Notes: generated by a model from the sequence alone, not told the origin. DNA of 64,000 nucleotides from Roseburia hominis (GCA_021771815.1 JAETOE010000015.1:3778-67777), one strand, 5' to 3'; positions 1 to 64,000 are shown, counted from the stretch's first letter. Program-made: numbers and translations.

Positions 1-36
1 CTTCATGTTCCTTCGCTCCTTTATGATACGAATGCT

Positions 37-1164
37 TTATGCCTTCGTAGTTTCTTTTGTCTTCTCCGCAACAAAGCGGTAAATTCTCTGCGCGCTGTCC
101 TTCGCAATCACACAGTTCTGCGCCTCAATCAGACGTTTTCTGCTTTCCTGCTCCCGCAAAAGCTTTAGCCCTGCTTTCGCGAGTCCGCGCTCCGTATACG
201 CCGCCACACTCATTCCGTTCTTTCGGAAAAAGCGGCGGTTCTTTGTCTCACAGCCCGGAATCGGCTTAGTATGCACAATCGGGATCCCCACTACTGCAGC
301 CTCCGTCGAGGTGAGTCCTCCTGGCTTCGTGTATACCACATCACACGCCTTTAAATAGAGCGGCATATTGTTCACGCTTCCAAGCACCGTGATCTGTGCG
401 CTGCCGCCATAGCGCTTCTGTAAATGCTCCTTTAACTTGCGGTTATTGCCGCAGATCAACAGCAGATGTTCCCTTTCCTCCAGCTTTGCAAGCAGCACGG
501 AGACGAGCTTTCCCATGGATCCTGCACCCATGCTGCCGCCCGCCATCAAAATATAGTGCTTCTGTGCATCAAGTCCAAGCTCCTTCTTCGCTTCCGTCTT
601 TCCAATGTCTCTGCCGCACGCCGCCACAACCGGAATGCCCGCCGCATAAAGCTTTTCCTCGGGAATCCCGCGACGTATGATCTCCCTCGCCAGACTCTCG
701 TGCGGTATTACATAATAGTCGCAGTCCGTCTCCTCCCAAAACGGGATGCAGGTATAATCTGTCATCACAGCGACTGTCAGGGGGAGCTTCATCCCCTTAC
801 GCTTCATATATGTAATCGTCTCCGCCGGGTACAGATGCGGCATAAGAATCACATCTGCCGGATGCTCCTTTAGGTAGGCACGCAGATACTTCGCCATGAT
901 GCCATTCACATAATAGACCGGAGAGCGGCGAAGCAGCCTGCTCACCAACATTCCAAGCTTATACACAAGCCCGAACACGCCCGGCACATTCTTCACAGTC
1001 TCCACATAAACATCCCCGACACGCTTCGACACCTTCTCTCCGGCAAGTTTCAGATAATCGAGTACAACTGCCTCATCTCCATTCGCCCGGAATGCTTCCG
1101 CCATCGCCCGCGCCGCCGCATTATGCCCGCCGCCCGTATTACAGGATAATATCAATGCTCTCAT
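37..1164 (-). CDS. MGDG-synthase / GT28-family lipid glycosyltransferase
   Basis: 375-aa ORF. N-terminal LSCNTGGGHNAAARA motif and C-terminal KPGGLTSTEA motif are typical of diacylglycerol glycosyltransferases. Adjacent to plsY. Confidence 0.75.
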   Translation of the reverse strand: MRALILSCNTGGGHNAAARAMAEAFRANGDEAVVLDYLKLAGEKVSKRVGDVYVETVKNVPGVFGLVYKLGMLVSRLLRRSPVYYVNGIMAKYLRAYLKEHPADVILMPHLYPAETITYMKRKGMKLPLTVAVMTDYTCIPFWEETDCDYYVIPHESLAREIIRRGIPEEKLYAAGIPVVAACGRDIGKTEAKKELGLDAQKHYILMAGGSMGAGSMGKLVSVLLAKLEEREHLLLICGNNRKLKEHLQKRYGGSAQITVLGSVNNMPLYLKACDVVYTKPGGLTSTEAAVVGIPIVHTKPIPGCETKNRRFFRKNGMSVAAYTERGLAKAGLKLLREQESRKRLIEAQNCVIAKDSAQRIYRFVAEKTKETTKA

Positions 1165-1184
1165 CTAAAGTCCTCCATCCCCTC

Positions 1185-1805
1185 TCAACGCAGCTTGTGA
1201 AGCCATCTCCGGTTCTTCGCACATAACGCCGCTTCCCCCGGTCTTCCGAGCGTATGCCTGTAAATGACGACGCCCGCGGCAAGCAGATCTCCCAAAACAA
1301 TCTGCGGCGTCTCAATAAACAGGATGCTCGCCGCCGCAAAGCAGACATATGTCACCACACTGCGCAGCCTGTGATCTTTCACCTGAACCAGCAAAGAAAA
1401 TAACAGATAACACCCAATCAAAAGCAAAAGGGGTCTCATTTCCGGTAAAATACCGAGCATCACGCCGAACGACACCGCAATCGCCTTGCCGCCCCGCCCA
1501 TGATGAAAGATTGAATATGCATGCCCGAATACCGGGGACGCCATCACAAATGCGAACGGCAGACGATCCGCCCCCACCGTCCGCGCACAGAGCCACACCG
1601 GAAGAAAGCCCTTTAGCAGCTCCGCAAGCAGGACACAGACGCCGCACCAAAAGCCTCCGTACTTGAACGCATTATAAGTGCCGGGATTTCCGTCCTCGGA
1701 CAGCTCGCACACATCAATATGCTTCATGAACTTTGGTATACTGTATGCGAACAGGACGCTCCCCGAGAGATAGCCGCCCACTATGAACCATATGTAACTT
1801 TTCAT
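1185..1805 (-). CDS. plsY: glycerol-3-phosphate acyltransferase PlsY
   Basis: The 279-aa track ORF is trimmed to ATG 1805 (MKSYIWF..), which follows GGGAGAGG. The resulting 206 aa is polytopic and has the GNPGTYNAF and HxxxGGKG-like (HHGRGGKA) PlsY motifs. The upstream part of the track ORF is leader sequence. Confidence 0.85.
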   Translation of the reverse strand: MKSYIWFIVGGYLSGSVLFAYSIPKFMKHIDVCELSEDGNPGTYNAFKYGGFWCGVCVLLAELLKGFLPVWLCARTVGADRLPFAFVMASPVFGHAYSIFHHGRGGKAIAVSFGVMLGILPEMRPLLLLIGCYLLFSLLVQVKDHRLRSVVTYVCFAAASILFIETPQIVLGDLLAAGVVIYRHTLGRPGEAALCAKNRRWLHKLR

Positions 1806-1839
1806 AACCTCTCCCACTTTCCTTATCAACACTTTTGTG

Positions 1840-2054
1840 CCAAAGGAATCATTGCCTTTACTCTTAATAGTAACACGGTATTCCCCTTTGGGCAACAAGA
1901 ATAGAATCCGGCTCTGCCGGATTCTCCGCGCCCGAGCGGTGCTGTTTACAGCTAACTTCTTCTCCGCGAGGTGCGCATCCTGCCCGGCAGGGCTTTTTTG
2001 CTCTATAGGAATCACCACTTTCACGCTTTATAGCAACACGGTATTTCCTATTGA
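1840..2054 (-). promoter_or_regulatory. plsY leader with two copies of a 52-nt conserved hairpin-forming element (1840-1892 and 2003-2054) separated by a hairpin/T-tract (1905-1925)
   Basis: The two copies align without gaps at 38/52 positions. Shared blocks are AGGAATCA and ATAG(T/C)AACACGGTATT. Each copy can fold with outer helix AAAGG/CCTTT or ATAGGAA/TTCCTAT. Confidence 0.4.
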
Positions 2055-2062
2055 GCAAAAAA

Positions 2063-2108
2063 GGCTTCCGTCAAATGCTCTTCCCTAAGAATACATTTGA
2101 CGGAAGCC
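2063..2108 (-). terminator. rho-independent terminator after the oleate hydratase gene
   Basis: 15-bp perfect stem GGCTTCCGTCAAATG / CATTTGACGGAAGCC. It is followed on the minus strand by TTTTTT (plus-strand A-run 2057-2062). Confidence 0.8.
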
Positions 2109-2127
2109 TCTCTTTCCGGCAGTCTGC

Positions 2128-4107
2128 TTACAGCATGCCTTCCTTAATTACATCATGGTCACGCAGCACCTTTTCGACTACAGTACCTTTTACCACGCGC
2201 AGCAGTGGTTTCTTTAACGCGTTGAGCGGTCCCGGAAGCTCGATCTCCAACGGGGATTTTCCGTCCATCAGCTTCACGCTGCTGTCGAGCAGTTCACGGA
2301 TATCGTACACGCTTCCCCATACCTCAGGAACGCCTCTGTCCACACCGAGCAGACCGTATACCGCTTCCATGGCTGTTCTCACCGAATACTCCGTCGTAAA
2401 CACGGTATCGCGCGGCGTCTCCGCGAACTGTCCCAAAAATGCAAAGTTCACGCAGCCGTCAGGAATCACGTCCGGACGGTCGCTCTTGGTACGCGGCATG
2501 AAAAACGCTGTGATATACGGCATCATTGTCGGCACGCAGACTGCACTGTGCTCGGCAAGCTCCGAAATCTGCTCTGTCGGAACGCCCAAGTGGTACAGCC
2601 ACTCTTCCGTGATTTCTTTTCCGGTACACTCTTTCATCGGCTTCTTCACATAATCGCCCGGCACATCGGTAAACAGTCCGTATACCCATACGCAGACTTT
2701 ATCCTTGTCCTGATCCTTGAACTGTCCCTGGCGGTTGATCGTCCAGCTTAACAGCCAGCTTGAATCCTGACAGCTCACGATTCCGCCCGTTACTACCTTG
2801 CCGCTTCTCGGATCGCGCTTACAGATATTCGTGATATACGGAATGATCTTATCATCCAAAGTCGTCACTGTCGCTGACTCCCAGTTCGTCTTAGCCACGT
2901 CGGAGCAGAATTTCTCCGGATGCCCAAAGGAATCATCCTGCTTTGCGATATTCTTCCACAGATTCCAACAGCCGCTTGTGCGCACCTCGGCGTCGCCGTT
3001 CGGCGCATGATTCTGGTCACCGTAAATCGTACCCTCGGTACAGCTTCCGTTCGTGACGAAAACAAGATCGTTCTCGGTCAGCACGATTCCGTTTTCCACT
3101 CCGTTTACTTTGCACTCAATTGCCTTTGCAACCTTGCGTCCGCCCTCAATTTCAAAGAGGACATTCGTAACCTCGGTATTGAACCTGAAATCGACACCCG
3201 CATCTTCCAGATATTTCTGCATCGGCAGAATCAGGGAATCATACTGGTTGTACTTTGTGAACTTCAATGCCGAGAAATCCGGCAGTCCCGCAATATGATG
3301 AATAAACCTCTGGAAGTAGAGCTTCATCTCAAGCGCACTGTGCCAGTTCTCAAATGCGAACATCGTCCGCCAGTACAGCCAGAACGTAGAATCGAATACT
3401 TCCTCGTCGAATACATCCTCAATCGTCTTATCGTAAAGGTCTTCGTCCTTCGTCATGAAGAGCTTCATGATCTCCATACAGCCCTTCTGACTTAAGTTGA
3501 ACTTGCCGTCCGTATGCGCATCTTTTCCCCGCTCCACGGTCGCACGGCATAAGGAAAAATTCGGGTCTTCCTTGTTCAGCCAGTAATACTCATCGAGCAC
3601 GGACACGTCCGGCGTCTCAATGGACGGAATACTGCGGAACAGATCCCACAGACACTCAAAATGATTTTCCATCTCACGTCCGCCGCGCATCACATAGCCT
3701 CTCGTCGGATCATTAATACCGTCGCAGGCGCCGCCCGCAATGTCCATCGCCTCCAAAATATGGATGTGATCGCCCGGCATCTGTCCGTCGCGCACCAGAA
3801 AACAAGCTGCCGCCAGCGAAGCAAGACCACTTCCTACAATATATGCGCTCTTCTCGTCCACACCCTCCGGTTTCTTCGGGCGGGCAAACGCCTCGTAATT
3901 TCCGTTCGTATAGTAAATACCCTTGCTGTTCTTCTCATGTTTCCCGCGTTCCGTGTTGCGGTACTCCTTTTTGACCGCCTCTTCCACTGCCTTTTTCTCC
4001 GCTTTCTTCTGCGAATTCTTGTAACCCTTCACTGCCGTCGCTGCTGCGACTCCGGCGCCTGCCGCGAGCGTTGCTGCCCCGATTACAATGCTCTGTTTCT
4101 TTCCCAT
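2128..4107 (-). CDS. oleate hydratase (MCRA family, FAD-dependent) with N-terminal hydrophobic anchor plus Lys/Glu-rich linker
   Basis: YYTNGNYEAFARPKKPEGVD..AYIVGSGLASLAAACFLVRDG (GxGxxA FAD fold) and full-length resemblance to MCRA/OhyA proteins. Start set at ATG 4107 (MGKKQS), which follows AGAAAGGCGG. The track ORF begins at 4146. Confidence 0.85.
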   Translation of the reverse strand: MGKKQSIVIGAATLAAGAGVAAATAVKGYKNSQKKAEKKAVEEAVKKEYRNTERGKHEKNSKGIYYTNGNYEAFARPKKPEGVDEKSAYIVGSGLASLAAACFLVRDGQMPGDHIHILEAMDIAGGACDGINDPTRGYVMRGGREMENHFECLWDLFRSIPSIETPDVSVLDEYYWLNKEDPNFSLCRATVERGKDAHTDGKFNLSQKGCMEIMKLFMTKDEDLYDKTIEDVFDEEVFDSTFWLYWRTMFAFENWHSALEMKLYFQRFIHHIAGLPDFSALKFTKYNQYDSLILPMQKYLEDAGVDFRFNTEVTNVLFEIEGGRKVAKAIECKVNGVENGIVLTENDLVFVTNGSCTEGTIYGDQNHAPNGDAEVRTSGCWNLWKNIAKQDDSFGHPEKFCSDVAKTNWESATVTTLDDKIIPYITNICKRDPRSGKVVTGGIVSCQDSSWLLSWTINRQGQFKDQDKDKVCVWVYGLFTDVPGDYVKKPMKECTGKEITEEWLYHLGVPTEQISELAEHSAVCVPTMMPYITAFFMPRTKSDRPDVIPDGCVNFAFLGQFAETPRDTVFTTEYSVRTAMEAVYGLLGVDRGVPEVWGSVYDIRELLDSSVKLMDGKSPLEIELPGPLNALKKPLLRVVKGTVVEKVLRDHDVIKEGML

Positions 4108-4198
4108 GCAAATTACCGCCTTTCTCTTTGACTGCTCTATAACCATTCCCCTCTGTCTCCTATCTTAGTATTCCCAAACATACACGCCAACTTACAAA

Positions 4199-4235
4199 AC
4201 AGGCGGGGTGATAAAAAATTTATCACTCCGCCTGT
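4199..4235. terminator. bidirectional hairpin terminator downstream of the TetR gene
   Basis: ACAGGCGGGGTGATA / TATCACTCCGCCTGT stem, flanked by an A-run (4195-4198) and a T-run (4236-4239). Confidence 0.7.
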
Positions 4236-4246
4236 TTTGATAAAAT

Positions 4247-4813
4247 TCAGCCCTTTTTCAGTTGTTCAAAATTTCGAATCGAATGCGATACGTTTCCGTG
4301 GAGCATAACGCTCATACGCTCCACAATTGCGTTATAATCTTCCTTCATCCCCCGGTCGATCCAATCAAGCATGATACCTACAAAACCATATTTATAAAAT
4401 TCTGCAATAAAAAGCTTATCCTCTTCTGCAATATCTGCCCCGGCGCTTTTCTCCTCCACCACCCCGGCAATCAAGCTGCAGGTCAGTCCGTGCAGATAAT
4501 GTTCTGTTTTCTCACGGCTCACAGACCGGTAAACATTCATAATAAACGGCTTATTTTCCATGACCGCCTCGAAAACCTGACACAGCCCTTCCTGCCATGT
4601 ATCGTAGGTCTTCTTATCTCTAAGCGCCTTCCTGCCGTCTTCCAGACATGCCCACTCTACAAGATCGTAGATATCCTTAAAATGATAATAGAATGTCATT
4701 CGGCTGATTCCGCAGTCCTCCGTCAGATCATTGATCGTGATCTTATCGAGCGGTTTCTGCAAAAGCAGCTTTTTCAGTGACGCTTCAAGCGCCAGCTTCG
4801 TCGTGTTGGACAT
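4247..4813 (-). CDS. TetR/AcrR family transcriptional regulator (DhaS-like C-terminal domain)
   Basis: ITINDLTEDCGISRMTFYYHFKDIYDL is a TetR N-terminal HTH. Start set at ATG 4813 (MSNTTK), which follows GGAGGAAAG. Confidence 0.85.
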   Translation of the reverse strand: MSNTTKLALEASLKKLLLQKPLDKITINDLTEDCGISRMTFYYHFKDIYDLVEWACLEDGRKALRDKKTYDTWQEGLCQVFEAVMENKPFIMNVYRSVSREKTEHYLHGLTCSLIAGVVEEKSAGADIAEEDKLFIAEFYKYGFVGIMLDWIDRGMKEDYNAIVERMSVMLHGNVSHSIRNFEQLKKG

Positions 4814-4908
4814 CGGTCTTTCCTCCGTATCTGTCTGCATCCGCAGAAAAGCAGTCTGCAATTACATTCGCAGTGCACGTTATCTGCTGCGTCTGCAAAA
4901 AGCAATCC

Positions 4909-5832
4909 TTATCTTAAGAAGCCCGAAATAATCTGCTCCTCCGCTTCCTGTTCCGTAAGTCCAAGCGTCATCAGCTTCATCAACTGCTCGCCCGCGATCT
5001 TGCCGATTGCAGCCTCATGAATCAGGCTCGCATCCGTGCAGGATGCCGCAAGCTCCGGCGTTGCAAGAACGTACGCCTGATCCATCATGATCGAGTCGCA
5101 CTCCGAATGTCCGCTGCAGACATTATTGCCGTTGAGACGGCTCGTAAAATGCTGCCTGCTCTTGTCCCTTGCAACCGCACGGCTTACAATGTTGCAGCTG
5201 CAGTCTTCGCCGTTTAGGTCTGCGGTGAAATTCGACACGGCGTTCTGCTCTCCTGTCGTCATGATGCTCTCATGGATATCAAGCTTCGCTCCTGCCGCCA
5301 GATCCGCCGTCGTAACTCTCGTCGTGTCGTCGATTCCCGCGATCTGTGAAGTCTCCATGATCATCTGCGCGCCCTCTTCAAGATGAACAACCGTTGTCGG
5401 ATTCATCAGACGCTTTCCTCTTGTTCCTTCCTCGCCCTCGCCATAATGCTTCTCGATATAACGAAGCTTCGCATTTTTCCCGACATAGAAGGTATGAATA
5501 CCATCGTGCGCGCTGTCCGCGTCGCCGCAGTTGTGAATCCCGCAGCCCGCCACGATCACCACGTCGCTTCCCTCGCCCACGTAGAAATCATTGTACACCA
5601 TATCCTTAAGACCTGCCTGTGAAACGACCACCGGAATATGAACGCTCTCGTGCACCGTTCCCGGCTTGATAATAATGTCAATGCCCGGCTTGTCCTCCTT
5701 GGTCACAATGTCAATGTTCGCCGTCGTGTTCCGCGCCGAGGTCGCCCCGTTGCTGCGAATGTTGTATGCGCCTACCGGAAGCGCGTCAAGATCTGCGACC
5801 TCTTTTAATATGTTCTTCTGAATCGCATCCAT
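4909..5832 (-). CDS. SufB/SufD-family Fe-S assembly protein (short form)
   Basis: Beta-helix-like repeat sequence and C-terminal ..HEAAIGKIAGEQLMKLMTLGLTEQEAEEQIISGFL, typical of the SufB/D C-terminus. Start ATG 5832 follows GGAGG and lies 4 nt after the upstream stop. Confidence 0.7.
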   Translation of the reverse strand: MDAIQKNILKEVADLDALPVGAYNIRSNGATSARNTTANIDIVTKEDKPGIDIIIKPGTVHESVHIPVVVSQAGLKDMVYNDFYVGEGSDVVIVAGCGIHNCGDADSAHDGIHTFYVGKNAKLRYIEKHYGEGEEGTRGKRLMNPTTVVHLEEGAQMIMETSQIAGIDDTTRVTTADLAAGAKLDIHESIMTTGEQNAVSNFTADLNGEDCSCNIVSRAVARDKSRQHFTSRLNGNNVCSGHSECDSIMMDQAYVLATPELAASCTDASLIHEAAIGKIAGEQLMKLMTLGLTEQEAEEQIISGFLR

Positions 5833-5836
5833 TGCC

Positions 5837-6574
5837 CTACGCCTCCTTTCCTTTGTCAAGCAATACCTGGCAGGAACCGCCGCCCGTATTCTTAAGAATA
5901 TTCGGAAGAATCTTCTCCCTGCTGTCGTACATCGCTACCTGCCCGTCCTTTAAGTACACGATCTTATCCGCAATGTCCAAAATGCGCTCCTGATGGCTGA
6001 TGATGAGGATATTTCCGTCCGTCGCCTGCACCATCTTCTCGAATACATGAATCAGCTTCTGGAAGCTCCACAGATCAATTCCCGCCTCCGGCTCATCGAA
6101 GATACTGAGCTTCGCGCCGCGCGCAAGCGTCATAGCGATCTCGATGCGCTTCAGTTCACCGCCCGAGAGACTTCCGTCGAGATCCCGGTTGATATATTCC
6201 TTCGCGCAGAGCCCCACCTCGGAGAGCACGTCGCACAATTCGGAAACTTTTGCCTCCTTGCCCGCCGCAAGTGACATCAGATCCTTTACCGTAAGTCCCT
6301 TAAAGCGTACCGGCTGCTGAAAAGCGTAGCCGACGCCCTTATTGGCGCGCTCCGTGATACTAAGCCCGGTGATATCCTCCCCGTCGAGCAGGATCTTACC
6401 GCCCGTCGGCATCAGGATTCCCGCAATGATCTTGGCAAGCGTAGACTTTCCGCTGCCGTTCGGCCCCGTGATGACAACAAAGTGGTCATCTATTTTAAGA
6501 TTAATATCATACAGAAGCTCTTTCTCGTCTTCCGTCTGATAACTGATATGTTGTAATTCAATCACGTCTTCCAT
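5837..6574 (-). CDS. SufC-like ABC ATPase
   Basis: Walker A GPNGSGKST, signature LSGGELKR, Walker B LSIFDEPEAGID. Paired with the SufB/D-family gene. Confidence 0.8.
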   Translation of the reverse strand: MEDVIELQHISYQTEDEKELLYDINLKIDDHFVVITGPNGSGKSTLAKIIAGILMPTGGKILLDGEDITGLSITERANKGVGYAFQQPVRFKGLTVKDLMSLAAGKEAKVSELCDVLSEVGLCAKEYINRDLDGSLSGGELKRIEIAMTLARGAKLSIFDEPEAGIDLWSFQKLIHVFEKMVQATDGNILIISHQERILDIADKIVYLKDGQVAMYDSREKILPNILKNTGGGSCQVLLDKGKEA

Positions 6575-6755
6575 CTCCTTCTATCGACATTGGTACGCGC
6601 TCGCGTTTGCGTACCGCTTGTATTTTATCACATATATTGCCGATTCGGATAGTTCCTTTTGCCATGAATTACATATTTTATGAAAATTTTAGGAAAATTG
6701 CGCCCCTTCTCTACTTCACCGGCACAGTTTGAACCTGAGTTTTTTATCTGCGGTC

Positions 6756-6783
6756 TTGATTTTCGTTTCTGTAGTGCTATAAT
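6756..6783 (+). promoter_or_regulatory. sigma-A type promoter for tRNA-Val
   Basis: TTGATT (6756-6761), 16-nt spacer, TGCTATAAT extended -10 (TATAAT at 6778-6783). The tRNA starts 9 nt downstream. Confidence 0.6.
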
Positions 6784-6792
6784 TATTGTTAT

Positions 6793-6866
6793 GGAAGCAT
6801 AGCTCAGCCGGGATGAGCGTTCGCCTCACACGCGAGAGGTCACGGGTTCGAGCCCCGTTGCTTCCA
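6793..6866 (+). tRNA. tRNA-Val (anticodon CAC), no encoded CCA
   Basis: Hand-folded cloverleaf: acceptor GGAAGCA/TGCTTCC, D arm GCTC/GAGC, anticodon stem TTCGC/GCGAG with loop CTCACAC, T arm ACGGG-TTCGAGC-CCCGT, discriminator A. 74 nt. Confidence 0.9.
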
Positions 6867-7022
6867 TTTTTTTATTCTCAATTTGGCCCGGTTGTCTTTT
6901 TTTATCTTGCCTGATTGCGTTTACATTCTTTCGGTATATTTCTTATTTCGTTTCATCCAATTCATTCATAAAACGCATCTTATATTTTAAGAAATCTTCA
7001 AGATCCATTAATATATGAAATA

Positions 7023-7450
7023 CTAATGCTCTGCTTCAAATTCTTCGCGTGTTTTCGGCAGACTATCTTTCTGAATGCTTTTGAAAACTTCGTTTAATCG
7101 CTCCATCTGCTTTTTTGGGTAATTCCGTTCATTTATATAACCTGTCAAATACAGCATATACTCTGCTACCATCTTTGCCTGAACCGGCATTGTTCGAATC
7201 TTTTTCATTTCATAATGCAGATTATGCAAAATCTGACATTGGCTTTGCCGCATCTCAAAATATAGTATTCAGAATGCGAATGAAAGGTATTGCTTTGATA
7301 TTCGTATGCTTCCCTGATGCAATTCTGAATATCTTTTTCAAGAGCACAGAGATCATCCCAGACATTCCGCTCCATTTCTTTATTAGACAAATAGGCAGCA
7401 AGCGCGCCTATGATCAACTGCAGACGGTTTTCTACAGATTTCATATTCAT
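7023..7450 (-). pseudogene. hypothetical gene split into two overlapping frames (81-aa and 76-aa ORFs), probably frameshifted
   Basis: ORFs 7205-7450 and 7023-7253 overlap by 49 nt in different frames. AT-rich. No recognisable domain. Confidence 0.35.
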
Positions 7451-7493
7451 AACAATATGCTTTTTGTGGAAAAATATATATCATTTTTCAGAA

Positions 7494-7750
7494 ATGGCTA
7501 ACAAAACATTTCTCACATATGATGAGCAAATTAAAAAACTGGAAAAAGAAAAACAGCTTGTTATTTCTGATCCTAAATTTGCCAAAATAACATTGCAAAA
7601 ACTAAGCTATTTTTCATTAATTGACGGATATAAAGATTTATTTAAACATAAGCCATCAGGGAATTACCTACATGGTGTCACCTTTGAAGAAATTGCCGCC
7701 TTTTATTACTTTGATGAAGAATTGAGAACTCTCTTTCTTAAATACATATT
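7494..7750 (+). pseudogene. 5' fragment (about 85 codons) of an Abi_2 (AbiD/AbiF-like) abortive-infection gene
   Basis: MANKTFLTYDEQIKKLEKEKQLVISD..LSYFSLIDGYKDLF..FEEIAAFYYFDEELRTLFLKYIL matches the N-terminal pattern of Abi_2-family proteins, which are normally about 300 aa. Similarity ends near 7750, where antisense sequence of another truncated gene begins. Confidence 0.6.
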
Positions 7751-7852
7751 ACCCTTATCGAAGTCAATCACAAGTTCCTTGCCAGCCATATCCGTCATAG
7801 CAACCGCATTCCTGCTGCCATCATAATGATACACCATATAGTTTAATGTCAT
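7703..7852 (-). pseudogene. orphan 5' end of an unknown gene (MTLNYMVYHYDGSRNAVAMTDMAGKELVIDFDKG..) truncated at the junction with the Abi_2 fragment
   Basis: ATG 7852 follows GAGGTGAG, immediately after the displaced rlmD tail. Only about 34 codons precede the point where the frame runs into antisense Abi_2 sequence. Confidence 0.3.
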
Positions 7853-7864
7853 ATGCTCACCTCG

Positions 7865-8173
7865 CTACACCATCCCAAAATGCTCCAGCGCATCCTTTAT
7901 CGCTTTTTCCTTCTCCGCCGGACACTGAGGCTGTCTGCTATCTTCCGACTTCAGCAAATTATAATTCTCCCCGACCTTTATTCCACACTTCCTCTTTACC
8001 TGTGAAATATACAGATTAGACACCTTCACTCCATGCTCTTTCAAGGCATAATCCTTAATCTACGCATAAGTCGCCCTACTCTCCGCACTCATCGCATCGA
8101 GCTCGTCCAACTCCAATTCACCTTCAACATAGTCATCCGCTTTGCGTTGGGACAAGAGAACAACCATCTCCAC
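7865..8173 (-). pseudogene. displaced, diverged second copy of the rlmD 3' end plus tail, with an in-frame TAG
   Basis: Translation VEMVVLLSQRKADDYVEGELELDELDAMSAESRATYA*IKDYALKEHGVKVSNLYISQVKRKCGIKVGENYNLLKSEDSRQPQCPAEKEKAIKDALEHFGMV* parallels the last 115 aa of the intact rlmD ORF. The stop is at 8060-8062. Confidence 0.75.
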
Positions 8174-8209
8174 GGTATTACCTCTTTCCCACAAAATTGA
8201 AAAGGCTTT

Positions 8210-8986
8210 TTACCTTTTAATTCTTAAAAGTTCTGGTGCAGTCATAATGTCTAATTTTTCTTTACCAATAAATTTAAGAAACTCAAAAATAATTTCTTCA
8301 ATATTTTTCTGCAAATCATTTATTTGTTTCTCTAAATCTGAATTCTCTCTGATATATTTTGAATAAACCGTCTTGACAACTTCCGACAATTCAAAAGTAT
8401 GAATACATAGATACCTATCTATAAAATATGCATTTATATTTATTACCATGGGCGTCGTGTTCAATTGCATTTTACATTTATTCTCTGCAATCGTTTCAAG
8501 ATAGATATTCCAATTCGCCTGTTCTGGCGTACAATGACTATAGGCATTTAATGACGTTCTAATCATTTTTCTGTATTCAGAACTGTTCGCATTATCTGAA
8601 TTTGAGTCAAATGTCCATATTTTAGCTGCATCACTACTTTTTAGTTTACCTTTATTCCACTTTATCGCAGCATTTCCATTAATTCCCACAGCTGCAAAGC
8701 AATCTGTGGCATCCTCTATGGCACGCAAAAGAGTTATTGCCGATGAATGAAGCCCTCTACAATTTATCATCCCTACACTAGCCATCAATCCTAAAAGGTG
8801 TGTTAAAATTAGTGCACTCGCCGATTTTGATTCAATTGTATTCGCAACTGTTTCTGGCTTAGCTTCGGCGAAATGCCAAGCAAGCTTTAGCATTTTTTGT
8901 ACAGGGCTTTTCTCTCCAATAATATCTGAAAATGGTTTCTGTAATTGATTACTCATATATGCATTCTTCCCTATTTTATTCTTCAT
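8210..8986 (-). CDS. hypothetical all-helical 258-aa protein (possibly AbiV/DUF5677-like), last gene of the KilA-N cassette
   Basis: Intact ORF overlapping the KilA-N stop by 11 nt. Motifs LLRAIEDATDCFAAV ... W.KGK ... RTSLNAYSHCTPE recall DUF5677/AbiV-type proteins, from memory only. An alternative start is ATG 8956. Confidence 0.55.
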   Translation of the reverse strand: MKNKIGKNAYMSNQLQKPFSDIIGEKSPVQKMLKLAWHFAEAKPETVANTIESKSASALILTHLLGLMASVGMINCRGLHSSAITLLRAIEDATDCFAAVGINGNAAIKWNKGKLKSSDAAKIWTFDSNSDNANSSEYRKMIRTSLNAYSHCTPEQANWNIYLETIAENKCKMQLNTTPMVININAYFIDRYLCIHTFELSEVVKTVYSKYIRENSDLEKQINDLQKNIEEIIFEFLKFIGKEKLDIMTAPELLRIKR

Positions 8987-9830
8987 GCCGACTTATAGCA
9001 AATTTCGGCAAATTATTTAAACTTACTGTTTCCAATGTCTGTAACTGCTGCACTGCTAACTGACGAAGTAATTCCATTCGTTCTTTTTGACTTTTTCCCT
9101 GATTAATCAAAACTGCATTATAACTTTCTAGATTCGCAAGCACTAATAACTGATTCAGCGTTGCCACATCCCGCATATTTCCTTTTTCAGTTGGATTTTC
9201 ATCTTTCCACTGCTTTGCTGTTTGTCCGAACAAAACAACATTCAACATATCTGCTTCATTAGCATAGGTATACGCCACCTGTACGGGCGTTAATTCTGGC
9301 GGAATCAAATTTTCTTTAATTGCATCTGTATGTATCCTGTAATTCAACTTAGAAATTTCTCTATTCAAATTCCAAGTCAAAGATAACCGACTGTTTTCGT
9401 CTGTCTTTAAACGTCTGTAGTCTTTCATAATATATAGCTGAAACTCAGGAGAAATCCAGGTTGCAAAGGACATAGCAATATCACTATGAGCATATGTTCC
9501 GCCATAGCGTCCTGCTTTTGAAACAATACCGATAGCATCTGTCGCTTCTATCCATTTCTTGGGTGACATTGTAAAAGCATTCGCTCCAGCCTGCTTTTTA
9601 AACCCCTCGAATTCGAGGGGTTTAAAATTTGGATTATGTAACCTTTCCCACAGTCCCAAAAATTCTATAACATCCCGATTTCTCATCCAGTTTTGAATAA
9701 CCGCCGTCGGGTCATCGCTCTTATACCGGGCAATATCTGTCAATGAAATAAATTCATTTTCAAAATCCTGCGTATAAATTCCAATATCTATTCCATTTGC
9801 ATGGATTGTGTCTTTAATCATTTTCCCCAT
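8976..9830 (-). CDS. KilA-N domain-containing protein
   Basis: FISLTDIARYKSDDPTAVIQNWMRNRDVIEFLGLWERLHNPNF..GRYGGTYAHSDIAMSFATWISPEFQLY is the characteristic KilA-N/Bro-N-like DNA-binding module, followed by a helical C-terminal half. Start set at ATG 9830, which follows GGGAGG. The track ORF starts at GTG 9869. Confidence 0.85.
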   Translation of the reverse strand: MGKMIKDTIHANGIDIGIYTQDFENEFISLTDIARYKSDDPTAVIQNWMRNRDVIEFLGLWERLHNPNFKPLEFEGFKKQAGANAFTMSPKKWIEATDAIGIVSKAGRYGGTYAHSDIAMSFATWISPEFQLYIMKDYRRLKTDENSRLSLTWNLNREISKLNYRIHTDAIKENLIPPELTPVQVAYTYANEADMLNVVLFGQTAKQWKDENPTEKGNMRDVATLNQLLVLANLESYNAVLINQGKSQKERMELLRQLAVQQLQTLETVSLNNLPKFAISRHEE

Positions 9831-9882
9831 TGTTCCTCCCGCAATCACATTATAATCTTTTGGAAACACTTAATTCTCTTTT

Positions 9883-10176
9883 TTAAGAATCTTCTACTGA
9901 ATAACTACCCTCATCTTCCCACATTTCCCGATATGCTTCAATATAAAGCTTAATGCAGCCAGGGTATATATACAAATATCTTCTACACGCCCTTTTATAC
10001 AATTCCAATATTTTTTCATCACAAGCAAAATCCAATAAATAATCAAGCAAATGCGACAATTCATCTTCTGACACGGTTCTGCTACACACATCTTCAACCA
10101 ACGGCAAATAAATCTCATAGGCTTTCTGATGTATTTCAACTATCCATCCTGCAATCTGATAGATCCTTTCATCCAT
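9883..10176 (-). CDS. small acidic hypothetical protein (97 aa), first gene of the KilA-N cassette
   Basis: The ATG overlaps the rlmD stop (TAATG at 10174-10178). 21 Asp/Glu against 10 Lys/Arg. Predicted helical. No recognisable domain. Confidence 0.55.
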   Translation of the reverse strand: MDERIYQIAGWIVEIHQKAYEIYLPLVEDVCSRTVSEDELSHLLDYLLDFACDEKILELYKRACRRYLYIYPGCIKLYIEAYREMWEDEGSYSVEDS

Positions 10177-12143
10177 TAAATCACCTCAAAATATTCAAGA
10201 GCATCTGTTATCGCTTCTACCTTTTCTTTCGGTGGATGCTTCCTCGGATGTTTTAATTCTTCTGCCATATTAGGAGCATCATACATTGTTAGTCCCAAAG
10301 ACCTTTTCACCTCTGCAATATACGCAGTATGTACTTTAAACCCATATTTCTTCTCAACATATTCCTGTATCATTTTATATGTGATTTTCGGTTTCGGCTG
10401 ATATTTCTTCGCTCGCTCCGCTATTGTATCCAGCGGCACCTTGCCCTCACCCTCGCCAAATTCCACTTTTACATTAATAACACTGTCTGGTGATTTGTGG
10501 GACAAAAGTACAATAGTTTCCACATGCACCGTATGTCCAAACTGATCCACCGCTCTCACCCTCTTAATTTCATATCCCCCGTCGCAAAGCACCCGCAGAT
10601 CCCTCGCCAGTGTTGCCGAGTCGCAGCTCACATACACGATCCGTTCCGGCGCCATCTTAAGCATCGTCTCAAGACACTGTACATCACAGCCCTTCCTTGG
10701 CGGGTCTACGACAATGACGTCGGGATGGCGCATGTCCGCTCCGGCAACTTCCTCCGCTGCATCTCCGCTCAATGCGCCTGCTGCACCTTCCATCTTTCCG
10801 GCTGCATCTTTCTGCTGTCCTGTCTTACCCGCACGCTCATAGAACTCCGGCAGAACCTCCTCCGCCTTGCCGACGAAAAACTTCGCGTTCATAATGCCGT
10901 TTAGCTTGGCATTATTTCTCGCGTCCTCAATTGCCTGCGGAACAATCTCCACGCCGTAGACCATTCCTGCCTTCTGCGCCAGAAAGAGTGAAATCGTTCC
11001 GATGCCGCAGTAGAGATCCCAGACCGTCTCCTTTCCGGTCAGCCCCGCATAGTCGAGCGCAAGGCTGTAGAGCTTCTCCGTCTGCACCGGATTCACCTGA
11101 TAAAAAGACTGCGGGGAAATATGGTACGCAATCGCTGTGTCCGTAACGCGAAATTCTTCCACTGTTTCGGAAGAAATCTCCCGCGCGCCTTCCCTTCCAT
11201 ATACCTTCCCGCCGTCTGTTTCCTTTCGCACATCCCCATCCGTGCGCTCTTTCTCCCGCAGAGATGCATTCGCAGAAACATTTGTTCCACACTCCCGCAG
11301 ATGAATATAATCCGTAATATACGCCTGCCCCCAGATTGTTTCCGTTTCATTTCCAAGAATTACATTTGTATTTTTCGAATTAAGATTAACAGATATGCTT
11401 GTCATCCCATCTATCCGGCACAACTTTTCCACCAATTTCTCCTGTGCCGGAAGCTTCTTTCCGTTGATGACAAGACAGACCATGAATTCCTTCGTCGTAA
11501 AGCCATAGCGGATGAGAACATGGCGTATCAGCCCTTTTCCTGTCGTTTCATCGTAAGGCATCACATGATTTTCATTCATATAGGAGAGCACACAATCCAG
11601 TATTTCCTTATTTTCCGGTACGCCGAGCTTACAGTCCGACACGGGAATAATGCTGTGTGTGCGCGACGCGTAAAATCCTGCAATGATCTTTCCGTTCCTG
11701 TCCATGCCAATTGGAAACTGTGCCTTATTGCGGTAACGGTATGGGTGCTCCATCCCAACGATAGGCTCCATCACTCCATCCACAAATTCCGGTGCAAAGC
11801 CGCCGATCCGAATCAGATTGCCACGCACCTTATTCTGCTTAAAGCGAAGCTGCTCTCCATAATCCATCGCCTGAATCTGACAACCGCCGCAGCGTGCATG
11901 AAGCGCACATTCCGGCTCTGTACGCCGCGCGGAAGGCTCAATAATTTCCTCCACACGCGCGTAGCCGTAATTCTTCTTAAGCTTCGTCACACGCGCCCGG
12001 ATGACATCACCAATGACGGCGTCTTTCACAAAAAAGGTCATGCCCTCATATTTCCCGATTCCTTCCCCGTCAACGCCCATATCCTCAATTTTCAATTCTA
12101 TAATGCTGTTTTTCTCCAACATGGTTTCTCCCTGTACACTCAT
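10176..12143 (-). CDS. rlmD: 23S rRNA (uracil-C5)-methyltransferase RlmD/RumA with a 107-aa C-terminal tail and two low-complexity inserts
   Basis: TRAM domain (IELKIEDMGVDGEGIGKYEG), Fe-S Cys cluster (CALHARCGGCQ), SAM motif (DLYCGIGTISL), catalytic region VDPPRKGC..VYVSCD. The usual C-terminus ..HVETIVLLS is followed by an extra 107 aa encoded at 10176-10499. Confidence 0.9.
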   Translation of the reverse strand: MSVQGETMLEKNSIIELKIEDMGVDGEGIGKYEGMTFFVKDAVIGDVIRARVTKLKKNYGYARVEEIIEPSARRTEPECALHARCGGCQIQAMDYGEQLRFKQNKVRGNLIRIGGFAPEFVDGVMEPIVGMEHPYRYRNKAQFPIGMDRNGKIIAGFYASRTHSIIPVSDCKLGVPENKEILDCVLSYMNENHVMPYDETTGKGLIRHVLIRYGFTTKEFMVCLVINGKKLPAQEKLVEKLCRIDGMTSISVNLNSKNTNVILGNETETIWGQAYITDYIHLRECGTNVSANASLREKERTDGDVRKETDGGKVYGREGAREISSETVEEFRVTDTAIAYHISPQSFYQVNPVQTEKLYSLALDYAGLTGKETVWDLYCGIGTISLFLAQKAGMVYGVEIVPQAIEDARNNAKLNGIMNAKFFVGKAEEVLPEFYERAGKTGQQKDAAGKMEGAAGALSGDAAEEVAGADMRHPDVIVVDPPRKGCDVQCLETMLKMAPERIVYVSCDSATLARDLRVLCDGGYEIKRVRAVDQFGHTVHVETIVLLSHKSPDSVINVKVEFGEGEGKVPLDTIAERAKKYQPKPKITYKMIQEYVEKKYGFKVHTAYIAEVKRSLGLTMYDAPNMAEELKHPRKHPPKEKVEAITDALEYFEVI

Positions 12144-12191
12144 AAACCCGCTGTCATGAAAGTGTCTTTGCTTCCGATTCCATTCGTCAAA

Positions 12192-12224
12192 ATAAGCAGC
12201 CTCCGTTCTTCGTAAGCTGCTTAT
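12192..12224 (-). terminator. terminator after yhaM
   Basis: ATAAGCAGC / GCTGCTTAT 9-bp stem, followed on the minus strand by TTTT. Confidence 0.6.
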
Positions 12225-12242
12225 CTCCCGTCTCTGCCTGTA

Positions 12243-13193
12243 TTAGTCCCTGCCTGATCTGCGGATATTGCTCTCAAGCAGGCGATTATATCCCTGCCAC
12301 TCCAGATTATTTTCCGGTACATTCGCAAAAATTTCGCGAATCGTCTCCATCTTCGCATCTACATTGTCAGCGAAGCTAAGCGCAAGCGCTTCCGCCAATG
12401 CAGGCTTCTTCGGCGAACCGTACTCCAATTCCCCGTGATGCGCCAGAATGCAGTGCTTGAGCTCGTTCGCAAGCCCCTTTGGAAATCCCGGTATTGTGCG
12501 GATGCGTTCTCCGACCCATTCCGCCCCAATCATAATATGACCGAGCAGCTGTCCCGCGTCCGTATAATCATTCTCCGGGAACGTCGAAAGCTCTTCCATC
12601 TTTCCGATATCATGAAAAATCGCTGCCGATACCAGCAGGTCACGATTTAAAATCGGGTATGCCGCCGCGAAATAATCGCAGTGTTTCGCCACGGAAAGCG
12701 TATGCTCTAAAAGCCCGCCCACAAATCCATGGTGAACCGTCTTTGCCGCCGAATGAAATTTAAAGCGCTTTTCAAAATCCTTATCCTCTACGAAAAAGCT
12801 CTCAAGCAATTTCTTCAAGTACGGCTGTTTTATAGATGCAATCAGCGCGAGCAGTTCCCCGTACATTTCGTCAACGTCCCTGGTGCTGACCGGAAGATAA
12901 TCTTTCGGCTCATACTCACCTTCCTGTACCTTGCGGACGCGCTTAATATTAAGCTGCAGATTTCCCTGAAAACTCGTGATATCGCCCATGACATTGATGT
13001 AATCCAAGGAATCAAATTCCTCGATCCCCACCGATCCCGGCTCCCATATCTTAGCGTCCAGTGTTCCGGTCTTATCCTGCAGTACCAGACTGTCATACGG
13101 CTTTCCCGCCTTCGTCAATGCCGACTGCTTTACCTTGCACAAATAAATTTCGTTGATTCTCTCACCCTCGCGCAGACTCTCAATGTATTTCAT
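12243..13193 (-). CDS. yhaM: 3'-5' exoribonuclease YhaM (OB-fold plus HD domain)
   Basis: N-terminal OB region (YLCKVKQSALTKAGKPYDSLVLQDKTG) and HD motif (AAIFHDIGK). Start ATG 13193 follows GAGG. Confidence 0.8.
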   Translation of the reverse strand: MKYIESLREGERINEIYLCKVKQSALTKAGKPYDSLVLQDKTGTLDAKIWEPGSVGIEEFDSLDYINVMGDITSFQGNLQLNIKRVRKVQEGEYEPKDYLPVSTRDVDEMYGELLALIASIKQPYLKKLLESFFVEDKDFEKRFKFHSAAKTVHHGFVGGLLEHTLSVAKHCDYFAAAYPILNRDLLVSAAIFHDIGKMEELSTFPENDYTDAGQLLGHIMIGAEWVGERIRTIPGFPKGLANELKHCILAHHGELEYGSPKKPALAEALALSFADNVDAKMETIREIFANVPENNLEWQGYNRLLESNIRRSGRD

Positions 13194-13310
13194 TTTCAAC
13201 CTCATTTCTATAATATGGCGGTGTCAGAGGACACCGCCGTTCTTACTTCTATATTGTATTTGCGTTCCATACCCGCTTATGCTATTTCGTATTTGTTCCG
13301 GAGCTCCTCG

Positions 13311-14603
13311 CTATTTTAATACGCCGACCTCGACCGTACAGGTAATTTCCTCATACTTCTCTGTCCCCTGCCGCTCAATCACGATCTCGACCGAATCCCC
13401 CGGTTCCAGCGCAAGCAGCTTACTCTCATAGCTGTCGGCGGTATATACCGCCTCTCCGCCCATCTTTGTGATGACGTCTCCGCTCTGAAGCCCCGCTGCC
13501 ATCGCCGGAGAATCCATCTTGACCTCTTTGATATATGCACCCTTCGGAATCTCATTTTCCTTCGCGATATCCGTTGTGACCGTCGAAAGCTGCAGCCCGA
13601 TATACGGGACATCCATGCCATTCGACATCATCTGGATCATCTGTTTTAACTCGGAAATAGAGAGTGCTGTCAGCGTACTCTGATCCGCCTCATTTCCATA
13701 ATCCTGCATGACAAGACCGATGATCTCGCCGTTCGTATTGACAAGGACACCGCTTCCGTCGCTGCTTCCTACGATATCCGTCGTGAACACTGTATAATTA
13801 TTGTCAATCGTCGAGATGCTATTGTTGGTAGACGTGATATTTCCGGTCAGGATTGAATAATTCGTTCCGAGCGGACTTCCGACTGCAATCACGAGCGCCC
13901 CCTGCGTTGTCGCCAGGGAATTGCCAAGCTGCGCTACGGATATTGCATTCATAGTCTCCTCATCGACTGACGCGCGCGGCACAGAAAGCACCGTAATCCC
14001 CGTATTACCGTCATATTTTTTTATCTCTGCCTCTACCGTCACATCATTGATGAACGTAACATATACCTGCTGCACATCTGAAATCACCTTGTGCTCCGTC
14101 AGAATCAAAAGCTCCTGCCCGCTGTCCGCGATGATGATGCCCGACGCCTGCCCCTTGCTCTCATAAGCGTTGTTGAACCAGTCCGTGTCACTCTTTACGC
14201 CCGTAACCGTCACCACAAAACGGTTCGCTTCACGACCGACCGCATAAAGCTTATTCTGCACATTCTGTAAATCCGCGATCTCAAGTTCCGGCATCACCAC
14301 TTCCATCGGCGGCTGCTCTGTCTCCGGCGGCACAGCTTCCGTCTGCGGTTCCTCCGTCTCCTCCGTCTCTTCCGTCTCCGCAATGCTGTCCTGCGGAATC
14401 ATGACTGCCGGCGGCTCCTCAGGGTAGAACATCTCCGCAAACTTCGGCTGAAAATATGTAAAAACCAGACTCGCCACAAGCCCGAACACCACTGCCATTC
14501 CGACCGTGAAGCCTGCCTGCATCAGAAGCCTTCTCTTATTGACCGGCTTCTCCTTAATTTTCTCTTTGATAAAAGAAAACTGATCGTCATCTTTCTGCTG
14601 CAT
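13311..14603 (-). CDS. membrane-anchored trypsin-like (S1C/HtrA-family) protease with C-terminal PDZ domain
   Basis: N-terminal TM helix, TEHKV (His), GSSDGSGVLVN (Ser region), and a PDZ segment (GAYIKEVKMDSPAMAAGLQSGDVI). Start ATG 14603 follows AAGAGGAAA. Confidence 0.75.
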   Translation of the reverse strand: MQQKDDDQFSFIKEKIKEKPVNKRRLLMQAGFTVGMAVVFGLVASLVFTYFQPKFAEMFYPEEPPAVMIPQDSIAETEETEETEEPQTEAVPPETEQPPMEVVMPELEIADLQNVQNKLYAVGREANRFVVTVTGVKSDTDWFNNAYESKGQASGIIIADSGQELLILTEHKVISDVQQVYVTFINDVTVEAEIKKYDGNTGITVLSVPRASVDEETMNAISVAQLGNSLATTQGALVIAVGSPLGTNYSILTGNITSTNNSISTIDNNYTVFTTDIVGSSDGSGVLVNTNGEIIGLVMQDYGNEADQSTLTALSISELKQMIQMMSNGMDVPYIGLQLSTVTTDIAKENEIPKGAYIKEVKMDSPAMAAGLQSGDVITKMGGEAVYTADSYESKLLALEPGDSVEIVIERQGTEKYEEITCTVEVGVLK

Positions 14604-14754
14604 GATTTTCCTCTTTTCTAAGTGTTTCACACATGAACCTCTGAAAACCGTACCTCAGAATATTATAAAATGAATCACATACGCTTGCAATACTATTATT
14701 GAAATCTTTTGAAATCCGCTTTCCAAGCCGCCCCCAATACGTTATAATGTACAG

Positions 14755-14930
14755 GAAAGCGATGAGCAGTGCCAATCCGCGAAGAGACAAATATCCGTGC
14801 TTGCACGAAGATATTTGTTTCTTTGCGGATTGATAGGGCGAACGCCCGTGAATGAGGGAGCTTTGCTCCCGAATTCGCACTGCGGGCTATAGTTCTGCCG
14901 ATTCATAGGGCGAACGCCCACTGCTCATAA
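14755..14930 (+). ncRNA. candidate structured RNA or MITE-like element in the htrA-mutS2 divergent spacer
   Basis: 10-bp closing helix ATGAGCAGTG (14762-14771) / CACTGCTCAT (14919-14928). 23-bp helix 14773-14795 / 14810-14832 with 2 G-U pairs. Hairpins GGGCG-AA-CGCCC twice and GGGAGC-TTT-GCTCCC. TATAAT at 14743-14748. Class not recognised. Confidence 0.4.
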
Positions 14931-14958
14931 AACGACTAACAAATAAGGACATCCCATC

Positions 14959-17421
14959 ATGAATGAAAAAGTTTTACAAACGTTAGAATACAATAAAATC
15001 TTAGACCAGCTCACGGAGCACGCCTACAGCAGCGACGCAAAGCAGCGATGCAAGACGCTTCGCCCCATCACGGACCGCGCCGTCATCGAGCAGCAACAGC
15101 AGCAGACCGGCGACGCATTGAGCCGCATTTTCAAATATGGCTCACTCTCCTTCTCAGGAATCAGCGATATCCGTGACTCCTTAAAGCGTCTTGAAATCGG
15201 CGGCTCACTAAGCGCCATCGAGCTTCTGCGCATCTGCTCATTGTTAGAGGCTGCCAAACGCGCCAAAGCGTTTGCCCGCATGAGCCTAAGCCGCGCTGAC
15301 CGCATGAGCGAAGCTTCCGGCGATACCGCATCGTCTACATCACGCAACGGAGAGCAGACGCCGGAGTCCGGCGAACTGCAGGACTCGCTGACCGGCTTTT
15401 TCGCACAGATCGAGCCGCTCACGAAGCTTTCCGATGAGATCCGGCGCTGCATTCTTTCCGAGGATGAGATCGCGGATGATGCGAGCAGCACGCTCCGTTC
15501 CATCCGCCGCTCGCTGCGCGGCATGAACGATAAAATCCGCGCGCAGATGAATTCGATGATCAACAATTCCACGACCCGCAGTTATCTGCAGGACACGGTC
15601 ATTACAATGCGCGACGGGCGCTACTGTCTGCCCGTCAAAGCGGAAGCCAAGTCACAGGTACCCGGCATGATTCACGACCAGTCCTCCACAGGCTCCACAC
15701 TCTTCATCGAGCCGATGGCAGTTGTGAATTTGAACAACGAATACAAGGAGCTGCTGCTGCGCGAGCAGGACGAGATCGAAGTCATTCTCGCGAACTTAAG
15801 CAATCTGACCGGAGAATATGCCGTGCAGCTTCTGACGGACTATCAGGTCTTGACGGAACTTGATTTTATCTTTGCAAAAGCCTCTTATGCGCAGGAATAC
15901 AACAGCGTTGCTCCTCTTTTCAACGATGACGGGCATATCAATATCCGTAAAGCCCGCCATCCGCTGCTCGACCCGGCCAAAGTCGTTCCGATCGATATCC
16001 GTCTGGGAGAGGATTTCGGTCTTTTGATCGTGACCGGACCGAACACGGGAGGCAAGACCGTTTCCTTAAAGACTGTAGGACTTCTGACCCTTATGGGGCA
16101 GGCTGGTCTTCACATTCCCGCAGCCGAGCGCTCGCAGCTCGGTATTTTCGAGGAGGTATTTGCGGACATCGGCGACGAGCAGAGCATCGAGCAGTCCCTA
16201 AGTACCTTTTCCTCCCATATGAAAAATATCATCCGCATCTTAGACCAGGCGGATGACCGGTCGCTTGTCCTCTTCGACGAGCTTTGCGCCGGAACCGATC
16301 CTACCGAGGGCGCTGCGCTTGCGATTTCCATTCTCGCAAAGCTGCACCTCTACGGCGCGCGGATCATGGCAACCACACACTACAGCGAGTTGAAGGTCTA
16401 TGCACTCTCCACTCCGGGCGTTGAGAACGCCTGCTGTGAATTTGACGTCTCGACATTAAGCCCGACTTACCGCCTCCTGATCGGCATTCCCGGCAAGAGT
16501 AATGCATTCGCAATTTCCGAAAAACTCGGGCTGTCCACTGATTTGATCGAAGATGCAAAAGGACGCATCAGCGAGAGCGAGAGCGGCTTTGAAGATCTGA
16601 TTGCCGATCTCGAGAAGAGCCGCATCACGATCGAGAAGGAACAGCTTGAGATCAACCAGTACAAGGCAGAGATCGAAACGCTGAGAGAAAAACTCACACA
16701 GAAACAGGAGCGGCTTGAAAACAGCCGTGACAAAATTCTGCGTGAAGCCAACGAACAGGCATACAATATCATCAAAGAGGCAAAGGATCTCGCCGACGAA
16801 ACGATCCGCAATTTCAACAAATACGGAACTGCCGGAGCGCCTGTCTCCCAGATGGAAAAGGAGCGCACAAAGCTCCGCGGCAAAATGGATGACGCGGCAA
16901 AAAAGATGTCCAATTCTAAGAAACCTGCGGCTCCGAACCATAAAGTTCCAAAGAACCTGCGCATCGGCGACAGCGTAAAAGTCATCAGCATGAACTTAAA
17001 CGGCACGGTTCACTCTCTGCCGAACGCCAAGGGCGACCTCTATGTACAGATGGGGATTCTGCGTTCCCTCGTCAACATAAACGACCTGATCCTTCTCGAG
17101 GAGGAGACTTCCTCCTCCGGCAAAAAGTTCAATAAGACCGGAGCCGGAAAGATCAAGATGAGCAAATCCGCATCGGTTTCCACGGAAATCAATCTGATCG
17201 GCAAAACGACCGACGAGGCGATTCCTCTGTTGGATAAATACCTCGACGACGCATATCTGGCGCACCTGCCCTCTGTGCGCATCGTCCACGGGAAAGGCAC
17301 GGGCGCGTTAAGAAACGCAGTACAGGCGCACTTAAAACGGCTGAAATATATCAAGTCCTTCCATCTCGGCGAATTTGGCGAGGGTGATGCAGGCGTTACG
17401 ATTGCAGAATTTAAGGATTAA
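14959..17421 (+). CDS. mutS2: endonuclease MutS2
   Basis: 820 aa. Walker A GPNTGGKT, MutS domain V, C-terminal Smr domain (VRIVHGKGTGALR). Confidence 0.92.
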   Translation: MNEKVLQTLEYNKILDQLTEHAYSSDAKQRCKTLRPITDRAVIEQQQQQTGDALSRIFKYGSLSFSGISDIRDSLKRLEIGGSLSAIELLRICSLLEAAKRAKAFARMSLSRADRMSEASGDTASSTSRNGEQTPESGELQDSLTGFFAQIEPLTKLSDEIRRCILSEDEIADDASSTLRSIRRSLRGMNDKIRAQMNSMINNSTTRSYLQDTVITMRDGRYCLPVKAEAKSQVPGMIHDQSSTGSTLFIEPMAVVNLNNEYKELLLREQDEIEVILANLSNLTGEYAVQLLTDYQVLTELDFIFAKASYAQEYNSVAPLFNDDGHINIRKARHPLLDPAKVVPIDIRLGEDFGLLIVTGPNTGGKTVSLKTVGLLTLMGQAGLHIPAAERSQLGIFEEVFADIGDEQSIEQSLSTFSSHMKNIIRILDQADDRSLVLFDELCAGTDPTEGAALAISILAKLHLYGARIMATTHYSELKVYALSTPGVENACCEFDVSTLSPTYRLLIGIPGKSNAFAISEKLGLSTDLIEDAKGRISESESGFEDLIADLEKSRITIEKEQLEINQYKAEIETLREKLTQKQERLENSRDKILREANEQAYNIIKEAKDLADETIRNFNKYGTAGAPVSQMEKERTKLRGKMDDAAKKMSNSKKPAAPNHKVPKNLRIGDSVKVISMNLNGTVHSLPNAKGDLYVQMGILRSLVNINDLILLEEETSSSGKKFNKTGAGKIKMSKSASVSTEINLIGKTTDEAIPLLDKYLDDAYLAHLPSVRIVHGKGTGALRNAVQAHLKRLKYIKSFHLGEFGEGDAGVTIAEFKD

Positions 17422-17507
17422 TTCAACACAAGGATTGATTCAACATATTGTACCCGCAGCGCAAGGCTGTACGCTTGCTGCGGGCAGCGGAAAGGCAGGT
17501 TATTCAA

Positions 17508-18212
17508 ATGGCAGCAAAACAGAAAATCCTCATCGTTGACGATGACAACAATATCGCAGAACTGATTTCTCTGTATCTCACCAAAGAGTGCTTCGACACG
17601 AAGATCGTCAATGACGGAGAAGAGGCGTTAGTTGCTTTCGAGCAGTACAATCCAAACCTGATTCTGCTCGATCTGATGCTCCCCGGCATTGACGGTTATC
17701 AGGTATGCCGGGAGGTTCGCGCAAAAGCGAATGTCCCGATCATCATGCTCTCCGCCAAAGGCGAGATCTTCGACAAGGTGCTTGGTCTTGAGCTTGGCGC
17801 TGACGACTATATGATGAAGCCCTTTGATTCCAAGGAGCTTGTCGCACGCGTAAAGGCGGTTTTACGGCGTTATCAGCCTGCAAAGGCAGAAGAAGCCGCT
17901 CCCGAATTAAAATGCGTCAAATACACGGATCTGGTGGTCAATCTCTCCAACTATTCCGTAATCTATCGCGGTCAGGCGGTGGATATGCCGCCGAAGGAGC
18001 TTGAGCTTCTCTATTTTCTTGCAGCCTCACCGAATCAGGTCTTTACACGGGAACAGCTTTTGGACCATATCTGGGGCTACGAATATATCGGCGACACGAG
18101 GACCGTCGATGTGCACGTAAAGCGCCTGCGTGAGAAGATCAAAGATCATGCAAACTGGAGCCTGGCGACCGTCTGGGGTATCGGCTACAAATTTGAGGTT
18201 CGCGACCTATGA
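17508..18212 (+). CDS. OmpR/PhoB-family response regulator
   Basis: Receiver domain (ILIVDDD..DLMLPGIDG..K) plus winged-helix output (TVDVHVKRLREKI..GIGYKF). Start ATG 17508 follows GGAAAGG. Confidence 0.9.
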   Translation: MAAKQKILIVDDDNNIAELISLYLTKECFDTKIVNDGEEALVAFEQYNPNLILLDLMLPGIDGYQVCREVRAKANVPIIMLSAKGEIFDKVLGLELGADDYMMKPFDSKELVARVKAVLRRYQPAKAEEAAPELKCVKYTDLVVNLSNYSVIYRGQAVDMPPKELELLYFLAASPNQVFTREQLLDHIWGYEYIGDTRTVDVHVKRLREKIKDHANWSLATVWGIGYKFEVRDL

Positions 18213-19630
18213 AACGTACACTATATCCCAAGCTGCTTGCCGGATACCTCATGTACGGCATCATCGGCTTTATTATCATCACGACCTTTACCTATCATAT
18301 GATTTTTGATTTTGTGGAAAAGCGTGATGCTGCGAACCTGTATCGGGAATCCGCACTAATTTCCTCCAACTATGCGGCGGAATATTTTTCAAAGTCTATG
18401 ACGCTGGACGAAATCCGGACGCAGCTTGCCACCTTAAGCACCTATCTCTCCAGCGAAATCTGGATTGTGGACACAAGAGGCAACATTATCTTAAACACCG
18501 CAAATCCGTCTCTTCCTGAAGAGGGCGTTTCTATCCCCGGTTTTAATATCACGGATTTCGGCAGCAGATATTATCAGGTAGGCACTTTTTACAATCAGTT
18601 TTCCTCGGAGACTTTGAGTGTATTTTCTCCCATTACCGTCAATTACAAAGTACGCGGCTATGTCGTCATCCACAAGCCGATGAGCAGCCTCGTATCCTAC
18701 TCGAACGGTCTGGTCGTGATTTCCTACGAAACGCTCGGTCTGCTTTTTATTGCAGCGTTTGTTGTACTGATTTTGTTCACCTACATTGTATACATACCGA
18801 TCCGCCGGATCACGAAAGCCGCGGATCAATACGCGGCCGGCAATTTCGAGACGAAGATCGATATCCACTCCAACGATGAGATCGGATATCTCGCCGCCTC
18901 GCTGAACTACATGGCAAACGAATTGAACACACTCGAGGACGATCAGAAGAAATTTGTCTCCAACGTCTCGCACGACTTCCGTTCACCGCTCACTTCCATC
19001 AAGGGCTACGTCGAAGCGATGCTCGACGGAACGATTCCCGTGGAGATGCAGGACAAATATTTAAATATTATTCTATTTGAGACAGAACGCTTAAACAAAC
19101 TGACGCGAAGCCTGCTCGAGCTGAATAAATTCGGTTCGCACGGCACAATGCTCGATATCACGGATTTCGATATCAATCACACCATCCGTATGACGGTACA
19201 GACTTTTGAAGGCACCTGTAAAGATAAGCATATTTCTTTCAACCTCATTCTAACCGGAGAAAAGCTTTTTGTCTCTGCCGACATGAGCAAAATTCAGCAG
19301 GTGCTCTACAATCTGATCGACAATGCGATCAAATTCAGCCATGCAGATTCCTCGATTAACATCGAGACAACGGAAAAGAATGACAAAATCTTCGTGTCCG
19401 TCAAAGATACGGGAATCGGCATACCGAAGGACAGCATCAAAAAAATCTGGGAGCGTTTTTACAAAACAGACCTCTCCCGCGGCAAAGACAAAAAAGGAAC
19501 CGGACTCGGACTCTCCATTGTAAAAGAAATCATTTCCGCGCACGGCGAAAATATCAACTGTATCAGCACCGAGGGCGTCGGAACCGAATTTATCTTTACC
19601 CTGCCATTAGCAAAGGAGCTGTCGCACTAA
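18209..19630 (+). CDS. sensor histidine kinase (2 TM, HAMP, HisKA, HATPase_c)
   Basis: H-box SHDFRSPLTSI, N-box DNAIKF, G1 DTGIGI, G2 GTGLGLSIV. 4-nt overlap with the regulator gene. Confidence 0.9.
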   Translation: MKRTLYPKLLAGYLMYGIIGFIIITTFTYHMIFDFVEKRDAANLYRESALISSNYAAEYFSKSMTLDEIRTQLATLSTYLSSEIWIVDTRGNIILNTANPSLPEEGVSIPGFNITDFGSRYYQVGTFYNQFSSETLSVFSPITVNYKVRGYVVIHKPMSSLVSYSNGLVVISYETLGLLFIAAFVVLILFTYIVYIPIRRITKAADQYAAGNFETKIDIHSNDEIGYLAASLNYMANELNTLEDDQKKFVSNVSHDFRSPLTSIKGYVEAMLDGTIPVEMQDKYLNIILFETERLNKLTRSLLELNKFGSHGTMLDITDFDINHTIRMTVQTFEGTCKDKHISFNLILTGEKLFVSADMSKIQQVLYNLIDNAIKFSHADSSINIETTEKNDKIFVSVKDTGIGIPKDSIKKIWERFYKTDLSRGKDKKGTGLGLSIVKEIISAHGENINCISTEGVGTEFIFTLPLAKELSH

Positions 19631-19726
19631 ATTAATCCGTGCTCAGATATCAAGTTCCGGTGTTTTCTGTTCTCCTTTGTGAAAGCATATTGTACTACGT
19701 CCATAAATACCATTCAACTTCGTTCT

Positions 19727-19779
19727 AATTATACTTCGATATGTCATAGCATTTTGCAACGGCATATCGAAGTATAATT
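19727..19779. terminator. 17-bp perfect inverted repeat between the convergent kinase and AraC genes
   Basis: AATTATACTTCGATATG (19727-19743) / CATATCGAAGTATAATT (19763-19779). Weak T-run on the plus strand. Confidence 0.5.
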
Positions 19780-19808
19780 TATATTGTTAAACGCCCGGGA
19801 TATGAACT

Positions 19809-20726
19809 TTATTTCTGCAGGCAAGATACCAATGAGCTCCTTTTTCGGTATTCTGTTGGTGTTAAATGATAATGCTTTTTGAATAATCTGCAAAAATAGT
19901 CTACATTATTAAATCCTGTTTCATAAGAAATAGCATTAACTTTTTTCTCGGTTTTCGAAAGCAAAAGCGCCGCTTCATTTAAACGATAATTGATAAGATA
20001 GTTGATCGGTGTTATGCGTAAATATTTGTGAAAAAGGTTTAACACAGTGCTCTTGCTGATTCTTGCATGTTCCGCAATGTCGTCTAAGGAAATGTCGTTC
20101 GAGTAATTCTGATGAATGTACTGCATCATTAACTGTAATCTTGCCTGAGAAGAAGCGGAATTATCTATATGACCTTTCGCATATGTAATGTCTGTATTTT
20201 CATATATTTTTTTCCAAAGTTCCTGAATAAGAGAGGCTGTTGTAAGCTCGCAGCAGGAAACTTCATCCTGCGCATCGATTATTTGCCTGATAATTGATAT
20301 GACCTCTGACTGCCAGGGAACTTCCGCATAAAAAATCTGAAACATCAAGGAAGACGAAATAACAGGTAAAATGTATTTTTGATATATAAAACTATCTTCC
20401 GCAGCAATAAAAGAAGGCATACATACAAAATTAGGAATAACAGCTTCATCAGGAGAGTAGAAACGGTGAAGAATTTTGGAATTAATGAATACCCCATTGC
20501 CCTTCGATAAAGCAAATTGCTTTTCACCAATCCAAAAAGTCACCGTTCCTGATTCAACATACACAAACTCCAATTCAGTATGCCAATGCCATTCGACACA
20601 GTTGAAATCAAACAGAGCTAAATTGTCATAATAAAAACGAAATGGATAATTATTGCTTCCATGTTTTATCGTTTCCATCAAATTTTCATCCGTTATAATC
20701 TTGTTATAGGACGTATTAAAATTCAT
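19809..20726 (-). CDS. AraC-family transcriptional regulator (cupin sensor plus HTH)
   Basis: C-terminal double HTH (LDDIAEHARISKSTVLNLF ... VNAISYETGFNNVDYFCRLFKKHYHLTPTEYR). Start ATG 20726 (MNFNTS) follows GGGAG. Confidence 0.85.
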   Translation of the reverse strand: MNFNTSYNKIITDENLMETIKHGSNNYPFRFYYDNLALFDFNCVEWHWHTELEFVYVESGTVTFWIGEKQFALSKGNGVFINSKILHRFYSPDEAVIPNFVCMPSFIAAEDSFIYQKYILPVISSSLMFQIFYAEVPWQSEVISIIRQIIDAQDEVSCCELTTASLIQELWKKIYENTDITYAKGHIDNSASSQARLQLMMQYIHQNYSNDISLDDIAEHARISKSTVLNLFHKYLRITPINYLINYRLNEAALLLSKTEKKVNAISYETGFNNVDYFCRLFKKHYHLTPTEYRKRSSLVSCLQK

Positions 20727-20846
20727 GCATGCATCACTCCCGGAATACACTTTTACGATATTATACAATAAATACAGGATATAAAGCAATGAAAAGAGAG
20801 ATCCCGTGTTATATACTTCAAAAAAAAGAAGGGAACTAAAATTATT

Positions 20847-22037
20847 ATGCCTAATTATCATAAAACTAAAACCGCCTGTTACTTAGGACTTATTACACAA
20901 GCAATCGCTGCTAACTTTGCGCCGCTGCTTTTTTTAAAATTTCATTATGATTACCATATTTCTCTTGGTAATATCGCACTAATATCTACCTGTTTTTACT
21001 TTACACAGCTTTTGGTAGATTTGTTTTGTGCAAAATTTGTAGATAGAATTGGATATCGGGTGTGTATTGTTGCCTCAGAAATATGTGCTGCCGCTGGTCT
21101 GGCAGGTCTGGCATTTCTGCCGGACCTGCTGCCAATTCCGCTTATCGGAATACTATGCTGTGTAATCATGTATGCGATAGGGAGCGGTCTGATCGAGGTA
21201 CTCTGCAGCCCTATTATAGAAGCATGTCCATTTGAAAACAAAGAGGCTACAATGAGCCTGCTTCACTCCTTCTATTGTTGGGGAGCAGTAGGAACGATAT
21301 TGATGTCTACGCTTTTTTTTCTGATATTCGGAATGGACAGTTGGAAATGGCTGGCTGTTCTATGGGCGCTTATCCCAGCCGTTAATATCTATAATTTTGC
21401 AACATGTCCAATCGAACATTTAGTAGATGCAAAGGACGGAATGGGAATTAGAAAGCTATTTCAGACTCCCCTCTTTTGGTTGGCTATTGGTTTGATGATC
21501 TGCTCCGGCGCATCAGAACTCGCTATGGCACAATGGGCGTCGGCTTATGCGGAAGCAGCATTGGGATTATCGAAAACGATAGGCGATTTAGCAGGTCCCT
21601 GTATGTTTGCAGTTACAATGGGAATAAGTCGCGTGATATTCGGAAAATATGGCGACAGAATGGATCTGATGAAATTTATGATAGGCTCTGGAATCTTATG
21701 TGTAATATGTTATCTTTTCGCTTCATTATCCGCCAATCCATTAATAGGTCTTATCGGCTGTATTATATGCGGCTTTTCTGTTGGAATAATGTGGCCTGGA
21801 ACAATTAGCCTTACATCCGAAAAGTTCCCTGCAGGCGGAACAGCCATGTTTGCGCTGCTTGCTATGGCAGGGGATTTGGGCGGAAGCATTGGTCCTGGCA
21901 TTGTCGGTCGTGTTACACAATATGCGGGAGATAATATTCGCATTGGTATGAGTATTGGTCTTGTTTTTCCAATTCTTTTATTAATAATGCTTTTTGCTCT
22001 GGGCAGAGAAAAAACACAAACGGAAAAAACAAAATAA
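20847..22037 (+). CDS. MFS transporter
   Basis: 396 aa, about 12 TM segments, divergent from the AraC gene. AT-rich pair. Confidence 0.8.
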   Translation: MPNYHKTKTACYLGLITQAIAANFAPLLFLKFHYDYHISLGNIALISTCFYFTQLLVDLFCAKFVDRIGYRVCIVASEICAAAGLAGLAFLPDLLPIPLIGILCCVIMYAIGSGLIEVLCSPIIEACPFENKEATMSLLHSFYCWGAVGTILMSTLFFLIFGMDSWKWLAVLWALIPAVNIYNFATCPIEHLVDAKDGMGIRKLFQTPLFWLAIGLMICSGASELAMAQWASAYAEAALGLSKTIGDLAGPCMFAVTMGISRVIFGKYGDRMDLMKFMIGSGILCVICYLFASLSANPLIGLIGCIICGFSVGIMWPGTISLTSEKFPAGGTAMFALLAMAGDLGGSIGPGIVGRVTQYAGDNIRIGMSIGLVFPILLLIMLFALGREKTQTEKTK

Positions 22038-22074
22038 TATAATCGGAAACAATAAAATCAGTAAGTAATAACCA

Positions 22075-22118
22075 AAAAGAGATTTGGCAACGGCTCACAC
22101 CGCCACCAAATCTCTTTT
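22075..22118. terminator. bidirectional terminator between the MFS gene and rplQ
   Basis: AAAGAGATTTGG / CCAAATCTCTTT 12-bp stem, flanked by A- and T-runs. Confidence 0.75.
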
Positions 22119-22131
22119 CACTAACTTTGTC

Positions 22132-22668
22132 TTATACTAACTCAAGCAATACCTCAAGAGCGCCGTCACCTTTACGCTGTCCAATCTTAACGATTCTGGT
22201 GTAACCACCGTTGCGGTCAGCATACTTCGGAGCGATCTCATCAAATAACTTTGCAACAAGATCTACTTCCTTGGTGTTCTTCTTACGTCCGGCAGCCTCT
22301 GTCGGAACTTCCTTTACCGTGTAGAGAACCTTTAACATCTCTCTGCGGGCATGAAGACGGGAAGGCATATCCTTCTTGATGGTCTTCTCTACTTCGTCGT
22401 ATACGGTAACTTTCTTGCCGTCTACAACTTCCTTTACGCGCTTGCCGTCTTTGTCCTTGCGGGCAACCTTGGTCTTAACAGTAACTTCCTCGAAGTTATC
22501 CTTCTCTTTTACTGCCATAGCGATAAGACCCTCAGCAATCTTGCGGACTTCCTTCGCCTTTGCCTCAGTCGTAACGATCTTGCCGTTATTTAATAATGCT
22601 GTTACCTGACCTCTCAATAAAGCCTTTCTCTGGCTAGAGGTTCTGCTTAACTTACGATACTTTGCCAT
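22132..22668 (-). CDS. rplQ: 50S ribosomal protein L17 (bL17) with an internal Lys-rich insertion of about 45-50 aa
   Basis: MAKYRKLSRTSSQRKALLRG.. N-terminus and ..RNGGYTRIVKIGQRKGDGA.. C-terminus are canonical L17. Start ATG 22668 follows GGAGGAAAAAG. 178 aa against about 115-125 typical. Confidence 0.9.
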   Translation of the reverse strand: MAKYRKLSRTSSQRKALLRGQVTALLNNGKIVTTEAKAKEVRKIAEGLIAMAVKEKDNFEEVTVKTKVARKDKDGKRVKEVVDGKKVTVYDEVEKTIKKDMPSRLHARREMLKVLYTVKEVPTEAAGRKKNTKEVDLVAKLFDEIAPKYADRNGGYTRIVKIGQRKGDGALEVLLELV

Positions 22669-22900
22669 TTCTTTTTCCTCCATTCTATGGTACATCCGGC
22701 GACGCTCTTCGGACTTACTCACCCAATGCAACGCGAACACGTTCGCGTAAGAATAAATCGTCACCGATTTATTCCCAGTTTTAGGCTACCGACATACTCC
22801 ATGCCTATCGGACTTACTGTTTCTGCCATTCAAAAATCTTTACAAGGTACCTTCTGAACATGAGCAGTTCAGAAGGAAGCGCTCAGGCTTCGCCTTCGCT

Positions 22901-23860
22901 TCACTCTTCGCCCTGGTTCAGCTGAAGTCCAAGCTCTTTTAACTTCGCAAGAACTTCTTCCAGAGACTTGCGTCCTAAATTACGGACCTTCATCATGTCC
23001 TCCGGTGTGCGGTTGGTCAACTCCTCGACGGTGTTGATGCCCGCTCTCTTCAGACAGTTATAAGAACGAACGGAAAGCTCCAGTTCATCGATATTCATCT
23101 CAAGAACCTTCTCCTTCGCGTTATCCTCTTTCTCAATCATGACATCCGCCTGCTGTGCAGCTTCTGACAGATCGATGAACAGACTTAAGTGCTCGCTTAA
23201 AACCTTTGCCGCAAGGCTGACTGCCTCATCCGGCTCTAAGGTTCCGTTGGTGTATACATCCAGAGTCAGTTTATCATAATCGGTAATCTGACCGACACGG
23301 GTATTCTCAATCAAGAGATTTACACGCTCTACCGGCGTATAAATAGAATCGACTGCAATCACACCGATCGGAGTGTCCTCTGTCTTATTCTTCTCTGCAC
23401 TGACATAGCCTCTGCCCTTTGTAATGGTAAGCTCCATGTATAGCTTACAATCTGCTCCACCATTTAAGTTGGCAATTACCAGATCCGGATTTAAAATCTG
23501 AATATCAGAATCCACCTGGATATCCGCTGCTGTAACTACGCCTTCGCCTTCGAATTCAATGTATGCAACCTTCGGCTCATTGGTAGAACTGTTATTGCGG
23601 ATTGCAAGATTCTTGATGTTCATGATGATCTCAGTCACATCTTCCTTCACGCCAGGAATCGAACTGAACTCATGCAGCACACCATCAATCTTGACCTGAC
23701 TTACCGCAGCACCCGGTAAAGAAGAAAGCATAATTCTTCTTAAAGAATTACCAAGCGTCGTACCGTAGCCTCTTTCCAGTGGTTCTACAACAAACCTTCC
23801 GTACTTCTTGTCTTCTGAAATTTCTGCGATCTCAATTTTTGGTTTTTGAAAATCGAACAC
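22901..23860 (-). CDS. rpoA: DNA-directed RNA polymerase subunit alpha
   Basis: 319 aa. [22 protein letters not shown] and the C-terminal domain [15 protein letters not shown]. Confidence 0.95.
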
Positions 23861-23918
23861 TACAAAATCCCTCCTTCTCGGGTAATTTGCCTAATGTATT
23901 GTATCCACCTAATCACGA

Positions 23919-24512
23919 TTACTTGGAATACAACTCGACGATGAGCATCTCGTCAACAGGTACGTCGATCTGCTCTCTGGAAGGTAATTCTTTTACAGTT
24001 CCCTGTAATTTCTCAGCGTCAACATCTAACCAATCCGGAACAAGTCTTCCACCGGTTACCTCGATGATATCCTTCATTCTCTGAAGACCCTTGTTCTTCT
24101 CTTTGATCTCGATTACATCGCCAGCTTTCACAAGGTAAGACGGAATGTTTACCTGCTTGCCGTTTACTAAGATGAACTTGTGGTCAACAATCTGTCTTGC
24201 TTCCTTTCTGGTTCTTGCGAAGCCCATACGGAATACTACGTTGTCCAGTCTGGACTCTAACATAGTCATAAGGTTCGTACCGGTCATGCCCTTCATCTGG
24301 TCAGCCTTCACATAGTAGTTGTGGAAAGGCTTCTCTAATACGCCATAGATGAACTTTGCTTTCTGCTTCTCGCGCAACTGAAGACCGTACTCAGACACCT
24401 TCTTGTTCGCTCTCTTTAACTCTCTGTTGGACTTCTTGTCATATCCTAAGTAACTTGGCTCTAAACCAAGGGATCTGCATCTTTTCAGAACAGGAACTTT
24501 ATTTACTGCCAT
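23919..24512 (-). CDS. rpsD: 30S ribosomal protein S4
   Basis: Sequence and synteny. Confidence 0.95.
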   Translation of the reverse strand: MAVNKVPVLKRCRSLGLEPSYLGYDKKSNRELKRANKKVSEYGLQLREKQKAKFIYGVLEKPFHNYYVKADQMKGMTGTNLMTMLESRLDNVVFRMGFARTRKEARQIVDHKFILVNGKQVNIPSYLVKAGDVIEIKEKNKGLQRMKDIIEVTGGRLVPDWLDVDAEKLQGTVKELPSREQIDVPVDEMLIVELYSK

Positions 24513-24531
24513 TTTCGTCTCTCCCTCCTAA

Positions 24532-24924
24532 TTAAACTCTTCTGCGTTTTGGCGGACGGCATCCGTTGTGAGGTACCGGGGTTACATCCTTGATGCTTGT
24601 AACCTCAAGACCGCATGCGGAAAGCGCACGAATTGCTGCTTCTCTTCCTGATCCCGGTCCCTTGACCATAACGTCAACAGTCTTTAATCCGTGCACTAAA
24701 GCTGCCTTTGTAGCCGTCTCTGCTGCCATCTGTGCAGCGTATGGAGTAGATTTCCTTGAACCTCTAAATCCAAGACCACCAGCACTTGCCCATGATAAAG
24801 CATTTCCTTCAGCATCTGTGATCGTTACGATCGTGTTGTTAAAAGATGACTGAATATGTGCCTGTCCGCGTTCAACGTTTTTCTTTACGCGCTTTTTTGT
24901 CACTTTCTTTGTAACTTTAGCCAT
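24532..24924 (-). CDS. rpsK: 30S ribosomal protein S11
   Basis: Sequence and synteny. Confidence 0.95.
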
Positions 24925-24989
24925 ATCTAAACTAACCTACTTTCTCAAAATTAATCAAATGATTGTCTGTAACCAACAATAAAAAAATC

Positions 24990-25358
24990 TTACTTCTTCT
25001 TGTTTGCAACGGTACGCTTCGGTCCCTTGCGGGTTCTTGCGTTTGTCTTTGTCTTCTGTCCACGAACCGGAAGACCTTTTCTGTGACGGATTCCACGATA
25101 GCATCCGATCTCCTGAAGTCTCTTGATGTTCATGGCGATCTCTCTTCTTAAATCACCTTCTACAGTCTGAGTCTCGTCGATGACTGCACTGATTCTCTTA
25201 ACCTCGTCGTCTGTCAGATCTCTGACACGAGTATTCGGGTCTACCTTTGCCTCTGCAAGGATACGGTTAGAACTTGTTCTACCGATTCCGTAGATATAAG
25301 TCAGACCGATCTCAACACGTTTTTCTCTTGGTAAATCTACACCTGCGATACGAGCCAT
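24990..25358 (-). CDS. rpsM: 30S ribosomal protein S13
   Basis: [14 protein letters not shown].. Start ATG 25358 follows GGAGG. The upstream part of the track ORF is spacer. Confidence 0.95.
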
Positions 25359-25781
25359 GTGCTTTTTAACCTCCATTAATTCATACGATGCCCATACATA
25401 ACTTCTGCATCTTGTTATTTTCTGATTTCTGCGCCGATTTCCCAATCGGCTGCATCCTGTGCAAGCCAACTTGACCTGATGGCTTTCTCCCTAAATGGAA
25501 CACGATCATCCGCGCTATACGGCTGATGTCCGATCCAATAGGCTTCTGCCCAAAACCGCTGCGGCAGCTCCGTTGTCATCCGGCCTGAAATGTGTGCCCT
25601 CGCGCTTTTGGTTCATTTGGATGAATCTCTCCCGCGTTCTCGGTATGTAAACGGAGAAGAGCAGCTATCCCTGCTGTTTCATATGATAACAGTGCGAACA
25701 ACCCATCCAGGCGTTCCACTGCAGCCGCACATAATGAATGAGTAACAGTTTCCTGTTACAGCACAAAAAGACAAGAACTTA

Positions 25782-25895
25782 TTAGCCCTGTCTCTGCTTG
25801 TGTTTCGGATTCTCACAGATAATTCTGATGCTTCCTTTTCTCTTGATGACTTTGCATTTCTCGCAAATAGGCTTAACTGATGATCTTACCTTCAC
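25782..25895 (-). CDS. rpmJ: 50S ribosomal protein L36
   Basis: 37-aa ORF absent from the track: [40 protein letters not shown] start follows GGAGGATTTGCT. Confidence 0.9.
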
Positions 25896-26048
25896 AGCAA
25901 ATCCTCCTTTCCAAACAACGAACGGCTCTATCTGCCATTCCTATGTTCTATAATAGCTCTTTCCGGCGTTTTAACGCACAAAAAGGCACTATCCAAAAGT
26001 GTCCGTCTAGCATTATAGCACGAACACTTATTAGAAGTCAACAATTTT

Positions 26049-26267
26049 TTACTTATCTCTCCAGATAATTCTTCCCTTTGTAAGATCGTACGGAGACATC
26101 TCAATTGTCACCTTATCCCCCGGAAGAATACGGATGAAATTCATACGCAGCTTTCCGCTGATGGTTGCAAGAATCTGATGTCCATTCTCAAGTTCTACCT
26201 TAAAGAATGCATTCGGCAGCTTCTCCACTACAGTTCCTTCTACTTCAATAACGTCTGCTTTCGACAT
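26049..26267 (-). CDS. infA: translation initiation factor IF-1
   Basis: 72 aa, S1-like fold sequence. Confidence 0.95.
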
Positions 26268-26283
26268 AAATAAATCCTCCTGT

Positions 26284-26550
26284 TTATGATTCCCCGCGCT
26301 CTCTTAGGATGCGCTCATATGCTTTGATTGCTCTCTTCACCGTAAGGTCGGTCACAGTTTCCGACAAGCACCCGGTTACCTCCGCCGGGAGCCTCTTAAT
26401 GATCTGGATATGCTTTACACTCTTCCTCTTTGGCGCTGCGAGCGGCTTTGTGACACCATTCACCAGATACACAAACCGCCCGTCTCTCTCCTTCACCAGA
26501 TAAATCTGATTCCGGTCATGTCCTGCGGCGGACTTTGCAAATTCTATCAT
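26284..26550 (-). CDS. KOW-domain RNA-binding protein (small protein commonly found between map and infA in Clostridia)
   Basis: [21 protein letters not shown].. Start ATG 26550. Confidence 0.65.
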
Positions 26551-26561
26551 ATTCCTCACTC

Positions 26562-27365
26562 TTATTCCTGTTTCCCCAAATACTGATTCCATCTGCCCGT
26601 CGCGATCTCGGAATCGGTAAGCGTCAGAATCTCCGGCTCTCCTTCCGTAATCAGAACCGTGTTCTCATAGTGTGCGGAAAGCGATAAGTCCTCCGTGACT
26701 ACCGTCCAGTCATCATCCATCCACACGACGTCGGCAGTTCCAAGATCGACCATCGGCTCGATCGCGAGCGTCATTCCGGCGCGAAGCTTAATGCCCCGGC
26801 GAATTTTTCTGTAATTCGGAATCTCCGGTTCCTCGTGCATATGCGTGCCGATTCCGTGTCCGCATAAATCCCTGACGACGCCGTATCCAAAGCTTTCTGC
26901 GTAATCGCCGATCGCCGCCGAAATCTGGTGCAGATGATTGCCGGCTGTCGCGAACTTCATTCCCTCGAAAAAACTCTGTCTCGTCCGCTCAATCAGAAGC
27001 TCCGCATCCTCCGAAATCTCTCCGACGCCATGTGTTCTGGCCGCATCGGACTGATATCCCTTGTAAATTACTCCTGCATCAAGGCTTACAATATCGCCTT
27101 CCTCGATGATCCGGTCCTTCCTCGGAATACCGTGAACGACCTCCTCATTGATGGATACACAAATAGACGCCGGATACCCCTGATAGCCTTTAAAGGACGG
27201 TTCGCATCCAAAGCTTCGTATCATTTCCTCGCCGAGTCTGTCAACGTCAAGCGTTGACATTCCCGGCTTTAATTCTTTTCCAAGCTCCTCATGTACTTTT
27301 GCCAGAATCTTTCCCGCCTCGCGCATAAGTTCAATCTCCCGGGGGGATTTAATCGTTACAGACAT
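26562..27365 (-). CDS. map: type I methionine aminopeptidase
   Basis: Metal ligand motifs (D..D..H..E..E context: SLDAGVIYKGYQSD, CGHGIG, LAIEP, YENTV). Confidence 0.92.
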   Translation of the reverse strand: MSVTIKSPREIELMREAGKILAKVHEELGKELKPGMSTLDVDRLGEEMIRSFGCEPSFKGYQGYPASICVSINEEVVHGIPRKDRIIEEGDIVSLDAGVIYKGYQSDAARTHGVGEISEDAELLIERTRQSFFEGMKFATAGNHLHQISAAIGDYAESFGYGVVRDLCGHGIGTHMHEEPEIPNYRKIRRGIKLRAGMTLAIEPMVDLGTADVVWMDDDWTVVTEDLSLSAHYENTVLITEGEPEILTLTDSEIATGRWNQYLGKQE

Positions 27366-27366
27366 A

Positions 27367-28011
27367 CTATGCTCCTAATATTGCCACAATATCTGCAAAT
27401 ACCTTTTCCATCGGCTGTGTTCCGTCCACGGATTTTAAGATATCCTGCTTCTTATAGTAATCAATGAGCGGCTGTGTCTGCTCATGGTATACCGTAAGAC
27501 GCTTCTGTACTGTCTCCGGTGCATCGTCATCCCTTAAGACGACCGGATTCCCACAACGGTCACAGATTCCCTCCACTTTAGTCGGAATTGATACGATGTG
27601 GTATGTAGCTCCGCAATTTAAGCAGGCGCGTCTGCCGCTCATGCGGTTTACGATGTTCTCATCGGGAACATCTACGTCGATGGCGTAGTCCATCTTCTGA
27701 TTTATTTTATCAAGTGCTGCTGTAAGCGCTTCCGCCTGTGGAATCGTCCTTGGGAATCCGTCTAATACGAAGCCATTCTTACAGTCATCCTGCTGTATTC
27801 TATCCATTACCAGGTCACAAGTCAGTTCATCCGGCACCAAAAGTCCCTGATCCATATACTGCTTTGCCTTCTGTCCCAGTTCTGTGCCGTTCTTAATATT
27901 GGCGCGGAAAATATCTCCCGTGGAAATATGCGGAATTGTATACTTATCCGCAATCTGTTTTGCCTGTGTTCCTTTACCGGCTCCCGGAGCCCCTAACATT
28001 ATGATTTTCAT
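27367..28011 (-). CDS. adk: adenylate kinase (zinc-lid type)
   Basis: P-loop [10 protein letters not shown]. Lid CxxC..CxxC (CLNCG..CDRCG). Confidence 0.95.
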
Positions 28012-28145
28012 AGGAATACCTCTTCCTTTCTAAACAAACTCCTGTTTCGTCGTATCTTCTTTTGCACTGCCCGTGTAAATCGAAATTAACGCTGAACTTA
28101 TAACAAGTCCAGCGTTCTTTCCCTATATCCAACAGCCCTGCTGGA

Positions 28146-29474
28146 TCAATCATTCAAAAATCCTTTATAGTAACGAACACGCATCTGTGATTCGATTTGC
28201 TTTAAGGTCTCAATCACGACACCGACGATAATGATGATAGATGTACCTCCAAAAGATACGTTCGCACCAAACACGCCGTTAAAGAAAATCGGAATGAACG
28301 CGATAAATGCAAGCGCTACCGCTCCTATAAAGACAACATAGTTCAGAATCCGGTTCAGATAGTCGCTGGTTGGCTTTCCCGGTCTGATACCCGGAATAAA
28401 GCCGCCTGCCTTCTTCATATTATTTGCAATCTCCAATGGATTGAATGTAATAGATGTATAAAAGTAAGCAAACGCAATAATCAATACAATATATACCAAA
28501 AGTCCGATCGAATAAATCGGCTCGCTTGGCTTGCACCAATTCGACTGCGACATACCTCTTAAAATCTTACTTCCAATACCGGTTCCGTTTCCCTTTCCAA
28601 GCAGGCTCGCGATAATGACCGGAGTCTGTAACAGGGACTGTGCAAAAATGACCGGAATTACGCCGCCCGTATTGACCTTTAACGGGATGTAGGTCGACTG
28701 ACCTCCAACCTGTTTTCTTCCCTGAATCTTCTTGGAATACTGAACCGGAATTCTCCGCTCGCCGCCCTGCAAAAATACGACAAACAATACCATTGCAACG
28801 ATGATTGCAACAATAATAACTGCCGCTAAAATTGCTTTCGGCACATCCTTTCCGGCGATGAACTGCTCATAAAGCGTACCGATATCATCCGGCATACGTG
28901 AGATAATATTGATGGTAAGTACGATGGAAATACCATTTCCGACGCCCTTCTCCGTGATTCTCTCACCGATCCACATAAGCACTGCAGATCCCGCCGTCAA
29001 AGTGAAGATGACCATAATGATATCAAGAACGCCCTGGTACCCTTCACTGAACTCCAGATAACCACCGCGCCGGAAGCCGATCGTCATGGCAATCGCCTCG
29101 ATCAATGCCAACGCAACTGTCAGATATCTGGTAATCTCTGCGATCTTCTTGCGGCCTTCCTCTCCGTCACGCTGCATTTCTTCCAATTTCGGAATCGCGA
29201 TTGTAAGAAGCTGCATAATGATGGATGATGTAATATACGGATTAATGTTCAATGCAAAAATTGTCATTCTGGAAAATGAACCACCCGTTATGGCATCAAA
29301 AAAGCCCATTCCATCTGCGGTCTGACTCGCAAACCAATTCGCAAATACTTCGCTGTTCACACCAGGAATCGGAAGACAACTCCCGATTCTGATGACGATT
29401 AACATTATAAATGTGTAGATAATCTTGTTGCGAATATCTTTAATCTTAAATGCATTACGGAGTGTTTCCAGCAT
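28146..29474 (-). CDS. secY: preprotein translocase subunit SecY
   Basis: 442 aa, 10 TM, synteny. Confidence 0.95.
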   Translation of the reverse strand: MLETLRNAFKIKDIRNKIIYTFIMLIVIRIGSCLPIPGVNSEVFANWFASQTADGMGFFDAITGGSFSRMTIFALNINPYITSSIIMQLLTIAIPKLEEMQRDGEEGRKKIAEITRYLTVALALIEAIAMTIGFRRGGYLEFSEGYQGVLDIIMVIFTLTAGSAVLMWIGERITEKGVGNGISIVLTINIISRMPDDIGTLYEQFIAGKDVPKAILAAVIIVAIIVAMVLFVVFLQGGERRIPVQYSKKIQGRKQVGGQSTYIPLKVNTGGVIPVIFAQSLLQTPVIIASLLGKGNGTGIGSKILRGMSQSNWCKPSEPIYSIGLLVYIVLIIAFAYFYTSITFNPLEIANNMKKAGGFIPGIRPGKPTSDYLNRILNYVVFIGAVALAFIAFIPIFFNGVFGANVSFGGTSIIIIVGVVIETLKQIESQMRVRYYKGFLND

Positions 29475-29923
29475 TAGATCACCTCTGCTTTTCCACCAAG
29501 AGCCTCAATTTTTTCTTTTGCGCTTGCGCTGAATGCATCTGCCTGAACAGTGAGTTTCTTAGTAAGTTCGCCATTGCCAAGGATCTTAACGCCGTCTCTC
29601 GGGTTCTTTACGATCCCTGCCTCGATCAATGTATCAACAGAAACTACTGTGTCATTCTCGAAAGCTTCAAGAGCTGAGAGGTTGATTCCGACGATTGTCT
29701 TGGAGTTTCTGCACTTGAAACCTCTCTTCGGCAATCTTCTGTATAATGGCATCTGACCACCTTCGAAACCTGGTCTTGGTGCCCCGGAACGAGCCTTCTG
29801 TCCCTTATGTCCCTTACCAGCAGTCTTACCATTTCCTGATCCGTGTCCGCGTCCTCTTCTGAAATTATCACTCTGCGCAGAACCTGCAGCTCCCTGTAAA
29901 TTTGATAAGTCCATTACCGACAC
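29474..29923 (-). CDS. rplO: 50S ribosomal protein L15
   Basis: Sequence and synteny. Confidence 0.95.
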
Positions 29924-29940
29924 CTCCTTATCCTGTTATT

Positions 29941-30126
29941 TTAAACTTCTTCTACTTTCACATACGGTGCGACCTTGCGAAGTGCGCCTGCTGTTGCGGC
30001 GTTGTCCGGCAACTCAACTGTCTTATACAGCTTCGTCAGACCGAGTGCTTCGATGGTCTTCTTGTTCTTCGGAACAGCACCGATGGTTGATTTTACTAAT
30101 GTTACTTTCAGTTTCTTCTCTGCCAT
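29941..30126 (-). CDS. rpmD: 50S ribosomal protein L30
   Basis: Start ATG 30126 (MAEKKLKVTL) follows GGAGGAATATAAG. Confidence 0.93.
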   Translation of the reverse strand: MAEKKLKVTLVKSTIGAVPKNKKTIEALGLTKLYKTVELPDNAATAGALRKVAPYVKVEEV

Positions 30127-30140
30127 CTTATATTCCTCCA

Positions 30141-30650
30141 TTAGCCTACGATCTCTTCTACGGACTTACCGCGAAGCTTTGCTACTTCTTCCGGAGACTT
30201 TAACTGGCTCAAAGCATTGATTGTAGCCAGAACAACGTTCTGCTTATTGTTGGAGCCTAAGGACTTGGTACGGATATTCTTGATACCTGCAAGCTCACAT
30301 ACGTTACGAGCAGGACCGCCTGCGATGATACCAGTACCTTCCGGGGATTTCTTAAGCAATACAGAAGCTCCTGTATGCTTTCCTGTAACATCATGTGTAA
30401 TGCTGTCAACCTCATCAAGCTTTACAGTGATGAGCTTCTTCATGGCATCCTCTTTTCCCTTACGGATCGCTTCCGGGATCTCGGCTGCCTTACCTAAACC
30501 TGCACCAACATGGCCATTGCCATCGCCGACAACAACTAAAGCTGTAAAACGGAAGTTACGTCCACCTTTAACAACTTTTGTTACACGTTTGATTGACACT
30601 ACTTTTTCTTCTAACTCTAACTGACTAGCATCAATAATTTCACGTCTCAT
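30141..30650 (-). CDS. rpsE: 30S ribosomal protein S5
   Basis: Sequence and synteny. Confidence 0.95.
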
Positions 30651-30667
30651 GTTTGCGTTTCCTCCTT

Positions 30668-31036
30668 CTAGAACTCTAATCCAGCTTCTCTTGCTGCTTC
30701 GGCTAAAGCCTTAACTTTTCCCTGATATATGAAACCGCCGCGATCAAATACAACCGTGTTAATACCCTTGTCTAATGCTTTCTTAGCGATTACAGTACCA
30801 AGCTTTGCTGCTGCGTCGACGTTATTCGTCTTCTCCAGATCTGCCTTTACGTCCTTGTCGAGCGTGGAAGCAGACACAAGTGTATTTCCGACTGTATCAT
30901 CAATAATCTGAGCGTACATATGATTATTACTTCTGAACACAGCCAGGCGTGGTCTTACCGCAGTGCCTGCGAGATGATGACGCATTCTTCTATGCTTATT
31001 TTCGCGAACTGCTGTTCTTGATTTCTTACTAACCAT
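30668..31036 (-). CDS. rplR: 50S ribosomal protein L18
   Basis: Sequence and synteny. Confidence 0.95.
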
Positions 31037-31054
31037 TTTTCGTCACTCCTTTAA

Positions 31055-31594
31055 TTATTTCTTACCAGTCTTACCAACTTTACGTCTGATAACTTCATCA
31101 GCATACTTGATACCCTTGCCCTTATACGGTTCAGGTCTTCTCTTATCTCTGATTTCCGCTGCGTACTGGCCGACCTTCTCTTTATCGATACCTGATACAA
31201 TGATCTTGTTTCCTTCAACTTTGGATTCAATTCCTTCCGGATCTGTCATCTCAACTGGATGAGAATAACCCAGATTCAGAGTAAGGACTTTTCCAGACTT
31301 GGAAGCTCTGTAACCAACACCGTTTACTTCGAGCTCCTTCGTATATCCATCAGTTACACCAACAACCATGTTGTTGACTAATGTTCTTGTCAATCCATGT
31401 AAGGATTTCATCTTCTTCAAATCGTTCGGTCTTGTAACGATGATCTCGCTGCCCTCTAATTTGATATCCATCTCAGATGGAAGGGTTCTCTCGAGAGTTC
31501 CCTTAGGACCTTTTACAGTCACATGATTATTTTCTGCAATATCCACTGTAACACCAGCCGGAACTGCGATTGGCATTCTTCCTATACGTGACAT
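31055..31594 (-). CDS. rplF: 50S ribosomal protein L6
   Basis: Sequence and synteny. Confidence 0.95.
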
Positions 31595-31682
31595 GCCCGT
31601 ACCTCCTAATTTCTTACTTGTTTATTGCAACCGGAAGAACCAAAGGTTCTTCCAATTTTGTCCGTCCAATGGCGGGCAAAAT

Positions 31683-32084
31683 TTACCAGACAAATGCTAA
31701 TACTTCTCCACCAACCTGAAGCTTTCTTGCTTCCTTGTCCGTGATGATACCCTGGTTCGTGGAAAGGATTGCGATACCTAAACCGCCGAGTACTCTCGGG
31801 AGCTCATCCTTGCCTGCATATACACGAAGTCCCGGCTTGGAGATTCTCTTGAGTCCTGTGATGATCTTCTCGTTCTTGTCCGCACCATACTTTAAGGTAA
31901 TGCGGATTGTCTTAAAGTTACCATCTTCAACGATGTCGTATTTTGCGATGTATCCCTCATCTACAAGAATGTCAGCAATAGCAATTTTCATCTTAGATGC
32001 AGGAACGTCAACCGTATCATGTTTCGCAGTGTTTGCGTTACGAATTCTTGTAAGCATATCTGCAATTGGATCACTCGTAGTCAT
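31683..32084 (-). CDS. rpsH: 30S ribosomal protein S8
   Basis: Sequence and synteny. Confidence 0.95.
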
Positions 32085-32134
32085 GATGTATATTTCCTCC
32101 TTTTAATTGATTGCGGCTATATGCCGCAGGTCTT

Positions 32135-32320
32135 TTACCAGCTTGCTTTCTTAACGCCTGGTATCTGGCCCTTGTATGCTAACTCACGGAAACATACTCT
32201 ACAGATTCCGTATTTTCTTAAAACAGAATGTGGACGACCACAAATTTTGCAACGTGTGTAAGCTCTGGTAGAGAACTTCGGTTTGCGCTGCTGTTTTATT
32301 TTCATACTTGTTTTAGCCAT
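32135..32320 (-). CDS. rpsN: 30S ribosomal protein S14, type Z (zinc-binding, 61 aa)
   Basis: CxxC..CxxC (CKICG..CRVC). Confidence 0.95.
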
Positions 32321-32336
32321 TAAGATTCCCTCCTAC

Positions 32337-32876
32337 TTATTTGGCAAATGGCATATTGAACTGTGCCAGTAATTCGCGAGCTTCTTCGTCTGTCTTAGCC
32401 GTAGTAACAAAGATAATATCCATACCACGAACCTTGTCAACCTTATCGTACTCGATTTCCGGGAAGATTAACTGCTCTTTGATTCCGAGTGCGTAATTTC
32501 CACGACCGTCAAACGCGTTCGGGTTTACACCTCTGAAGTCACGCACACGCGGTAATGCTAAGTTGATCAAACGATCCATGAACTCATACATCTTCTCGCC
32601 GCGCAGTGTTGTCTTACATCCGATTGCCATACCTTCTCTGATCTTGAAGTTTGCAACGGAATTCTTTGCCTTGGTAGCAACCGCTTTCTGTCCTGTGATT
32701 GCTTCCATATCCTTGATAGCAGCCTCTAATAATTTGGCATTTTCCTTGGCTTCACCAACGCCCATGTTGACAACGATCTTGTCGAGCTTTGGCACTTCCA
32801 TAATATTCTTATAACCGAATTTCTTGATCATAGCGTCTACGATCTCATTCTGGTACTGTTCTTTCAGTCTGCTCAC
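32337..32876 (-). CDS. rplE: 50S ribosomal protein L5
   Basis: Sequence and synteny. Confidence 0.95.
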
Positions 32877-32898
32877 CTGATTGGCCTCCTCTCTTTAA

Positions 32899-33210
32899 TT
32901 AGTCGATCACTTCGCCTGTAGATTTTGCAAAACGTACCTTCTTGTCTCCGTCCATCTTAAAGCCAACGCGGGTAGGCTTTCCGTTGTGAAGATACATTAC
33001 GTTGGAAATATCGATCGGTCCTTCCTGGTGAACAATGCCGCCCTGCTGATTCTGCATACTTGGCTTTGTATGCTTTGTCACCATATTGACGCCCTCAACC
33101 AGTACTGTTCCTGCCTTCTTATTTACAGCGATGACCTTGCCCTCACTGTTGATATCTTTACCGGCGATAACTTTTACCATATCGCCCTTTTTAATTTTCA
33201 TGGTTGCCAT
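32899..33210 (-). CDS. rplX: 50S ribosomal protein L24
   Basis: Sequence and synteny. Confidence 0.95.
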
Positions 33211-33222
33211 ATTCCGGTCCTC

Positions 33223-33591
33223 CTACAATACTTCCGGAGCTAAGGAAACAATCTTCATAAACTGTTTCTCACGAAGCTCTCTCGCTACTGGTCCAAAAAT
33301 ACGTGTTCCTCTCGGAGTCTTGTCATCCTTTATAATAACCGCTGCATTCTCATCGAACTTGATATAAGAACCATCTTTACGACGCGCGCCCTTTACGGAA
33401 CGAACAACTACAGCCTTCACAACGTCGCCCTTTTTAACAACACCGCCTGGTGTTGCATCTTTGACCGTAGCAACAATAACGTCACCAATATTCGCATATC
33501 TTCTAGTAGATCCACCCATAACACGGATAACGAGCAGTTCTTTTGCTCCTGTGTTATCGGCTACCTTAAGTCTACTTTCCTGCTGTACCAT
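33223..33591 (-). CDS. rplN: 50S ribosomal protein L14
   Basis: Sequence and synteny. Confidence 0.95.
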
Positions 33592-33609
33592 GCTTGTAGC
33601 CTCCTTTAA

Positions 33610-33867
33610 TTATTTTGCTCTTTCCATGATTTCTACAAGTCTCCATCTCTTATCCTTGGATAAAGGTCTTGTTTCCATTACTCTGACTTTGTCACCGATC
33701 TTACACTCATTGTTCTCGTCATGAGCCTTCAATTTATATGTTTTCTTAACGATCTTGCTGTAGAGCGGATGTCTTACATTGTCCTGGATTGCAACAGTAA
33801 TTGTCTTATCCATCTTGTCGCTGACAACAATACCAACACGTGTTTTTCTAAGATTTCTTTCTTCCAC
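33610..33867 (-). CDS. rpsQ: 30S ribosomal protein S17
   Basis: Sequence and synteny. Confidence 0.95.
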
Positions 33868-33893
33868 GACTGACTATTCTCCTTTCTGGAATC

Positions 33894-34103
33894 CTACTGC
33901 GCAACTGTTTCTTTCTCAGTAATGATGGTCTGAATTCTCGCAATGTTCTTTCTTACTTCTTTGATTCTGCTTGTATTATCTAACTGATTGGTTGCGTTCT
34001 GGAATCTCAAATTGAAAAGTTCTTTTTTAGCCTCTACTAACTGTGCATGTAAATCTGCAACAGACTGGGTTTTTAATTCTTCTAAATATTTACTAGTTTT
34101 CAT
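33894..34103 (-). CDS. rpmC: 50S ribosomal protein L29
   Basis: Start ATG 34103 ([10 protein letters not shown]) overlaps the rplP 3' end. Confidence 0.93.
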
Positions 34104-34530
34104 TTGATACACCGCCTTCTAAATCCGCACGAGAAACTACTTTACATCTGCAAGGTAATTTGTGTGTAGCAAGACGTAACGCTTCTCTCGCAACGTCTTC
34201 CGGAACACCGGAGATTTCAAATAATACACGACCTGGTTTCACAACTGCTACCCAGTACTCTAAGGAACCTTTTCCGGAACCCATTCGAGTCTCTGCCGGC
34301 TTTGCAGTTACTGGCTTATCCGGGAAAATCTTGATCCAGATTTTACCGCCACGCTTCACGTAACGTGTCATAGCGATACGGGCTGCCTCGATCTGGTTAG
34401 AACGAATCCAGCACGGCTCTAAAGCAACGATACCATACTCACCATTGCTGATTGTGTTTCCTCTGGTTGCCTTTCCTGTCATGGAACCGCGGAACTGCTT
34501 TCTATGCTTTACTCTCTTTGGCATTAACAT
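34093..34530 (-). CDS. rplP: 50S ribosomal protein L16
   Basis: Sequence and synteny. Confidence 0.95.
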
Positions 34531-35186
34531 TAGTTAGCTCCCCCTTCCTTATTTCCCTTTGCAGGAAGTACTTCGCCCTTGTAGATCCATACCTTAACGC
34601 CGACTTTACCATATGTGGTATCTGCCTCAGCAAATCCGTAATCGATGTCCGCTCTTAAGGTCTGAAGCGGAATCGTACCCTCAGAGTAGAACTCTGTACG
34701 AGCCATATCAGCTCCGCCAAGACGTCCGGAACAGGATGTCTTAATACCCTTTGCGCCTGCCTTCATGGTTCTTCCCATGCAGGACTTCATTGCTCTACGG
34801 AAAGAAACACGGTTCTCTAACTGTAATGCAATGTTCTCAGCTACTAACTGAGCGTCACGGTCCGGTCTCTTTACTTCCTTGATATCTACAACTAACTTCT
34901 TGTCTGTGAACTTCTGAACCTCGCCTTTGATCTTCTCGATCTCAGCGCCGCCCTTACCGATAACAACACCCGGCTTTGCGGTGTAGATGATAACCTTCAC
35001 ACGGTCAGATGCTCTCTCGATCTCAATCTTAGAAACGCCTGCTGCGTATAACTTCTTCTTAAGATAAGTTCTGATATTGTAGTCTTCCACTAACAAATCT
35101 GCGAAATCTGCTTCCGCATACCATTTAGAGTCCCAATCCTTGATTACGCCGACTCTTAAGCCATGTGGATTAACTTTCTGTCCCAT
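34530..35186 (-). CDS. rpsC: 30S ribosomal protein S3
   Basis: Sequence and synteny. Confidence 0.95.
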
Positions 35187-35198
35187 AATTGACCTCCT

Positions 35199-35594
35199 TT
35201 ATTTCTCGTCCAGCACGATTGTGATATGGCTCATTCTCTTCTCGATCCTGTAAGCCCTGCCCTGTGCTCTCGGTCTGATTCTCTTCATTGTCGGTCCCTT
35301 GTTTGCGTAACACTCTGCAACATAAAGGTTCTCCGCCTTATAATTCTTCTCCGGATAATTGTTCTCAGCATTTGCGATTGCTGACTCTAACAGCTTCTTA
35401 ACCAAGCTGGAAGCATAACGCGGATTGTATGTTACGATAGCAAGCGCTGTCTGTACATCCTTTCCACGGATTGCATCTAATACGAAGCAAGCTTTCTGAA
35501 CAGACACTCTTGCATAAGATAACTTAGCGGAAGGTCTGGTATCTTTTACTTCATTTCTCTCTCTCTTAATCTGACTTCTATGTCCCTTAGCCAT
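35199..35594 (-). CDS. rplV: 50S ribosomal protein L22
   Basis: Sequence and synteny. Confidence 0.95.
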   Translation of the reverse strand: MAKGHRSQIKRERNEVKDTRPSAKLSYARVSVQKACFVLDAIRGKDVQTALAIVTYNPRYASSLVKKLLESAIANAENNYPEKNYKAENLYVAECYANKGPTMKRIRPRAQGRAYRIEKRMSHITIVLDEK

Positions 35595-35623
35595 GGATGA
35601 AACCTCCTTTCAAAAAATGTATC

Positions 35624-35905
35624 TTATCTAACGCCTGATTTCTTTTCGTCTTTTCCATGTCCTCTGTAAGTTCTTGTAGCAACGAACTCACCAAGCTTAT
35701 GTCCGACCATATCCTCTGTCACATATACCGGCACATGCTTTCTTCCGTCATGCACAGCGATGGTAAGACCAACAAACTGCGGGAAGATGGTAGAACGACG
35801 TGACCATGTCTTGATAACGCTCTTATCGCCAGATGCGTTCATAGCGTCTACTTTTTTCAGTAAGCTTTCATCTGCGAATGGTCCTTTTTTTAATGAACGA
35901 GCCAT
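35624..35905 (-). CDS. rpsS: 30S ribosomal protein S19
   Basis: Sequence and synteny. Confidence 0.95.
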
Positions 35906-35975
35906 AATTTACCTCCTAATATTATCAGTCCTTTACACGCAGCCACGTGTTTCCTCGGACTCAAAAACCTTAGTT

Positions 35976-36004
35976 ATTATATCAGAGTTCGCAGGAAGAA
36001 TCAA
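35976..36004 (-). promoter_or_regulatory. consensus-like sigma-A promoter inside the S10 operon, upstream of rpsS
   Basis: Minus strand TTGATT (36004-35999), 17-nt spacer, TATAAT (35981-35976). Confidence 0.5.
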
Positions 36005-36044
36005 TACCCAATTCTCCCTGTCTCTCTGAATCATTTTAAATTGT

Positions 36045-36135
36045 CGGGAAGAAGCCGCATTTGCTCCCCCTCATACGCCGGGAAGAAGTTGTTCTACTTC
36101 CTTCCATACGGGAAGAAGCCGCATTTGCTTCTTCC
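36045..36135 (-). repeat. three tandem hairpin-forming units of about 30-34 nt in the rplB-rpsS spacer
   Basis: CGGGAAGAAG occurs at 36045, 36079 and 36109. A 21-nt identical block CGGGAAGAAGCCGCATTTGCT occurs at 36045-36065 and 36109-36129. On the minus strand, GGAAGAAGC-AAATGCG-GCTTCTTCC forms a 9-bp stem. Confidence 0.7.
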
Positions 36136-36158
36136 GAGCACTCAAATAGCCATCGAGG

Positions 36159-37004
36159 CTATTTGAGCGCTCTGCCATCACGGCGTCTTACAATCATCTT
36201 ATTTGAAGACTTATTCTTCTTTCTGGTCTTAAGACCAAGAGCAGGCTTGCCCCACGGTGTACATGGACCCGGACGTCCGATCGGCGCACGTCCCTCACCA
36301 CCACCATGTGGATGATCATTCGGGTTCATAACAGAACCGCGTACTGTCGGGCGAACGCCCATGTGACGCTTACGTCCCGCCTTACCGATGTTTACAAGGT
36401 TGTGGTCACCGTTTCCGATGACGCCGATGGTTGCGCGGCAGTTCAGCGGAACCATACGCATCTCGCCGGACGGGAGACGCAGGGTCGCATACTTGCCTTC
36501 CTTCGCCATGAGCTGTGCGCTCATGCCTGCGGAGCGCACCATCTGTCCGCCCTTGCCCGGATGCAGCTCAATGTTGTGTACCTGTGTACCTACCGGAATA
36601 TTCTCAAGCGGTAAGCAGTTACCAACACGAACCTCTGCCTCTGCGCCGCTCATAACGGTCATACCGTCTGTCAGCCCTGCCGGAGCGAGGATATATGCCT
36701 TCTCGCCGTCTGCGTAGCAGATCAGTGCGATGTTAGCGGTTCTGTTCGGATCGTACTCGATACCGATAACCTTTGCCGGAATACCGTCCTTGCTGTTTCT
36801 CTTGAAATCGATGATTCTGTATTTTCTTCTGTTTCCACCGCCGTGATGTCTGACAGTGATCTTACCCTGATTGTTACGACCAGCATTCTTCTTCAAAGAA
36901 GTAGTAAGCGCTTTCTCCGGTGTTGTCTTCGTAATCTCGGAGAAATCAGAGCCAGTCATATTTCTTCTGGAAGGTGTATATGGGTTATATGTCTTAATTC
37001 CCAT
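36159..37004 (-). CDS. rplB: 50S ribosomal protein L2
   Basis: Sequence and synteny. Confidence 0.95.
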
Positions 37005-37126
37005 TGTTGTTCTCCTTTCGATGTTTGTTATCGCGCATCGCTGCGCCTAGGTTGCTATCGGAATGAAACCCGGAAATTCCCGGCACCGCGCTCTATGGCG
37101 CAATGTCTTTCGGATTTCTTTTCGCT

Positions 37127-37426
37127 TTACAGACCAGCAAAAATCTCGATATCCTTGCTGTCTGCCGTCAAAGTAACGATAGCTTTCTTGGTCTTAGCAG
37201 TCTTACCGACTACCATACCGCGTCTCTTATTCTTGCCGTCCATGTTCATCGTATTTACGCTGGCAACCTTGGTGCCCTCGAACATCTTCTCAACTGCTTC
37301 CTTAATCATGGACTTATTTGCTTCCGGATGAACCAGGAAGGTATACTTCTTCTCAGCCATTGCTGCCATACTCTTCTCTGTTACTACCGGCTTGAGGATT
37401 ACATCATAATACTGTATATTTGCCAT
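37127..37426 (-). CDS. rplW: 50S ribosomal protein L23
   Basis: Sequence and synteny. Confidence 0.95.
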
Positions 37427-38046
37427 TATGCATACACCTCCTCGATCGTCTTCACAGCGTCCTTTGTCACAACGACTGTGTCATACTTCAATACATCAAA
37501 TACATTCAGCTCGTTTGTCTGAGCGGTCTTTACCGTCGGCACGTTGCTTGCAGACTTGATTACGTTCACATCCATGTCATTTAATACAACAAGCGCCTTC
37601 TCAAGCTTCAGATTATTCATAACCTCAACGAACTTCTTGGTCTTGATCTCATCAAGTTTTAACTCATCAAGAACAATGAACTTGTTCTCTGCTACTCTTG
37701 ATGTCAGAGCAGACTTTAATGCCGCTCTCTTCTCTTTCTTGTTGAGCTTGAAAGAGTAATCTCTCGGCACCGGAGCGAATACTACGCCGCCGTGTGTCCA
37801 CTGCGGAGCTCTGGTCGAACCCTGTCTTGCATGTCCGGTTCCCTTCTGTCTCCACGGTTTTCTGCCGCCACCGCTTACTTCGGAACGTGTCTTAGCCTTC
37901 TGCGTTCCCTGACGGTTGTTTGCAAGCTGCTGAAGCACTGCCATGTGTACTAAATGCTCGTTCACTTCTACTCCGAAGATAGCGTCATTTAATTCCAGGC
38001 TGTCAACTTCCTTGCCTTCCATATTATAAACAGCTACTTTAGCCAT
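37426..38046 (-). CDS. rplD: 50S ribosomal protein L4
   Basis: Sequence and synteny. Confidence 0.95.
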
Positions 38047-38075
38047 CGTTTAGTTCCTCCTTTCCTAATCGAGCA

Positions 38076-38759
38076 CTATTTACCAGCTTTTACTGTTTCT
38101 TTGATTGTTACTAAGCACTTCTTAGCACCCGGTACCGCACCTTTTACTAAAAGCAGGTTGTTCTCTGCGTCAACTCTCACAACCTCAAGATTCTGTGTTG
38201 TGACCTTAACGCTGCCCATGTGTCCAGGCATTCCTTTTCCCTTGAATACACGGCTCGGTGAGGAGCATGCACCGTTGGAACCCTGATGACGATGGAATTT
38301 GGAACCGTGAGCCATAGGACCTCTGTGCTGTCCTAATCTCTTGATAGCGCCCTGGAAACCTTTTCCCTTGGAAATTGCAGTCGCGTCAATCTTGTCGCCC
38401 TCTGCAAAAATATCAGCCTTGATGACATCGCCTAAGTTGTACTCGCCTGCGTTCTCAAACTTGAACTCTCTGACGAATCTCTTGCCGGACACGCCAGCCT
38501 TAGCAAAATGTCCCATCTCTGCCTTATTAACGCCATGTCTGTTTCTGATTTCTTTCTTGCCGTTTGCATCCTTGCTGACAACTCTTTCCTTCTTATCAGC
38601 AAATGCAACCTGCACTGCGCTGTATCCGTCGTTCTCTACAGTCTTAATCTGTGTTACAGAACAAGGACCAGCTTCCAATACAGTAACCGGTACTAAAACG
38701 CCGTCTGCATTGAAGATCTGAGTCATTCCGACTTTTGTTGCTAAAATCGCTTTCTTCAT
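38076..38759 (-). CDS. rplC: 50S ribosomal protein L3
   Basis: Start ATG 38759 ([16 protein letters not shown]) follows CAGGAGGTAAAAGT. The rest of the track ORF is spacer. Confidence 0.95.
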
Positions 38760-38986
38760 ACTTTTACCTCCTGTTTTCTCTACAGCGGAACGCTTCATGC
38801 CCAAATACCTTGGGGTAGCGGAACCGTTCATCCTAGAAAGTCTATATAAGTGGATGTGGATAAACCACATAGAATGGAGGCTTCTGCCGAACATTCCTTG
38901 CTTCTATATTAAACCCTTCAGGATATTAACTAAATCAAGATGCTATTGTGACGAAAACCATCTGGTTCTCATCGAAACGAAGAATC

Positions 38987-39304
38987 TTATTTGTTCTTCA
39001 TTTTGATATCGATGTAAACACCTGCCGGCATCTCAAGGCGGGATAATGCATCAACCGTCTTCTGGGTCGGTGTAACGATATCGATCAGTCTCTTATGAGT
39101 CCTCTGCTCGAACTGCTCACGGGAATCCTTATACTTGTGAGTTGCTCTTAAGATCGTAACAACTTCCTTCTTTGTCGGAAGAGGTACCGGTCCGCTCACC
39201 TGTGATCCGTTCTTCTTTACAGTTTCGATGATTTTCTGTGCCGATGAATCAACTAACTTGTGATCATAAGCCTTCAGAGTGATTCTCATTACTTGACTTG
39301 CCAT
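38987..39304 (-). CDS. rpsJ: 30S ribosomal protein S10
   Basis: Sequence and synteny. First gene of the cluster. Confidence 0.95.
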
Positions 39305-39581
39305 AAAAAAAGTCGCCTCCTTTTCGCACTTTTACCAAGCGATCTGATCGCTTTGCGTACGACAAGCGGTGACTGCACACATATCCGCGTGTATCGCAGA
39401 GCCTTGCTCTCCGACCGATATCCGCAAGCGGATACCTACACGCCATTTCTACCTTCTGTAGACGTTATTCGTGATACAGTGACTTGTCGCCAGTTTCCTA
39501 ACTTGACATTCGCTCCACGGAAAACCTGCAATCTCTGCAGCAACCTCACGCTTCAACGCTATCAATGTCACAGCAATGCTT

Positions 39582-39610
39582 AGTATACACGATGATTTCC
39601 GCAAATGCAA
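39582..39610 (-). promoter_or_regulatory. S10 operon promoter, followed by a leader of about 270 nt
   Basis: Minus strand TTGCAT (39610-39605), 17-nt spacer, TG-n-TATACT (-10 at 39587-39582). A long GC-richer leader with several hairpins precedes the rpsJ SD AAAGGAGG. Confidence 0.6.
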
Positions 39611-39672
39611 GGATTTTTTTGACATTTTTACTTTTTTTCAAAAACAACGTCACAGAAGGCGTTTCTTCTATA

Positions 39673-41964
39673 TTATATTGTCTTTCCCATCAGCCATTTG
39701 TCCGCCAGATGGTACAGCATACTGATGCCGAAGCACAGCACACCGCTTGCAAAGAGCCCCGCCGCCCGTAAAAGCAGGCTGTCAAAATGAATATCAAAAA
39801 GCAGCAGCTTCACAATACAGAGCATGATCACGGTAAGCCCGTAAATCCGAATTCCCTTAAGATTCTTCGAGAACAACCGCCCCGCTGCAAATCCGAACAC
39901 GACACACGCCGCTGCGAACGCAAGCCCCGCCAGACTGAGCAGAAATCCGGGCGCATTGTAAGATCTCAAGACCACCATAGCATAGAACAGCAGCTTGACT
40001 CCCGCATAAACACTGAGTGCCTCGCTTTTTTCTTTTATCACAAGCGAAACCGAGTTCGTGCAGACCAAAACCGTTCCGAGCAGGACTGCCCACAAATGGC
40101 AGACCGATCCTTCCACCAGAAAAATACATACACAGCAATAGAGTGCAAATAGAATCTGAACCACTCCCGTCGCGATCCGCACTCCCTGCTCTTCCTCTCC
40201 GCTGCAGGGATTTCTCCGCATCGCAGGCACCTTTGCCATAACAATATTCACCGCCGACAGCACAGAAAATATGAGCAGATTCTGCCTCCAGGTATCCCAC
40301 GGCGAATCAGCCAGCATACGGCAAAGAGCCTCCAACAACACAGTAAGAAACAGCAGATATCCTGTCACCTTCATCCATGTACGGTACTGATCGCGGAACA
40401 AACACAGCATAAAGACACCTCCGCCCACAAGCGCCAGACACCAGAAGAGCTGTGCAAAGCCATTCATTGATACAACCGCAAACAATATCACATATACGAA
40501 TCCCGCAATCTTATACATCACATTTTTGCGGTAAAATCCATAGAACAGACACACCGCCGCAAGCAGCGATACAGATACGTATTCTTTCAGCAAGCCGACA
40601 TCCATCCATGCGAGAAATATCTGGAAAAACAGCGCACACTGAAAAATTGTCTTTCCCGCATGCCCCTCTCCCGGCATTCGCAGTTCTAGTGCAGCAAGCG
40701 CCAGTGCCGCTATTACCGCCACAAAAAACATCACGGGCGCAAAATGATATGAGATAAGCGCATATGCCGCCCATGCATACAAGGTATTTAAGATTCCAAA
40801 CGCAACGCTCTTTCTCTCATCCGTCCGAAAAAATACGATACTGAGCACCACCAATGCGCCCAATGCCAGCAGCAGTACAACGGCTGACACGCCTCCGGGC
40901 AGAGTGTCCTTAAGATAAGGCTCGTTGACGCCACATGCCAACAGAATCAGGCACACACACCAGCCGATATGATTGGCAATGTTCCGATTGTACTCCCTGT
41001 GTAAATGCGAAATATAAAATACCATCTGCGTCACAAGAGCATAAATAATCAAAAACAGCAGTTTTCCGGCATCCCTGGTCTCCGTGCATAAATATACCCC
41101 AAGCAGCACTGACAGATTGACTCCAACCTGTCCGACGATAAGAAAACTATTCGAGCGCAGCCTGGACATCACGCACACTGCTATTGACCACACCAACAGC
41201 CCTATATAAAGCGTCACGTCCCCTATCGCCCTGAAATATGTATTACTTAGTATCAGCGACAGGTACAACGCTCCCATTCCACATCCTGTAAGTGCAATAA
41301 ATCCTTTATTCTTCCTGTCACGCAGCAAGAGCAGAGCTCCGGTCAGCGCGATGGCAATGCTGACCGCGTACATCAGTATCATCTTTACCGCAGTATTCAG
41401 ATATGGCAATACGATTGCCGCAAAAAGTATGAAGCTGATAAATATGAGAATCGATGCGCAAATTGGCAGAACCGCCTCGCCGAAAGTCTTCTCAAAATCT
41501 TTCTTCGGAACGTTCTGACGATGCAGCGCCTGCGGCGGTGTTGCCTGCCATTGCACCGCCTGTGCCTGCTGCATGGTCTGAAACTGCTGCACTTGCCGCG
41601 GCTGTTGCATCCACGGTGCAGTCTGGAACTGTTGCTGTCCTGCCTGCGGCGACAACTGTTGTCGCTGCACTTGCTTCCCCTGTTGCTGCTGCAACCAATT
41701 CCCCTGCAGCGGCATCTGTTCCTGTTGCAGCGGGGTTCTCTGTTGCTGCACCTGCCATCCCGCATTTTTCTGTGTCAGCTGCACAGCATCCCGCATGACC
41801 GCAAGCTGTCTTCCCAACAAATCAATTTCTCTCTGCATACCCTCTATTTTTATACGTGTGAGTTCATCCGCCGCCTTGCCTGTCTGAAATTCCATGAGCA
41901 ATTCATTTACCTGTTTCTGTTCATCAAGCAAACGGTTTTCACACTCGACCAGTCGATCTAACAT
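39673..41964 (-). CDS. large polytopic membrane protein (DUF2339-like) with N-terminal coiled coil and Gln-rich low-complexity segment
   Basis: About 20 predicted TM helices follow a coiled coil and a Q-rich stretch of about 90 aa. Start set at ATG 41964 (MLDRLVECE), which follows AAGGGG. The track ORF starts at TTG 42039. Confidence 0.6.
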   Translation of the reverse strand: MLDRLVECENRLLDEQKQVNELLMEFQTGKAADELTRIKIEGMQREIDLLGRQLAVMRDAVQLTQKNAGWQVQQQRTPLQQEQMPLQGNWLQQQQGKQVQRQQLSPQAGQQQFQTAPWMQQPRQVQQFQTMQQAQAVQWQATPPQALHRQNVPKKDFEKTFGEAVLPICASILIFISFILFAAIVLPYLNTAVKMILMYAVSIAIALTGALLLLRDRKNKGFIALTGCGMGALYLSLILSNTYFRAIGDVTLYIGLLVWSIAVCVMSRLRSNSFLIVGQVGVNLSVLLGVYLCTETRDAGKLLFLIIYALVTQMVFYISHLHREYNRNIANHIGWCVCLILLACGVNEPYLKDTLPGGVSAVVLLLALGALVVLSIVFFRTDERKSVAFGILNTLYAWAAYALISYHFAPVMFFVAVIAALALAALELRMPGEGHAGKTIFQCALFFQIFLAWMDVGLLKEYVSVSLLAAVCLFYGFYRKNVMYKIAGFVYVILFAVVSMNGFAQLFWCLALVGGGVFMLCLFRDQYRTWMKVTGYLLFLTVLLEALCRMLADSPWDTWRQNLLIFSVLSAVNIVMAKVPAMRRNPCSGEEEQGVRIATGVVQILFALYCCVCIFLVEGSVCHLWAVLLGTVLVCTNSVSLVIKEKSEALSVYAGVKLLFYAMVVLRSYNAPGFLLSLAGLAFAAACVVFGFAAGRLFSKNLKGIRIYGLTVIMLCIVKLLLFDIHFDSLLLRAAGLFASGVLCFGISMLYHLADKWLMGKTI

Positions 41965-42242
41965 AATTTTCCCCTTTTCCTCTCGTTTTCCAAAGTCCTT
42001 TTTTCTTGTGACTATTTCGTCCTGCTTCATACCTCTCAAAATAATGTATGCCTATTGTATCGTACCATTTGCCCAAATACAACTATGCTAATAATACTAT
42101 TTTGGGGAGCTTGCGGTTTCAAAAATGTTCTAATTCCTAAAATATATTGTGTAATTTCTTAATGTAGAGCCGGGGAACACTTTCAGCTTTTCCAAAAATT
42201 CATTGAGTTTTTATATCATTTCGCATATAATAATTATAGAAA

Positions 42243-42601
42243 ATGTTGCCGCTTATTGATGGCGCGGGGTATAAGTTATTCAATGCGATAAATGTTCTCG
42301 CTTACCGATGGTGCGAGTCAAAAATTAATCGGTTTGAACATCTTACGGAAGCAAATCACCAAAAATTTGCTTCTGTCTTTTCTCAAAAAAATTCGGTTTT
42401 GCCATGGTCATCAATCCAGAACTCATTGCGGCAAACGAGATTTCAAGAGTATTCCCATTCCCCTCTGCAATTCGCGTGGTCTCCTTCTCTAAGAGACATG
42501 TGGAACTTTTGCATCATATCTGGCGAAAACCCTTAGCAAGTCAGGCATACGCGTCACTATTATCAATGCTAGTTGGTTCAGACGGGGCTGAACTGTTATA
42601 A
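42243..42601 (+). pseudogene. decayed, internally deleted paralogue of trkA
   Basis: 42385-42510 matches trkA 45510-45640 (MVINPELIAANEISRVFPFPSAIRV against MIINPELIAANEISRVFQFPSAIRV). It then jumps to the trkA 45895-45950 equivalent (ATCTGGCGAAAA..GGCATACGCGTCAC.ATTATC). Confidence 0.75.
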
Positions 42602-42627
42602 CATTGTCAAATTCTATATCACTTTAT

Positions 42628-42663
42628 AAAATACGACCCAGACAAATTGTCTGGGTCGTATTT
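42628..42663. terminator. bidirectional terminator (16-bp palindromic stem)
   Basis: AATACGACCCAGACAA / TTGTCTGGGTCGTATT, flanked by A/T runs. Overlaps the toxin gene stop. Confidence 0.7.
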
Positions 42664-42935
42664 TATAATCCAAATAAATCAGAGTGTGTGCCGGTACGAT
42701 AAAGCAAAAGTTCATTTTCTTCTTGTTTATATATCAGCAACCAGTCCGATTCTATATGACATTCACGATAACCAATGTAATTACCGCTAAGTGCATGATC
42801 CCTATTTTGAACCGGAAGCGTATCAGGAATTCGCAAAATATCAATTGCTCGTTGTAGCAGATGCATTTTGTAATTGCGCTTTACACAGGTTTTGAAATCC
42901 TTTTTGAATCTCGTAGAGTATCTGATATCCAACAT
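42663..42935 (-). CDS. YafQ-family (RelE/ParE superfamily) type II toxin
   Basis: 90 aa. MLDIRYSTRFKKDFK..DHALSGNYIGYRECHIESDWLLIY..LLLYRTGTHSDLF is the YafQ pattern. Confidence 0.8.
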   Translation of the reverse strand: MLDIRYSTRFKKDFKTCVKRNYKMHLLQRAIDILRIPDTLPVQNRDHALSGNYIGYRECHIESDWLLIYKQEENELLLYRTGTHSDLFGL

Positions 42936-42937
42936 TC

Positions 42938-43147
42938 TCAGTCCTCCATTAATTCAGCAAACAAATCCCCTGTGCTACCGCTATACGAGATGCCTCCTCC
43001 GTTACTCAATTCAGCAAAGGCCTGTAATGTCTCGGCATTTGGTGTTTCATCCGGAACCGCTGCCCCCTGAAGATATGCAATTATATAAAATAGTTTGCTT
43101 TCCGGTATTTGATCAATAAGACTCTTGGCGAGTTCTCGATTACTCAT
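42938..43147 (-). CDS. putative cognate antitoxin (69 aa)
   Basis: Ends 2 nt before the toxin start. Acidic C-terminus. SD AGGAAGGA. Confidence 0.6.
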   Translation of the reverse strand: MSNRELAKSLIDQIPESKLFYIIAYLQGAAVPDETPNAETLQAFAELSNGGGISYSGSTGDLFAELMED

Positions 43148-43335
43148 AAAAACACATCCTTCCTGGACTAACTACCCTATCTTTTCCTTTTTGTGTCACT
43201 TTCATTATACATCAGACAGTATCTTTTGAAAACTGAATTTTTCCGTCTCTACGGTTTTCGCAAATTCAATTTTAAATATGAAAGGTGGCTCGCTAAATAA
43301 TATCGTGTTCGGTGAAACTCTCATTAGTCTTTACT

Positions 43336-43599
43336 TTATATTTTCTTAAAAACATCAGATAGACCGGATAATTCACTCCCCTTAAAGCCTTCTATTGTAG
43401 CATAATAATTGCCATTGCTCTTTTTTTCCAAGGTATAAATTGTATGCCACTTGTGATTGTTTGGATTTTCAATATCAGAGTCACCCAAAAAAATACGCTC
43501 TGATAAAATCTCCTTCGCGGCAATATTGCAATTCAGTCCACATAAAATAGCCCCCCTAATTTTATTTTTTATTTTCGCTGGGTCTTTGGAACTTCGCAA
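43336..43599 (-). other. 87-codon ORF of doubtful coding status (TTG start, overlaps the AMP-ligase remnant)
   Basis: No ATG or SD. May be a 3' gene remnant. Confidence 0.2.
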
Positions 43600-44172
43600 T
43601 AGATTTCATTGCTCTTACATCGCATTTGCCATTTGGTGTCAACGGAAATGCATCCCATACTTTATATCGAATTGTCTGATTCTCCCCCAGCACATCCTTG
43701 CATAGCTCGTCGAGTCTCAAATGCAGTTCGTCTTCTTCCAAGGCTATATGCAGTACCAGATTTACCAGCCATTCATCGTTTTCTTCCAGATAAACAACTT
43801 TACACTGCGCCACTGTCGCTTCTTCCTGTACCGCCGTCTCCACCTCAAAAAAGTATAGACTTTTACCAGATTTTGTTCTCATACTATCAGCTACTCGTCC
43901 TAACACATAGACCTCACCATTTTCATTTATATAACCAACATCTCCGGTTCTGCACCACGTATTTCCATCACGCTATTCCCCGCATTCAATACTCTTTTCA
44001 TTTTTTCAATGTTGGCTCTACGACTTTCTCGATCCATCCGATTCACGTAAATCATTCCATTCAGCTACAACGCCAAAAAAACCGGATTAATTGATTTTCT
44101 GACCTTCAAGCCCACATTGCTCGTGAAACTCTCTAGATCCGCATATTCGTATCTTTTTAGTCCTGTCTTAAA
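43562..44172 (-). pseudogene. AMP-dependent synthetase/ligase remnant (N-terminal 36 codons plus C-terminal domain, internal deletion and stop)
   Basis: WCRTGDVGYINENGEVYVLGRVADSMRTKSGKSLYFFEVE and ..PLTPNGKCDVRAMK are the A8-A10 motifs of adenylate-forming enzymes. A TAG lies just upstream of RDGNTW. ATG 44172 follows GGAGG, but only a short N-terminal piece remains. Confidence 0.7.
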
Positions 44173-44240
44173 CATCTTTACCTCCACACTTTTTCTATCC
44201 TCTTTTTAGTTCTATTTTTTTTCTTTTTCTAATATAAATT

Positions 44241-44283
44241 TAGTAAAGATATTTACTAAAGTCAATAGTAAATATTTTTACTA
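44241..44283. promoter_or_regulatory. two 18-bp palindromic operators TAGTAAA-N4-TTTACTA upstream of the XRE gene
   Basis: 44241-44258 TAGTAAAGATATTTACTA and 44266-44283 TAGTAAATATTTTTACTA. Centres are 25 bp apart. Confidence 0.6.
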
Positions 44284-44331
44284 TGGTAAACTAATAAAGT
44301 TTTAAATTGTTGTTCTCAATGGGCTTAAAAT

Positions 44332-44541
44332 ATGGATTATATTACAAGAATCAGAAACTTGAGAGAAGATTCCGATAAAACTCAACAGGAAATCGCCGAA
44401 TATCTTGGAACATCCCAGACCATGTATGCCAGATATGAACGTGGTGCCAACGAAATGCCTATCCGGCACTTAATAAAATTAGCTCGATACTATGATGTCA
44501 GCCTCGACTATTTGTGCGGTTTATCCGACAAGAGACATTGA
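44332..44541 (+). CDS. XRE-family helix-turn-helix transcriptional regulator
   Basis: 69 aa. KTQQEIAEYLGTSQTMYARYERG HTH_3 motif. Confidence 0.85.
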   Translation: MDYITRIRNLREDSDKTQQEIAEYLGTSQTMYARYERGANEMPIRHLIKLARYYDVSLDYLCGLSDKRH

Positions 44542-44691
44542 TCGTGCCCGTCGTTTTTCATACTATTCTTGTATTTCTGCTGGACTTCAATATATTTTCT
44601 ACTATGCCGACGCTATGTCTAAAAAAATCTATTTTCTCGCAATTCTGCGATATTTTCCTAAAAAGCAATCATAAGACGGAGGCATCTGCCT

Positions 44692-44931
44692 ATGGAACAA
44701 AATGAACAGGCCCTAAAACTTTCCGACGCCTATCTTGCTAAAACAGATTTCCCTATTGTTAGAATTAAACTAGTTTGCCGGAAACTGCAAAAAGGCAAGA
44801 CTTCTGAAGCAATCACTTCCGAATTAGAAGAAGATGCACTACTTATAGATAAGATTTGTACCGCCATAGAAAAAAGCGATCCCGAAGCGGCCCCGGAACA
44901 GATCTACAAAACTTTTTTAACAATGGAATAA
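44692..44931 (+). CDS. hypothetical small protein (79 aa)
   Basis: SD GGAGG lies 9 nt upstream. A terminator hairpin AGCCGGG../..CCCGGCT plus T-run follows at about 44946-44985. Confidence 0.5.
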   Translation: MEQNEQALKLSDAYLAKTDFPIVRIKLVCRKLQKGKTSEAITSELEEDALLIDKICTAIEKSDPEAAPEQIYKTFLTME

Positions 44932-45008
44932 TTATATCACTGCTTAGCCGGGCGCTATTTTTTTGCACCCGGCTATATTTTTTCACTTTTTCCCAAAAAT
45001 CAAATTAT

Positions 45009-45138
45009 ATATGGTATAATGTCGCCAGACATTATACGCACGCCGTCTGAAGGACAGCGTGAAGTGCGCATCGGTCGCCCACGGCGAATGCCATGGACGC
45101 TTGCGTCTATGGTATAATGTCGCCAGACATTATACGCG
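45009..45138 (+). repeat. two identical 31-bp direct repeats (45009-45039 and 45108-45138), each containing a 9-bp-arm palindrome overlapping a TGnTATAAT box, upstream of trkA
   Basis: TATGGTATAATGTCGCCAGACATTATACGC occurs twice, 99 bp apart. The palindrome is TATAATGTC-GCCA-GACATTATA (45015-45036 and 45114-45135). Confidence 0.8.
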
Positions 45139-45177
45139 CCGCCCACAAATTTTTATATTTTCACCAAGGAGATTATT

Positions 45178-46536
45178 ATGAACATTATTATCGTTGGCTG
45201 TGGCAAAGTAGGTTATACGCTTGTAGAGCAGCTTAGCAACGAAGATCACAATATCGTTGTAATTGATGAGAAACCGGAAAAGGTTCAAAATATTACCGAC
45301 CGGCTTGACGCCATGGGCATCGTCGGAAACGGTATTAACCACAAGACTCTATTGGAAGCAGGCATCGCAACGGCAGATCTGCTCATCGCCGTCACGGGCG
45401 ACGATGAAAAGAATCTGCTCTGCTGCGTTATTGCGAAAAAAACCGGGCACTGTCAGACAATCGCCCGCGTCCGCAACCCAATCTATATCGATGAGATTGC
45501 CTTTCTCAAAAAGGAATTCGGTCTTGCCATGATCATCAATCCGGAGCTCATTGCGGCAAACGAGATTTCAAGAGTGTTCCAGTTCCCCTCTGCGATTCGC
45601 GTGGACTCTTTCGCCAAGGGGCATGTGGAGCTTTTGCATTTTAAGGTCAGCGAAAATTCTCCGCTGATTCACCTAAAGTTGTTTAATCTGCATCAGTCTC
45701 TTCACAGCAATGTGTTGGTCTGCACGGTCATCCGTGGAAATGACGTTATCATCCCGAACGGTAATTTTGAATTCCATGCCGGCGACATCGTCGCCATCGC
45801 ATCGGAGCGCCATAACGCAATCGACTTTTTCCGCAAAATAGGCATTGTAAAGAACCGGGTCGGAAACGCGATTCTCGCAGGCGGAGGCAAGGTGGCGTTT
45901 TATCTGGCGAAAATCCTCATCAAGTCGGGCATACGCGTCACCATTATCGAGGTCGATCCCGCCCGCTGTGATGTCTTAAGCGAACTGCTCCCAAAGGCAA
46001 CCATCATCTGCGGAGACGCCACCGATCAGGATCTTCTTTCCGAGGAAGGACTGGAGCACGCCCAGGGCTTTGCAGCGCTGACAGGACTCGACGAGGAAAA
46101 CATTCTGCTTTCCTTGTACGCAAGCGATGTGTCAAATGCGAAGACTGTAACAAAAATCAACCGTAGCAGCTTTAATTCCGTCATCAACGAACTGAATCTT
46201 GGAAGTATCATTTATCCGCGCGTTATCACAGCAGATTACATTGTAAAATACGTGCGTTCTATGAACAATTCCATGAACAGCAACGTCGAGACGCTCTATA
46301 AGCTCGCGGGCGGAAAGGCCGAGGCCCTCGAATTTATCATCAAAGAAAATTCCGCTGTTTCCGGTATTCCGCTACAGGATCTTCATCTGCGCAAAAACAC
46401 TTTGATCTGCTGTATCTACCGCGGCGGAAAAGTAGTTCTGCCGGGTGGACAGGATATGATGCTTGCTGGGGATTCCGTACTCGTCGTACTATCCGGATAC
46501 CGCATTTCCGATATCAAAGAGATTCTGGAGGACTAA
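45178..46536 (+). CDS. trkA: Trk potassium uptake system NAD-binding protein TrkA
   Basis: Two tandem TrkA-N/TrkA-C units. IIIVGCGKVGYTL Rossmann motif. Confidence 0.92.
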   Translation: MNIIIVGCGKVGYTLVEQLSNEDHNIVVIDEKPEKVQNITDRLDAMGIVGNGINHKTLLEAGIATADLLIAVTGDDEKNLLCCVIAKKTGHCQTIARVRNPIYIDEIAFLKKEFGLAMIINPELIAANEISRVFQFPSAIRVDSFAKGHVELLHFKVSENSPLIHLKLFNLHQSLHSNVLVCTVIRGNDVIIPNGNFEFHAGDIVAIASERHNAIDFFRKIGIVKNRVGNAILAGGGKVAFYLAKILIKSGIRVTIIEVDPARCDVLSELLPKATIICGDATDQDLLSEEGLEHAQGFAALTGLDEENILLSLYASDVSNAKTVTKINRSSFNSVINELNLGSIIYPRVITADYIVKYVRSMNNSMNSNVETLYKLAGGKAEALEFIIKENSAVSGIPLQDLHLRKNTLICCIYRGGKVVLPGGQDMMLAGDSVLVVLSGYRISDIKEILED

Positions 46537-46542
46537 ACGGCA

Positions 46543-47982
46543 ATGAATTATTCAATGGTATTATATATCCTCGGTCATATACTGAAATTTGAAAGCGCGT
46601 TTCTGACGCTGCCTGCACTGGTCGGACTTCTCTACAGAGAGAAGGAGGGTATTCCTTTTCTGCTTGTGGCTGTGCTTTGTCTGGTGCTCGGCTTGTTTCT
46701 GACCCGCAAACGCCCGGCCTCCTCCACCTTGTATACAAGAGAAGGATTTGTCACAGTCGCACTAAGCTGGATTATCATGAGTATCTTCGGGGCAATTCCC
46801 TTCGTGCTCTCAGGCGATATTCCTTCCTACGTGGATGCTTTATTTGAGACGATCTCCGGTTTTACGACTACAGGTGCAAGCATCCTTACCGAGGTAGAAT
46901 CGCTCTCCCGGGCAAGTCTTTTCTGGCGCAGCTTTACGCACTGGATCGGCGGCATGGGCGTTTTCGTTTTCATTATGGCGATTCTCCCTTTAATGGGGGG
47001 ATCAACAATGAATCTGATGAAAGCAGAAAGCCCCGGTCCCTCCGTCAGCAAGCTTGTACCGCATGTCAAGGATACTGCTAAGATCCTCTATGGCATCTAC
47101 ATTGCCATAACGCTATCGGAGATTGTGTTGTTATGCGCTTTCGGAATGCCTCTTTTCGACGCGGTCACGACCAGTTTCGGCACGACAGGAACCGGTGGAT
47201 TCGGCATCAAAAATGACAGCATTGCCGGTTATTCGCCCGCCTTGCAGATTATTGTGACAATATTTATGATTTTAAGCGGCGTGAACTATACCTTTTATTT
47301 CTGTCTCCTGTCACGCCGGATCAAGGATGCCTTCCGCATCGAAGAAGTGCGCTGGTATTTTTTCATTATTCTGGCCTCTGCCGGAGTAATTGCTTACAAC
47401 ACCAGCCGGATGTACCCGACTGTATCCGAAACGCTGCGGCATGCATTTTTCCAGGTCGGCTCCATTATCACGACAACCGGATACGCTACCACAGATTTCA
47501 ACCTATGGCCGCCATTGTCCCAGACGATTCTGGTCATTCTGATGTTCATCGGCGCCTGCGCCGGAAGTACAGGCGGCGGTATGAAGGTTTCCCGACTGGT
47601 CATCTTTTTTAAGAGCCTGCGCAAGGAGCTTTCCCTGATCATCCATCCGCGTGAAATCCGCAAGATCCGCATGGACGGTCATGTAATAGAGCACGCGACA
47701 CTGCGCTCCGCCAACGTATTTCTTGTTATCTATTTTGTAACTTTGCTCAGTTCAACGCTGTTGATCAGCGTCGACGAATTTGATTTTACGACGAACTTTA
47801 CGGCGGTCGTCTCCGCATTAAACAACATTGGACCCGGTTTAAATCTTGTAGGACCGACGCAGAACTTTTCCATCTTCTCCGTCTTCTCCAAGTTCGTTCT
47901 GATGTTTGATATGCTGGCAGGGAGACTTGAGTTGTTTCCGCTTATGATTCTGCTCATGCCGTCGACCTGGCGTAAAAAGTAA
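46543..47982 (+). CDS. trkH: TrkH-family potassium uptake membrane protein
   Basis: 479 aa polytopic. GFTTTGAS-type selectivity loops. Confidence 0.92.
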   Translation: MNYSMVLYILGHILKFESAFLTLPALVGLLYREKEGIPFLLVAVLCLVLGLFLTRKRPASSTLYTREGFVTVALSWIIMSIFGAIPFVLSGDIPSYVDALFETISGFTTTGASILTEVESLSRASLFWRSFTHWIGGMGVFVFIMAILPLMGGSTMNLMKAESPGPSVSKLVPHVKDTAKILYGIYIAITLSEIVLLCAFGMPLFDAVTTSFGTTGTGGFGIKNDSIAGYSPALQIIVTIFMILSGVNYTFYFCLLSRRIKDAFRIEEVRWYFFIILASAGVIAYNTSRMYPTVSETLRHAFFQVGSIITTTGYATTDFNLWPPLSQTILVILMFIGACAGSTGGGMKVSRLVIFFKSLRKELSLIIHPREIRKIRMDGHVIEHATLRSANVFLVIYFVTLLSSTLLISVDEFDFTTNFTAVVSALNNIGPGLNLVGPTQNFSIFSVFSKFVLMFDMLAGRLELFPLMILLMPSTWRKK

Positions 47983-48003
47983 TACTCTGGTTAAGGAGAA
48001 CCT

Positions 48004-48879
48004 ATGAACACGAATCATCCTTTTGTCGGACACGCCCTCGCGCTCTTTTCCGTGTTTGCCTGGGGCACGACCTTTATTGCAACCAAGCTTCTTCTTGAAG
48101 TTTTCGAACCGGTAGATATCCTTTTCTACCGGTTTCTTATCGGATATGTGATGCTGTGGATCTTGTATCCGCATCCGCTGCATGTTTCCGGAAAGAGAGA
48201 AGAACTGCTATTTTTTGTGTCAGGCGCAAGCGGCGTCACCATCTATTTTCTCTGTGAAAATTTTGCGCTGACCTACACCTATGCCTCCAATGTCAGCATT
48301 CTTGTCGCTACCGCGCCGTTTCTCACGGGACTTTTATCACACTTTATCACCAAAGAAAAACTGCGCCGGGCATTTCTGGCCGGTTTTCTTCTATCTATGG
48401 CCGGTATCGTCCTGATTACCGCAAACGGTACGTTTGCCCTTAAGCTAAATCCTCTGGGCGACCTTCTTGCGCTCGGTGCTTCCCTCTGCTGGGCAGTATA
48501 TTCGCTTACTACCGTCATGGTACAAAAATCAGGCTATTCCTCTATCGCAGTGACAAGGCGTATCTTTTTCTATGGTCTTATTACCATGCTCCCTGCCATG
48601 CTCTTCTGCGGCTATGAATGGAAACCGGACGCATTGTTTCTGCCGTCCTCCATCGGGCTTTTGCTTTTTCTCGGTCTGATTGCCTCAGGTCTTTGCTATA
48701 TCACCTGGAATAAGGCACTCGACCTTTTAGGTGCGGTACATGCCAGCGTCTACATCTATCTGGTTCCGGTCGTCACGCTTGTTTTTTCCTTTTTCATTCT
48801 GGATGAACGGCTGACAACCATGTCCCTCGCCGGATGTGTTCTAATCCTCGCCGGTCTTTTCTTATCGGAACGCAAGTAG
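48004..48879 (+). CDS. DMT/EamA-family transporter
   Basis: 291 aa, 10 TM, two EamA halves. Confidence 0.8.
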   Translation: MNTNHPFVGHALALFSVFAWGTTFIATKLLLEVFEPVDILFYRFLIGYVMLWILYPHPLHVSGKREELLFFVSGASGVTIYFLCENFALTYTYASNVSILVATAPFLTGLLSHFITKEKLRRAFLAGFLLSMAGIVLITANGTFALKLNPLGDLLALGASLCWAVYSLTTVMVQKSGYSSIAVTRRIFFYGLITMLPAMLFCGYEWKPDALFLPSSIGLLLFLGLIASGLCYITWNKALDLLGAVHASVYIYLVPVVTLVFSFFILDERLTTMSLAGCVLILAGLFLSERK

Positions 48880-48990
48880 TATACTGTAGACAACGAGCAG
48901 TGCCACGGCAAATGTCCGCAACAAGGGCGCTTTACTCCCGGATAGTGCACTGCCTCGCGGGAATAAATCAACGACAGAAAGAGGATTCTT

Positions 48991-49848
48991 ATGTGGATAG
49001 CAGATAACTGGAAAGATTATGAAGTGATTGACTGTTCGAAAGGCGAAAAATTGGAGCGTTGGGAAAATTATATCCTCGTGCGCCCCGATCCCCAGGTCAT
49101 CTGGGATACGCCCAGAGCAGAAAAAGGGTGGCGCAAAATGAACGGGCACTACCACCGCAGCGCAAAGGGCGGCGGCGAGTGGGAGTTTTTTGATCTGCCC
49201 GAACAGTGGCAGATCCGCTATGGCAGTCTTACCTTCAACCTGAAGCCCTTCAGTTTCAAGCATACCGGACTTTTCCCGGAACAGGCTACCAACTGGGATT
49301 GGTTCTCCGCCAAAATCAGGAATTCAAATCGTCCGATCAAGGTCTTAAATCTCTTTGCCTACACGGGCGGAGCCACGCTTGCCGCAGCAGCCGCAGGCGC
49401 AAGCGTTACGCATGTGGACGCTTCCAAGGGGATGGTGACCTGGGCGAAGGAGAACGCCGTCTCCTCCGGGCTTAAAGATGCCCCCATCCGCTGGATCGTG
49501 GACGACTGCGTGAAATTCGTAGAGCGCGAGATCCGCCGCGGCAATCACTATGACGCGGTCATTATGGACCCGCCGTCCTACGGCAGAGGGCCAAAAGGGG
49601 AAATCTGGAAAATCGAGGACGCGGTCTATCCTCTCGTACAGCTCTGTGAACAGCTTCTTACGGACGATCCGCTGTTCTTTTTGATTAATTCCTATACGAC
49701 GGGCTTACAGCCCGCCGTGTTAAGCTACATGATGAATACCGCGCTAAAGAAGTACCACGGCACGATTACCGCGGATGAGATCGGGCTTCCCGTCTCCTCG
49801 AACGGACTGGTGCTGCCGTGCGGGGCAAGCGGAAGGTTCGAGCGGTAG
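48991..49848 (+). CDS. class I SAM-dependent methyltransferase (RlmI/RlmK-like)
   Basis: LNLFAYTGGATLAAA (motif I) and IMDPPSYG (motif IV). Confidence 0.75.
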   Translation: MWIADNWKDYEVIDCSKGEKLERWENYILVRPDPQVIWDTPRAEKGWRKMNGHYHRSAKGGGEWEFFDLPEQWQIRYGSLTFNLKPFSFKHTGLFPEQATNWDWFSAKIRNSNRPIKVLNLFAYTGGATLAAAAAGASVTHVDASKGMVTWAKENAVSSGLKDAPIRWIVDDCVKFVEREIRRGNHYDAVIMDPPSYGRGPKGEIWKIEDAVYPLVQLCEQLLTDDPLFFLINSYTTGLQPAVLSYMMNTALKKYHGTITADEIGLPVSSNGLVLPCGASGRFER

Positions 49849-49877
49849 AAACGTACGCCGCCAGACGCACGCAGAAG

Positions 49878-49918
49878 AAAAGCGGTTGTGTGAAGTTTTT
49901 TTCACGCAACCGCTTTTT
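49878..49918. terminator. bidirectional terminator
   Basis: AAAAGCGGTTG.GTGAA / TTCAC.CAACCGCTTTTT. Confidence 0.7.
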
Positions 49919-49933
49919 AACAGTTCATTTTTC

Positions 49934-50440
49934 CTACTTGACAATCTTAAATCTCTGATCAAACAACCCCTGCATAACATTATAGCCAACCCAGCAGCAC
50001 GAAACCATTAAAAAATATCCGGTATTTGCCATTGGCACAAGGTAATAACCCCATATCATCGCCTTTTCTTCCCCCATTCCCAGCCATCGCCAGATGTCAC
50101 AAAGCCACATCGTGTCGAACCAATAATTGGTTAATTCCTTCACCAGCATCAGCGCAAGCAATACCAGAATACAGCCCGCCTGTATCGCCAGATTGCCCCA
50201 GAATCTTGATGCGACGCGGGATTTCAACACAGATTTTGAATAAACCAGATGCTTGTGGTTCACTATTACGCAGGCTAACACTCCTGTTCCCAGCATCACA
50301 ATACATAACCAGATAATCCAATTTTCATCTACGCCTTTTGCTCTCTGATAATACCTCACAATGCAGTATGGATAGCTTATGATATAGCCGAGTATGCATA
50401 GAGCTATTGCTTTTCCGATTTCCTGTACTATTCTTTTCAT
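49934..50440 (-). CDS. hypothetical small membrane protein (168 aa, 4-5 TM)
   Basis: SD AGGGGAAA. Trp/Cys-rich hydrophobic sequence. Downstream of the secreted-protein gene. Confidence 0.6.
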   Translation of the reverse strand: MKRIVQEIGKAIALCILGYIISYPYCIVRYYQRAKGVDENWIIWLCIVMLGTGVLACVIVNHKHLVYSKSVLKSRVASRFWGNLAIQAGCILVLLALMLVKELTNYWFDTMWLCDIWRWLGMGEEKAMIWGYYLVPMANTGYFLMVSCCWVGYNVMQGLFDQRFKIVK

Positions 50441-50489
50441 TCACTATTTCCCCTATATATCAGCGCGAATTTCGGCAAGAAATATTATT

Positions 50490-51176
50490 TCAAGTTGTCA
50501 CATGATTCGTTACTCTTAAACGTAATTTTCTTCCATTAACCGACACCCATGTCTCAAGGCATAACCAAAGCGCCTCCATTCTGCTATTCCCGTTATAAGT
50601 AAAAGTGTTACCGCTCGGATATTGAGTAACATATAGCGGATCTGCCGTCTTTCCGCTTATACCATATCCCACTTCTCTCCCAGTTATCACATCATCCGAT
50701 GTACTCCATCCTCCTGTAACCCGGAGCAATCTGTTTTTCACTCCCAGATTATCAATCCACAAAATACTTCCATACGCATATGTGTGATCAACTGTTTCGC
50801 TCGTTTCAGAATCCGTCTTCTCACTGGAGGCAAACGCAGTTGTACAATACACTGTTCCGCCATCCTGTCCCGATTTTTCGATCCTTCCAAGTTCTCTGAC
50901 CGTCACATAGACATCAGCATCTTCCATTGTTCCATCTTCGTTTGTAATTGTGGCTTTGCAAGAATCCAGCATCTCTTCCGTAATGGGAATATCAGATATA
51001 CCCTCCTTTGCCCGCTCAAGCTCTACATCATAGTCCATGCTTTCCATCCATACATCAGTCATTTCAAGCATCTCGTCTTCTGTGCTTTCCGGCAGTTCAT
51101 TCGCTGCATACACACTGTCCGATAGACACAAAGAAATCACAACTGCCAGTGCCATAATTTTTCTTCCATTTTTCAT
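50490..51176 (-). CDS. hypothetical secreted protein (signal peptide, 228 aa)
   Basis: Start ATG 51176 follows GAAAGGAGAAGG. MKNGRKIMALAVVISLCLSDSVYA signal peptide, acidic N-terminal part, beta-rich C-terminal part. Confidence 0.6.
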   Translation of the reverse strand: MKNGRKIMALAVVISLCLSDSVYAANELPESTEDEMLEMTDVWMESMDYDVELERAKEGISDIPITEEMLDSCKATITNEDGTMEDADVYVTVRELGRIEKSGQDGGTVYCTTAFASSEKTDSETSETVDHTYAYGSILWIDNLGVKNRLLRVTGGWSTSDDVITGREVGYGISGKTADPLYVTQYPSGNTFTYNGNSRMEALWLCLETWVSVNGRKLRLRVTNHVTT

Positions 51177-51243
51177 AAAACCTTCTCCTTTCACATATGG
51201 ACTTTTTTTCTATGATAAGCGTTTCCACTTATCTATCAAGTCC

Positions 51244-51278
51244 TCTGGCACACTTTACCGATTTCTGGCACACTTTAC
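51244..51278 (-). promoter_or_regulatory. two perfect 15-bp direct repeats (20-bp period), candidate LytTR-regulator boxes
   Basis: Plus strand TCTGGCACACTTTAC at 51244-51258 and 51264-51278 (minus strand GTAAAGTGTGCCAGA). They overlap the kinase stop codon and lie about 70-100 nt upstream of the secreted-protein start. TTGATA..TATCAT promoter-like hexamers follow. Confidence 0.55.
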
Positions 51279-52567
51279 ACGGGAATACATATATGTACGA
51301 CAAATGTACTCTTCTTGCCGAATATCTCCATCGCCCCCTTATTTTCCGAAACAATTCTTTTTACGCTCTTTAATCCGATTCCATGCTCCAACTCTGCATT
51401 CAATTTCGTTGTCGCAAGCCGGGGATTATGTTCCAGCACAGGCTCTTCGACATAATTCTCCACAATCACATGCAGCATCTCCCCTTCTGTTCGAATGTTT
51501 AAAGAAATGCGGCGTAATTGCTCTGCCACATCTTCTTCCGCTTCAATTGCATTATCCAAAAGATTAGATAACATAATCCCATATTCCATATTATCCTGCA
51601 CCGTTTCCAATACGACATTTGCCGTAAATGTAATCTTGCGCTCCCTGCACCGCTGTGCCTTTTCGTTGATAACTGCGTTGAATACCATATCTTTGGTATA
51701 CCTTTGCCGCTTTAAAACCATCCTTTCACCAATCATCTGCTGCATATCGGATTCTACAAATTCGGATTGCCCCTCCCTCAGAAGCTGCAGGTAGGTGACA
51801 AAGTATCGTTTCATATCGTGACGCAGCATCTGCATTCTCCGGTAATCTTCCTCCTCAAATGCCTGCTGTTCCTGCTCGGAAATCCGCACTTTCAAAGCGA
51901 AATTTTCTAATGCGTAACAGTTCTGCTTATCGAAATTCTTTATCAGATACATCAAGGCTACAATTACTGCAAACAGCAGACCCCAAAAAAACACCTGCCA
52001 GCGCCATGGCAACGGCAGTGCAGCATAATCAATAAAGCTACACAAAAACAGCACCCCTATAAAGAGTACTGCACCCAGCACGCCCAGCAACAATAACTGA
52101 TTTCCTTTTAGTTTAATCTGTTTCTCCTGTCTGATAAGCATGCATGCCGTCAAAAGATATAACGAACCTATAAAAATTCTGCCGACAATACGCGGCATAG
52201 CACCGATTCCCTGCGTAATAAATATAGCTGCCCTGCCGTCGCCGAAAACGAACAATAGCTTTGTCTCCGCCACATTAACCGCTAACCAGATTGCATTTAT
52301 CAGTAACAAAGTCTGTACCTTCCGCCGATATCCTCCCTGTAATAAGCTCCACGCAAAAAGGAAATCGACAGTGCTCGTCAGCGTCATCTGTAGAATCAGT
52401 GACAAAGCATTGCAATATAACAAGACAAAACGCAGCAAAAACCAGATTCCGATCCCCGTAAATTTCATTTTAAGTTTAGGCGCATATTTTTCACATAATA
52501 CCCATATCGCCGCCCCTGCTCCAGCTGCACCCACATAAATTTCCGCTATACAATCTAAAAATTCCAA
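51275..52567 (-). CDS. GHKL-type sensor histidine kinase (AgrC/LytS-like, 6-7 TM)
   Basis: Polytopic N-terminal half. C-terminal LSNLLDNAIEA (N-box) and EHGIGLKSV (G-box), typical of kinases partnered with LytTR regulators. Confidence 0.8.
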   Translation of the reverse strand: MEFLDCIAEIYVGAAGAGAAIWVLCEKYAPKLKMKFTGIGIWFLLRFVLLYCNALSLILQMTLTSTVDFLFAWSLLQGGYRRKVQTLLLINAIWLAVNVAETKLLFVFGDGRAAIFITQGIGAMPRIVGRIFIGSLYLLTACMLIRQEKQIKLKGNQLLLLGVLGAVLFIGVLFLCSFIDYAALPLPWRWQVFFWGLLFAVIVALMYLIKNFDKQNCYALENFALKVRISEQEQQAFEEEDYRRMQMLRHDMKRYFVTYLQLLREGQSEFVESDMQQMIGERMVLKRQRYTKDMVFNAVINEKAQRCRERKITFTANVVLETVQDNMEYGIMLSNLLDNAIEAEEDVAEQLRRISLNIRTEGEMLHVIVENYVEEPVLEHNPRLATTKLNAELEHGIGLKSVKRIVSENKGAMEIFGKKSTFVVHICIPV

Positions 52568-53283
52568 TTTCCTTTCTCCCTGACATACTCCATATATGTG
52601 TGCTTTACATCCTCATATCTTCCTCTGGCTATTGTAATCTCCTTTCCGGAAGTCAATTCTACTTTCCCGCTCCTTAACGCCCGGACATATCTGCAGTTAA
52701 TGAGATATCCAATATTCGCTCTGACAAATCCCTTGCCCTTAAGCCTCTTCTCGTAGTCAGACAACTTTCCCCGAACCTCAAATTTTTCATTTATACAATA
52801 CACCGTCAAATAATGACGGTTGCTCTCCATATATAAAATATCTTTCTTTTGCACATATACGATTCCTTGACGCGTCACGATTTCCATCAGGCAGTCATGA
52901 TGTTCCCGCCCCTTGCGCCATGCCATAAGCGCCTCCGGCAATTCCTCTCCCATGCGTTCTTTTCTGATAAATCGAAACGGCGCATAACGAATTGCTTCAA
53001 ACACCATTTCCCCATGGTTACTGACAAAGATAATTGTCGCCTGCAAATCCTTATGCCTGATTTGTTCTGCAAGCTGCAGTCCCGGCACATCCGGCATATC
53101 AATGTCAAGCATATAAAGTCCTGCCTCTTTCTCAATATCCGATACCAGTTCCCCACCCTTAGAATATACTTTAAGGATGCAATTCTCTCCTTCTTTTTCT
53201 ATCCAATCTGCTATTTCCTTTTCCAATCTTTTTAGAAAGAGTTCATCATCATCACATATATAAATATAGCCTTTTCCCTGCAC
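52555..53283 (-). CDS. LytR/AlgR (LytTR) family response regulator
   Basis: Receiver (IYICDDDE..MLDIDMPDVPG) plus LytTR domain (ILYMESNRHYLTVY..GFVRANIGYLIN). GTG start. Confidence 0.85.
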   Translation of the reverse strand: MQGKGYIYICDDDELFLKRLEKEIADWIEKEGENCILKVYSKGGELVSDIEKEAGLYMLDIDMPDVPGLQLAEQIRHKDLQATIIFVSNHGEMVFEAIRYAPFRFIRKERMGEELPEALMAWRKGREHHDCLMEIVTRQGIVYVQKKDILYMESNRHYLTVYCINEKFEVRGKLSDYEKRLKGKGFVRANIGYLINCRYVRALRSGKVELTSGKEITIARGRYEDVKHTYMEYVREKGNWNF

Positions 53284-53383
53284 TGTGTTCCCACCATTCT
53301 GTATACTTTACATGTCCATTCCTTATTTGCACAATTGTAATCACTACATTTATCGGCTATTTTATGTAAAGTTTTAACCGCCT

Positions 53384-54454
53384 TCATTTACCGGTAAGCC
53401 TATTCAGATAGCCCTCCGCCGCCCGCACAGTATTCACCATATACTCCATCGCCTCCACCGGGTGCTCTCCCGCGGCAGTTTCCCCGGTCAGCATCACAGA
53501 TGCCGCGCCTTGCTGTGTTGCGCGGAAAATGTCTGATACCTCTGCTCTGGTCGGAACTGCCGTCCGTTCCATGGATGCCAGCATCTGCGTAACGACCATG
53601 AACGGCTTTCCCACCTCCCTGCATGCCGTCGCAATCTGCTCCTGTACGACCGGAAGTTCCCAGAGGGGCATCGCATTTCCAAGATCACCTCGGGCAATGA
53701 CGATTTCGTCGCAGTATGGCAGCAGCTCCGGAAGCCGCTTGACCCCATCCATATTTTCGATTTTCGCAAAAATACGGACATCTCCCGCATCCGCATCTAT
53801 TAAAGCCTGTTTTAAGTTCCTTAAATCATCCTGATTTCGTACAAACGGAAGCATTACTCCCGTGATCCCGTATTCCTTTGCCAGACGAATATTCTCCAAA
53901 TCGCTTTCCGTCAAGGTCGGAGACTCTATCGTGATCCCCGGAAGGGCAATACTCTTTCCGCTCTTTAACACCCCCGCGCGCACCACTTTGCATTCTGCCG
54001 CGTATCCTATTCTATCGCGGAATAGTTCTTCTGCTTCCAGCAGAATCATCCCATCATCCACAAGAATCTGCTGACCACTCGCAAGATGCGGCAAGACAGG
54101 TTCGGGGACCGGAAGTTCTGTGGGATCAAACAGATTATTCCGCCCCTCTGCTACAAGTGTCAGCATATCTCCCGCACGCAGCTCCCGCTCTATCCTCAAT
54201 CTCCCAAGGCGCAGCTCCGGTCCGCAAAGATCCATCAGAATTTCCGGCTTAGTCTTATTTGCATTGTCAGCTCTGCATTGCTCTGTTTTCTTATATGCAA
54301 ATTTAATATTTTTAATCCACTCTGAACACGCAGACAAATCAGAATGTGACAGATTGATCCGTATACCTGTCATTCCTTTTTCAAATAAACGGACCAGCGT
54401 GTCCGTATCGTGGCAGGCTGGTCCGATTGTTCCGTAAATTTTTGTACACATCAT
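53384..54454 (-). CDS. pyruvate kinase-family protein lacking the C-terminal allosteric domain (356 aa)
   Basis: GIRINLSH, FAKIEN, IARGDLG, VTQMLASM and PTRAEVSD motifs are present. The protein ends right after the A domain. Confidence 0.7.
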   Translation of the reverse strand: MMCTKIYGTIGPACHDTDTLVRLFEKGMTGIRINLSHSDLSACSEWIKNIKFAYKKTEQCRADNANKTKPEILMDLCGPELRLGRLRIERELRAGDMLTLVAEGRNNLFDPTELPVPEPVLPHLASGQQILVDDGMILLEAEELFRDRIGYAAECKVVRAGVLKSGKSIALPGITIESPTLTESDLENIRLAKEYGITGVMLPFVRNQDDLRNLKQALIDADAGDVRIFAKIENMDGVKRLPELLPYCDEIVIARGDLGNAMPLWELPVVQEQIATACREVGKPFMVVTQMLASMERTAVPTRAEVSDIFRATQQGAASVMLTGETAAGEHPVEAMEYMVNTVRAAEGYLNRLTGK

Positions 54455-54643
54455 TTCTTCTTTCTTCCTAATAAAATCTCATTTTGTATATTTTATTATA
54501 TCTTCTTATAACTTTTGAACAATTATCTACGCATAACTTACACAATAATCATCTGCCTATAATTTCCCAAATACTTATCTACCCATGATTTTTACACAAT
54601 GATTATTGCTTATCGCATTAATCTGCTTACAATGTTTACCTAC

Positions 54644-55591
54644 TTATAACATTTTCTTCTTGCGCAGAACGAACATGGTAATGATGCAGATCAGCAGCGT
54701 AAGCACACAGATAATCAGAAAGCCATGCGGCGTATCTGCAAACGGCATCCAACGCTCATCCACATTCATTCCGTAGATTCCCGAAATGACAGTGGGAATC
54801 GCCATTACAATTGTAATCGAAGTCAGATACTTCATGACATTGTTCAGGCGGTTATCTATCACAGATGACATCAGTTCCCGCGTACCGTTGATGATATCAC
54901 GGTAAATCGATGTCATCTCGATTGCCTGCTGATTCTCGACAATCACATCCCCGAGAAGCTCCTTATCCTCTGGATACTGTTCCAGGCGCTTGTAGCGCGT
55001 CAGACGGTCTAAAACCACACCGTTCGCCCGAAGCGACGTTGCGAAGTAGACCAGTGTAGACTCCAACTCATGAAGATCGATCAGATCGACGTCCTCCGTG
55101 TGCTCCCCGATCCGCTCCTCGATTTCTGTCCTCCGCTTATCAATGATGCGCAGGTTCATCTGATAAATTGCCGCGGTGCGGTACAGAATCTGATACACAA
55201 AGCGCAGACGCTTTTTCGTGCTGAATTCCTTCACCCTGTTCTGCACAAAATTCTTAAGCACCGGCGTATCCTCCGTGCAGACCGTCACAATAATATCCTG
55301 CGTCAGAATAATGCCAAGCGGGATAGTCGTATATGACTGCTTGTCATGACGTATCTCTGTCGTCGGAATATCCACAAGAATAAGCGTATAGCCGTCCTGC
55401 AGTTCAATACGGGAACTCTCCTCCTCATCGAGCGCTGCCTTGATATCGTCAATATCGACATTCAGCGTCTCCGCAAGGCTTTCGCACTCCTGTTGGGACG
55501 GACTTATCATCTGAACCCATACGCCCCCCTGCAGCCGCTCTTCCTCATGTATCACCTGATTATCCGTCATAAAATACTTTATCATATTCAC
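54644..55591 (-). CDS. corA: CorA-family magnesium/cobalt transporter
   Basis: YGMNV (GMN) motif ahead of the last TM. 315 aa. Confidence 0.9.
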   Translation of the reverse strand: MNMIKYFMTDNQVIHEEERLQGGVWVQMISPSQQECESLAETLNVDIDDIKAALDEEESSRIELQDGYTLILVDIPTTEIRHDKQSYTTIPLGIILTQDIIVTVCTEDTPVLKNFVQNRVKEFSTKKRLRFVYQILYRTAAIYQMNLRIIDKRRTEIEERIGEHTEDVDLIDLHELESTLVYFATSLRANGVVLDRLTRYKRLEQYPEDKELLGDVIVENQQAIEMTSIYRDIINGTRELMSSVIDNRLNNVMKYLTSITIVMAIPTVISGIYGMNVDERWMPFADTPHGFLIICVLTLLICIITMFVLRKKKML

Positions 55592-55757
55592 GCCCTATCC
55601 CCCGGACTCCGGAGGCCTTTCCATCCGTTTGTTCCCTCACGCGGCAGAAAAATTCCACAAAAGAACAAAAGCCTTCGGAGTCCGAAAGCTTTTGCTCTTT
55701 TTTATCATACCACAGTTTCCGTGGCACTGCCATGTAAAAATATAAATTTGTTGTAAA

Positions 55758-56738
55758 TCAGCTTTTTCTCTCGGGAAGCTGTACCAAGATAATCGCCGCA
55801 AACATAAGCCCGCATCCCGTAAGCTCCCACGCAGACAGCGCCTGTCCCAGAATAAGCCATCCGGCAATAACAGACACCACAGACTCAAGGCTTAAGATCA
55901 AAGACGCCACCGTCGGATTCATCCCTCTTTGTCCTACGATCTGCAGCGTATACGCCACACCACAGGAAAGTACGCCCGCATAGAGGATCGGCGCCCACGC
56001 CTGTAAAATGCTTGCCATAACCGGCTCTTCAAACAGGAGCATCCCGATTCCCGAAAGCAGCGCGCACACAAAGAACTGGATGCACGACATTTTCACTCCG
56101 TCTACTTTCGGTGCAAAGTAATCAATTACCAGAATGTGCACAGAAAATGCCAGCGCACACAAAAGTACCAGAAAATCCCCTCTCTGTAAGGAAAATCCGC
56201 CGTCTGTCATACAAAGCATGTAGAGTCCCGCCGCAGCGATCACAACGGCAATCCAGACCCGCAGTCCCGCTTTCTTTCGAAGGAAAATGCCAAGAATCGG
56301 CACGAGGACAATATACATCGCCGTGATAAAGCCCGCTTTTCCGACCGTTGTATACTGGATGCCTATCTGCTGCAGATTGCACGCGATAAAAAGCAGGATG
56401 CCGCAGCTTATCCCGCCGCGCAGAAGCGTGCGTTTCTCCTTACGTTCCGTCACATTCACTTCTTTTGCCGTAGATGTTCCTTCCGTCGCCGCCTGCACGC
56501 TTTCTGTGTTCGCTGCTCCCTGCTTTCTCACAATTTCCCCTGCGCCTGTCCGAGCGTTTATTTTGTTAAGAACCGCGATACACGGCAGCAGCACAAACCC
56601 GCCGATCAGATTTCGCACCGTATTGAAGGTGAACGGTCCTACATAGTCCATCCCGACGCTCTGCGCCACAAACGCCGCGCCCCAGATTGCCGCCGTCATA
56701 AAAAGCAACAGCGACTGCCTTATGATAAATTTGTTCAT
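55758..56738 (-). CDS. DMT/EamA-family transporter
   Basis: 326 aa, 10 TM with a central hydrophilic loop. Confidence 0.8.
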   Translation of the reverse strand: MNKFIIRQSLLLFMTAAIWGAAFVAQSVGMDYVGPFTFNTVRNLIGGFVLLPCIAVLNKINARTGAGEIVRKQGAANTESVQAATEGTSTAKEVNVTERKEKRTLLRGGISCGILLFIACNLQQIGIQYTTVGKAGFITAMYIVLVPILGIFLRKKAGLRVWIAVVIAAAGLYMLCMTDGGFSLQRGDFLVLLCALAFSVHILVIDYFAPKVDGVKMSCIQFFVCALLSGIGMLLFEEPVMASILQAWAPILYAGVLSCGVAYTLQIVGQRGMNPTVASLILSLESVVSVIAGWLILGQALSAWELTGCGLMFAAIILVQLPERKS

Positions 56739-56755
56739 TTCGTTTTCTACTTCCT

Positions 56756-57610
56756 TTATTCATTTAGCTTGTAACCGTGATCCAGAGGACCGCTGCCCTT
56801 CCCGAGCTTAAGCATCGCCGCAATCGCCCCGGAAAGATATTCCTTTGCCTGCGCAACTGCCGCGTCAAGCGGCAGTTCCTTCGCCAGATTTGACGCAATT
56901 GCGGAAGAGAGCGTGCACCCGGTCCCATGTGTATTGGGATTGTCGATCCGCCGCCCTGCGTACCAGCGGATTACGCCCGCCGGCTTCTTCGGCTGCCACA
57001 GCGCATCGTCCGCGCCGCCCGCCGGCTTCTTTGGCTGCCACAGCACATCGTCCGCGCCGCCTGCCGCGTGCCCGCCCTTCAGCAGTACAGCACAGCCGTA
57101 TTTCTCCCCCATCTCCGCCGCTGCGCGCTCCATCGCCGCAGTGTCTGCTATCTTCCTTCTACAGATGACTTCCGCCTCGGGAATGTTGGGCGTGATGAGC
57201 GCCGCCATAGGAAAGAGTTCCCGCTCCATAACCGCAATCGCATCCTCCGCCATTAGTCTGTCACCGCCAGACGAGATCATCACCGGATCCAACACCACGT
57301 TTTTCGCCTGATATTTTCGCAGCACTTCCGCGATCGCACAAATTTGCTCCGCCGACGCGGCCATCCCGATTTTGACGGCGTCGGGGTAAATATCGGTAAA
57401 CACCGCTTCCATCTGCTGTGTCAGAAATTCCGGCGCCACCTCCATAATCCCCGTCACACCGCACGTATTCTGCGCTGTCAGCGCCGTCACTGCGCTCATG
57501 GCGTACACGCCGTTCGCAAGCATTGTCTTGATGTCTGCCTGGATTCCGGCGCCTCCTGAAGAATCGCTCCCCGCAATCGTCAACGCCGTCTTTCTTCCGC
57601 TATTCTCCAT
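56756..57610 (-). CDS. thiD: hydroxymethylpyrimidine/phosphomethylpyrimidine kinase ThiD (with a 14-aa tandem duplication)
   Basis: Start ATG 57610 ([29 protein letters not shown]) follows [19 protein letters not shown]. The first 126 codons of the track ORF are spurious. Confidence 0.88.
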
Positions 57611-57873
57611 ATGTATCCGCTCCTTCCTGCCGCCACATTCGTTCCTCTGTCCGCGCCGGTTTCTCCCTGCGCCGGAACCCCGTCCACATAAAGCGGCATT
57701 CCAAATACAAGCACGTCCGCCGCCGCCAGTTTTTCCTGCAATGCAGGGATATCCTTTACCTGATTCAACTGGATACGCTCGCACGGCTCCGTAAGCAGTC
57801 CTTCCAACAATCCCAGAAAATAATTTGAATTGCTCTTCTCTCCCCGAAAACTGCAATTTAATAAGATTACCAT
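57580..57873 (-). pseudogene. truncated flavodoxin-like/NAD(P)H-dependent FMN reductase fragment
   Basis: [39 protein letters not shown] resembles the N-terminal half of flavodoxin-family reductases. The frame then runs into the thiD start region. Confidence 0.4.
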
Positions 57874-58370
57874 GTGAACGCCTCCATGATCTCCTCAACA
57901 GATTCCGCAAAGGAAATCTGCCCGACTTTCGCCCCAAAATTGACTGCATTCGCTTCCACAAGCCGTCTTGCCGTATCCTTTTCCGCATCCGTCAGATGAT
58001 CCCCATAGAAAAATGCACGGATTCTCATGTGATTTTTGTAACGCGCCCTATGGTGCATTTCCCCACCGCGAATCTGAAAGTAGGGCAACACATACGAAAT
58101 CGACCGGTCCATCACATTTTTCACAAACGAGCTGTAGCTCCCGAAACTGCAACGGCTTATAATCACAAGCTCCTCCGTCTTCCCGTATAGTTCTCCAAGC
58201 TTTTGATATGCATCCGCAAGCACGCACTGCCCGGGCGTTTTCACCCAGCATCCAAAACAACCGATACATTTCTTCATATTGCCGTTATTCAGAATGATTT
58301 CCACATCCGACGGCATTTCTCCGAACTTCGCCCACTCTTCCACGGACAGATCACATATCACAGTTCTCAT
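57867..58370 (-). CDS. flavodoxin-family protein (CxGCFxCW-type)
   Basis: KKCIGCFGCWVKTPGQC motif. 167 aa. Confidence 0.5.
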   Translation of the reverse strand: MRTVICDLSVEEWAKFGEMPSDVEIILNNGNMKKCIGCFGCWVKTPGQCVLADAYQKLGELYGKTEELVIISRCSFGSYSSFVKNVMDRSISYVLPYFQIRGGEMHHRARYKNHMRIRAFFYGDHLTDAEKDTARRLVEANAVNFGAKVGQISFAESVEEIMEAFTW

Positions 58371-59029
58371 AAAACTTCTCCTGATATTTTATCAAACAAT
58401 TCTTCCGTAAGTCCCACACAGTATATATCCGCCCGGGCCGCAATCTCGTCCTGGTCCTTCCCGCTTGCCGCATCGTAAAGCCCGACCGTCCGAAATCCCG
58501 CCAGCTTCGCCGTCTTTAACGCGTAGAGCGCATCCTCGAACACCCATGTCTCCCGCGGCTTTGTTCCAAGACATTCTGCCGCCGCGAAATATATGTCCGG
58601 CTTCACCTTGCCCGCGCCGACCTCCGAACAGGTAAAAATACCTTGAAAATAAGATGTAAGTCCGGTACGTGTAAGCGCCGCTTCCATCATCGGACGATCC
58701 GTCGATGTGGCGACTGCCATCGGTATCCCCTCCTGCTTTAAGCGTTCTAAAAGTTCCCGCACACCGTCTTTCGGCTGCACCGCAGTCTCATACGCTTCAA
58801 ACACAATGCGGTTGACACCCGCCACAATCTCGTCCTCATCCTCCGTAAGCCCGTACTTTTCTTTTACATAACGCGCGCCCTCGTGCATACTCATCGAGAA
58901 GAGAACCTCCGAGAGCTTCTCCTGTACGCATATCCCCTTCTCCTGCAAATACCGCTCGCTCGCATGCTCCCACACAGGCATCGAGTCAAGCAGCGTTCCG
59001 TCCATGTCAAAAATCGCTCCTTTTATCAT
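58367..59029 (-). CDS. HAD-superfamily hydrolase (beta-phosphoglucomutase-like subfamily IA)
   Basis: IFDMDGTLLDS motif I and later HAD motifs. Start ATG 59029. Confidence 0.8.
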   Translation of the reverse strand: MIKGAIFDMDGTLLDSMPVWEHASERYLQEKGICVQEKLSEVLFSMSMHEGARYVKEKYGLTEDEDEIVAGVNRIVFEAYETAVQPKDGVRELLERLKQEGIPMAVATSTDRPMMEAALTRTGLTSYFQGIFTCSEVGAGKVKPDIYFAAAECLGTKPRETWVFEDALYALKTAKLAGFRTVGLYDAASGKDQDEIAARADIYCVGLTEELFDKISGEVL

Positions 59030-59080
59030 TCTAATAACCATGCCTTTCCGAATATGGATTTTTCACACTACCCTCCCAGC

Positions 59081-59722
59081 TTACGCTTGTATCATCCGCT
59101 GCGACAATTTCCTCAAATCTGCAGCCGCAGCCTCGATGTCCCTCTGCGCAAAAATAGCGCTGATGACCGCTACGCCGCACAATCCGTTTCCGCCAAGTTC
59201 CAAAATATTTTCCTTATTAATTCCGCCGATTGCAATGACCGGGATCTTCACCGCTTTGCATATTGCCCGGATTATATCGTGGCTGATGTTTCCGGCATCC
59301 GGTTTCGAGCTGGTGGAAAACGCCGCTCCGACGCCCAGATAATCCGCTCCATACATCTCTGCGCGGAGAGCTTCTTCTATATTGTGCACAGATACGCCAA
59401 TGATCTTATTCTCTCCTAAAATCGCCCGGACATTTCCGATCTCCATATCATCCTGCCCCACATGCACACCGTCCGCGTCTATCTCCTTCGCAATATGCAC
59501 ATTGTCATTGATGACAAACGGGACCTTATACTGTTTACATAACTTTTTTATCTCTGCCGCTTCCTCAAGAAACGCTTCCTCGGTCAAATGCTTTTCCCGA
59601 AGCTGCACGAAAGTCACCCCGCCTCTCAACGCCTTTTCCACCTGCGCATAAAGCGTCTCTTCGCCAAGCCAGCTTCGATCTGTCACCGCATAAAGCAGCA
59701 TGTCTTTCCTATCGCACTTCAT
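59081..59722 (-). CDS. thiE: thiamine-phosphate synthase
   Basis: 213 aa. VQLREK, GADGVHVGQDD and IGGI motifs. Confidence 0.9.
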   Translation of the reverse strand: MKCDRKDMLLYAVTDRSWLGEETLYAQVEKALRGGVTFVQLREKHLTEEAFLEEAAEIKKLCKQYKVPFVINDNVHIAKEIDADGVHVGQDDMEIGNVRAILGENKIIGVSVHNIEEALRAEMYGADYLGVGAAFSTSSKPDAGNISHDIIRAICKAVKIPVIAIGGINKENILELGGNGLCGVAVISAIFAQRDIEAAAADLRKLSQRMIQA

Positions 59723-60590
59723 AATCCGCCATCCTTTCTAACGTATCTCCGTCCATCCGGTACACCGCGTCGATCATACGATTACGATAGGAAGCGTTTC
59801 CTTCTTCCTCGGTCAAATTCCGCCATGCAATCTCCCCTGCGGTCTTCATCGTGCAGGACGCCGCAAGCGCCGCCGTAAGCATATTTCCGGGATTTGCCGA
59901 AGCAAACGCCGTCATAAGGCCCGAGAGCTGGCAGCCCGTTCCCGTAACGCGGCTCATTTCCTCTCTGCCGCCCCGAATCACATAGCAGAGCATGCCATCC
60001 GAAATAAGGTCAACTGCGCCCGTGACCGCTACAATGCTGTGAAGCTCGCTCGCAGCCGTTTTGACAAATGCGACTGCATCCGAAAGCTTCCCCTCCGTCA
60101 CCGCATCCGACGCAAGCGCATCCACACCTGATGCTTTTCCAATGACAGCGTCCGTTCCGAACGCTTTCTCCTCCCCTATGTGCCGGTCAAAAAGCGCATG
60201 ATACAGCTTGTAAATCATCTTGATCTCCGTAACATTTCCCCGTATCACATCAAAATGAAGCGCCGAAAGCAGTTCTTTTGCCGACTCCTGCCGAAAAACA
60301 CTCGCCCCCACTCCCACGGGATCGAACAATACCGGATGTCCAAGTTCATTTGCCCGTCTGCCCGCTATGTGCATTGCGGCAATCGTCCGCTCGCCGGGCG
60401 TTCCGAGATTCATTGCAAGCCCTGCCGCGCAAGCCGTAATTTCCGCAGCTTCCTTCGGCTCGTCCGCCATAATAGGCTTCGCGCCGCATGCGAGCAGCAT
60501 ATTCGCAACGTCTCCCGTCGTGACATAATTCGTAATACAATGTATGAGCGGCGTCATTTTTCTTACATTTTCCAGACATTCCTGCAGCAT
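59709..60590 (-). CDS. thiM: hydroxyethylthiazole kinase
   Basis: 293 aa. PLIHCITNYV.. and GTGC motifs. Confidence 0.9.
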   Translation of the reverse strand: MLQECLENVRKMTPLIHCITNYVTTGDVANMLLACGAKPIMADEPKEAAEITACAAGLAMNLGTPGERTIAAMHIAGRRANELGHPVLFDPVGVGASVFRQESAKELLSALHFDVIRGNVTEIKMIYKLYHALFDRHIGEEKAFGTDAVIGKASGVDALASDAVTEGKLSDAVAFVKTAASELHSIVAVTGAVDLISDGMLCYVIRGGREEMSRVTGTGCQLSGLMTAFASANPGNMLTAALAASCTMKTAGEIAWRNLTEEEGNASYRNRMIDAVYRMDGDTLERMADYEVR

Positions 60591-60868
60591 CGCTCTTCTC
60601 CCTTCACAACCGCCCCGGCAGTTTATAGTTTCTTTCCAAATTTTAGAAATATATTATAGCATATTAAGATATTCTTCACTTTGCAGTCAAGTTTCTGACA
60701 CAATTTTCCTATAGAATAAAATCATCAAAAGGAGCTGTTGAGTTTTGACTTCGATGTTAGGGTTCTGTCAGTTCCGCCAAAAAACTCACCTGTCGGCTCT
60801 GCCGTCAGGATTTACATATAAAAACAAGGCTTACCGCAAGACATCCAGCCTCCGCGGCGCCTCATGAA

Positions 60869-60912
60869 AAAGACTTTAGAAAGTATCTCCTACATTTTCT
60901 AAAGTCTTTTTG
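60869..60912. terminator. bidirectional terminator after the AI-2E transporter gene
   Basis: AAAAAGACTTTAGAAA / TTTCTAAAGTCTTTTT. Confidence 0.75.
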
Positions 60913-60921
60913 TTTCTCTTC

Positions 60922-62070
60922 CTAATTACTCCACTTACTCTCCGACACCTTCCTCTCCTTCAGTCTTTTCTTCACAAAGGTAGCAAAGAGTGCATAGAGC
61001 ACAGAACACAGCGGAATGAACACAAGAATCCCCATGATACCGAACAGATTGCCGCCGATCGTCACTGCTGCGAGAACCCATATAGATGGCAGTCCGACGG
61101 AATTACCCACAACGTGCGGGTAGATGAGATTTCCCTCTACCTGCTGCAGCACAAGGAACAGCACAAGGAACCAAAGCGCCTGAATCGGATTCACCATCAC
61201 AATTAAGAGCATTCCGACTGCACAGCCGATAAATGCACCAAATATGGGCACCAATGCAGTGATTGCGATCACAATCCCCGTCAGCATCGCATAAGGCATG
61301 CCAAACAGCGACATTGATATTACAAACATCGTACCCAAAATCACCGCCTCCAGACATTGCCCGGACAGAAAGCTGGAAAAAGTCTGATTCGACAGTCGCA
61401 TCACCAAGAGCATCTTCTCTGTGGCCTTATCCGGAAACAGTGCATAAAGCACCTGCTTTCCCTGCCTTGCGAGCTTCTCCTTCTGAAACAGCACATAGAT
61501 GGAAAACGTAAACGCGATCACGAACGTTGTCACTCCGCTCACAATGCCGGAAAAAACCCCGACGCCGGAGCTTACCGCACTCGACGCGATCGACTGCACA
61601 AAGTTCACAACAGAAGCAGAAACAGCCGACCAGTCGATATTCAACTCCTCGATTGCCGGAGCAAGCGCAGGGTACTGCTTTGGAATATCGGCAAGCCATT
61701 TCTGAACCGCCTTTATCGCCACAGGAATCTGCTCGCCAAGCATTGCAACCGTATTTCCAAGTTCCGGGATTATGACTACAAGCGCCAGTGCAAGGATGCC
61801 TATAATGCAGACAAGCGTCAGCAGATACGCCGCCGGCCTCCTCCATTTCCCGAATTTCTTATTCTTCGGGAAAAGGTATTTCTCAATCTTCTTCATCGGC
61901 ACATTGACAATAAACGCAATCGCACCGCCAAGCAGGAACGGCATACTAATACCAAGCACAAACCGCACCGCAGCGATCACTACATCGAAATGCTCAATCC
62001 CACAATACAGAAGAATTGCAAATGCAATGACCTGCATCAAATGCTTCTTCGTCTCTTTCGATAATTCCAT
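60922..62070 (-). CDS. AI-2E family transporter (PerM/UPF0118)
   Basis: Start ATG 62070 (MELSKETKK) follows GGAGG. 8 TM. Typical C-terminal ..NLIYPHVVGNSVGLPS. Confidence 0.85.
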   Translation of the reverse strand: MELSKETKKHLMQVIAFAILLYCGIEHFDVVIAAVRFVLGISMPFLLGGAIAFIVNVPMKKIEKYLFPKNKKFGKWRRPAAYLLTLVCIIGILALALVVIIPELGNTVAMLGEQIPVAIKAVQKWLADIPKQYPALAPAIEELNIDWSAVSASVVNFVQSIASSAVSSGVGVFSGIVSGVTTFVIAFTFSIYVLFQKEKLARQGKQVLYALFPDKATEKMLLVMRLSNQTFSSFLSGQCLEAVILGTMFVISMSLFGMPYAMLTGIVIAITALVPIFGAFIGCAVGMLLIVMVNPIQALWFLVLFLVLQQVEGNLIYPHVVGNSVGLPSIWVLAAVTIGGNLFGIMGILVFIPLCSVLYALFATFVKKRLKERKVSESKWSN

Positions 62071-62108
62071 AAACCCTCCATAATTTTCATCAAACAACGT
62101 AACTGTTA

Positions 62109-62840
62109 TCAAACAACAGCAACCCCTGCGGTTCCCATGCACAGACAGATCAGATATAAGATCAGAAGATGCACCGGATAAAACGCATAGAAAAAGTATT
62201 TGATATTTAATCCACGCTTCCCGTTATAGAATGCAATCGGGATAAATGCCACGATCGCAGGAAGTTCCCACCAGCAAAATGCCAGACAGCCCGCAAGGAT
62301 CTGTAATCCCCTGATTTTTCTGGTGAGGTACAAGATCAGTATCACCATCACGCCCTTCGCGTCATAGTCGGTGTGCATCAGATACGCAAGCCCCATGCCT
62401 CCGACCGCAATCACCGCCAAAAGCACCGCGCGCACCGCCATATGCCACTCCTGCTTCTCATATACAGCGTCAAACGCCATGATCGTAAGCAGTCCGATCA
62501 GCAACGTAAAAAATACATTCTGATACCCAAATTCCAGAAATGTGCTGCCAAATGCCAGATCGAACGGCACCTCGGAAACCAGAGCGAACAAGAACAGACG
62601 CAGCGCATATTTTCTCCGGTTTCTCGTATGGTCAAAGCCTTCCACCAGAAGAAAACAGTAAATCGGAAATGCAATTCTTCCAATATCCCGCATTCCGAAA
62701 TAAATCCGCCAGAGCATCTGCGTTCCCTGCCCTGTGAATAACATTCTCGCAATCACTGTCGCTGCGACATGATCGATCAACATCGTAACAACCGCAATCA
62801 GCTTCAGCGTGCTTCCGCTCACTCCATGTGTCCGCATCAT
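62109..62840 (-). CDS. TraX-family membrane protein
   Basis: TLKLIAVVTMLIDHVA.. pattern, polytopic. Start uncertain (ATG 62846, 62840 or 62837). Confidence 0.75.
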   Translation of the reverse strand: MMRTHGVSGSTLKLIAVVTMLIDHVAATVIARMLFTGQGTQMLWRIYFGMRDIGRIAFPIYCFLLVEGFDHTRNRRKYALRLFLFALVSEVPFDLAFGSTFLEFGYQNVFFTLLIGLLTIMAFDAVYEKQEWHMAVRAVLLAVIAVGGMGLAYLMHTDYDAKGVMVILILYLTRKIRGLQILAGCLAFCWWELPAIVAFIPIAFYNGKRGLNIKYFFYAFYPVHLLILYLICLCMGTAGVAVV

Positions 62841-62952
62841 TTTCATCCTTTCCTGTTTCGCACAGCGGAACTCATCTGCGCCTCTGCCCCCTGCATAATA
62901 CAAAAAGAGGAGATCAGACCCACTTCCATCTATCCCCTCTTTTCCCGTACTT

Positions 62953-63651
62953 CTAGCCTACGAACTCCTCCACACATCTGCGGTACGCCGCTACCGGGTC
63001 CGCCGCCTGCGTGATCGGTCTTCCCACTACGATGTAATCCGAGCCAAGCTCCCTTGCCTTCGCGGGCGTCGTCACACGCTTCTGGTCGCCGACATCTCCG
63101 TCTGCAAAGCGGACTCCCGGCGTAATCGTAAGGAATTTCTCTCCGCAGACCGCATGTACCTTGCCTGCCTCAAGCGGTGAGCACACAACGCCGTCAAGTC
63201 CTGCCTCCATCGTATTCTTCGCGTAATGCATGACCGTCTCGTCGATCGGCTTCTCAATCCAAAGTTCCTGCTGCATCACTTCCTCGCTCGTAGAGGTGAG
63301 CTGCGTTACCGCGATAAGCAGCGGCCTTGCGCCGTCGGCTCTTGTCAGACCTTCCAGTGCCGCCTGCATCATCCCCTTCGTTCCGGCTGCATGCACATTG
63401 CACATATCCACATCGAGCCCGGAAAGCACCGCCATCGACTTTCTCACGGTATTCGGTATATCATGAAGCTTTAAATCAAGGAAAATCTTGTGACCCATGG
63501 CCTTGATCTGACGCACAATGTCCGGTCCCTCAGCGTAAAAAAGCTCCATTCCTATCTTGACGAACGGCTTTTCCTCCTTGAATTTTCCAAGAAATTCGAT
63601 GACCTCCGCCTTGCTGTTAAAATCACATGCAATAATAACGTCTCTTCCCAT
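62953..63651 (-). CDS. pyrF: orotidine 5'-phosphate decarboxylase
   Basis: [26 protein letters not shown]. Start ATG 63651 follows GGAGG. Confidence 0.92.
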
Positions 63652-63737
63652 TCTATCATCCTCCGTTTCATGTCTGTGGCTATTATACACTTGCCCCCGG
63701 TGTTTGACAAGATATTCCTGGTCCTTATTCCTGGTCC

Positions 63738-64000
63738 TTATTCCTCTTCCTGTATCGCCTCTACCACTGCAATCGTGGAATCTCCCTCTAATGCCTGCTC
63801 AACAACGGCCTGCGCCAGTCTCCGAAAGTTATTGCTCGAACTGGTGGCTCCCGACAACACTTCGATCTCAGGCACACCGCTCTGCCCTGCAAGCTGTTCT
63901 GCATAATAACGGGTGTACTCATTCGGATAAGTACCGGTAACCGACTTCATATTATTCATATACGCGTTATCCCAACTTTTGATGAACCCGCTGGCATTCT
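63738..64000 (-). CDS. FMN-binding domain protein, 3' part (5' end beyond the window)
   Basis: ..[25 protein letters not shown] is the FMN_bind signature (SGAT.S). The frame stays open to the window edge. Confidence 0.6.

Follow-up and report, generated by a model that had tools for sequence, protein, structure and literature searches.

The 3′ end of rumA (rlmD) is a known integration hotspot in Firmicutes, documented in two earlier studies (PMC4120198, PMC4701971), as the original prediction for this locus had stated. The elements found there target a GA dinucleotide in codon 11 counted from the 3′ end of rumA, have start-less left ends of 101-115 codons and stop-less large serine recombinase (LSR) genes at the right end, and form tandem arrays, with cases in Roseburia (PMC4120198). 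Their attP lies inside the integrase gene, and 3′ ends are swapped reciprocally (PMC4701971). Among those with a single large serine integrase are the vanG elements, ICE-r, ICESp2905, ICE_Spy2096_rumA, IME_SpnAP200_rumA, and CTn5 of C. difficile 630 delta-erm (PMC4120198, PMC4701971, PMC5704250).

The Roseburia hominis locus studied here lies in a 64-kb stretch of DNA (the window) and resembles these elements in several ways (Table 1). The target GA belongs to the HVE codon, some 11 codons before the stop, RumA carries a start-less tail, the left end imitates the RumA end, and the insertions are stacked in tandem, in a genus for which such elements had already been reported. Unlike the rumA elements, which measure 10-100 kb, the insert adjoining rlmD (unit A) is 2.35 kb long, has no conjugation or mobilisation genes, and keeps only the last 25 bp of an integrase gene. 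We consider this locus likely to be an accretion array built up at the rumA/rlmD LSR site, in which a recombinase-less cassette of the cis-mobilizable type is stacked on an older remnant.

Table 1. Features of the rlmD 3′ region, with positions counted from the first letter of the window
Feature	Position	Strand	Length	Remarks
rlmD, whole frame	10176-12143	minus		reads ..HVETIVLLS, then 107 aa more to TAA
rlmD/rumA, host-derived body (TRAM domain and U5-methyltransferase) to the crossover in the HVE codons	10520..12143	-		Pfam PF05958, PF01938, PF13847
Left crossover dinucleotide GA (predicted)	10519..10520	-		in GTG GAA (V-E codons)
Tail A	10176..10518	-		P′ half-site (TIVLLS codons), then start-less 107-codon tail in frame with RlmD, stop
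Unit A, between the two GAs	10519 to 8170		2,350 bp	tail A, orf97, KilA-N, orf258, right arm
orf97, acidic, backbone gene	9883..10176	-	97 aa	start overlaps tail stop (TAATG)
KilA-N domain protein, backbone gene	8976..9830	-	284 aa from ATG	open frame reaches GTG at 9869
orf258, single cargo gene in variable slot	8210..8986	-
P arm TTTTGTGGGAAAGAGGTAATACCGT, right-end half-site	8172..8196	-	25 bp	inverted repeat of TTGTCCCACAAA
Right crossover dinucleotide GA (predicted)	8169..8170	-		from junction anatomy
Tail B, left end of older element, now pseudogene	7865..8168	-		TAG 8060-8062; TTGTCCCA at 8148-8155
orf48, orphan ORF 3′ of tail B	7706..7852	-
Abi_2/AbiD gene, truncated; decayed cargo of older element(s)	7410..7826	+		Pfam and PADLOC

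The locus was predicted to hold two homologous tails at the end of rlmD. Formal alignment bears this out: the second copy (7865-8173, VEMVVLLSQRK...EHFGMV) is colinear with tail A, and the proteins of tails A and B share 32% identity and 56% positives (BLASTP E 4e-17). Each is about 100 codons long, and the in-frame TAG expected in the second is present at 8060-8062. Their predicted distance of about 2.35 kb holds as well, and can be refined to 2,350 bp between equivalent positions. The DNA common to both tails reads GTGGA..(.)TTGT.CT.TTGTCCCA; the octamer lies at 10498-10505 in tail A and at 8148-8155 in tail B. The similarity does not begin at this octamer, as had been claimed, but 14 nt upstream, at GTGGA (V-E codons). 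Within the 64 kb, GTNGARNNNNTNGTNNTNTTGTCC is found at the two tail starts and nowhere else; shuffled sequence gave a mean of 0.22, with two or more occurrences in 4 of 100 shuffles. The region has a GC content of 29-39%, versus 50-55% in the flanks.

Behind tail B, the Abi_2 remnant covers profile positions 2-54 of 184 only (PF07751 E 5.7e-12), with a PADLOC match to AbiD (E 2e-20). For orf48, which had been proposed to mirror orf97 and may be what is left of the older element's first gene, no homologue was present among 209 fetched loci. Neither a third half-site nor a surviving native rlmD 3′ end was found downstream of tail B, and the complete array lacks an attR.

Comparison with other genomes points to a foreign origin of the tails. 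In most of the 80 closest rlmD loci, RlmD ends 2-13 residues past HVE; tail A is present in about a dozen and tail B in about ten. Empty sites, which had been anticipated in relatives, were indeed found: rlmD has no tail at all in loci L001, L003, L005, and many others. In L040, L042, and L004, tail A is 93% identical, while the RlmD bodies share only 54-62%. Across genera, with 86-95% identity, tail A forms the C-terminus both of RlmD-type proteins and of LSR-type proteins, the latter of three types (663, 666/667, and 690 aa). Among the best 120 tail-A homologues, about one third are fusions to Resolvase/Recombinase/Zn-ribbon proteins, and tail A itself matches phrog_27283 (E 3.7e-10). Its dN/dS is 0.03-0.06 at dS 0.6-1.9, in a set without the LSR-fused copies that were misaligned by one codon (L081, L085, L086, L088). 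Tail B shares 52-64% identity with intact RlmD-fused tails in L066, L006, L069, L048, L046, L038, and L009. The tail structure model has four helices and a pLDDT of 60.6, too poor for a fold search.

Since RlmD is short in the relatives, tail A is more conserved than RlmD, and its partner is either RlmD or an LSR, the tails are best seen as swappable LSR C-termini. As judged from sequence, both are foreign to rlmD and represent the C-terminal parts that rumA-targeting LSRs would have in the excised form. The original prediction that an element brought a replacement 3′ end and displaced the old one is upheld in its first part; in its second it needs correction, as tail B is not the old rlmD end and both tails are element-borne.

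The junctions agree with site-specific insertion into the 3′ end of rlmD, as originally proposed. The rlmD body is 86% identical in nucleotides to that of L001, the closest relative, which has an empty site, and the homology ends at 10519. In all copies the tail-A block begins directly after GT(G/C/T)GA, whether joined to RlmD or to any of the three LSR partners, and the same dinucleotide marks the boundary in rlmD genes sharing only about 55% identity. Together with the native ends that follow single units, this corresponds to the GA insertion of rumA/rlmD LSR elements, and the 107-aa tail in frame on RlmD to their start-less left end of about 100-115 codons. Arranged around GA, the left half-site containing TTGTCCCA forms an inverted repeat with the right arm TTTTGTGGGAAAGAGGTAATACC, so that both att sites of a CIME are kept. 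The crossover is most likely the GA in the HVE codon, 14 nt before TTGTCCCA, with these exact two base pairs deduced from the junctions. The octamer TTGTCCCA is the outer (distal) part of a recombinase half-site and not the crossover. The attachment site is an imperfect palindrome, centred on the GA of the H-V-E codons and with the outer motifs TTTGGACA and TGTCCCACAAA, one per side.

Between its two ends, unit A encodes three proteins. The product of orf97, which has no family in Pfam, PHROG, or PADLOC, follows tail A in every complete unit with 75-88% amino acid identity and a dN/dS of 0.09-0.28. The KilA-N protein (PF04383 E 7.9e-19; dN/dS 0.04-0.09) matches phrog_2657, a ‘transcriptional regulator’ (E 4.5e-54), and PADLOC PDC-S22 (E 2.6e-133, profile positions 3-268 of 281), a name that is an annotation and not a test of function. 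The dN/dS sets for both genes were compiled without L081, L085, and L086, misaligned by one codon. For orf258, again, Pfam, PHROG, and PADLOC hold no family. Its homologues form 61 clusters in a protein search, the few with source names being Firmicutes hypothetical proteins. The AF2 model is helical (pLDDT 77, pTM 0.77), and a fold search against the PDB gave no match with E below 0.4. The idea that orf258 is a degenerate recombinase fragment was rejected (22% identity, gappy alignment, pairwise E 6e-5, no zinc-ribbon cysteines).

The predicted absence of a recombinase was confirmed. No LSR gene lies within the 64-kb window, where tblastn with five LSRs matched the two tails only. Conjugation, mobilisation, and phage modules are absent from unit A, which holds just orf97, KilA-N, and orf258 and is in this respect like CIMEs, defined as lacking recombination and transfer genes. 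Instead of a stop-less LSR gene, its right end keeps the last 25 bp only (8172-8196); this P arm is the sole match in the window, with 0.00 expected. Screening the 10 kb downstream of the tail-bearing rlmD loci with a regex for serine-recombinase N-termini gave no hit at any of them. The very long elements that this negative result had suggested were dropped, as a scan for the right arm shows units ending within 2-5 kb.

The right arm opened a view on a whole family of such units. It occurs in at least 119 places in contigs from one genome per species. In 46 of the 80 loci fetched, it forms the last codons (..VLWERGNTVE) of intact genes of one LSR family. In another 25 of the 80, it stands alone, without an LSR, and the homology starts exactly at TTTTGTGGG; the cargo upstream is unrelated between these 25 loci and breaks off at the same base. 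Complete units, consisting of tail A (starts mapped by tblastn), orf97, KilA-N, one gene, and the right arm, are present in at least 15 species or distinct genomes. They are 1.9-4.9 kb long and all lack an LSR. Eight are clean single insertions, followed directly by the short native RlmD end of 10-13 codons, for example VETIALLQKRAK and stop in L040. Dorea sp. 5-2 has the right-hand 1.7 kb of unit A (KilA-N, orf258, and right arm) with 98.6% nucleotide identity, and there the right arm is followed by tail A, where the Roseburia locus has tail B.

LSR-bearing elements lie directly upstream of such units in L081, L085, L086, L091, and L159. Among the tail-A units examined, two carry an LSR (L102 and L140), both without orf97 and KilA-N, and no LSR-bearing unit with the backbone of unit A was found. 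The cargo differs from unit to unit and mostly matches models of defence or candidate-defence genes: PDC-S14, PDC-S21, DUF3644/HEC-08, a TIR-like effector, AbiN, and a ResIII helicase (PbeA/type IV REase models). The DUF4062 cargo of another unit has a Pfam match only and no PADLOC match. On these sequence comparisons, we regard unit A as more than debris, namely as a complete cassette from a recombinase-less family in which the 25-bp right arm is conserved. The landing site is already known; a literature search that covered few subscription journals returned no account of rumA cassettes without a recombinase or of KilA-N cassettes, nor of a widespread cassette family with anti-phage genes.

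Elements using this site carry attP within their own integrase gene, and integration therefore swaps 3′ ends: RlmD gains the element's tail of about 100 codons, and the integrase the last ~11 codons of RlmD. An older element B probably integrated first and left tail B; it would since have decayed, as seen in the TAG of its tail and the truncated Abi gene. Unit A would have integrated second, between rlmD and tail B; tail B would have allowed this, as its start imitates the end of rlmD. The two tails mark two insertion events, in line with the serial insertions at one site that had been proposed. Unit A would not be autonomous, but integrated and excised by the LSR of a co-resident or adjacent ICE or prophage, and cassette movement would depend on such LSRs. 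Each cassette carries one gene, usually an anti-phage gene or a candidate. In this species the array appears to be fixed, without sign of present movement. No joint skipping unit A was found in the five gut metagenome contig runs that hold the organism, although assembled contigs drop rare variants. Three mouse raw-read runs from 2026, screened for excised or empty forms, did not contain the organism.

Could unit A instead be a plain decay remnant, left by internal deletion of an autonomous ICE or IME, never moved as such, and similar to the other units through shared parental ancestry? We regard this as unlikely. The missing recombinase in the 64-kb window would fit, as would the unchanged arrangement in all metagenomes holding the organism. 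Deletion of ICEs and IMEs to CIMEs is an accepted origin (PMC5704250, PMC7563491), and ragged remnants of LSR or rlmD ends do occur at the neighbouring loci L077, L041, and L086. However, plain decay does not sit well with one 25-bp right end and one break base in 25 loci with unrelated upstream cargo, with at least 15 complete orf97 and KilA-N units that all lack an LSR while the LSR-bearing L102 and L140 lack this backbone, with a 98.6% identical copy in another genus beside a different right neighbour, or with eight clean single insertions. As to an origin by deletion, the right arm is the 3′ end of an LSR gene, and no LSR-bearing orf97/KilA-N unit was found. The conserved architecture of the cassettes could go back to one ancient deletion.

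An autonomous unit, in which KilA-N and/or orf97 acts as an unrecognised recombinase or transposition factor and no LSR is needed, is very improbable. Every complete unit contains the two genes, which are under purifying selection, and orf97 has no known family. Yet the unit begins and ends with one half each of an LSR attP (at the left an LSR tail, at the right the 3′ end of an LSR gene), KilA-N is a DNA-binding domain classed as a transcriptional regulator in PHROGs, and no catalytic motif is recognisable. Still less credible is a variable island kept by homologous recombination between conserved flanks, without any site-specific step. The region 3′ of rlmD is indeed variable among relatives and rich in defence genes, but the junctions at the same dinucleotide in strongly diverged rlmD genes contradict it, as do the same blocks joined to LSR genes in place of rlmD and the precise restoration of the native rlmD end after single units. 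A locally duplicated native C-terminal domain of RlmD, suggested by a tail in frame and under purifying selection, is refuted by closest relatives without tail, by a conservation across genera far above that of RlmD, and by the fusions to recombinases.

Returning to the accretion array, a broader reading is possible, which we put forward tentatively. Gut Clostridia may hold widespread, undescribed recombinase-less cassettes that parasitise the rumA-specific LSRs of ICEs and prophages, a modular exchange of defence genes at rlmD. Strong selection on the tail would reflect its donation to the helper integrase (or RlmD) and its influence on recombination. The KilA-N protein (PDC-S22) would be a regulator belonging to the cassette backbone and not a defence effector, and orf258 would be a new anti-phage gene. 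We infer both this function of the tail and the defence role of orf258.

The findings explain a recurrent annotation puzzle in gut Firmicutes, where over-long RlmD and ‘recombinase family proteins’ have the same C-terminus, because it is swapped between them. They also offer a mechanistic reason for the occurrence of PDC-S22 (KilA-N) beside defence genes: it forms the backbone of a cassette, and those genes occupy the one variable slot. This slot is a ready place to look for new anti-phage genes, with orf258 as one candidate. Should helper recombinases move the cassettes, CIMEs or integron cassettes would have a counterpart based on serine recombinases. The cassettes would then also provide a natural minimal substrate for large serine integrases, with a right arm of ~25 bp, relevant to genome engineering.

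Three known systems invite comparison. Phage Mx8 intP, cited in PMC4701971, resembles the rumA elements in having attP inside the integrase gene, so that integration alters the integrase C-terminus. It differs from the cassettes in its tyrosine integrase, its host and target, and in having no known recombinase-less derivatives. Integron gene cassettes are likewise small, mostly single-gene, co-oriented, and read from upstream, and are stacked at one entry site without a recombinase of their own. Integrons, however, use the tyrosine recombinase IntI on folded single-stranded attC next to attI, whereas the sites of unit A are serine-recombinase attP halves, with neither IntI nor a resident integrase by the entry site, and each unit has two extra backbone genes. 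CIMEs are known from streptococcal ICE and IME families, for example ICESt1/3 at fda, and from tRNA-Lys, rpmG, and rpsI sites (PMC7563491, PMC5704250). Like CIMEs (1-13 kb), the cassettes are att-flanked, carry cargo but no recombination or transfer genes, occur alone or stacked with ICEs and IMEs, and would by analogy move only with a helper. The CIMEs of these two studies occupy tyrosine-integrase sites and are treated as sporadic decay products. In contrast, the rlmD cassettes form a family found in many genera, with a conserved three-gene backbone under purifying selection and a one-gene slot.

The original prediction of two homologous tails at the 3′ end of rlmD, the second with an in-frame TAG, was borne out. 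Tail A, the extension on RlmD, and tail B, the copy downstream, share 32% identity and 56% positives (BLASTP, E 4e-17). Their DNA has in common GTGGA, followed by TTGT.CT.TTGTCCCA. A pattern made from this shared block occurs exactly twice in the 64 kb, versus 0.22 expected occurrences, and equivalent positions in the two tails are spaced 2,350 bp apart. The GC content is 29-40% over about 6600-10400 and 50-55% in the flanks.

Features at the 3′ end of rlmD and behind tail B (window coordinates)
Feature	Position	Strand	Remarks
rlmD	10176-12143	-	reads ..HVETIVLLS, then 107 further residues
Tail B, colinear second copy	7865-8173	-	VEMVVLLSQRK...EHFGMV; TAG at 8060-8062
Orphan ORF behind tail B			48 codons
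Abi_2/AbiD gene behind tail B		opposite	truncated
ArAE_1_C gene behind tail B	7023-7450		two overlapping fragments
tRNA-Val behind tail B	6792-6867

Sequence comparison shows both tails to be foreign to rlmD. The host belongs to the Lachnospiraceae, is Roseburia-like and occurs in rat and mouse gut metagenomes. Among the best 80 related rlmD loci, RlmD mostly stops 2-13 residues past HVE, about a dozen loci have a type A tail and about ten a type B tail. The RlmD of locus L001, with a body 82% identical, ends ..HVESVILMQYNANSVRIGKEKK, and that of L003 ends ..HVETVCLLSNRNAKLDTM. DNA homology to L001 (86%) extends as far as window position 10519 and then ends. In L042, L040, L004, L025 and L035, tail A is 91-93% identical, on RlmD bodies only 54-62% identical to the one in the window. 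Several of the tail-bearing RlmD among the related loci contain stops or frameshifts. In L015 and L049 (at about 9620 and 11431), and in L012 and L060, an early stop or frameshift lies inside recognisable tail-A or tail-B sequence, so fixed tails often become pseudogenes. The RlmD body itself has low-complexity Gly/Glu/Lys-rich inserts at 11160-11290 and about 10700-10830 (e.g. ..REKERTDGDVRKETDGGKVYGREGAREISSETVEEF.. and ..GKTGQQKDAAGKMEGAAGALSGDAAEEVAGAD..), and DNA homology to the closest relative is broken at the first of these.

The tail region alone, searched against a set of 5.8 billion proteins, gave thousands of matches. In the best 120, which we examined, the tail (86-95% identity) is located either on RlmD-type methyltransferases or on recombinases, and about 40 of them combine Resolvase, Recombinase and Zn-ribbon domains in 650-690 aa. 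Tail A sits on three unrelated recombinase bodies (663, 666/667 and 690 aa). The junction in tail-A-bearing proteins of both kinds invariably falls between (H/T)VE and T(I/V)V(L/C)LSHKSPDS, and the DNA block common to all tail-A copies starts directly after GT(G/C/T)GA, regardless of the left partner. These patterns identify the tails as recombinase C-termini.

Elements of the vanG and ICE-r type enter rumA at a GA in its 11th codon, counted from the 3′ end. On the left they join rumA to a start-less stretch of 101-115 codons, and on the right the displaced rumA codons are attached to a serine recombinase gene that has no stop of its own; tandem arrays, and cases in Roseburia intestinalis, are described as well (Srinivasan et al. 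2014, PMC4120198). Because the att site lies inside the integrase gene, the 3′ parts of rumA and of the integrase gene are reciprocally exchanged on integration (Ambroset et al. 2016, PMC4701971). The junctions described above match both reports, and the rumA/rlmD hotspot in Firmicutes named in the original prediction is correct. The site-specific insertion proposed there is supported too, but had to be corrected on three points: where the tails come from, where the crossover lies and what the insert is. The probable crossover positions are the GAs at 10520-10519 and 8170-8169. The octamer TTGTCCCA, taken for the common start or core, is present in both tails, yet it is an outer half-site motif 14 nt away from the crossover. 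As read from the sequence, the rlmD site is an imperfect palindrome, TTTGGACA ... GA ... TGTCCCACAAA.

The genes between the two GAs, here named unit A, form a single co-oriented string. Tail A and orf97 share the sequence TAATG, in which the stop of the one overlaps the start codon of the other, and next comes a KilA-N gene matching PF04383, phrog_2657 and PADLOC PDC-S22 (E 2.6e-133), the stop of which overlaps the start of orf258. The latter belongs to no known family in Pfam, PHROG or PADLOC. Directly before tail B, TTTTGTGGGAAAGAGGTAATACC followed by GTGGAG forms an inverted repeat of the half-site TTGTCCCACAAA. As first noted, no recombinase is present within the 64-kb window. The dN/dS ratio is 0.03-0.06 for tail A (dS 0.6-1.9), 0.04-0.09 for KilA-N and 0.09-0.28 for orf97. 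The low values for tail A indicate that the tail is kept as a protein, even in recombinase-less units; about 25 bp would be enough for a bare recombination half-site. A perfect 32-nt palindrome, TTTTAAACCCCTCGAATTCGAGGGGTTTAAAA, also lies at 9596-9627 within the coding sequence of KilA-N (..FKPLEFEGFK..) and is 100% conserved in units of other genera (L105, L099, L109, L040). A sharp depth spike at this palindrome in gut metagenome contigs indicates a sequence common to many organisms, and the palindrome may serve the cassette for protein binding or processing.

The right arm, a 25-bp right half-site closing unit A directly ahead of tail B, recurs behind other genes. L085 and L081/L083 have the identical 25 bp ahead of displaced tails, with a different upstream gene. 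When one genome per species was scanned, the right arm turned up in at least 119 places, and 80 of these loci were fetched for inspection. At 46 of the 80, it forms the 3′ terminus of an intact recombinase gene. This gene is of a fourth type, has 552-578 codons and ends ..VRKVLWE(R/K)GNTVE; it is fused in 30 cases to short native RlmD ends, in 8 to tail B and in 2 to tail A. Another 25 of the 80 are without a recombinase, their frame stays open over less than 24 codons, and the likeness to recombinase genes starts exactly at TTTTGTGGG.

By mapping tail-A starts to the next right arm, we found complete units in the window and in at least 15 other genomes (loci L004, L025, L035, L040 (=L109), L042, L077, L081-83, L085 (=L125), L086/87, L099, L118, L130, L131, L139 and L154). 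They are 1.9-4.9 kb long, and all include orf97 and KilA-N, none a recombinase. In nearly all, one co-oriented gene separates KilA-N from the right arm. Eight have a short native RlmD end directly after the right arm, as in the single units of L040 (VETIALLQKRAK), L099 (VESIVLIQRKDS) and L154 (VETVVLIQKKYR); these eight read as clean single insertions, in which the empty site is legible. Window 10523-9001 is 80-89% identical in nucleotides among units, and between units similarity stops at the KilA-N stop and returns at the right arm. In Dorea sp. 5-2 (L105), KilA-N, orf258 and the right arm are 98.6% identical in nucleotides to window 9827-8148, and the next neighbour after the right arm is tail A, not tail B. 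Such a near-identical block with a different neighbour points toward a recent move between genera, of a block ending at the GA.

Two tail-A units do contain a recombinase, L102 (4.9 kb) and L140 (6.2 kb, with ParA/ParB genes), and both are without orf97 and KilA-N. L140 (motif-relative -7489 to +80) consists, in order, of rlmD with a tail-A-like tail, a 77-aa ORF, ParA, a ParB-like gene, a surface-protein fragment and a large serine recombinase (LSR) ending VLWERGNTVE. It probably derives from an ICE by heavy deletion, with the integrase retained, and is possibly a relative of the cassettes' helper. On metagenome contigs L081/L083 (7961-12001 in L081), a prophage (holin, amidase) ends in two tandem LSR genes of 675 and 666 aa. 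A resident cassette has its tail A fused to the second of these, and behind this cassette lies another, partly decayed one; the cargo gene varies by sample (380 aa, TIR-like, versus 307 aa).

Cargo genes in other units give matches to PDC-S14 (GIY-YIG + DUF4357), PDC-S21, DUF3644/HEC-08/PDC-S64, a TIR-like effector, DUF4062 (a Pfam match only, with none in PADLOC), AbiN, and a ResIII helicase resembling PbeA or type IV restriction enzymes. The gene orf258 occupies the same slot, a position that makes it a candidate defence gene. It has 61 homologue clusters, the few source-named ones being Firmicutes hypothetical proteins, and several invariant His, Cys and Asp residues. A homologue 83% identical lies behind orf97 and KilA-N on another metagenomic contig. 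The structure model is helical (pLDDT 77), and a fold search gave no PDB match with E below 0.4.

Tail B marks an older insertion, element B. Its tail family is intact on RlmD in L006, L066, L069, L048, L046, L038 and L009. From tRNA-Val to tail B (6868-7862), genes are broken and GC is low throughout. No further half-site, right arm or native rlmD end was found anywhere in the window. Element B is thus reduced to a stump, and the array lacks a right-hand attachment site.

The same arrangement was found in five metagenomes from different studies, none with a contig skipping unit A; three raw-read runs lacked the organism. Nothing points to current movement in this host, nor would any be expected without a helper. 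In one rat gut metagenome (run X1), a minor contig joins a related tail-A block exactly at 10523 to different upstream sequence; 9832-10362, which covers most of the region of the tail and orf97, is missing from it. The source of this variant unit is another organism in that sample.

Published work already covers insertion at this site, the fusion of the tail and the stacking (PMC4120198, PMC4701971). Site-specific insertion into rlmD, as noted at first, is a known phenomenon, and the novelty lies in unit A itself. We found no description of such recombinase-less cassettes in the literature, where subscription journals were mostly outside our coverage, so that absence is unproven. With att sites on both sides and cargo, and without recombination or transfer genes, unit A qualifies structurally as a cis-mobilizable element (CIME) by the definition of PMC7563491 and PMC5704250. 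Unlike the CIMEs described there, it has serine-recombinase sites, and its family has a conserved, selected three-part backbone, a one-gene variable slot and a spread over many genera.
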